From Aduncisulcus paluster (lineage: Eukaryota), in the NCBI GenBank assembly GCA_024181965.1, contig BQXS01010791.1, positions 1 through 36,551 on the forward strand: a stretch of DNA of 36,551 bases, written 5' to 3'. The position numbers were made by a program, and so were the translations under genes. The notes below the pieces were generated by a model, which was not told the DNA's origin, ran no database searches, and saw only the letters and a list, made by a program, of their open reading frames with translations. Of the stretch, positions 1 to 36,551 are shown piece after piece (the stretch's first letter is position 1; each line of letters starts with the position of its first letter).

Positions 1-2
1 GG

Positions 3-1112
3 AGGGTGTCCCGAATGAGTTATTCCTATGGCTTTACGTCAGATTCAATTGTTGCACCAAGAAGCACAGTCTCCTCCTCTTCCTCCTCTTCCCAGCGGAG
101 GGAGAAGGAGAGGCGAGACAAAGAAAGGAGAAGGAGAGAACAAGCACAAAGAGAAAAAGAAAGGAAAGAAAAGGAGAGGTTGGAAATGAAACGAATTCAA
201 ATGGAAAAAGAGGAAGAAGAAGCTCGGCGGCGAACAGAATCGACGTCAGAATTTGATCGAAAGATCGAAAAGACCAATAATGGAACAAGAAGTGGGAAAG
301 GATCGCGACGGAGCACATCAAGAAAGAAACGACGTGGGGACAAGCATCACTCGACAACAGAAACCTCTCTTCCTCTCCGTCAACAGCAATCTGAACAGAC
401 GAACGAGGATGATAGCGCTAGAAGCATACGAATTATCACTCAACCAAACTCAAGCACCCCATCAACAAGCTCAGATTCCCTCACTGGGTCTGTGTTGACA
501 AGCTCTGTCTTTATGCATGGGGATAATCCCCTTGACAACTCTGGATCCGTGCCATTGTCACACTCGCCTTCACTCTCGATCACAACTCCCCTCATAATCC
601 ACAGAGAGAGTGTTATTGAGCGAAGAACACCGCCTTCTGTATTTAAACCCCACCACACTCCACTGAGACCTTCCTCGTTGTCTTCTTCTTCGACTCCATT
701 TATCTCTAAGGATGATCAAGTGGCCGATTTATCCGGAGATGGTGCTTCTGGCCTCTCGAAGGGAATGCTGTCTGCACTTGATCATACCGTTTCGAGTAAC
801 GAAGGGACAGATATCCTGAGAATCACTGGAGAGGATGATCTTTTACTTCCCGTTGAAGAAGACCGCATTGCTGGTTTGTCCAGTCTCGGTCATAGTGGAA
901 TGGGGTCAAGTTTTGTTATGATTGACAATTCTATGGGAATGTCAGGAGATATTCCGGCGACTCCCACGAATCAGTTGTTATGCGCATTTGCAGATGGCAT
1001 GCGGAAATGTGGCATTGAAATGCCTGAGGAATCGTCCCATTTACTTGAAGATTTGTTCCACATTCCTGGTTTTGCTGAGGAAGTCATTGCACAAATTCGG
1101 AAAGGACATTGA
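3..1112 (+). CDS. 5'-truncated hypothetical protein: S/R/E/K-rich low-complexity and coiled-coil region with a short helical C-terminus
   Basis: The frame is open from the window edge to TGA 1110-1112. GC content is higher than in the AT-rich flank that follows. No family recognised. Confidence 0.8.
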   Translation, partial: RVSRMSYSYGFTSDSIVAPRSTVSSSSSSSQRREKERRDKERRRREQAQREKERKEKERLEMKRIQMEKEEEEARRRTESTSEFDRKIEKTNNGTRSGKGSRRSTSRKKRRGDKHHSTTETSLPLRQQQSEQTNEDDSARSIRIITQPNSSTPSTSSDSLTGSVLTSSVFMHGDNPLDNSGSVPLSHSPSLSITTPLIIHRESVIERRTPPSVFKPHHTPLRPSSLSSSSTPFISKDDQVADLSGDGASGLSKGMLSALDHTVSSNEGTDILRITGEDDLLLPVEEDRIAGLSSLGHSGMGSSFVMIDNSMGMSGDIPATPTNQLLCAFADGMRKCGIEMPEESSHLLEDLFHIPGFAEEVIAQIRKGH

Positions 1113-2384
1113 TGTAAATAATTGAGGTGGTAATAATATTACTGTCTCTTTACTAATTAAACATTATTCGATCTTATTGTCATCTCTCTTCAGCGTTCAA
1201 AATTATTATTAAATTACCTTCTTTTTCTGTTCAGTAATATCTGTTTTTTTTGCTCACTTTCTTCTTCAAAACTTTTATATAGTTAATATATATTATATAT
1301 TGCAATTAAACCTTTGGATCTTCTTCTTGATTTATTCTTATTGCTTTTTCTACTGTGCTATTATTTATGTATATCTATATATACAATCACATACGTCTTC
1401 CATTTCTTCTCAAACATCATATTTTCTTTATAAATTATAAATTAATTATTATTGATATTTTTCGCATATTATTCTTTTGAGAAGAGTTTATTCCCATCTC
1501 TAATGGGGGAAAAATATCTTCGATTCGAAAGAAGAAATACGATAAATTTTTGTATTGAATATACCGATATTTTACTTTATCAAGCATACTTTTATATTAT
1601 CTTGATCAAGACTTGATTATTTTTGAATTTTTTTAGTTTTTTCAATTTATTTATTTCTCAAGAGCAAACGAAAGCGATTGGATTAAAATTCTATCAAATG
1701 GAATAGATAGATCAAAGATCTATCTTTAAAAGATCAATATTTGTATCACAGATTTTTTTTGCAGATTCAATTCAAAATATAATTATTTAGGTTTAATTAT
1801 AATTGAAAGTTTTGGAAAATACAAATGAATTTGGTTGTTAAATAATTTGTGATATTATATCTGAAAATTACCTTCTTTCATGATAGAAATCGATAGAAAA
1901 ATCAGAACTTCAAATTTCTTGCGAAAAATAAAAAACTCGGTTCAAAAATAGGTCTATCAAATGTCATCTAATATAAATTTCTGAAAAATGAATGATTTAA
2001 AAATGAAAATGATTTAAAAATGAGCATTTAAGCCCAAGAATTCATGAAGAAAAAAAGCAAAATCTAAGGTAGATGAAAATTCACACAGTTCTGGACAGAA
2101 ATTTCTGAGCTCCCGTCAGAACAATGGGATGTTGGTGTAAATAAACAAGATTGCATTAAAATGGAAAAGAATACCTCAGCAAGGAAAACAACAATCCAGA
2201 AGGAAGCGATAATAATAAAAAAAAAGAAAAAAAAAAAAAAAAAAAAGATTAAGATAGATGTAATTACCTACCTAGAAAAACAAAAATAAACAAAATAGCA
2301 ATTTGGAAAGAAGAAAAAAGATCTTAAAACTCATTAAAATGATTTGATAATCAGTAAAAAAAGTTCAAAAAGGTTTTAAATGTC

Positions 2385-5300
2385 TTAAACGTTGTCCTTT
2401 TTCTTTCTATTCTTTTTTTTCTTTTGTGTTTGAGACACAGACAGTGGTTGGAGGAAAGTTTTTGATGATATTTTATGACTCTTCTTTGATTTCTTGGAAA
2501 TCTTCTTCCGTTTCATTATTTTAACCTTCAAAGTCTCTGTTTTAGGCTCTGAAAAGGCAGTAGAACTTGTTTCCAATGAAGAAGAATGGGAATGATCAGA
2601 ACTGTGAGGATCAATAATCGGAATTGGCACTGGAGATATTCTAGACACAAATCTTGATTCTGAAAAACTATCAAATTGGCCTCCACTAGCTTCACTATCA
2701 TCATGGATTACATGGACCTGCCTGGAAGGATGCGTAAAGCCATCAGAGCTTCTTTCTTGCAGGTGGAACGAAAGATCATTACCCCAAACAAGTTCTTGAA
2801 TATCTTTTTCCTGTTTAATAACATCTCCTTTGACGTTTCTAGGCCGGAATTGTGAGGAATCATGACCAGTTTTATCACCCTTGCGTTTTTCGACAAACCA
2901 CAAAATCAATCCAAATAAGGCGAACAAGACCGAGATTATTGTAAGAATAATGAGTATAATCAGTCCGACAGGTGCATCATCAGGCTGGGAACAAGACACT
3001 CCATTCCATCCATCCTCACAAAGACAAAAATACTCAGAGGAATCTGATAGATAAGTACAAATTCCATGGGAGGAACACAAACCATCATACTCAATCGTTT
3101 CTGTTCCAATTCCAACTAAACAAACATCCACGGAACATTTTTTCTCTATTGTAGAATTGACAGATTCCAGATCACTCAAACTCTCATTTCCCCATCCATA
3201 ATCACACTCACAAGTAGCTGTTCGGCTTGTCCCATCAATGATACACTCTGCATAACTCCCTTCTTCACTCCCACAATTCATACAAGCAGTATCATTTCCA
3301 TCAACATCCCTATACTCCGGATGGGAAGCTGGATCAAGGCAGATTCCAGTCAGAGCATCAGTAGCTAGGCCGTGGGATGAGCAATCACACGTTCCAGTTG
3401 TAGTTTCTGCGTATTCCTGATAAGAACTCCCTTCTGTTGAATCGTCAGAATAGTCTTTCCCACAAACATAATCAATAAATACGGATAAATCTTCAGAATA
3501 AATACTTTCAACGGGGTATGGATATTCACAATAAGCTCCAAACCATCCAGAATTACAAGAACAACTTGAGACTTCAACTTCTCCAGAGGTAGTTGTGACA
3601 ATTTCTACAGAACAGTTCCCATTGCCTCCACATGTATCAAAATCATTACAATACAGTTGACAGGCAGAACCAACATAATTGATATCACAAAGGCAGGAAT
3701 GTGAGATTGATCCACAGATTCCATGAGGCTGATTGCACTGGACTGACTCATATATAGGACATGGAGATGAACAATCATCACCATACCAATCAGCATAACA
3801 CTCACAATACTGAATATCCCCATCAGAGACACACAGTCCTCTTTCTCCTCCACACAAGGAACAGCTATCGGAAACAACACAATCATTCTCAATCTCGTCA
3901 AAGAAAGCATTTCCCTCACATGTACATGACTCTTCAGTTCCATTCCAAGAGGAACAAACCCGATAATCGGTTGAATAGTCGCATGGCATTTCTTGATTTT
4001 CTCCACAAGACATAGAGCGTTGAGAAGAAGCACTCCATTGCAAATTATCAACGGATTCTCCAATCTTTAGCTCAAGAAGAGACCTACAATCATCCGTATC
4101 ATCACAGGGAAGATAGTTTTGGTCCAAATTAATTCTATATATCGGTAAAGTTGTCATCACAGAGGAAACGAGTGACATATCAGATATATTTGAATTGCTA
4201 AAATCAAGAGAAACAAGATTTTGCAGAGACGAATGTAAAAATAGGAGAGAAGGATCAGAAATGGGACAATATGAAATATCAAGTGTCGTGAGAGATTCTA
4301 CCATTGGATTATAGTTCGTTTGAATACACTCAGAACCAATACATTGAGAAAACAAATTAGTCCATGATAATATCTCATTCAAATCACTCATTGAGTCGAT
4401 GGATAAACATCCAGACATAAATATACCCTGGAGAGAGCACAATCCGACGCAATTGAGCTGGTAATAATCATAAATGGAAGACATAATGGTTTCTTTCAGC
4501 GAAACTACACCAGAATATAGGGATTTGATGGAAGAAATGGTGATATCACCCGGAAATACAATCGTAACAAGCTTCCGAAGGTTTGAAATGGGAGAAAAAT
4601 CAGTGATCAATGACCCATCTTCAAAAATTAGCAGTTCAAGTTGCTCACAGAACTGAATTCCTTCAATAGAAAGTACATTAGAAGGAATAACTAGGGATTT
4701 CAGATCAGTGACATCAGAAACAAGCATAGATTTTGATATGGACGAGTCTTGAGAATCATCACACTCAACATTTGGAATATTTTCACACAATAAATCGATG
4801 AAAGAACTGTCAATCTCCTCATAAAGATCCAGAGCAACATCTTCAAATGAACATAATTCCCCAGTCAGACCTTCGGGACACTCACAAGAATGGCTATCTT
4901 CGAGGCAGTCATATCCAGCACAAATAAGACCATCAATATCAGTTGGACAGGCAGAATCACACGAATCGCCATACCACCCTCGAAAACAACGAACTTTCAT
5001 CGAAAACTCATCGTTATAGACTCCAACACACTCCTTTTGAGGATTTACACATGTTTCAAGGAGAGAAACGTCAGAATTGAATGCAGGGGTTTCACAGGTA
5101 ATGCTCTGAGAGGAGACAATTCGAACAGAATCGGCTGCACATTCAAGATCAATGATGAGATCGCCATCAGGCTCGACCCCGATAACGCGGCAGATCATTG
5201 AATTTAAAACTGGGTTGGGGCACTCGATGCCAAGAGATGTGGTATACATAGTCGTTTGATCTCCAACGATAACGCCTGAGTTTTGTGGAGAGGAGGAAGA

Positions 5301-8300
5301 ACTCGTTGTTGTAGGGAATTTGAGAGCAAGATCAGCACTTGAGACACCACCGCCCAATAAATTATTCTCGAGGTCAAGAGTTGTAAGAGTTCCATTCAAT
5401 TCATAGAGAGATATCAGATCAAGGATATAATTATGAGAAATGTCAATACTTTGCAGATAATGGAGGTTGGAGAGGGAATATAAATCATAAATTCGGTTGT
5501 AAGAGAGATCAAGAGATTCAAGATAAGTTAAACATTGGAGACCGTCAGTATTTCTCAAATTATTTCCACTCAGGTCAAGAAAAGTCAATTCAGACGCAAG
5601 ATTACAGATATCAGGGATTGTTTGGAGAGCGCAATCGTGAAGAATAAGCGAAGACAAATTTGAGAGAGTTGCAAGATCAGCACTCAATTCTGAAGATAGT
5701 TGAATACCACTCAGATCCAGATAATTGAGATAATATCCATTTAAGACCGATATGTCAGTCACCCCTGAGTATGAAAGGTTGAGGGATTCGAGGGGAGAGG
5801 AAGAGAGAGAGGAAGCATCAATAAGACTGGTACAACCAGATAAATCCAATGAAATGAGATTAAGAACAGCCCCAATACCGTTGATATTTGATAAAGATGT
5901 ACAATTAGAGAGATTAATCTCAGTGACCTTGGTACCATGTGAAAGAGGAGATAGAGCACCAGTGATAAGAACATTATCGCTCAAATCAAGTGTTGAAGGA
6001 AGCCGAGCCAAGTCGGCGGAAGTAAGGTCACAGGCAGAATTCTTTCCTAAGACTTCACAAAGAGCGATTTGAAGATAAAAATCTGAGAAATACACATATT
6101 CACAGGCATCACCATAATATTCATCGCCACAATCACACAGATGAGTGCTTGGATCACATGAAAACCCACTACACATAATCTCATATTCAAAAGAGTCAGA
6201 TACATCATTGATGGGACAAAAACTTGAGCAAGTTGGATCAAACCAAATAGGAGATCCAGATTCATCTTCAAAACACTGACAGGTAACCTCCACGCCATCT
6301 GGCATCAAAACACACTGCCCGTGCCCCTCTACACATCCTTCACAAGCATTGTCTTCACCACTCGCATCAACACAATATCCAGAAACTTCATCAAGATATG
6401 CAGTTGAGAGACATGAACATTCCCAAGTATCGGTTGGAGCTTCAGAACTCTGAACACAATCGCCATATATAGAACAATCAAGACCATTGTTGCATCTAGA
6501 TTGGCAGTGAAATGTGCTTGATGAAGGATCTACTAACACAGACTGAAAACTTTCATCACATGAGCAACTCCAAGAATATGGTTCGTATTGGACTATAAAA
6601 CATTCCCCAGAGCCTCCACACGAACTGTCAGAACAGTATTGTACGGAACAATTCTCAGAACCCCATCCAACATCACACGCACACAAATGGTCATTTCCAC
6701 AGTCTCCGTGATCACTGCACAACACTCCAGCATCATTAACGGGGCATTCAGAAGTACACGTATCATAATACCACCCTTCAGTGCATACACAGGAAGCAAC
6801 GTCATCATCTCCAAGAGTACATTTTCCATGCTCAGAGCATCCATAACATTCAGAAGGAGCTATACATATACCAGATGTCTGATCTAAATAGGAATCATAT
6901 GAACAATCACATACATGAGTATCGCTATCACATTGACCATGCCCACCACATATAACATCATTCTCATCTGTGGGACAATCAGCAGAACAATCAGATCCAA
7001 ACCATACATAATCGCCATTGATATCGGAATAACACTCACATTTAATGATAGAACTATCAAAAAAATCAGATACACAACTTCCCTGATCTTGAATACAATC
7101 ACAATACTCAGTGCCATCGAGACACACATCGGTGAGATAATAGGAATCATCAAGGGATAAATACCAATTGAGCTCGCATCCACAAGTCCAATCAGCTTCA
7201 TGGGATGGGTCAACCACACCATAAACTGTCTGAAATGGAAGACAGTGCAAACTTGAAACATTTGAATCTGAGGTATCGATATTCCCACATCCAAGCCCAG
7301 AGTTACAATAGGAAGTACAACATGGAATTAAATCATCATTAACATCATTATACTCATTCGTTGGACAAGAACACACCCATGCATGAGAAGGATATAGAGC
7401 CTCAGCATCTGCATAGACACATTGTCCTGTGGTCAAGGTTGAACATGTAGTATCAGAACATTGTTGTTCCTCACAAGAAAAAGTGCCGTATCCAATTTCG
7501 CATACACACACGTGATTATCAAGATTACAAACACCATGGTACGAACAATTGTTATCACATTGAATGTCACAGTCATTCCCATACCATCCTTCAATGCAGG
7601 TCAAATTAATCTGAGAAATATCATCTTTGACAACGGCTTGCCAATGATTTTCCTCATCATTTGCAAATAATTCAACCATTTCAGAGGTTAAGGTTGGAAT
7701 CTCATCGCATACAAGATGACCTTGGTTTTCTTCTTCTCCATAATTCCTCATAAATGCTTTCATACAGTCAAACCTCGTCACAGATTGGTCTGATGAGCCA
7801 AACCATACAGTCCTACATATTGAGTTTAGCTGAAAACCACTGGAAGGGCAATCACACAGAGAAGAATCCTGGTCCAATGTTGACAGGGATGACATATTGG
7901 ATAAGAAACTCGAAAGTATCGAAGAACTGGCAGTCAGCTCATTGTCTTGAAAATCAGTGGGATCATCAGATTCAAGAATTCCACAGATTCGATTCCCATC
8001 TAGATACAACTCCGTCAACGAAGAAAGACGAAGCAAAGGTGAAATATCATTTAATTCATTATCGCGAAGATCTAGCTTCAATACAGAAGTCGGGATAGAC
8101 CACAAGGAATACTCAACAAATAAACATGAAACTGCTGTCAAGGAATCCAGAGTAAAATACATCAACTCTGATGGAGAAATTGATAATCCGCTGATATCAA
8201 GGGATTCAAGACTAATTGGTGCCTGAGAACAGGTTGTGATACCATCATTTTCTCGCGAACATAGAGGAATAATAGAAGAAATATCGGTATGAGCAATATT

Positions 8301-11300
8301 TACACTTGTAAAACTACCACATGAATTTGAGGCATCTGAACAATCAAGAAATTCATTCAAGTCTTCATTATTTGAAACATTTAATACCTCCAAACTTGTT
8401 GTAGATAGTTCTGGAAAATCAACAAACCCACAATTCTTTGCAATTAATGTTGTAAGGTTTGCAAACTGCACTAAGACGCCAGAATTGAGTTCTATATTAC
8501 TGACATTTAGCAACGTAAGTTGGTCAACAACATCTCCAGATACTTCAAGGTTTTGCATCGCCGTACAATCAGAGAGATCCAGTTCAGTGATGGAAGATAA
8601 TCCTTCCAATTCGAGAAAGGAAAGACTTTGAAACTTTGAGAAAGAAAGAGAAGAGGAGTTGGCAATGGTAGAATCATATGTCAAATCGACAATAGAAATC
8701 TCCTCAAGGGTATTTGATAGGGATGTCAATACAGAAGAGATAGAATCATCGAGTGAACAAGTGTCAAGAAAAATAGAAATGAGTCCCAAGTTCGATAGAT
8801 CAGGAAATACCTCCATTTCTGTTGACAAGAGAGACAATGATGTAAGAGAAGAGAGAGAAGACAGGAACGATTGGGATGCACTGGAAATTGCGCCTACTTT
8901 AAGGTCTAGAATACTATCAAAACAATCACCCATTTGAGTAATGTCAGATATCTTTGTTCCTTGGAGATCAAGCGATTCAAGGGATTGAGAAGTTAATCTA
9001 AGAATAGAAAGTTCCCTAAAATCATCAAAATTCAATGCAGTAATCGAGGAATCAAGCTCATTGCCTTGAAAATACAATTCGGTCAGTCGTTTCTGAATGT
9101 CAAAATCAAGATCGTCAAAAAGAGGGGTGATATCTGTAATGGAAGAATTATCACTCAAGTCAAGGACATTCAAATTAACCAAATCATTCAAAGTCAAGAT
9201 ATCAATAATTGTTAATTCATTCTTGCCTAAATACAGGTCTTCAATGGAGGTGTACAAGGTTGGCATTGAAGTTAATCCACAATTCTCCAATGAAAGAACA
9301 GTTAAAACCAAGTAATTGGAGAAATCATAAGAGGTGAAAGTGGAAACATTATCAAGATAAAGTTCCTCAAGCGAACTAAAATCAGCTAATAAGTTAACTA
9401 ATTTTGTATCACTAACATCAAGGATTTTAACACCAGTTCCCAGCACAGATAATGAGGACAATTCAGAGAATTTTGACAAATCAAGACCATTTATGAGAAA
9501 ATCTAAATTTGTCCAAGAAAATGAAATATTTTCGAGGGTTTTTGAGAGCAAATCCAGTGTTGTCGTGAATTCTCCTGTAGAAACCGCCGTGAAGGAGGCT
9601 ACAGATTCCAAAGCAAAAGATGTCAATTTTGTAAGAGAGGAAAGGTCGGGAATAGATGTTAAATTTGCCTCTGAAATGAATAAAGATGTAAGATTTGTAA
9701 ACGAATTCAAATCTTCAGCATTCGTATCATTAATATTAGGACAATTCAAGAGAGATAAATATGTCAATTGAGTAGAAATTGAATCAAATTGTGAAAGGTC
9801 TGATACACTTGTATCTGTGAGGAATAAATCCTCTAAACTGGAATTATTGCTCAAATCAAACGTTGAAAGAGACTTAAAATTGGAAAAATTGAGCGTGTCA
9901 ATGGTCGAAATCAAATTCCCAATCCCTCGGTACTCAACTAAACTAATAATTGGAGACGTTATGATTTCAACAATGTCACAGTCGAGGGAAGTATAACTCA
10001 AATCCAGATATGACAAGTTGGAGAACTCCATGTCAAAAAATGAACTTGAACACGAAAATACATTCTTATTTGCATCGTCACTATCATTTCCAAGGTCCAA
10101 AAACTCCAGGGAATCGCCAACGAGTGAATTTAAGGTCGGAAAAGAAGTTAAACCACACCCACGAAGACTCAATTTGACCAAAGAAGAGAAGGAATCAAGA
10201 TTAGAAGTAAGACTAACGCCATCAAGATGAAGCTCAACGAGTGAAGAATTCAAGCTTGCTTCACCAGTTAGCTTGGTAAGATCAGTAAAGCTCGTATTGC
10301 TAAGGTTGATACGGGATATAGAAATTTTGGTTCCAAAAGAAATACTTTCTAAATTTGGAAGGTGAGAAAAATCCAAAAGGGCATCCGCAATAGAGACTGA
10401 AATGGTGGAATTAGTCAAATCTATCGACTCAATTCCACTGGGAAGAGCCTGGATATTCTCATAAAATTCATCAATATCGGTATAGGAAAGGGACAAATCA
10501 GTCATTGTTAGGCTAGCCACAGATGAAGGCAAATTGGGAGGAAATTTCGTCACAGCAGTTGCACTGAGGTCCACATTGATTAAATTAGAAAATGACGATA
10601 ATGTCAGGGCGTCATCATCATCAAAAGCAGAAACGCCATTGAGATAGAGCGATATAATATTCTCTTTGACTGCTGAAGAAATATGAGAAAGATCAGTGAG
10701 TTTGGTATCAGCAAAAGAGATATTCCTAACATATTCTGTGTTGGCCAAATACAAGGTCTCAAGGTTTGGGGCACTGGAAAACAAAAAAGTTTCATGATCA
10801 TTGGCAAAAGGATCATCAAGAATGAGAGTAGAAACATGAGATGGAAGAGAGAATAATTTGGGGAAATGGCACCTTGACATGTCCAGATATTCAATTGCTG
10901 CGAAGGCTTCGAAAGCTTCTCCAAATGGATAATCCGTCGATAATGATGACATATCATTATCAGCCATATCAAGATAAGAAAGAATTGGCATGACAGAAGA
11001 ATGAAGAGCTGGAGCTGAATTGGTACCAGGAACGACCGTAAATCCACAATTACGCATGGATAACTTTTTCAATGAATCAAAATTTCCGAGATATGAAAAA
11101 TTAGTGATATTATCGATATGCAATTCAGTGAACGAGCTGGCATTTGAAGAAAACGTAGAACCGTCAAGTTGAGTTGAACTAATATCTATTCTTGAAGAAT
11201 TGGATAAGTTCAGGTTGAGAGATGTCATTACGGAGAAAGAGGAGAAATCGATGAGAGTGTCAACAGGGAATACAGCAGATGTGAGATCCAATGATACGAT

Positions 11301-14300
11301 GGAGGAATATGGAATATTTGAAACCAATAGAGCATTAACATCTTCAACCCCTGAGAGAGAAATACTACCCAAAGATAGATTCTCAAGTTCGGTTAAACCA
11401 GTGAGATCTGGAATCGAGGAAAAACTATTCCCATCCAAATTGAGAGAAACAATAGACAAATCAGCAATATCAAAACCATCGTCTCCAACAGAAAAACTGT
11501 CTAGATTGTAATTTTTCAGACTTAAGGAGGTCAGATTTATGAGAGAGGCTAATGAAACATCTGAATCCATTGAAACTGAATCTAATTCAAGAGTAGTTAG
11601 TGAGGATATAGGCAAGAATAGAGAGAAATCAGTGGTAGTTAAGGAGACTTCCGAGGAATTTGAACCGGTAATTGATAAAGTTTGAAGGCTGGTTGCAAGT
11701 TGAAGCCCCTGAAATGTTGAAATATCACCAGTAATCCCGGTTAGTTCTGTAAAATCCATGAAAGCTGGCAAAATATTGCAAGTAGTAATAGAAAATGACA
11801 ATGAGCATATCGCTGCATGCAACACGGGGTCAGGTACATAGATATATTCACAATTATCTCCTTCATACAGCTGGTATCCATTGGCATCATTAGTACATTC
11901 ACAGGTATCGTAGTATCCTGGAGACGTTGTAGAAGTGCATGTCCCCTTGTCGGATCCACTACAAACTTTACCATCTATTAGTTCACAACCAATTTCACAC
12001 AAAGAATTACTCCAACCTTCCGAACAAACACAGGAGGAACTCAAACACTCTCCATGAATGCCACAAAAATCATCACCAATCTTTCCACAATAAGATGAAT
12101 CCTCAATACAGGTAATTCCATTGAAAAAGGACCCTTCAGCACATTGACACTCAAAAGAACCATCGGACAAACGTGCACAAACACTATCACTGGAACAATC
12201 AGTACATCCGATTTCAGATGTGCAATATCCAGAATCATTGACATAGCTCGATGGTGGACATTGACAAATGAAAGTGGATGTATCACATGTTGCAAAAACA
12301 CCGCAGATTGTGGAATCGTTCGATGGGCAGGAATTGGCCGTGAAAAGGTAATTATATCCATTTCTATTCTCACAAATCATTTCGCTACCGGAATAAACAC
12401 ACCTTTTGAGGGGAGATCCAAGCATATAACCCCCACCAACCCCATGATCATCATCGTGACAAGCTGTTTGACATTCTAGGAGAGTTGTAGATGTATATTG
12501 AACACACTCGTTGGAATCCTTGTCGAGATAATATCCATACATGCACTCCATTTGATACAAAACGGGAGCATTGGAATTAATAAGCTTTCTACAGACACTG
12601 TGGAGATTCCATACTGGGAAAGCAGGGTAACAGGGGCATTGTTCTTGGGAATATGAGGAAAATGTTGATAATGCAGTTCCATTCAGAAAAGGTCCCGATG
12701 GACTTCGAAGGGATTCAATGTCACATATCATGTTCTCATCAACATTTAAATAAGTCAAAGTTGTCATGGGAGATCGTAATGATGTGATTAAAACAGAGAT
12801 ATCAGACAAATTATTGCCCCTAACGTCTAAGCTTTCTAATGCAATCGGATAAGATGATCCATTTTTCTTCAACAATCCCAAAGTACTGAATTCAATAACA
12901 TCTTCGAGCATATCGATATTGCACCGTGCGAGAGATAACGATGTGAGACTAGCATAGATCATAGAACCTGAGCTATTAATCACCGGTCGTGTCAGAGATT
13001 TAACGATATCTCTATCTTCCTTGCTTTGGCTGAGATCATAATCATCAAGCACAAGTCCAGTCAGAGAAGTGGCAAACTCAAGACCGCGCAAAGTTGTTAT
13101 CGAGTCACTGATATCAGAAAGGTCAAGAGTTCCAGTTAATTGAGCCCTTATATCCGCAAAAGTGATAAAATATGAATCATCTTTACCCAATAGTTCAAGT
13201 ATTTTCCCTCTAACAAAGGGGCAGGAAATGAGTTGGCACGTGTCAGTGTCAGTGTCTTCAGTTGAAACAAATGCACATGCGAGAGAGGTGGATGTAGAAT
13301 AAATCTCATTCTCAAAGATTGAGGGACAACTGGTGAATGAAGAAACACACTGATTATCCATGCATTGATTCGCATCAATTTCAACAGAAATAGGAGATGT
13401 TTCAAGATTTGGGAACATTCTTTCATTAGAAAAGGTCAAAAGCGAGGAGATATCACTGGAATCTTCTACGTAACACATATAATTATTTGAAAATTCAAGA
13501 GAAGATATCTGTTTGTGGGTGAAAAGCGGGGTAAAATCATAAATTATGTTATCAGAGAGATCAACGGTCTCCAAATATTGCAATCCAAATAGTGGAGAAA
13601 TGTCACTAATATTATTGTTGAGGATGGATAAACTGGTGAGAAACTCAATTTCTGATATAGAATTGACTGACAGTGAGGTAGAATTTGTAATTTCTAGGTT
13701 ATATACAAAACGACCAAAGAAACTCTGGATATTCTCATCGGGAATAACAGGAGATAACACCACATTTGTAAATTCCATGGTTTCAATGATTTGTTGGATT
13801 GGAGTGGTCAATTCGTCAGTAATAGTTGAATCTCGAATACGAATCGTCTTAATATTGTCAACCTGAACCGAATCAATGAACAAAGAACTCAGAGCAAGGT
13901 TATATAAACCTTGGAGAATCAAAGTTTCAAGAGTTGAGGGTAAACTATCAAATGTAACGGGAAAAGAGGAATATGAAGTTGAATATATAATTTCTAAATA
14001 TTCCAAACTTGGTGTTATTGAACTTAGGTCGGTTTGGAATCCCTTCATTGGGGAATTAATCAGAGTTAGAGAAACTAATTTTGGATACTCGAGGTTCTCA
14101 AGGGAATATAAGCATAAACCTTTCCCAGATGCAAATGTAATTGACAGCTCTTCCAAATTATCGTCAAATTTCTGTGATGACATGATGCCACCACACCCTC
14201 CACTATCATCAATTTCATGAATGGTTAATTGTGTTACCGTAGATTGCAATTCGTCCAAAACACCCGCAACACAGTCATCAGATCCACCAACAATGGTAAA

Positions 14301-14876
14301 TGAAGATGTGTTAGGGAGGAAGGAGGTAGAGAAGGTAATATCGGAACAATTCGTAATATCGAGATAATTTATATTGTTTCCCGTATCAAACCACAGATCT
14401 GGGAGAGATGAAGCGGATGATTGGGCCAATGATAAAGATTTTAGAGATGGGAAGTTAGACTGTAAATTAATTAAGATAAGAGAGGGATTATCGCCCAAAG
14501 ACAAACTTTGAAGGTTGGGAGTATATTTAGAGAGTTCAGTGAAGAGAGAATTCATAGTGCTGTTGTCTAGTCCACAATCATTAAAATATGCTGAGGTTGT
14601 GGTGCCATCGAGTTTGTTGAAGATCGTGTCAGCAGACATCATGTCAACATCTTCGATGAGAAGTCCTGCACAATCTAAAATATCCGTTTGAATCGAAGCA
14701 GCTGGAATGATGGCTAAAGAAGAAGTAAGGTTTGTACATGATATTGTCTGACATGAAGATGAGATAGTTGACACATATTGACACACACATCTGCTAGCTC
14801 CACACTCTGACGTTGAAAATGAAGGTAAAATCAAAAAAATTAGAAAAATCAAAATATTTATGGTGAGATATCTCAT
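2385..14876 (-). CDS. Giant (~4,160 aa) type I membrane/surface protein with alternating internalin-like LRR blocks and EGF-like cysteine-rich repeats
   Basis: Uninterrupted 12.5-kb ORF. Signal-peptide-like MRYLTINILIFLIFLILPSFSTS from ATG 14876 (the frame extends to ATG 14954). Many LxxLxLxxN and 'ISDISPL' LRRs, many CxCxxGWxGxxC EGF motifs, one TM helix VGLIILIILTIISVLFALFGLILWFV (~2895-2972) and a Ser/Lys-rich cytoplasmic tail. Confidence 0.93.
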   Translation of the reverse strand: MRYLTINILIFLIFLILPSFSTSECGASRCVCQYVSTISSSCQTISCTNLTSSLAIIPAASIQTDILDCAGLLIEDVDMMSADTIFNKLDGTTTSAYFNDCGLDNSTMNSLFTELSKYTPNLQSLSLGDNPSLILINLQSNFPSLKSLSLAQSSASSLPDLWFDTGNNINYLDITNCSDITFSTSFLPNTSSFTIVGGSDDCVAGVLDELQSTVTQLTIHEIDDSGGCGGIMSSQKFDDNLEELSITFASGKGLCLYSLENLEYPKLVSLTLINSPMKGFQTDLSSITPSLEYLEIIYSTSYSSFPVTFDSLPSTLETLILQGLYNLALSSLFIDSVQVDNIKTIRIRDSTITDELTTPIQQIIETMEFTNVVLSPVIPDENIQSFFGRFVYNLEITNSTSLSVNSISEIEFLTSLSILNNNISDISPLFGLQYLETVDLSDNIIYDFTPLFTHKQISSLEFSNNYMCYVEDSSDISSLLTFSNERMFPNLETSPISVEIDANQCMDNQCVSSFTSCPSIFENEIYSTSTSLACAFVSTEDTDTDTCQLISCPFVRGKILELLGKDDSYFITFADIRAQLTGTLDLSDISDSITTLRGLEFATSLTGLVLDDYDLSQSKEDRDIVKSLTRPVINSSGSMIYASLTSLSLARCNIDMLEDVIEFSTLGLLKKNGSSYPIALESLDVRGNNLSDISVLITSLRSPMTTLTYLNVDENMICDIESLRSPSGPFLNGTALSTFSSYSQEQCPCYPAFPVWNLHSVCRKLINSNAPVLYQMECMYGYYLDKDSNECVQYTSTTLLECQTACHDDDHGVGGGYMLGSPLKRCVYSGSEMICENRNGYNYLFTANSCPSNDSTICGVFATCDTSTFICQCPPSSYVNDSGYCTSEIGCTDCSSDSVCARLSDGSFECQCAEGSFFNGITCIEDSSYCGKIGDDFCGIHGECLSSSCVCSEGWSNSLCEIGCELIDGKVCSGSDKGTCTSTTSPGYYDTCECTNDANGYQLYEGDNCEYIYVPDPVLHAAICSLSFSITTCNILPAFMDFTELTGITGDISTFQGLQLATSLQTLSITGSNSSEVSLTTTDFSLFLPISSLTTLELDSVSMDSDVSLASLINLTSLSLKNYNLDSFSVGDDGFDIADLSIVSLNLDGNSFSSIPDLTGLTELENLSLGSISLSGVEDVNALLVSNIPYSSIVSLDLTSAVFPVDTLIDFSSFSVMTSLNLNLSNSSRIDISSTQLDGSTFSSNASSFTELHIDNITNFSYLGNFDSLKKLSMRNCGFTVVPGTNSAPALHSSVMPILSYLDMADNDMSSLSTDYPFGEAFEAFAAIEYLDMSRCHFPKLFSLPSHVSTLILDDPFANDHETFLFSSAPNLETLYLANTEYVRNISFADTKLTDLSHISSAVKENIISLYLNGVSAFDDDDALTLSSFSNLINVDLSATAVTKFPPNLPSSVASLTMTDLSLSYTDIDEFYENIQALPSGIESIDLTNSTISVSIADALLDFSHLPNLESISFGTKISISRINLSNTSFTDLTKLTGEASLNSSLVELHLDGVSLTSNLDSFSSLVKLSLRGCGLTSFPTLNSLVGDSLEFLDLGNDSDDANKNVFSCSSSFFDMEFSNLSYLDLSYTSLDCDIVEIITSPIISLVEYRGIGNLISTIDTLNFSNFKSLSTFDLSNNSSLEDLFLTDTSVSDLSQFDSISTQLTYLSLLNCPNINDTNAEDLNSFTNLTSLFISEANLTSIPDLSSLTKLTSFALESVASFTAVSTGEFTTTLDLLSKTLENISFSWTNLDFLINGLDLSKFSELSSLSVLGTGVKILDVSDTKLVNLLADFSSLEELYLDNVSTFTSYDFSNYLVLTVLSLENCGLTSMPTLYTSIEDLYLGKNELTIIDILTLNDLVNLNVLDLSDNSSITDITPLFDDLDFDIQKRLTELYFQGNELDSSITALNFDDFRELSILRLTSQSLESLDLQGTKISDITQMGDCFDSILDLKVGAISSASQSFLSSLSSLTSLSLLSTEMEVFPDLSNLGLISIFLDTCSLDDSISSVLTSLSNTLEEISIVDLTYDSTIANSSSLSFSKFQSLSFLELEGLSSITELDLSDCTAMQNLEVSGDVVDQLTLLNVSNIELNSGVLVQFANLTTLIAKNCGFVDFPELSTTSLEVLNVSNNEDLNEFLDCSDASNSCGSFTSVNIAHTDISSIIPLCSRENDGITTCSQAPISLESLDISGLSISPSELMYFTLDSLTAVSCLFVEYSLWSIPTSVLKLDLRDNELNDISPLLRLSSLTELYLDGNRICGILESDDPTDFQDNELTASSSILSSFLSNMSSLSTLDQDSSLCDCPSSGFQLNSICRTVWFGSSDQSVTRFDCMKAFMRNYGEEENQGHLVCDEIPTLTSEMVELFANDEENHWQAVVKDDISQINLTCIEGWYGNDCDIQCDNNCSYHGVCNLDNHVCVCEIGYGTFSCEEQQCSDTTCSTLTTGQCVYADAEALYPSHAWVCSCPTNEYNDVNDDLIPCCTSYCNSGLGCGNIDTSDSNVSSLHCLPFQTVYGVVDPSHEADWTCGCELNWYLSLDDSYYLTDVCLDGTEYCDCIQDQGSCVSDFFDSSIIKCECYSDINGDYVWFGSDCSADCPTDENDVICGGHGQCDSDTHVCDCSYDSYLDQTSGICIAPSECYGCSEHGKCTLGDDDVASCVCTEGWYYDTCTSECPVNDAGVLCSDHGDCGNDHLCACDVGWGSENCSVQYCSDSSCGGSGECFIVQYEPYSWSCSCDESFQSVLVDPSSSTFHCQSRCNNGLDCSIYGDCVQSSEAPTDTWECSCLSTAYLDEVSGYCVDASGEDNACEGCVEGHGQCVLMPDGVEVTCQCFEDESGSPIWFDPTCSSFCPINDVSDSFEYEIMCSGFSCDPSTHLCDCGDEYYGDACEYVYFSDFYLQIALCEVLGKNSACDLTSADLARLPSTLDLSDNVLITGALSPLSHGTKVTEINLSNCTSLSNINGIGAVLNLISLDLSGCTSLIDASSLSSSPLESLNLSYSGVTDISVLNGYYLNYLDLSGIQLSSELSADLATLSNLSSLILHDCALQTIPDICNLASELTFLDLSGNNLRNTDGLQCLTYLESLDLSYNRIYDLYSLSNLHYLQSIDISHNYILDLISLYELNGTLTTLDLENNLLGGGVSSADLALKFPTTTSSSSSPQNSGVIVGDQTTMYTTSLGIECPNPVLNSMICRVIGVEPDGDLIIDLECAADSVRIVSSQSITCETPAFNSDVSLLETCVNPQKECVGVYNDEFSMKVRCFRGWYGDSCDSACPTDIDGLICAGYDCLEDSHSCECPEGLTGELCSFEDVALDLYEEIDSSFIDLLCENIPNVECDDSQDSSISKSMLVSDVTDLKSLVIPSNVLSIEGIQFCEQLELLIFEDGSLITDFSPISNLRKLVTIVFPGDITISSIKSLYSGVVSLKETIMSSIYDYYQLNCVGLCSLQGIFMSGCLSIDSMSDLNEILSWTNLFSQCIGSECIQTNYNPMVESLTTLDISYCPISDPSLLFLHSSLQNLVSLDFSNSNISDMSLVSSVMTTLPIYRINLDQNYLPCDDTDDCRSLLELKIGESVDNLQWSASSQRSMSCGENQEMPCDYSTDYRVCSSWNGTEESCTCEGNAFFDEIENDCVVSDSCSLCGGERGLCVSDGDIQYCECYADWYGDDCSSPCPIYESVQCNQPHGICGSISHSCLCDINYVGSACQLYCNDFDTCGGNGNCSVEIVTTTSGEVEVSSCSCNSGWFGAYCEYPYPVESIYSEDLSVFIDYVCGKDYSDDSTEGSSYQEYAETTTGTCDCSSHGLATDALTGICLDPASHPEYRDVDGNDTACMNCGSEEGSYAECIIDGTSRTATCECDYGWGNESLSDLESVNSTIEKKCSVDVCLVGIGTETIEYDGLCSSHGICTYLSDSSEYFCLCEDGWNGVSCSQPDDAPVGLIILIILTIISVLFALFGLILWFVEKRKGDKTGHDSSQFRPRNVKGDVIKQEKDIQELVWGNDLSFHLQERSSDGFTHPSRQVHVIHDDSEASGGQFDSFSESRFVSRISPVPIPIIDPHSSDHSHSSSLETSSTAFSEPKTETLKVKIMKRKKISKKSKKSHKISSKTFLQPLSVSQTQKKKKNRKKKDNV

Positions 14877-15490
14877 AATTCCAGAATAAATATTCCAAAA
14901 GAGCCCACTATTATTATGAACTCGAACATGATTGTTTCTGCTCATAAATTCCATATCTAGTTAACGAATATATATTTAAACGTGCTATTATTATTAAAAT
15001 ATTGATCTAAAAAATCTTCAAATAATAAGATTCTGATCAAACCGATGATTTATTTTTTTTTTGTGGACTAAACTACATTTTTGATAAATTCTTATAAAAT
15101 GAGGAGAAAATTACTAAAGTAAAAAATATGTTGCAATATCATGTCCTTTACTGTGGTGGTGGGCAACTTATTGAACTTCAAGTTGAAATGGATCAACACT
15201 TTTGATTCATAAGAGCTACCAAAGGCCACGTAACCCAACTTATTCAGGTTCACTCGAAAATTCTTTGGGTTTGAAGCTCGGCAAAAAGGGCTCCAAGAAT
15301 ATCATGGACTCCAGTCAAGAGATTATCACAATACGCTAATAAAGAGGAGGCACGCCCATCGAAGAGATGACATGAACTGTATTATAGCTAAGAAGTACTC
15401 TACAATTAATTAATTGCTTGAGAAATGGGAATATTACGCCAATAACTTGAAATATATATATCGGTTTGATCAGCTCCTTATTCTTCAATA

Positions 15491-16956
15491 CTATTCATCT
15501 GGTGGTGGTATAAACTCCCTCATAACAATGGGATGATGATGGGATGTGGTATCCCTTCGTTGTTGTTGCTTTCTATGATGTTTCGGTGATTCAGATTCAT
15601 ATTCTGTTTTATAATCGCTCTTGTAAACATCAAAATGACCATTTCGTTGAATATCTATAAAATTGAAAGAATCTCCAAAGGGAATCGGAGAGCAAGAAGA
15701 ACTGGACTCCTTCGACTTTGAGGTAGAGCTTGTTTGTTCACATAATTTAGGGTCAGATTCATCTAATGAAGAAGTAAATAACGAAGGAGATGAGATAAGG
15801 AAAGAATTGGGAGATGATTGCGAAGAAGGAGAATCAAAATCACTCCCTTGACTCATTTTCCATGGAGAATGCCGTTTTACAAAGATAGTTGACTTGGGGG
15901 AATCAAAAGCTTTGCCACTTGATGATGGCTCTCTCTCTCTCATCGAAGAGTCCGTGGAAAGCATTGATGTGGAAAGAAGCATATCATCTCGAGGAAATAC
16001 AGGCGAAGATGATGAAGAATCATGTTCACCGTCTTTCTTAATTGGTTTAGGAGGACTGAGATGGAGTTTTGGTGGTGAGATTGATGGTTGTTTGGGGGTT
16101 ATGGGCTTTGAGATTCNNNNNNNNNNNNNNNNNNNNTAAGGAAAGAATTGGGAGATGATTGCGAAGAAGGAGAATCAAAATCACTCCCTTGACTCATTTT
16201 CCATGGAGAATGCCGTTTTACAAAGATAGTTGACTTGGGGGAATCAAAAGCTTTGCCACTTGATGATGGCTCTCTCTCTCTCATCGAAGAGTCCGTGGAA
16301 AGCATTGATGTGGAAAGAAGCATATCATCTCGAGGAAATACAGGCGAAGATGATGAAGAATCATGTTCACCGTCTTTCTTAATTGGTTTAGGAGGACTGA
16401 GATGGAGTTTTGGTGGTGAGATTGATGGTTGTTTGGGGGTTATGGGCTTTGAGATTCCAGATTTCTTAGCATGGGAAACAACCAGGGTCGAAAATGAAAA
16501 TGGTGACATTGGCGAGATAGACGTTTCTTTTCCTTCTTTTGTATGTGTTGATGGTTTTGACTTCGATTCGTATTCTTCTGAGTATTCTGAGGTATCAAGA
16601 TCTCTTTGAATCGATGGTGACCTATTATAATTTGATGATTGAGATATTTTTGGAGGAGAGGATTGAATATGGGGACTACTTATGCTTTGATTAGATTTCT
16701 TCTCAGTAATAGGTGATTTTATGGAGGGAGGGAGTTGTGGTTTTGAATATGGCTCTAAATCCTCTTGTTTATGTTTAATATGTTGAGATAATTCTTTTAA
16801 AATGTGTGATACATCAGCACATTCAACTTCAGGGATAGGGGATTCCAACCAAGCACGAATTGACGCAAAATCTTTAGAATGCGGTTGCACATCATACCCT
16901 GCCACTGATGGCCACTGTCTCGATGTAAAAAAATAATCCCATCTATTTTTTGACAT
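15491..16956 (-). CDS. Ser/Pro-rich hypothetical protein, 374 aa after collapsing the assembly overlap; may have a further 3' exon
   Basis: ORFs 16099-16956 and 15491-15982 share identical sequence. Removing the 20 N and one 321-bp copy gives a single 1125-nt reading frame. Confidence 0.8.
15796..16457. repeat. Exact 321-bp direct duplication (15796-16116 = 16137-16457) flanking a 20-N scaffold gap; probable unmerged contig overlap
   Basis: I saw no differences between the copies, and both end exactly at the gap edges (N at 16117-16136). Confidence 0.92.
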
Positions 16957-17156
16957 CCTAACTCTGTACTTTCAGCAAAAACAAGGATTTTTCATAATCT
17001 CTTCCACAAACTAAATATTTAAAAGAATAATACACATCAACTTTCATTAGAAACTTAATAATGGAAAATTATGATAAATAAATTCCTATTTATATCGTTT
17101 TTCAGGCCGAGATTAATTTCTGGCATTATTTCTGATAAAATAGAATTGGGAACAAT

Positions 17157-18104
17157 ATGAATCGATCTATTTCTTGCTTATTTTGGTTATGTAGTTTCAT
17201 TTTATCTGTTCAAATGGCATATTCTTCTGTCATTACTCTATCAGCTTCATACGAGCTCTTTCCAGATTATATTTCGGAGCAAGCTTTTACTTTAGATTCA
17301 TTACGTGATAAATCTTATGCATTTAGTGAAGCATATACTGATTCAACTGATTCCTACGATCTCTATGGTTGTGTTCTTTTTAGTACCCCTCAAATGCTCA
17401 CTGATCATGATGTTTGGATTTGTCCATCGTCATGTGCTAGCGAAACACCTTTGGCTGGATGTCCGGACGATTGTTTTTCAGTTGAGACTGATACAGAGTT
17501 TTTGGTCGCCTACAAACTTTATCGGATTTTCATTGACGTTGATCTTGTTGGAAGTGATGATGAATGGGTGGTTATGACACGTCAGGAAGTGTCAACGAAC
17601 TTTAGCTCAATCTCAAACACCTTTACAGTACCTACCCAATTGGTAATCACAGAATCTCCAGCTGGTACAATGACTTCCTTGGACTCAACGTTATCATATC
17701 TCGTTGTTCACCAAGCTAAGGATTCAAATGGATTATTTCTTGTTGAATATGGCTCTAGATTTACCTCTGAACAGGACTCTGGAATATACCAGAAACAAAA
17801 TGTGTCAGCAAATGGACTTGAGAATTCAATATCACTAATATTCGAATTCCCGGATACAGGGTCATCCATAGCCTCTAAAGTGACCGATAGAGATAGTGCA
17901 AGACAGGCTGGATGGTATATTAATGCAGCTTATTTCTATTCCAATCCGGACGGTGATTTTGTCGCTCAAATGAAAGGATCCCTTGTTCGAACATACGTCA
18001 GAACCGAACAGTCATGGGCATTGGTGAGTATTTCTGCTTGTTTGGTTGTTTTAGGCACTACTCTTGTCTTTGCCATCATAACTAAGTATTATGATAGATA
18101 TTGA
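17157..18104 (+). CDS. Secreted/single-pass membrane protein of unknown family
   Basis: 315-aa ORF with a hydrophobic N-terminus (ISCLFWLCSFILSVQMAYS) and a C-terminal TM helix (WALVSISACLVVLGTTLVFAII). The last codons may be altered by splicing. Confidence 0.85.
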   Translation: MNRSISCLFWLCSFILSVQMAYSSVITLSASYELFPDYISEQAFTLDSLRDKSYAFSEAYTDSTDSYDLYGCVLFSTPQMLTDHDVWICPSSCASETPLAGCPDDCFSVETDTEFLVAYKLYRIFIDVDLVGSDDEWVVMTRQEVSTNFSSISNTFTVPTQLVITESPAGTMTSLDSTLSYLVVHQAKDSNGLFLVEYGSRFTSEQDSGIYQKQNVSANGLENSISLIFEFPDTGSSIASKVTDRDSARQAGWYINAAYFYSNPDGDFVAQMKGSLVRTYVRTEQSWALVSISACLVVLGTTLVFAIITKYYDRY

Positions 18105-18903
18105 GTTAATTCAGCAAATATTGGGTTAACTTTTTCATACAGGTTTCATATGGGCCAATTTAACAAGCTTTCTGATTATATAACCATCTTATTGATATTA
18201 CTAACGCTAATATCTACAATCTTCATTCTTTCATTAAATATTATGAATGAATCTGATATTTCTCATGGATATTTAAATATTCAATTTATTATATTGGATA
18301 GAAAGTGGATTATGAAGTGGAAGGACGAGAATTGATCGACTCAATTCCACGGAGCCAATTGTAAATTGAGAGTGTTATTGTTGACAATTATTTACTGATT
18401 GGCAAACAATACTGTTATATTCAAGAGTTTGTGTATATTCTAAAAATAGAAATGTGGTATAATAATAGACGATATGAGAATGTCATTGTGTTCCAAATAC
18501 ACTCAACATGTATTTGTGAATAGATATCTTGACCAATCAGAGTGACTCTATTGTTTCCCTCTTCTCTCTCCTTCAATTATCATATAATAGTGGATCTAAT
18601 AAACATATATCTTTGTATACTTATTACTAGAAAGTTGTGTGTCAGTATAGTATAGGATAGATCTGGTATCGCATCATTTTCAAAGAGAGGCACGGACTCG
18701 AATTGAATAATATCATCTATACTGTCTTACTACTGTCGTACTACTATACTATGCTATCCTGCCCAACAATTAGATGATATCTATAGCCTATAGATAACCT
18801 GAGGTTATAGTACAGGACAAAAGAAAGACTCTGTCAAAGGTATGAAATCCGCAAGAAATAATCGGGAGAAAAAAAAAAAAAAATCATTTTTAAAAATGAT
18901 TGA

Positions 18904-18948
18904 TCATCTCTTAATCATCGAATTCATCTCTTAATCATCGAATTCATC
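18904..18948. repeat. 20-bp tandem duplication (TCATCTCTTAATCATCGAAT x2.25) copying the last codons and stop codon of the Nse1-like gene
   Basis: Read directly. On the minus strand GATGAATTCGATGATTAAGA occurs twice in tandem. Confidence 0.9.
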
Positions 18949-20818
18949 CGGATTAAACTCGTCACTTGATTCTTCATCATTTTCAATGAGAGAACCCTCT
19001 GAATTTTCTTCATCCATTGTGACAAATTGTTGTTGGGCAACTCTTCTTGATGGACGCTTAGTTTTGGTCTCAACCTCCTCTTCTTCTTCCTCTCCATCTT
19101 GCAGGAAAGAACTAGATGATTCTTCAGAGAATTCTTCTTCCTCTTCCTCTTCTTTCCTCTTCTTGCGACCCCTTCGAGCTGGAACTTTTGCTTTCTTGTT
19201 GTCCTTTGTTTTCTTGGCTGGTTGTTTCTTCTGCCTACTTGAAGTGGACTTTGTGGCAGTTGAGCTGGAGATCTGACTCTTTCCTTTTTTCCTTCCTTTC
19301 TTGCTGATAACAGTTTCTTCAGTTTCCAAATCCTTCAAATCTTCTTCTTCCTCTTCTTCTTTATCTTTTGAGGTACCAATCCTTGAAGCTTGGTCATTTT
19401 GAGCCCCGAGAGTAAGGACACCACGTGGAGGTACCACTTCCTCTTCCTCTCCATCTTTCCCCTCTTCTTCTTCAGCATCCATTGTCTTCATTTCTTCTTC
19501 TCTCCTCTCCCTGATGAGTTCAATCATGTCACTACTGTTCACAGTGACCTTGCTTCCACATTTAGAACAACGGACAGGCTTGAAGAAGGAAGCATAATCA
19601 GTGGGACTAAATAGGGAAGATCCAGATGTATCGCCACGATCTCTGGCCTGCCTCTTCATCTTATCGCAATATTCATCAACAGATCTCTCAGCACAAGTGA
19701 TGCACATGACAGAGGAGCACTTAGTGCACACGCATCCATTTATACATACGCATGAACACACAGAGCATTCATATGTGTTAAGATCACGCATAAGCATGTC
19801 AAGCTCAACCTGAGAGCGGATACCAACGCTGAGAAGAGCGGAAGAAAGGGGAGGGAAGAAAGAAGATGCATTAACGAGCATAATGGGACTGTCAGTGGGA
19901 GACAATTTCTTGGAAGAAGAGGATACGGATGAAATATGGTCTGATGCGATGCCAGAACTATCCATAATCTCATGTTCATCTTTGGGACGAGATTCTTTGT
20001 CTTCTTCCTCAGAAAAAATTTGACTTCCTTCATCTTCTTCATCAAAATGCATATTAATTGTCCTGACAGCATCACTCATCGCATTTTGAATATTGTCACT
20101 CCGATTGGACCTTTTAGACTGGGTGGAATAGGCCGAATGAGAGTCGAAAGCTATCCCCCCTTCACGTCCATCCCAACGACAGAGATATCCTCCTGAAACT
20201 AACGTTTTCAAGGTATTAATGGAATCGGAATACGAAAGAACTGCGCCAAGATGTCCTCTTTTCTGGGAGGAAGAGGATTGTGAGAGAGTCATCTCTTGAT
20301 TACGCATGGCAATCAACTGATCAACGTGAACGGGGGCTGGAGCGGAAGTAAACATGTATTGCATAACACGATAGGCATATTGTGATTGTGGAATTGATAA
20401 AAATCTCGTGGGAGGGACTAATTCAGGAGCTTCAGTGGACTTCTGCTGACGAAATGGGTTTCCGCAGTGAAGAAGAGCAATGTGATGAACTCTAGGAGCT
20501 TTAGGTGTTATGGGAATAAATGTTTTGATACTGAAATGCTTGCCAAATTTGGATAGCAATTCTCTCAAAGACTTGATACTTTCTTCCAATGGTCCCAATG
20601 CATCTTCATTCCAATGAGCTTGCAGAGTAGCCAGTGGTAATAAGGGCCGTTTGATAAGTATCTGGAACGATATAATAATTGGAAAAGGGTAGAAAAGTAA
20701 ATATCAGAAACTTCGAAGGCTTACACTGTTTAATGCGCAAAAGAAAACATACATGAAAAAGAACGACATCATTCCTTATCTTTGGAGGCTCTGGTTGCTT
20801 TGGAACTTCCTCACTCAT
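18931..20818 (-). CDS. NSE1: Nse1/NSMCE1-like subunit of the SMC5/6 complex (winged helices plus RING variant, long acidic/basic tail); exons 20818-20753 and 20661-18931, ~598 aa
   Basis: The GTATGT...TTCCAG intron (20752-20662) joins MSEE...VLFH in frame to ILIKRPLL...LGPLEESIK. Motif order follows Nse1: LEESIKSLRELL, 'INTLKTLVSGGYL', 'LSVGIRSQVELDMLM', then CxxC...INGxxCxxC-x4-CxxC...RCxxC. Confidence 0.75.
20662..20752 (-). other. Spliceosomal intron (91 nt) in the Nse1-like gene
   Basis: GTATGT donor, pyrimidine-rich body, CAG acceptor. Removal fuses two otherwise separate ORFs in phase 0. Confidence 0.88.
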
Positions 20819-21004
20819 TTCCAAAATGGTGATTTGAGGTTGGAACGTTTTGAACTGATTATTATCTTTTTTGCGAGGTAAAATGAAATTTATTGATTAA
20901 TAAATGCTTGATTCTTTTGTTTAGTTTGAATATAGCTATCATATTTTGCTGAAAACATTTTTGTGCCATTTTCGAGTAATATACGGATTACAATGAAATA
21001 GAAA

Positions 21005-22397
21005 ATGAGCGTATGTTGTTTGAATATAATGCTTTATTTTGATTTATGCTATGATTTTCTGTTTTACTTTTTGAATCACTCTATAGATAGTGCATCATAC
21101 TCAATGTGTAATTAGGATCATAATGATCCACATATTTTTATTAATCAGTATTATTTATAATGTAACATCAATTACAGTTTTTGACGCAGTGTTTGTTCCA
21201 GAAACAGGTTGTCGAGATAGGATTGGATCGTCATATGCGGAAAAACTCTCTGCTCCCTTTTCATCTGCATGTCTTGATTTAGGTATTTACATCACTTTTC
21301 CTGAAACAGCATTCTCATTGTGGCTTTGTGAAGGAGCTAGTGTTAGTATTGGAAGTTGTTATGGAGCTGAGCCATATCTTCTTTATGATGACACATACGA
21401 GACCGATCAAGAATATTTCATTGCCCTCCCGGAATCTTTGCCATGTGGAGGAGAGTTTATTGTTGTTCTTACCGAAGGTGACAATCCAACAGATCCTGTT
21501 CTTGCATACACAGATCCTCCATTCTCCATTTCTGAGATGATGTACTTTGGTGATTCAGTCATTGTTCCAACCGAACCGGGAGTTGTCACCGCAAGGATGT
21601 ACCTGTCATGTCGTGTCGCTGGAGTTATTGATACATTCACTCCCTCATTCTCTGATGAGTCCACGAAACCTGTTGATTATTCTTTTGAAATTCAAACATC
21701 TTCCATAATAGACATGAAAATTAAGATAACTGAGGGCATTAGAGCAGCTCCCATTACTTTAACTGGCGTGACTGCTCATATCCGTCCCAGCAATACTGGT
21801 CCCCTGTGTCCCTCAGATGATGTATATATAACAACTTATTCATATATTGAGCCTGAAATATGGTCAGAATCCTCCGTTTCCATCATCACAGGTCAGCATA
21901 TTAATCCCATATCTCCTTTCCTCTCTTCGCCTCCTCTTAGTATCACTTGGCCATGGTGTGATGCTCCAATTGGATTAGCCATTAATTGGTATGTAACAAC
22001 AGTAATATTTGCCGTGGTCACAGTTCTTTTGGTGATTTTCGTTTGTGTTTGTGTGAGGGCAGGTGTCGAAGAAAAAGAGCATTTTGGAGGACAACGAGGA
22101 AATGGAGTTGGATGTTATCACATGAAAGACCCAGAGTTGATTAAAAATAAGGTCAAACAAGAAGAAAAGGGATTTGAATCGTCTCGTAGTTCGAAATCAG
22201 AACATCCGATTGATAGTGGAATAGAGATGATGAGAGTGAGAAAATCGAGGAAAAGGATTCATAAAATTAACCCTACAGCTGAAATGGATGAAGAGATGGA
22301 TGAAGAAATAAGAGGATACAGCGATATCGATCTCACCGATGAATCTCCAAAAACTCAACCTCTGGTTGTTTGTGACGAGGTTGAACTGAATGAATAA
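21005..22397 (+). CDS. Type I single-pass membrane protein of unknown family; probable exons 21005-21010 and 21087-22397 (alternative start ATG 21123)
   Basis: ATG AGC|GTATGT...CTATAG|ATA GTG CAT is in frame. Signal-like MIHIFLLISIIYNVTS, Cys-containing ectodomain, TM helix YVTTVIFAVVTVLLVIFVCVCV and a charged tail. Confidence 0.85.
21011..21086 (+). other. Spliceosomal intron (76 nt) after a 2-codon first coding exon
   Basis: GTATGT donor, T-rich body with no internal AG, TAG acceptor, in-frame join. Confidence 0.7.
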
Positions 22398-22721
22398 AGC
22401 ATTTGTGATAAATTTTTTGATAATTGAAGGTTATTTTTGTTTTTATCTAACGTGGATTTTTTTTTCATAAATTTTCCCTTTTTGATATAAATCGAGAAAT
22501 CCAAATATTTATTTGTCAAAAAAATCGTTACTTTTGCAAATTCTACAAAAGAAATTCATTATCTTTCATATATACTTTTTTACTATTTGTTTTCGAGGAA
22601 GGATCAATATGATTAACTAATCGAAGCTTCGATTCCACTTTTTATTTGATTTTTAAAGTTTGTTTATTATATTTCAGTTATGGTTTTTGTTTCTAATCAT
22701 TTTTTATATGTTAAATACAAG

Positions 22722-22788
22722 ATTTGTTTCCAGCTCCTTGATGTTGATGGGAGTGGCACAATTGATCGACAAGAGTTAGAAAGATTAG
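22722..22788 (+). CDS. Isolated EF-hand-encoding exon or gene relic (ICFQLLDVDGSGTIDRQELERL)
   Basis: Canonical 12-residue Ca-binding loop DVDGSGTIDRQE at 22740-22775 with correct flanking F and L. It is preceded by CTAAT (22693) and an AG (22720-22721) and followed by AG|GTAAAA. Confidence 0.55.
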
Positions 22789-22794
22789 GTAAAA

Positions 22795-24276
22795 TTACAC
22801 GAGCTCTTCAACATCTCCTTTTTTTACATCAATATCTTCATGGATATCATCAGACAATAATTTTTTGTTTTCTGATTTCCCATCCATTGCTAAATGCTCA
22901 GCAGATCTCACCTTCAAGATGATTGTGAAAAGAATGGCGCAAATACCTGAAGCTGGCATCATAGAGATGATCCAACCTTGGTAACCCCACTTGTCAATGA
23001 TAGCTCCCATAGGGGCACCAGTTAATCCACTTCCAATCTTCTGGATTCCATCAAGGAGTCCAGAAGCTGTTCCAGTAGCTCCATGTCCAGCAAAGTCCAT
23101 AGCGCAAGTACTAGTGATGATTCCGTGAACTCCTGAGAAGAAGATAGAGATAAGCCCAATCATGACAGAACCAGCATAGTCATTCTGGTAAACGAAAACG
23201 AAAATGAACTGCATAACAAACACACCGCAAGTATTGAACAGAGCCACAGGCTGACGTTGAGCGTTACAGAAAAGATCAGAAATAACACCAGCGAGCAGAG
23301 ATCCGAACATTCCACCGATTGTTACTCCGTTGGCGGCAAGGATGTAAGGAATGGAGTTTGTATCATCTCCAAGGGAATTGAAATAGCTTGGATACCATGA
23401 AAGGATACCATCTCTGAACCATCCAATAAGAATCTCACATGCACCAAGGAAGTAGAAAATCTTCTGAGACAAGATTGGCTTGATAACTTCTCTGAAAGGA
23501 GGACGGGCATCACGGATCTGGGGATCATCTCCACGAAGAGTGAACAATTCATCTGCTGTGAACTTGTGCTCGGGGATAGCTGATGTGACCATCCAATCAA
23601 GGAAGAACATGATGAAGAGGGTGATGGCTGGGATATAGAACAGGAAGGGAGTAGGCAAAACGTCAAGAATTAAACCATTCACCTGGAAGGACAAGAAGAA
23701 ACCAAAACTGATAACAACTCCAAAGATTCCAGAGAAGAAACCTCTCTCAGAGATGTGGTACCAGTTCACACCAGCTTTACAGATAGAACTTGTGGAGAAT
23801 GTCTGGAAGAAGTTGTTGATGGCATACAAAATGGAGAGAACAACAACGAACTTAGTCCCAGTGAAATTGGTTTTCTGGGCTCCGTAAATGTAAGCTCCCA
23901 TTACAACATTCATCATACCACTTCCGGAAGTTCCGATCATAATACCCTTCTTGGCACCAATACGATCGACAATGAACCCATTCATGACCACGAATACAGC
24001 ATAAGCCCAGAAACCAACGGTGATAACAATACCAAGGTCATTTACACCAAAGTCCTGCTCAAGCTGAGAATACCCGCTGAGGACATTGATGTTATATCTT
24101 CCCATGTAACTCAGAGCGTATGAGAAACCAATAAGGCACCAGTTTAGTGTTCTGTACTTCGTGAAGTTCTTGGGATGTCCCATTGGATTTCTTTGTGTAT
24201 CAGCGATAATAGCACCTGATACGATGGCAATAGTGAGAGTCCATGTGACAATCTGAGCAATAGTTGAAGGATCCAT
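22795..24276 (-). CDS. MFS transporter of the GlpT/UhpC (organophosphate:Pi antiporter)-like group
   Basis: 493 aa with ~12 TM helices plus an extra N-terminal hydrophobic helix. YALSYMGRYN in TM1, MFS motif A 'GFIVDRIGAK', 'NWYHISERG', 'GVISDLF...RQP' and 'GTASGLLDG'. Confidence 0.9.
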   Translation of the reverse strand: MDPSTIAQIVTWTLTIAIVSGAIIADTQRNPMGHPKNFTKYRTLNWCLIGFSYALSYMGRYNINVLSGYSQLEQDFGVNDLGIVITVGFWAYAVFVVMNGFIVDRIGAKKGIMIGTSGSGMMNVVMGAYIYGAQKTNFTGTKFVVVLSILYAINNFFQTFSTSSICKAGVNWYHISERGFFSGIFGVVISFGFFLSFQVNGLILDVLPTPFLFYIPAITLFIMFFLDWMVTSAIPEHKFTADELFTLRGDDPQIRDARPPFREVIKPILSQKIFYFLGACEILIGWFRDGILSWYPSYFNSLGDDTNSIPYILAANGVTIGGMFGSLLAGVISDLFCNAQRQPVALFNTCGVFVMQFIFVFVYQNDYAGSVMIGLISIFFSGVHGIITSTCAMDFAGHGATGTASGLLDGIQKIGSGLTGAPMGAIIDKWGYQGWIISMMPASGICAILFTIILKVRSAEHLAMDGKSENKKLLSDDIHEDIDVKKGDVEELV

Positions 24277-24941
24277 ACTCTTTAGGTTGACGTGTGATTA
24301 AAAACCCATCTGAAAATCCATTTCTTCCCAATCCAGAATAGATCTTGAGAATATAAAATCTAGGCCAAAATAATGATGATTTTTTCGTAATTTTATGTTT
24401 ATTGTGGATATTTCTTTTTTTTTATAAAGATATTTTAATTTTTTTATGATTGATTTTGCCCACAAGGAAAAAATGTCTGTGGATTGTGTAATTGAATGAT
24501 ATTTCAAAAATTATTTTATTTTTAAAATAATTTTGGATTATTTCATTCTAATTTAACAATCTAATTTTTTGTTAATTTTCTATTTCTTCGTTTTTTGGTT
24601 ATCTCTTGTAATTAGTTTTAAAAAAACGAATATTATTGCATCCTTTCGCTAAAACACAGTTTTAAGTGCTTTATTCAGGTATAGTTTTGTAATTTTCAAA
24701 CCTCTGCCCTCTTTAGGCGAGATGTTTTTTACGTGACTTAAGATATTGTGATTTTATTTATTTTATTCGTTATACATTTTATTCTTAATAAATTGAATTG
24801 ATATTTGCAATTAGAACTTCACTGGATCAATCAGGTGATTGGATTTTGACCTGCCAAGCTACTGGCTTAGTTTTTTTGCTTGTATAAGCTCAAATATTTT
24901 TTTAACGTTCAAAATTATTTATAAATATGCATAAACATATA

Positions 24942-27313
24942 ATGCGTATGTTTTCATTATGATTACCGTTTTGGTTTTGCTGATTTTGTGTGGTGGATTG
25001 ATTTCTCTACTTGAACGGTATTATTCCATCTAAATAATATTTTTTGAAATTAATATTGCTAATGATATTTTATCTTCTATTTTTTATATCATTTTATTAT
25101 ACTTTGTTTCGTACCATCTATTCTATCTGTGACATTTATTTTCCTAAAAATATGATGAAATATTCTAAATTTCAATGATTAAATCAATCTTTGAATTCAT
25201 TTTTATTTCCAAAGCAACTGATTCTTCCCAGGAATCTTCAAAATCAATTTCATCCTCTGTAAATGAATATTCCAGAAGTGAAATGCAAAGAATATATGAA
25301 AATATGAAGTTCTCTAAGAGCGTTTCTTCAACTATTGTATCAATAATTTCCTCAAACATCAAGACACTATCCCCTCAAGCATATGCAAAAGCTCAACGCA
25401 GTTTTACAAAATATCAGAGTTCTCATTCATACACTCCAAAATTTAGTCATAGCACCAGTTTGCGGTCATATTCTTCTCAAGAATCTCTTCCATCTCAGGC
25501 TCATTCGTCCCATTACAAAAATCGCAGTCAGTCTGCCCACACACATTATTCAGAGAAACCTCATGATGATATATCGAAGGAATCATGGGTTGCCGAGGAA
25601 ATGCGTGGAATTGGCGATGAAGCTCTTGAGGCTATCGCCAATGATATTAATGAAAATCTCGACAAGCATCTCCAACAACACGCCGAAGAATTTGAGAAAA
25701 TCGACTGGGATGAGGACGAAGACACTGATGAATATGATATTTTCTGTCCCGATGACTTTGAGAAAAAACGGCAAGAATTGGTCGGTGATGGTCTGGACGA
25801 TTCTTCCCCAACCGCTTCAAACCATCAAATTGATCCACAAAAACCTCACGAGTTGCGTCGTGGTACTGGTCGAGATTCTGATCCTAGCCGTCCTACTCTT
25901 GTTGAAGAAGATATTGGTGGTGAATCCGATCTTCCTCCGGGCATCGCCATTGAAACTTCCCTAAAACCTGACCCCCTGATGCCTATATCTGCTCAAATTT
26001 CCCAAGAACACCCAGACAAAGGATATCAAAACTCTCAATTCCCTCCTTTACTTGCCCCTGTACCTCCCTCAACCTCCGGTGGCATGTCTTCTTCAATGGT
26101 TCTCCCTCCTGCAAACTTTGGAAGATCCTCTAAAGTCTTAGATCCTGGTATGGGTCAATCACGGCCGTCTTTGCACCAGGATCATCAGAGCTTGCCCCAG
26201 CCCCCCCGTCAAGACGCTCCCATGTCTTCTCTTCAAATTCAGCAACGAGAACACGCTTTTAAACAATACATTCAAGAAATAACGCAAGAAATTATGACTA
26301 CAAAGAAATGGTTTGATGATTGTGTTGGTAAAATGGCTGCCGTGGAAAGCGAGCGAAAAAGGGCGCAAGACTGGCTAGCGAATGCCGAATCCATCAGAGC
26401 CACTGTGCCAGATCAGCACATGCAGCAATATAGAGAGAATGTTGTCAGAGCTCAACAGCATGTAACCAAAATGACTAATGAATGGAGACAATTGCAGAAG
26501 AGTGCCGTTGAGATCCAAAAACGAGGGAATAGCCTCGTCCAGCAACAAAAAGAGATGCAAGATCAATATAAATATTTCCAATATAAACTTAGTCAGATGT
26601 ATAGTGGTCCCTCCCTGCAACCTCCTCCTCCATCTCATCTGTACATTGGTTCTGATCCAAGATACCATGATCATGGGCCAAGAGATGGTGCATCTGATCC
26701 ACAACAATACCCACATCATACTGAGATGCCATCTGATACCTCCCAACCTCCCCGTGGAGTCCCACCTCCAATATCTATGTCTGGAGCCCACCCCTCTTAC
26801 CATCAATCATCTGGATACACGCTACATCACCCTCAGATGTATGGTGATATTCCTCAACAACAACCAAGGGGCCTTGACATGATCCCTGGACCTCATCATC
26901 CTTCTCTTCACCAAGCTCCAGCTTCTCCCATGGGTTCTAGACCTCAGTATCCACCTGGTATGCTTCATCAGGGCCCTATGCATTCTCAGCACCCTGTGCC
27001 ACCTGGAATGAGACCCGCACATCCCTCAACTGGACAATATCCTCAGGTTGGGGTCTACAGTGGTGCGATGGAAGACCCTCGTGCAGCTCATCACTCTTCT
27101 CAGCCTCTTGCTCCCTCCACGCCTCGTCGTGCAGACACCCTTTCAACACATCATGTCATATTGTCTCAGCCTCTCGGTCGCACTATAGCCTCTCCGAGTG
27201 ATCTGAGGAGTACAGCTCAATCAAAGGAAACCCTGGATCGGAATGCACAAGCCGTGGATGCTCTTTTGGACCAGTTAAAGATATCCCCACAGAGACCTCC
27301 TAAACGGGAGTAG
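24942..27313 (+). CDS. Pro/Gln/His/Ser-rich low-complexity protein with a central coiled coil; probable exons 24942-24945 and 25215-27313 (~700 aa)
   Basis: Long ORF 25175-27313. ATG C|GTATGT...CCAAAG|CA ACT gives in-frame MPTDSSQES. Q/E/K heptad-rich segment at ~26235-26600. Confidence 0.85.
24946..25214 (+). other. Spliceosomal intron (269 nt) immediately after the start codon
   Basis: GTATGT donor. I found no AG dinucleotide in the body before 25213-25214. The phase-1 join is in frame. Confidence 0.7.
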
Positions 27314-28050
27314 TTGAATATCTAAATGTGAAGAAAATAGATGCGTAATTTTATCATTGTGATATTTGGGATTTCAAAAAATCGATCTATTTCGTTTATT
27401 ATATAGTATTTTCTGAGATTTTTTTTTTTTTTGAATGTTTCCAATCAAATAACATTTTGACCAGAATTATTTTCATATTGATGAATCCAAATTTAGATCG
27501 TCTACTATCTCATTCTGATCATTTCGTCATTCAATTAAAGCATAATTACTATTTTAATATTGTGGAACTTATTTAAATTATTAATATATCATTAATATAT
27601 TTCAAATGTGTATAATATCCATAACTCAGAAAACAATGATTTCTGTTGGTTGTCATTTTCCCTCGAAATTGTCAACCTGAAGAGTAAACTTTATCCCCAA
27701 TAAAACGGTTGATCGATATGCCTAGATTTGTAGCACTGATCGAAATTTTGATAATCAAATATTTGAAATATTCAATATTGTTGTTCTCTCCTTTGTTTTG
27801 AAATAGAATGAAGTATCACAATTTGTTTTTGAAGGTCAATATATCCAAAATGTTTGAAAAAAGAAATAAATACGTACATAAGAAATAGACTACAAAATAA
27901 AATGATAAAATGAAGCCCATTGACGAAAAAGATATTGATTCTACAATGTAGAAGCAACATATTGTTTGAAAAAGTGAAATAATTGAAAAAGAAATATGAA
28001 GATGTTGTAGAAATTGAAATTATAATTAATTGAAATTGAAAATATGGAGG

Positions 28051-29151
28051 TTACAATGCCCATATTTTTGTAATGTCAACGTCAGTTTGCTCAATAGCAA
28101 TTCCAAGATAAGAACTATACGATATTTTTGGCTTTTGGATGTCAGATATTCCTTCTTCAGCATCATGAGATTTGTTTTGTTGTTCATCAAAATGGTCAAC
28201 ATATTTTAACAATTTTGTATCATGAAAGAGTTCCGAGTCCTTATCTTCTGATTCAATAGTATCCTCAAGTGTATGGGTAAATATAGGTTCAGGCTGAGTG
28301 TCTTTCTTCATTCTCACTCCATAATCCGGACTTTTTGTCGCAATATCAATGTATTCGCGGAGTGTTTCAAATAGTTTAACACAGCGAGAGGTAGGTTGAA
28401 TCATAAAGGTGTGTTTCTTCATTTCTATTTTCCCACATGACATAACAAGGGGGCATACGAAGAACTTATCGCCAGTTGACGAGGATTTAATATGAATATT
28501 CTTGATTCGACAATATGGAATCGCTATATTAAAAGATAATGAGACATGGGATACCCATATAAACCTCTTATTTGTAAGGATAATATCACCAAGAATTCCT
28601 GAATCATGGTTGAATGAACTCGCACCACATATCGTCTCTTGAATCATCTCTTTGGGAAGTAATCTGAGATCTTGATTATAAAATAAACTTGCTCTTAATT
28701 TTACCTCACGATAACTTCGAGAACTGTTGTATGCAGAGAAAATGCGATGAGCTGTTGTAATCAAACCTGATTTTCCACCATTTTGATAAAATTCAAATCG
28801 ATATTTCTTTCCATCAGATATTGCACTCACAGCTAAGGTGTTTACATCTTCTAATTTGTGCTTTGTCATCCGAACAACTAAATTCTGAACACTATTCCAT
28901 CCAATTGACAAATTTTTGGTATTATGAGCACATAAAAACCAAATCATTCTTAGGTTGGTAAATTGCAACACTCCTTTTCCCTCAGGATGGCCTCTGGAAT
29001 CAACCACATTTTCATATCGGATGAGGATTATTTCTCCGGGTTTCTTAAGGAGATCTGATAATTTTGTACAAAATCTTATTTTTGAATCCGTCCATATCTC
29101 TGTTGGATATTCTTCATAATGCGAACAGCCAATTTTCGCGAAAAATCCCAT
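28051..29151 (-). CDS. BBS5: Bardet-Biedl syndrome 5 protein (BBSome subunit, two PH-like domains), divergent
   Basis: Motifs collinear with BBS5: 'IWTDSKIRF', 'PGE', 'GVLQFTNLRMIW', 'NLSIGWNSV', 'AYNSSRSYREVKLRASL', 'LRLLPKE', 'TNKRFIW...SFNIAIPY', 'LGIAIE'. Confidence 0.92.
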   Translation of the reverse strand: MGFFAKIGCSHYEEYPTEIWTDSKIRFCTKLSDLLKKPGEIILIRYENVVDSRGHPEGKGVLQFTNLRMIWFLCAHNTKNLSIGWNSVQNLVVRMTKHKLEDVNTLAVSAISDGKKYRFEFYQNGGKSGLITTAHRIFSAYNSSRSYREVKLRASLFYNQDLRLLPKEMIQETICGASSFNHDSGILGDIILTNKRFIWVSHVSLSFNIAIPYCRIKNIHIKSSSTGDKFFVCPLVMSCGKIEMKKHTFMIQPTSRCVKLFETLREYIDIATKSPDYGVRMKKDTQPEPIFTHTLEDTIESEDKDSELFHDTKLLKYVDHFDEQQNKSHDAEEGISDIQKPKISYSSYLGIAIEQTDVDITKIWAL

Positions 29152-29598
29152 ATTGTATGAAAAAAAGAATATAATGGTATAAAAATGTCAAAATTAGCTA
29201 TTAATAAGCAAAATTATTTTAAATTATTCAAAAAACTCTTTTGAGAAATCTCTGAATTTGACAAAAATGAAGTTTCTTTCTCATTGGAGCATAAAGTGCA
29301 TAATAAGAACATAATAGCATTGAAATATGCATGTAATTCAAAAAAAAAGAAAAAATTATTCTAATTTATAAGCTTTTACTCCGGATGAGCTATACTGTAC
29401 TATCACAGTATGATACTGTCACACATTTATACTACACATAATGAACTGTAATTACACCTAAGGTGAATGGAGAGATCGAATAATCAAAGATCGAATATAA
29501 TGTATAAAAAAATGAATAGGCATTTCTAAAATAAAATATAAGATGTAAAACACACCACAATGAATGCTATCAGACGATATAAGGGGGGGGATTTTAAT

Positions 29599-31743
29599 CT
29601 AGTGTCCTGGATCAATTGTGATGTTGAAACTTCTCTTGATCGAGAATGAAGCAGGCTGTGAATGATCTTCAGTGTATGTTCCTGGGCCAGGAACAGACAT
29701 CTTGGATGAGTCAATAAACCTATCACCTCGGCCAAACGAGTCTTTGGATACAATTCGATGATTATGGCTCTTCAGAGAATATGAACCTGGACCAGGCGTA
29801 TCACTAACCGACGTTTTCTGTTTCTCATAATTAAATCTATTATTAGATGAACCAAATGGAACAGATTCGGCTCTACGACGTCTAAAACCACCTGTGAATG
29901 ACCCAACATGACGCTGTCCTTTGCCCTTCTTCGCTCTACGAATCCTTTCTTTCTCATCTTTCTCCATAATTTCTTGACGTTTTAAAGACATTTTACCTTC
30001 ACCAAACCTTCCGGTTGCTGATTTAAACGAACTTCCACTCACACTTCTCTTCGGCTGGGGCCGGGAGGAGAGATCATAGGCACCAACAACACCACGACGT
30101 GCTTCTGCTTCACGTTTAACCTTGAACCGGACATTGCCACTCCCAAAACCGAGCATATCCCGGCCAGAACCGGCCAATTTCCTCTTGACTTTCCCGATAG
30201 TTTCAATTGCCTCAGGCATGTGTAACAAAGCCTCCTCTAGTCCTCTCTCAGCGGCTTCATTGTCGAATGTTTGGTCCTTGAGAGTTTGTTCACGGCGCCA
30301 AAGAGCAGCCTGCCACATCTTGTCTTTCCTTTTCCTCTCAATTAGAACCGGATCTGCCGAACGAACATCATACTGACCGACAGCAGGCAGTGCAGCGCTT
30401 GATTTGGACAATATTCCGTGGTCAAAACGTTGTGAACTTGAACCAAATGAGCCAATACCAAACTTAGAGGGTTTGAAAACAGCCTTGGGCATTGTGGAGG
30501 TTAGTTTATCTCGCAGTATTCCACCTTGAGGGGTATTCCCGGAGGTCGACGCTCTGAGTTTTGATGAAACAGCCGCAGACTGGCTTAATCTATCCTGTTT
30601 TTGAGGAGAAAGAGGTGCTGTCGACATTCTTGAACGCTCTTTTCTCGAGTTATTCCCATATTTGAGGACACTCTGGGTTTTGAGTTTCATGGGGCTCAGA
30701 AGATTATAACTACCGGGTCCAGGTTCATATTTAGAACCTCCAAGACGATCAATGTCATACATTTTCCTTGTAACAACTTCGGTGATGCCCAAACCACCAC
30801 GAGGACCATCACGATCACTGCCACTAATAAAGACCTGCCTGGGATGCAATAAAGATCGTTTCTCTTGGATAATACGCTCTTTTTCAATCCTATCTTCGAT
30901 CGTGAGATATTTCTGTGTATTGTAACAACCAGGACCAAGATTGGCATTCTCACTCGTACCGGTTTTGGAATAAGTTTGACCGCCACTGCCAGAAGTTCCA
31001 CTAAAGAAGGCCGCCGATGGACGGAGAAGATCTTTACCAGTGACTTGACTACAATCAGCGACAGAATAATGGAACACGTTGTAATGGGAGGGGCCGGGCA
31101 ATTCTCTGGGCAATGGATTCAATAAATATGGAACACTTCCGGCTTTCTCACGCCTTTTGCGGACGGATTCCCCAGCACTCTTGGTTCTATCGGGAGCTTT
31201 TGCCCAAGCACTTTCGGCCTTACCTCTCATGGATATTCTATGCTTTTTTTCTCTGTCAATAACATATGATCCGGGACCAGGCTCCTCATTATCGCCAGTA
31301 AATATCCTCTTGGGCATGATTGCAGGAGCTGTGGGCTCTCTTTCGGCTTTTATAGAAAGTTTGGCATGGTTAATATATGCTAAAGATGGTTTTTTTCTCG
31401 TTTCACGATCAATATGGGAACAATAGGAGCCGGGACCAGGCATATCGGACTTCTGAGTCTTAAAACGGGAGTGTCTTCCACCAAATGATGGCTGTAATTG
31501 TCTTTGTCTTCTAGCAGCATCGGAAGTCACACTTCTATCGTCCAAAATATATTCACCTACACCAGGAGTCTTGAATTTGCTATCAGCAATAGTTTTCCTT
31601 TCAGAAGTACTAAAGAAGGGTGCTCTTGATAAAATGGTCTTCCTTTCTGAAGGAATAGAATATGAACCAGGACCTAAATGAGAAGCATTTCGTCCTCCAG
31701 TAAGAAAATCAAAAGATCTTTCAGATCTTGCACAAAATGCCAT
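29599..31743 (-). CDS. SHIPPO-1/ODF3/STPG-type PGP-repeat axonemal protein
   Basis: About 11 PGPGxY-type repeats (LGPGSY, PGVGEY, PGPGSY x4, PGPSHY, LGPGCY, PAVGQY, GVVGAY, PGPGTY) with FxSxxxRF spacers in a basic 714-aa protein. Confidence 0.9.
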   Translation of the reverse strand: MAFCARSERSFDFLTGGRNASHLGPGSYSIPSERKTILSRAPFFSTSERKTIADSKFKTPGVGEYILDDRSVTSDAARRQRQLQPSFGGRHSRFKTQKSDMPGPGSYCSHIDRETRKKPSLAYINHAKLSIKAEREPTAPAIMPKRIFTGDNEEPGPGSYVIDREKKHRISMRGKAESAWAKAPDRTKSAGESVRKRREKAGSVPYLLNPLPRELPGPSHYNVFHYSVADCSQVTGKDLLRPSAAFFSGTSGSGGQTYSKTGTSENANLGPGCYNTQKYLTIEDRIEKERIIQEKRSLLHPRQVFISGSDRDGPRGGLGITEVVTRKMYDIDRLGGSKYEPGPGSYNLLSPMKLKTQSVLKYGNNSRKERSRMSTAPLSPQKQDRLSQSAAVSSKLRASTSGNTPQGGILRDKLTSTMPKAVFKPSKFGIGSFGSSSQRFDHGILSKSSAALPAVGQYDVRSADPVLIERKRKDKMWQAALWRREQTLKDQTFDNEAAERGLEEALLHMPEAIETIGKVKRKLAGSGRDMLGFGSGNVRFKVKREAEARRGVVGAYDLSSRPQPKRSVSGSSFKSATGRFGEGKMSLKRQEIMEKDEKERIRRAKKGKGQRHVGSFTGGFRRRRAESVPFGSSNNRFNYEKQKTSVSDTPGPGSYSLKSHNHRIVSKDSFGRGDRFIDSSKMSVPGPGTYTEDHSQPASFSIKRSFNITIDPGH

Positions 31744-32044
31744 ATCAATCGATTACTCAAGCTATTATAACAAAAATATATAAATATAACAAATACAGTT
31801 GAATATTCTGGAATATATTGTTAAACTTGGGTCAAAACTGGAAAATTGTAATTCGCAATCCAAGGAAATTTAAAGGGCGTTTTAAGCCAAATAAAATAAA
31901 ATTTACTGGCAATGTATAATCAAAATATCAAATTAATGCAACAAACTTCTGCTTGAGTGCGGACAGGGTATCAATGTAAAAAATTCGGGAGAGAGACGAT
32001 TCCATCTTCATCTTCAACATAAAAAAATATCAGGTACTCAAATT

Positions 32045-32707
32045 TCATTCAGTTTTAATAATGAAATTGGCCAATTCTTTTGATATTTTGTGGAGAGGAA
32101 ATCCCATCACATTGAAATAAGATCCATGCATTTCAGTGCACCATGTTGATGCTGTACCCTGAATTGCATACCCACCAGCTTTATCGTATGGCTCAGAAGA
32201 CTTCGAATATTCTTCAATGAGAGCAACGGGAATATCTCCGAAGGTTAACTCAGTAGTATCGTGGAAAGATACAACAGAATTCTTCCCATCCTTTGAATAT
32301 TTTCCATTTATAACCATACAAACCCCAGAGATAACACGATGCGTTGATCCTGATAATTTGGAGAGAATTTCAAGTAAGTCTTTTGTATCCTTGGGTTTTC
32401 CAACTATTGGAGATCCCCTGTGTGTTTTATGTTCAGGAAATATAACAACAGTATCAACACCGATAATTAAATCCCATTCTTTGTCCTGAGCTTGGCAATG
32501 ATCAACAACCCATTGAGCTTTACCAACGGCAGACGCAGTAACATAGTCATCGGGACGAAGAGATATATCAACGGTATCTTCATCAAACTTACTTTTAATG
32601 ATTTCAAACTTCACTCCAATCTGGGACAGAAGTTCTTTACGTCTGGGTGACCCTGAACCTAATATGATTTTTTTAGAGTTCAATTTTTCAAGTAAATGCA
32701 AAATCAT
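32045..32707 (-). CDS. maf: Maf/YhdE-family nucleoside triphosphate pyrophosphatase (ASMTL N-domain-like), 220 aa
   Basis: IILGSGSPRRKELL, IIGVDTVV, GKP, LSGSTHRVISG, EPYDKAGGYAIQG, GSYFNVMGFP. The first ATG is at 32707; the ORF-track start is TTG. Confidence 0.95.
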   Translation of the reverse strand: MILHLLEKLNSKKIILGSGSPRRKELLSQIGVKFEIIKSKFDEDTVDISLRPDDYVTASAVGKAQWVVDHCQAQDKEWDLIIGVDTVVIFPEHKTHRGSPIVGKPKDTKDLLEILSKLSGSTHRVISGVCMVINGKYSKDGKNSVVSFHDTTELTFGDIPVALIEEYSKSSEPYDKAGGYAIQGTASTWCTEMHGSYFNVMGFPLHKISKELANFIIKTE

Positions 32708-32804
32708 TTGAAAATGGTGTTTGAAAGAATCTAGGAAACAAACCAATCAGGAAAAAAAATCGAATCTTGTGAAAATCCATTCTTGCCGGAATTTAGATTT
32801 ATTG

Positions 32805-33101
32805 ATGTCAAGACATACAATTAAAACGCAGAGAGAATTGGAATCGTGTATGAAAACTTTATCAGAATTATCTAGAATTGAAGATTTAGAGCTCCAACAA
32901 AAACTATCTGTAGCCAATCAAAATATAAGATTAGAAATTGAACGAATGAAATTACTTGAAAAAGGGATTACAATATTATCTCCTCCACAGGAAACAGAGA
33001 GATATTATCAGAAATTTCAGCTATTATTATCTGAAAGCGATGATCTATCAAAATCCTTGGCTGTTTTAGATAGTTATCAGAGTCAAAAAGATCTCCCATA
33101 A
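32805..33101 (+). CDS. Small coiled-coil protein (98 aa), weakly Snapin/Pallidin (BLOC-1)-like
   Basis: ORF from ATG 32805, divergent from maf across 97 bp. Heptad L/E/Q pattern. The family call is an impression only. Confidence 0.55.
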   Translation: MSRHTIKTQRELESCMKTLSELSRIEDLELQQKLSVANQNIRLEIERMKLLEKGITILSPPQETERYYQKFQLLLSESDDLSKSLAVLDSYQSQKDLP

Positions 33102-33272
33102 AATTACTTATTTCTCCGATATATATTAGCCATCATTTTCATTCTATTGGCCATAATACGCTCACCTTATTTTACACGCATCCTATGCATTTATTCTAAT
33201 ATTTTTGAAAATCACATTTAATTATTTAATGGCAATCGATATTTAGATCAATAAATAATTGAGATTGTGCTT

Positions 33273-33971
33273 TTAGAATTGGAGAAGTTTACTATTTTGA
33301 AAAGGAAGAACACCAATCGATGTTGGCAAAAATATTGAAGCTCCTTCAGTTGGCCACTGAAACTGTTCTATCTCTTCTTCTTTTTTATCATCGTGTATCT
33401 CTTCTTTCTTTTCATCTTCATCTTCCTCATCCTCTTTTTCTATCTTATCTGGATCATATGCATGTGCAGACCGAACCGCATCATCTTTTTGTTCAATTAC
33501 CACATCATCTATTTCCTTAATAAATCCCTTTCCCGTTAATACATCGGTCGAAAATACCTTTTGCTCCCCCTTTTCATCTAACAATTCTGACTCTGGAAGG
33601 ACTGAAATATCACGCTTTTTAGGCCCTCTATCTTTCGAAGGTTCGACTTTAACGGTAAAAGTAATTTGTTTTTTCCTTAAATCCTGAGAATATTCGACAG
33701 AATCTTCAATTACTGGATAAGGAAGTTTAATAACAATTGAATATATATTTAAATATTTAAAAAGAAGTAATCTCTTCTGCAAATCGGCATCAATCTTTGA
33801 ATAATCTTTGACATAAGGGATAGATAAAGTTATAACGAGAAAATCAGGTCGACGAATAATATCATCGTAGGATGGATTTCCAACAATATCTGAGGATCCT
33901 CTATGCACTGTATGATCAAGAGATTGAAAACTTGACCGCTCTTTAATTGAATATTGTGGCTTGATGGGCAT
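33273..33971 (-). CDS. Kintoun/DNAAF2-like protein containing only the PIH1 CS-like domain, an acidic linker and the C-terminal FQNS motif
   Basis: 'KPQYSIKER', 'RPDFLVITLSIPYV...YSIVIKLPYPV...KKQITFTVKV' and terminal 'LPFQNSKLLQF' resemble the C-terminal half of DNAAF2/PF13. Start at ATG 33971 or 33992. Confidence 0.7.
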   Translation of the reverse strand: MPIKPQYSIKERSSFQSLDHTVHRGSSDIVGNPSYDDIIRRPDFLVITLSIPYVKDYSKIDADLQKRLLLFKYLNIYSIVIKLPYPVIEDSVEYSQDLRKKQITFTVKVEPSKDRGPKKRDISVLPESELLDEKGEQKVFSTDVLTGKGFIKEIDDVVIEQKDDAVRSAHAYDPDKIEKEDEEDEDEKKEEIHDDKKEEEIEQFQWPTEGASIFLPTSIGVLPFQNSKLLQF

Positions 33972-34303
33972 GTAGAAGCAAAACAAACACATTGTTGAAA
34001 TGAGAAAAGTGCATGTGCTATTTCGGATTAAAATGGTAATAAATTGGAATGATATGTAAAAATTAAGGTGTAAATATTTGATATTTACAGAGAATAATTC
34101 ACACGATCACGTCAAAATTAATCTTAGAAAGGATAGAGGAAAATGGTCCACCAATATTTCATATTTTAGTGCCCATTATCCTAAATTCCCTCTTCTTTTA
34201 TTGCGTTCTTGATTTTTTTGATTCTTGACCCTTTTGTCTAAAAATAGAGATCGATCTTTTTATTTGCTAGATTTGTTAACACCTACGAAATTTCGATTGA
34301 GTT

Positions 34304-35608
34304 ATGAGTGAAACTGAGCAAAAACTTGAAGATATCTCCAGCCCAAAAGAAGAGATTGTTGAAGAACCAGTTAAGACTGAAGAGGATGATCACACAAGTA
34401 TCGAGGAAATGGATGAACGCGTTGAGGAGAAAGATGTCGCTGAAGAAGTCAAAGAAGAATTAGAGGAAGAGGTTAAGGAAGAGTCTAAAGAGGAAGAGGC
34501 TCCTGTTGTAGAAGAAGAGGAAGAGAAAGAAGAAGAGAAAATCGAAGAGCCTGGAACTGTTGTACCTCCTGGAGACTCTGAAGAAGTTGAAGAGCCACAA
34601 CCTGTTCAGGCTGAAATCCAGCCTACCAAGGAATTCCAAGATGCTTTCTACAAGAAATTGCAAGATGACGATGTTTTTTTCATTTATAACAGATGTTCTA
34701 ACCAAAAGGTCGGTATTTTATCCATTGAAGACCTTAAGGGTCTTATCAACGAGCAACAAAGGCAGCTCTATCCTCGCTTAGATGAATTTAAGAAGCAGAA
34801 CGAGGAAATGAAGTTAGTTGAAGTTATTGAGGCCGCTGGAAATGCCAAGACTAATCTTGTTCAGGTTGCCGACCAGATTATTGCTAAAATTAAGGGTTTT
34901 GAGGCTGTTGCTTACACTGAATTGGCTGACAAGGCCTTTGATGACAAACTCATCGATGAGTCTTCTTACAAGAGGATTTATCACGGTATTCTACAAATCC
35001 TTGAGACTTTTATGACATGTTTCAAGCATACTATTTGTTTGTTTGTCTTTTTCGAGCAGGTCAATAAGCTTTCCAAGACTTTTGCTGATGAGACCAAAAA
35101 GGCTGAGTTACTCGAGTCTTTGACTGATTACAAGCTTCAGATTAAAAAGGCTCTCCCCGTTGCTAAGGCTGAGCTTAAGGCTGCTAACAAGGAAGTCAAA
35201 GCCTTGAGAAAGAGCACGGACGTTGCTGCTCAATTGAAAGGTCATAATACCGCCTTCCAGGCCAACTATCGCATTAATTCTTTGAATACCTGCCAGAAGA
35301 CTGTTGCTGCCGCTTTCAAGTTTTGTAAGAAGAGTGAAATTGAGTTTTCTCAATCGTTTGCCACTGTTATTAATGTGTGTCTTTTGATCCAAGCTGTCAT
35401 GGGAGGTTCTACTCAGTGTGATTTCCCTAGCATCCCTGTCCCTGCTCCCCTTGAGGCTAAGGTTGAGTTCCAAGCTCTTATGGATAAGGGTTTCCTCCTC
35501 CCTGTAGAAGTGGAAGCTGAGAAGACCGAGGAGAAGGTTGAAGAAAAGGCTGAAGAGCATGTGGAGGAGGCAGTTGAAGAAACTGGTGCTGCTGGAGAGG
35601 AGGAATAA
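34304..35608 (+). CDS. Hypothetical alpha-helical protein with Glu-rich termini; probably highly expressed
   Basis: 434-aa ORF with strongly biased codon use (AAG, GAG, GCT, TTC). No family recognised. Confidence 0.88.
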   Translation: MSETEQKLEDISSPKEEIVEEPVKTEEDDHTSIEEMDERVEEKDVAEEVKEELEEEVKEESKEEEAPVVEEEEEKEEEKIEEPGTVVPPGDSEEVEEPQPVQAEIQPTKEFQDAFYKKLQDDDVFFIYNRCSNQKVGILSIEDLKGLINEQQRQLYPRLDEFKKQNEEMKLVEVIEAAGNAKTNLVQVADQIIAKIKGFEAVAYTELADKAFDDKLIDESSYKRIYHGILQILETFMTCFKHTICLFVFFEQVNKLSKTFADETKKAELLESLTDYKLQIKKALPVAKAELKAANKEVKALRKSTDVAAQLKGHNTAFQANYRINSLNTCQKTVAAAFKFCKKSEIEFSQSFATVINVCLLIQAVMGGSTQCDFPSIPVPAPLEAKVEFQALMDKGFLLPVEVEAEKTEEKVEEKAEEHVEEAVEETGAAGEEE

Positions 35609-35892
35609 TGATTGATTTGGATTTTTGTTGTAGTATTCAAACATTGGAGGTATACTTTGTTTTCGGGAAGTAGCAAAATTAGCTTTGGAGTAAATTAACT
35701 TTGGATGATTATATTTATTTTGTTTTTGTAAGTTCTCTCAATATTTATTATGCTATCAACAAAGTCCGTTGATGAAGTCTAGCAGACGTCACAGTCGACT
35801 TCAACTTGAATACAAAATCTGCTTTTGTCGCAATTGAAGCGAATAGATTTGTTTTTTCGCAGATAAATATACCTTAATATTTCATCTCATTA

Positions 35893-36144
35893 ATGGGAAA
35901 ACCTTTGACAGCTTTCATTATCGGTGTTGGAACTGGAATTGTTCTCTCTCAGTGTATGTGAGTAATCGTTTTTAATATCTATTTTTAAGTCTTTTTCCTT
36001 TCGTACAGATGCTAATATTATTTGAACACGCTATTAGTTTATGATTTTCCTGATTTTGTCCCTTTTATTCAGATGACGAAGAAAAAATTTATATCATTAG
36101 AAAAAAAGATGAGAAAATCGAAACCGGGGCCTAAACCAAAATAG
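35893..36144 (+). CDS. STMP1: STMP1/C7orf73 (DUF4535)-like short transmembrane microprotein, 55 aa; exons 35893-35953 and 36038-36144
   Basis: GTATGT...GCTAAT...ATTAG intron (35954-36037). The spliced product MGKPLTAFIIGVGTGIVLSQFYDFPDFVPFIQMTKKKFISLEKKMRKSKPGPKPK has the family pattern FxxGxxxGxxLxQxYDxP plus a basic tail. Confidence 0.75.
35954..36037 (+). other. Spliceosomal intron (84 nt) in the STMP1-like gene
   Basis: GTATGT donor, branch-like GCTAAT at 36011-36016, TAG acceptor. The phase-1 join restores the Q-x-Y-D-x-P motif. Confidence 0.8.
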
Positions 36145-36551
36145 GCATTCTTTCAAAATCTATTCATATTTATATGCGATGTTAATATTGCATTTGTTAA
36201 GACAATCTTTTTATCTTGCCAAAGGAGCCTGAATTTTGTAAGATATGTGCTCCATTCAGTTGGTTTAATAAATATAACGTTAGTTTTGATTATAAATGCC
36301 ATTGGACATTTGGTCTTGGCGAGTTTTTCAAATGGGCAGGTTTATTTATAGGACGTAACAGGTTCTCGCTAAATTTTTAAACACTAGGATTTTACGATAA
36401 ATTGTTTCAGTAAAATTGGGTTTAATTTGCGAGATTTTTGGGTGTTTTTTGGCTGAAAGAACTAAAAGCTTAGGTGACTACCCTTGCTCTTTGGTTCTTT
36501 CTTTTGGATTAAATTCCAGCTGTAAGACGATACACAAGTCGCTTCTCTTAT

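Follow-up and report, generated by a model that had tools for sequence, protein, structure and literature searches.

The spacer next to an MFS transporter gene of Aduncisulcus paluster contains a short piece of DNA that encodes an EF-hand on the plus strand. Does this piece belong to a hidden gene, assembled by splicing around the transporter or in trans, or is it a stray copy of something encoded elsewhere? The stretch that we analysed, referred to here as the window, is one entire contig of 36,551 bp. The piece is inside a 397-nt spacer between two convergent genes, 324 nt past the stop codon of the upstream ORF, and forms the immediate 3′ flank of the MFS gene, antisense to it (Table 1). 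An earlier note had described it as an orphan exon, with a candidate micro-exon gene that would hold the whole MFS gene within a 1,871-nt intron as its headline model.

Table 1. Positions of the features discussed, in window coordinates.
Feature	Position	Strand	Remark
EFCAB9-like gene fragment, third EF-hand	22722..22788	+	ICFQLLDVDGSGTIDRQELERL plus base 1 of Gly codon
Branch-point-like CTAAT, T-rich run and AAG (3′ splice-site lookalike)	22693..22721	+	no intron here in related loci
GTAAAA, 5′ splice-site-like hexamer	22789..22794	+	spans entire gap to MFS stop codon
MFS transporter gene, P0002, 493 aa, intronless	22795..24276	-	organophosphate:phosphate antiporter type, under curated cut-offs
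ORF, 424 aa, no Pfam family	21123..22397	+	upstream of fragment, same strand
First proposed micro-exon, rejected	24660..24678	+	no parent/orthologue similarity; chance-level in-phase piece
Second proposed micro-exon, rejected	24815..24834	+	no parent/orthologue similarity; chance-level in-phase piece

The EF-hand and its parent protein

The 67-nt piece encodes a canonical EF-hand. The 80-aa ORF around it (22680-22922) scored 28.3 bits with the Pfam model EF-hand_5 (cut-off 25.9), 25.0 with EF-hand_6 (cut-off 25) and 24.8 with EF-hand_1, slightly below the cut-off of 25.4. An EF-hand (PF13202, PF13405, PF00036) has a 12-residue loop between flanking helices, in which positions 1, 3, 5, 9 and 12 carry acidic or polar ligands, position 6 is a glycine and position 8 is hydrophobic. 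The Ca2+ loop of the piece, DVDGSGTIDRQE, has all of these loop residues. When all six frames of the window were scanned with a PROSITE-style loop pattern, the single match was at 22740, and the pattern was present in 3.5% of 200 block-shuffled windows. The pair model, EF-hand_7, reached 21.4 bits against a cut-off of 30 and thus did not indicate a paired EF-hand; the family profile described below found no second EF-hand in any frame of the window. As the earlier note had said, neither a start codon nor an upstream exon was found nearby. The GC content of the piece was 0.403, compared with 0.284 for the spacers and 0.401 for the ORFs of the window. This coding-like composition, together with the lack of any disabling mutation, speaks against reading the piece as a fragment. 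Over 22300-25300, Rfam gave just two bacterial sRNA matches, both sub-threshold, and no repeat family tied the piece to other sequence.

The parent is P0001 (GKT34880.1), annotated in Aduncisulcus paluster as an "EFCAB9 like protein" of 226 aa on a separate contig of 6,926 bp, outside the window. Its residues 107-130 match the 22-24 residues encoded by the piece (KICFQLLDVDGSGTIDRQELERLG) with 100% identity. With tblastn, P0001 matched the window at 24/24 positions (E 1e-11), and the identity dropped abruptly on either side. When 2141 six-frame pieces of the window were searched with the family profile by hmmsearch, this one alone (E 2e-10) scored better than E = 2; it covered positions 98-132 of 201. 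Among the best 150 of 946 matches in 1.84 billion cluster representatives, P0001 alone was near-identical (84% over the 35-aa query); 148 others had 37-59% identity, and one had no value. In a 5.8-billion collection, P0001 was the only protein of 44-2000 aa that contained the piece, and a search limited to 44-140 aa returned zero candidates. Therefore, the piece is in no gene model of the window contig. The EF-hand exceeds chance, and the decisive point is its 24/24 identity to a protein of the same species. Pfam, the loop pattern and this identity all confirm that a genuine EF-hand gene piece is present out of context on the plus strand, in the 3′ flank of the MFS gene, as the earlier note had recognized. 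It cannot be called an orphan, because its intact parent is annotated in the same genome. The note had itself allowed that an intact parent elsewhere would make the piece a pseudogene fragment, and the protein search found that parent.

P0001 has six homologues with 46-51% identity, which align through the region of the piece and one of which is from Carpediemonas membranifera. Full-length orthologues exist in other fornicates, and the family profile matched mouse EFCAB9 (PDB 7eeb chain I) with E 6e-50 over profile positions 7-186. P0001 is thus a genuine conserved gene, and the parental context is taken as the ancestral one. We defined a full-length EFCAB9 by similarity over about 170-230 aa, with EF-hand lobes and the conserved FDEFYLLICMLIAIKD helix. 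P0001 shows this similarity, whereas the window does not: although the fragment corresponds to the third EF-hand of the fold, just about 24 of about 200 family positions are present, so the window locus encodes no EFCAB9 protein. The calcineurin-B-like or NOX5-type resemblance proposed previously gives way to membership of the EFCAB9 family. In mammalian sperm, EFCAB9 (EF-hand calcium-binding domain-containing protein 9) serves the CatSper channel as its Ca2+/pH sensor (bioRxiv 10.1101/459487).

Borders of the piece and its surroundings

We searched the window for further parts of the parent. With P0001 as the query and E values up to 100, tblastn gave one HSP, which was the piece, and noise. 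Parent residues 1-106 upstream and 131-226 downstream of the MFS gene left no trace in any frame, and no parent-like sequence was found beyond 24276. The further parent 6-mers in the window were RGKGFI and the low-complexity KEKRKE on the opposite strand, with no others. We regarded RGKGFI at 22246 (parent residues 38-43) as a chance match; it is in an alternative frame within the ORF 21123-22397, its flanks mismatch and it has no splice sites. LFLF at 22431 and FDIN at 22481 were also set aside, being 4-mers of AT-rich codons in the wrong order.

Every splice-like site quoted in the earlier note is present where it was placed. Upstream of the piece, CTAAT occupies 22693-22697 and AG 22720-22721; downstream, 6 nt separate the piece from the complement of the MFS stop codon (22795-22797). 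That the identity stops at AG on one side and before GTAA on the other, with CTAAT and a T-run upstream, resembles a true exon and argues against a fragment. However, the AAG before the piece doubles as the codon of the parent's preceding Lys, and the GT of GTAAAA also finishes the parent's Gly130 codon (GGT), so the exon-like borders are ambiguous. Protein identity to the parent covers 22719-22790 (K107-G130). The fragment could reach about 22701-22796 if weak in-frame similarity (FL; G-K/I-I) is counted, and an extension by one or two codons, to 22796, is possible. A continuation past the fragment, G-K-I...FNIS (parent G-I-I-F-N-F-S), was rejected as a composition effect, because this plus-strand frame runs antisense to the acidic MFS tail in codon register, and that tail can itself be aligned with the tail of the paralogue.

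Among 12 related metagenome loci, six were uninterrupted and five had an intron behind the residue that aligns with K94; in two of these five, another intron split the G119 codon. At 107/108 and at 130, all 12 were free of introns, and none had the MFS gene or another window neighbour beside the EFCAB9-like gene, although their flanks were short. Species-specific introns at both fragment ends are possible, since 11,743 introns in 15,316 predicted proteins were reported for Aduncisulcus paluster (PMC9933649). The ORFs of the window itself are nearly all without interruption.

The MFS gene is also a duplicate. P0002 is a paralogue (91%) of the expressed P0003 (GKT34334.1), which is on another contig, and the two share an identical core of 241 residues between diverged ends. 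This suggests gene conversion among dispersed copies in the genome. The MFS protein had no match in the PDB.

In the explanation that we favor, the segment is probably an ectopic copy of the part of the EFCAB9-like gene that encodes the third EF-hand. The copy is short, at about 70 nt with an upper limit of about 100 nt, and is likely to be an inert by-product. The piece has homology to an intact gene in the genome, while a local start and the remaining coding sequence are missing. The copy has no start codon, partner EF-hand or further parent exon within reach, and would most likely have been left by the rearrangement or duplication that placed the MFS paralogue here. Gene fragments of this kind include filler DNA inserted where a break was repaired, incomplete segmental duplicates and retro-fragments. 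Here, the copy might have been captured as filler DNA at a repaired break or be a fragment of a segmental or retro-copy. It shares with dispersed gene fragments and partial pseudogenes the out-of-context position, the intact parent, the absence of a start and neighboring exons, and the location next to another duplicated gene; it differs from them in its 100% protein identity, undamaged reading frame and splice-site-like breakpoints. Perfect identity at the protein level implies that the copy is young or has been held identical by gene conversion. No amino-acid change was found over 52 non-synonymous sites, and the neutral divergence of the copy would be bounded at about 0.058 or less (95%). 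If transcribed, the copy would be untranslated 3′ UTR, sense in the transcript of the upstream gene and antisense in the MFS transcript. Plus-strand reads over the fragment could thus be the 3′ UTR of the ORF 21123-22397, considering the 324-nt distance from its stop.

Alternative explanations

The piece might owe its place here to read chimerism or to misjoining in a fragmented draft assembled from short reads. The published draft has an N50 of 4.6 kb and 25,863 contigs (PMC9933649), and the window contig contains a gap of 20 Ns at 16117-16136, with flanking sequence that is duplicated at an offset of 341 nt. However, both flanks of the piece are unique, and the piece with its two junctions fits in one 150-nt read. 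A repeat-mediated wrong join would carry parental flank on one side, and none was found. One DNA run contains 0.94 of the words sampled from 21100-25200, a figure that is not specific to the junctions. We thus regard an assembly artefact as improbable.

It is also conceivable that a second, full EFCAB9-like paralogue stood at this locus and was broken up when the MFS gene arrived and as deletions removed sequence, with one exon left. The fragment does abut the MFS stop codon, and the MFS gene is a duplicated paralogue with a remodelled C-terminus. Nevertheless, the lack of any trace of the two missing parts of the parent argues against this history, as does the stop of the preceding gene only 324 nt away. 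Total decay elsewhere is also hard to reconcile with 24/24 identity in the piece. The suggestion that the gene was destroyed by insertion of the transporter finds no further gene remnant on either side, and we consider such a history rather improbable too.

There is a slight chance that the copy functions as RNA, in antisense, instead of as coding sequence, or that it is a real exon connected by trans-splicing to exons at other sites. As the copy is antisense and immediately follows the MFS stop, the MFS 3′ UTR would contain a stretch of about 70 nt that is complementary to the mRNA of the EFCAB9-like gene.

Taken by itself, trans-splicing of the Giardia split-intron type, in which a transcript of the piece from this locus would be spliced to exons from other loci, seems very unlikely. 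The borders are splice-site-like, and split genes are joined in trans in the related diplomonad Giardia (PMC5224939; PMC8494341; PMC4085374). Both cases share the Fornicata lineage and an exon-like piece far from its own gene. However, the extended signals are different here. GTAAAAT agrees with the Giardia 5′ signal GTATGTT at 4/7 positions, although this consensus (PMC5224939) is that of Giardia and the species may differ. The 11 nt before 22722, TTAAATACAAG, agree by eye with CT[AG]ACACACAG at 5/11 positions, too few for the 3′ signal, and ACTAACACACAG with at most two mismatches was not found abutting the fragment (22710-22721). The Giardia cleavage motif TCCTTTACTCAA, which may also differ in this species, occurred 42 times with up to three mismatches, compared with 56 expected. 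The two half-introns of a Giardia-type split intron also base-pair with each other; within the window, no inverted repeat was found between 22789-22900 and the spacer past the MFS gene. Trans-splicing would moreover be needed at both ends of a 67-nt exon, an arrangement described for none of the Giardia cases in the passages and abstracts consulted (PMC5224939; PMC8494341; PMC4085374). Trans-splicing is unnecessary, as these residues are already encoded by the gene model of P0001, which is complete on one other contig.

The weakest alternative is the local micro-exon gene, in which 22788 is joined to 24660 and then 24815, with the MFS gene antisense in the intron. Nested genes, in which one gene lies within an intron of another on the opposite strand, have this geometry, and host exons on both sides of the inner gene would be expected to continue one reading frame with support from homology; here no homology-supported exon exists beyond the MFS gene. 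The two proposed micro-exons are real as sequence: the 19-nt piece stands between GCTAAAACACAG at 24648-24659 and GTATAG, and the 20-nt piece between TTAG and GTGATT, within a GC-richer island (24799-24891). The joins are in phase and stop-free, and GCTAAAACACAG fits the diplomonad/parabasalid 3′ motif at 10/12 positions. Their status as exons, however, does not exceed chance. Among the 27 pieces of 10-40 nt bounded by AG and GT on the plus strand of 24277-25174, 21 are likewise stop-free in the phase left by 22788. With at most two mismatches, the 3′ motif occurred six times in the window against 1.9 expected, the other five in ORFs or elsewhere. The predicted continuations, VLSALF and RTSLDQS, are unlike the conserved one, since the parent and its orthologues read IIFNFS... 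or FIFNFS... after ...ERLG, and no parent 4-mer maps to either micro-exon. Adding the missing start codon and upstream exon and the absence of the piece from the proteins of the window contig, we consider this gene extremely unlikely. Neither a nested nor a trans-spliced gene is supported.

Implications

If the copy were active as RNA, natural antisense or small-RNA regulation could link a transporter to a flagellar Ca2+ sensor; if it were an exon joined in trans, split genes of the Giardia type would extend to an organism that is free-living and Carpediemonas-like. A spliced or antisense RNA would be of far greater interest, and no present evidence points there. The case is mainly cautionary. 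Here a textbook motif, lying in a spacer and flanked by splice-like borders, mimicked a hidden micro-exon gene, and a protein search exposed it as a stray bit of a gene that had already been annotated. Gene fragments that escape annotation are present in drafts of such genomes and can mislead motif-based scans. The fragment itself is a modest marker of recent small-scale DNA shuffling, and possibly of gene conversion, in a free-living relative of Giardia that has been little studied.

A probable pseudogene fragment of an EFCAB9-like gene

The evidence shows the EF-hand-coding piece to be most probably a pseudogene fragment, whose parent gene is intact on another contig. It lies antisense to the MFS transporter gene and immediately downstream of it, with 6 nt between it and the complement of the MFS stop codon, and a + strand gene stops 324 nt upstream. 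CTAAT, a T-run and then AAG directly precede it and GTAAAA directly follows it; every coordinate in the earlier note proved correct when the sequence was checked. Its translation (ICFQLLDVDGSGTIDRQELERL) scored above the Pfam cut-offs of EF-hand_5 and EF-hand_6. It was also the single match in six frames of the window to an EF-loop pattern of PROSITE style, and 3.5% of 200 block-shuffled windows contained that pattern. The GC content of the fragment (0.403) was that of the ORFs (mean, 0.401), and the spacer mean was much lower (0.284).

Features located in the window
Feature	Position	Strand	Remark
ORF of 4,189 aa	2385-14954	-	single, uninterrupted, without intron
20-N gap	16117-16136		region 15852-16609
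Palindrome	22619-22634		16 nt, perfect
EF-hand fragment	22722-22788	+	67 nt
MFS gene	22795-24276	-	493-aa product
GC-richer island	24799-24891		at least 0.40 over 67-nt windows
BBS5	28051-29151	-	cilium/flagellum-related
SHIPPO-repeat protein	29599-31743	-	cilium/flagellum-related
Maf-like gene	32045-32707		between SHIPPO-repeat and PIH1-CS genes
PIH1-CS domain protein	33273-33992	-	cilium/flagellum-related

Word-indexed searches of 5.8 billion proteins returned a sole match to the fragment at lengths of 141-2000 aa, P0001 (GKT34880.1), and no match at 44-140 aa. P0001 is a 226-aa A. paluster 'EF-hand calcium-binding domain-containing protein 9 like protein', encoded on one 6,926-bp contig different from the present one. 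Its residues 107-130 (KICFQLLDVDGSGTIDRQELERLG) are identical to the translation of window 22719-22790, and the similarity is lost at both ends (FLYVKY vs FLFRHS upstream; KITRAL vs IIFNFS downstream). HMMER found 946 matches (E <= 0.001) to the 35-residue piece among 1.84 billion cluster representatives. Among the best 150 of these, P0001 was the sole near-identical one (84% over 35 residues), and 148 others were ordinary EF-hand proteins at 37-59% (one carried no identity value). The piece is not the orphan that the earlier note took it for, and P0001 is the intact parent that the note's fallback reading, a pseudogene fragment, called for.

Sequence comparison indicates that P0001 is a genuine conserved gene. 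Its six homologues (46-51% identity) include a Carpediemonas membranifera protein and align through the fragment segment with the consensus TCFELLDEDGSxTISxxEFExFG. The family profile matched mouse EFCAB9 (7eeb chain I) with an E of 6e-50, and calmodulins and CDPKs were far behind (~1e-8 to 1e-11). Because the homologues align here and the profile matches mouse EFCAB9, the EFCAB9-like gene is where the segment originally belonged, and the copy in the window is the derived one. Clear EFCAB9 orthologues among fornicates were observed in A. paluster, C. membranifera and uncultured relatives (alignment A2; metagenome loci L001-L011). One preprint describes EFCAB9 as the Ca2+/pH sensor for the CatSper channel of mammalian sperm (bioRxiv 10.1101/459487).

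Fragment borders and introns of related genes

Two readings fit the AG that precedes 22722 and the GT that follows 22788: splice sites, or equally the last two bases of the parent codons Lys107 (AAG) and Gly130 (GGT). We aligned P0001 to 12 related metagenome loci (L001-L012), the last of which is probably a different EF-hand protein. The EFCAB9-like gene is without interruption in six (L001-L006). In five (L007-L011), the residue that aligns with K94 is immediately followed by a break, with GT at each one inspected; L010 and L011 have a second break inside the Gly119 codon (G/GT...AG/G), so that D95-G119 forms a 73-nt exon. At 107/108 and at 130, all 12 loci are free of breaks. These comparative data argue against real splice sites at the borders. 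If A. paluster shared the introns of its relatives, the piece would straddle one and would stem from spliced RNA; if the parent is without introns in this region, the piece is a plain slice of coding DNA. It would be a true exon only under species-specific introns, for which the 11,743 introns reported in this species, with 15,316 predicted proteins (PMC9933649), leave room.

The palindrome AATCGAAGCTTCGATT, some 90 nt upstream of the fragment, occurs as one copy in the window, in a slightly GC-richer spacer patch. It may be the 3'-end hairpin of one convergent gene, or it may have arisen by chance.

Alternative origins of the fragment

The fornicate Aduncisulcus paluster is free-living and Carpediemonas-like. 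The window is one entire contig (36,551 bp), AT-rich and gene-dense, with long and uninterrupted ORFs. The one of 4,189 aa encodes a giant surface protein with leucine-rich repeats, Cys-rich (EGF-like) segments and a C-terminal membrane anchor. The BBS5, SHIPPO-repeat and PIH1-CS genes are all on the minus strand inside 6 kb.

It is improbable that an assembly artefact placed the fragment here, although the published draft is fragmented (PMC9933649) and this contig has a 20-N gap with duplicated flanks. The flank copies are offset by 341 nt (translation 15889-16041 equals 16230-16382, and 15852-16139 equals the one that starts at 16193), probably through an error of scaffolding that leaves one Ser/Pro-rich gene as two ORFs, 15491-15982 and 16099-16956. 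The 70-nt piece has unique flanks on both sides, unlike the product of a repeat-mediated misjoin.

That a second EFCAB9-like paralogue was wrecked in situ is likewise improbable; further parent remnants were found on neither side of the fragment. Searching P0001 against the whole window by tblastn (E up to 100) returned the fragment HSP and noise, and nothing else. Among 2141 six-frame pieces, the family profile matched solely the piece with 22692-22796 (E 2e-10), the next best being at E 2.3. Exact k-mer mapping of the parent gave two further 6-mers, which we rejected: RGKGFI comes from an alternative frame of ORF 21123-22397 and its flanks do not match the parent, and KEKRKE is low-complexity and on the opposite strand.

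The earlier note had proposed a micro-exon gene with the MFS transporter nested in its intron. This was unsupported. Its micro-exons (24660-24678 and 24815-24834) would encode VLSALF and RTSLDQS, but [IF]IFNFS is the continuation in the parent and in every homologue, and exact mapping placed no parent 4-mers on either. Among 27 pieces of AG, 10-40 nt and GT on the + strand of 24277-25174, 21 were stop-free in the required phase; in-phase micro-exon-like pieces are therefore expected by chance. GCTAAAACACAG (24648-24659) agrees at 10/12 positions with the diplomonad/parabasalid 3' motif. With <=2 mismatches, this motif was found six times in the window (1.9 expected), the others being in unrelated places.

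Giardia-type trans-splicing of the piece and an antisense RNA in the MFS 3' UTR are, even taken together, very improbable. One report of Giardia split introns describes GTATGT(T), CT[AG]ACACACAG, paired half-introns and the cleavage motif TCCTTTACTCAA (PMC5224939); the fragment signals agree with this consensus at only 4/7 (5') and 5/11 (3') positions, TCCTTTACTCAA is unenriched (42 found vs 56 expected), and the P0001 gene model already includes these residues on a single contig.

The MFS gene and ORF 25175-27313 are divergent, and the spacer that separates them holds the GC-richer island. Neither an ORF nor similarity to the EFCAB9-like family is present in this island, which may represent a promoter, an element of a 5' UTR or a further small fragment.

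The remodelled MFS gene and a possible origin of the copy

The MFS product is organophosphate:phosphate-antiporter-like (Pfam MFS_1, 1e-31), with the PgtP, UhpC and GlpT models all far under their cut-offs. P0003, encoded on a 30,719-bp contig, is its paralogue at 91% identity. The two share an identical run of 241 consecutive residues (129-369) and diverge at both ends, with differences at 17 of the 128 alignment columns at the start and through most of the 35 at the end. At the variable positions, including the tail, the transcript-derived P0004 agrees with P0003 and not with the window copy. This pattern suggests gene conversion between dispersed copies.

This remodelled paralogue has its stop codon 0-6 nt from the start of the EFCAB9 fragment, which may have been picked up, or left over, in the same rearrangement. 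The fragment has zero amino-acid changes from the parent at 52 non-synonymous sites; either their neutral divergence is about 0.058 or less (95%), or the copy was homogenised by conversion. In the 12 related loci, whose flanks are short, no MFS gene stands next to the EFCAB9-like gene. A stray gene fragment is an ordinary kind of feature, and the present one is without annotation.
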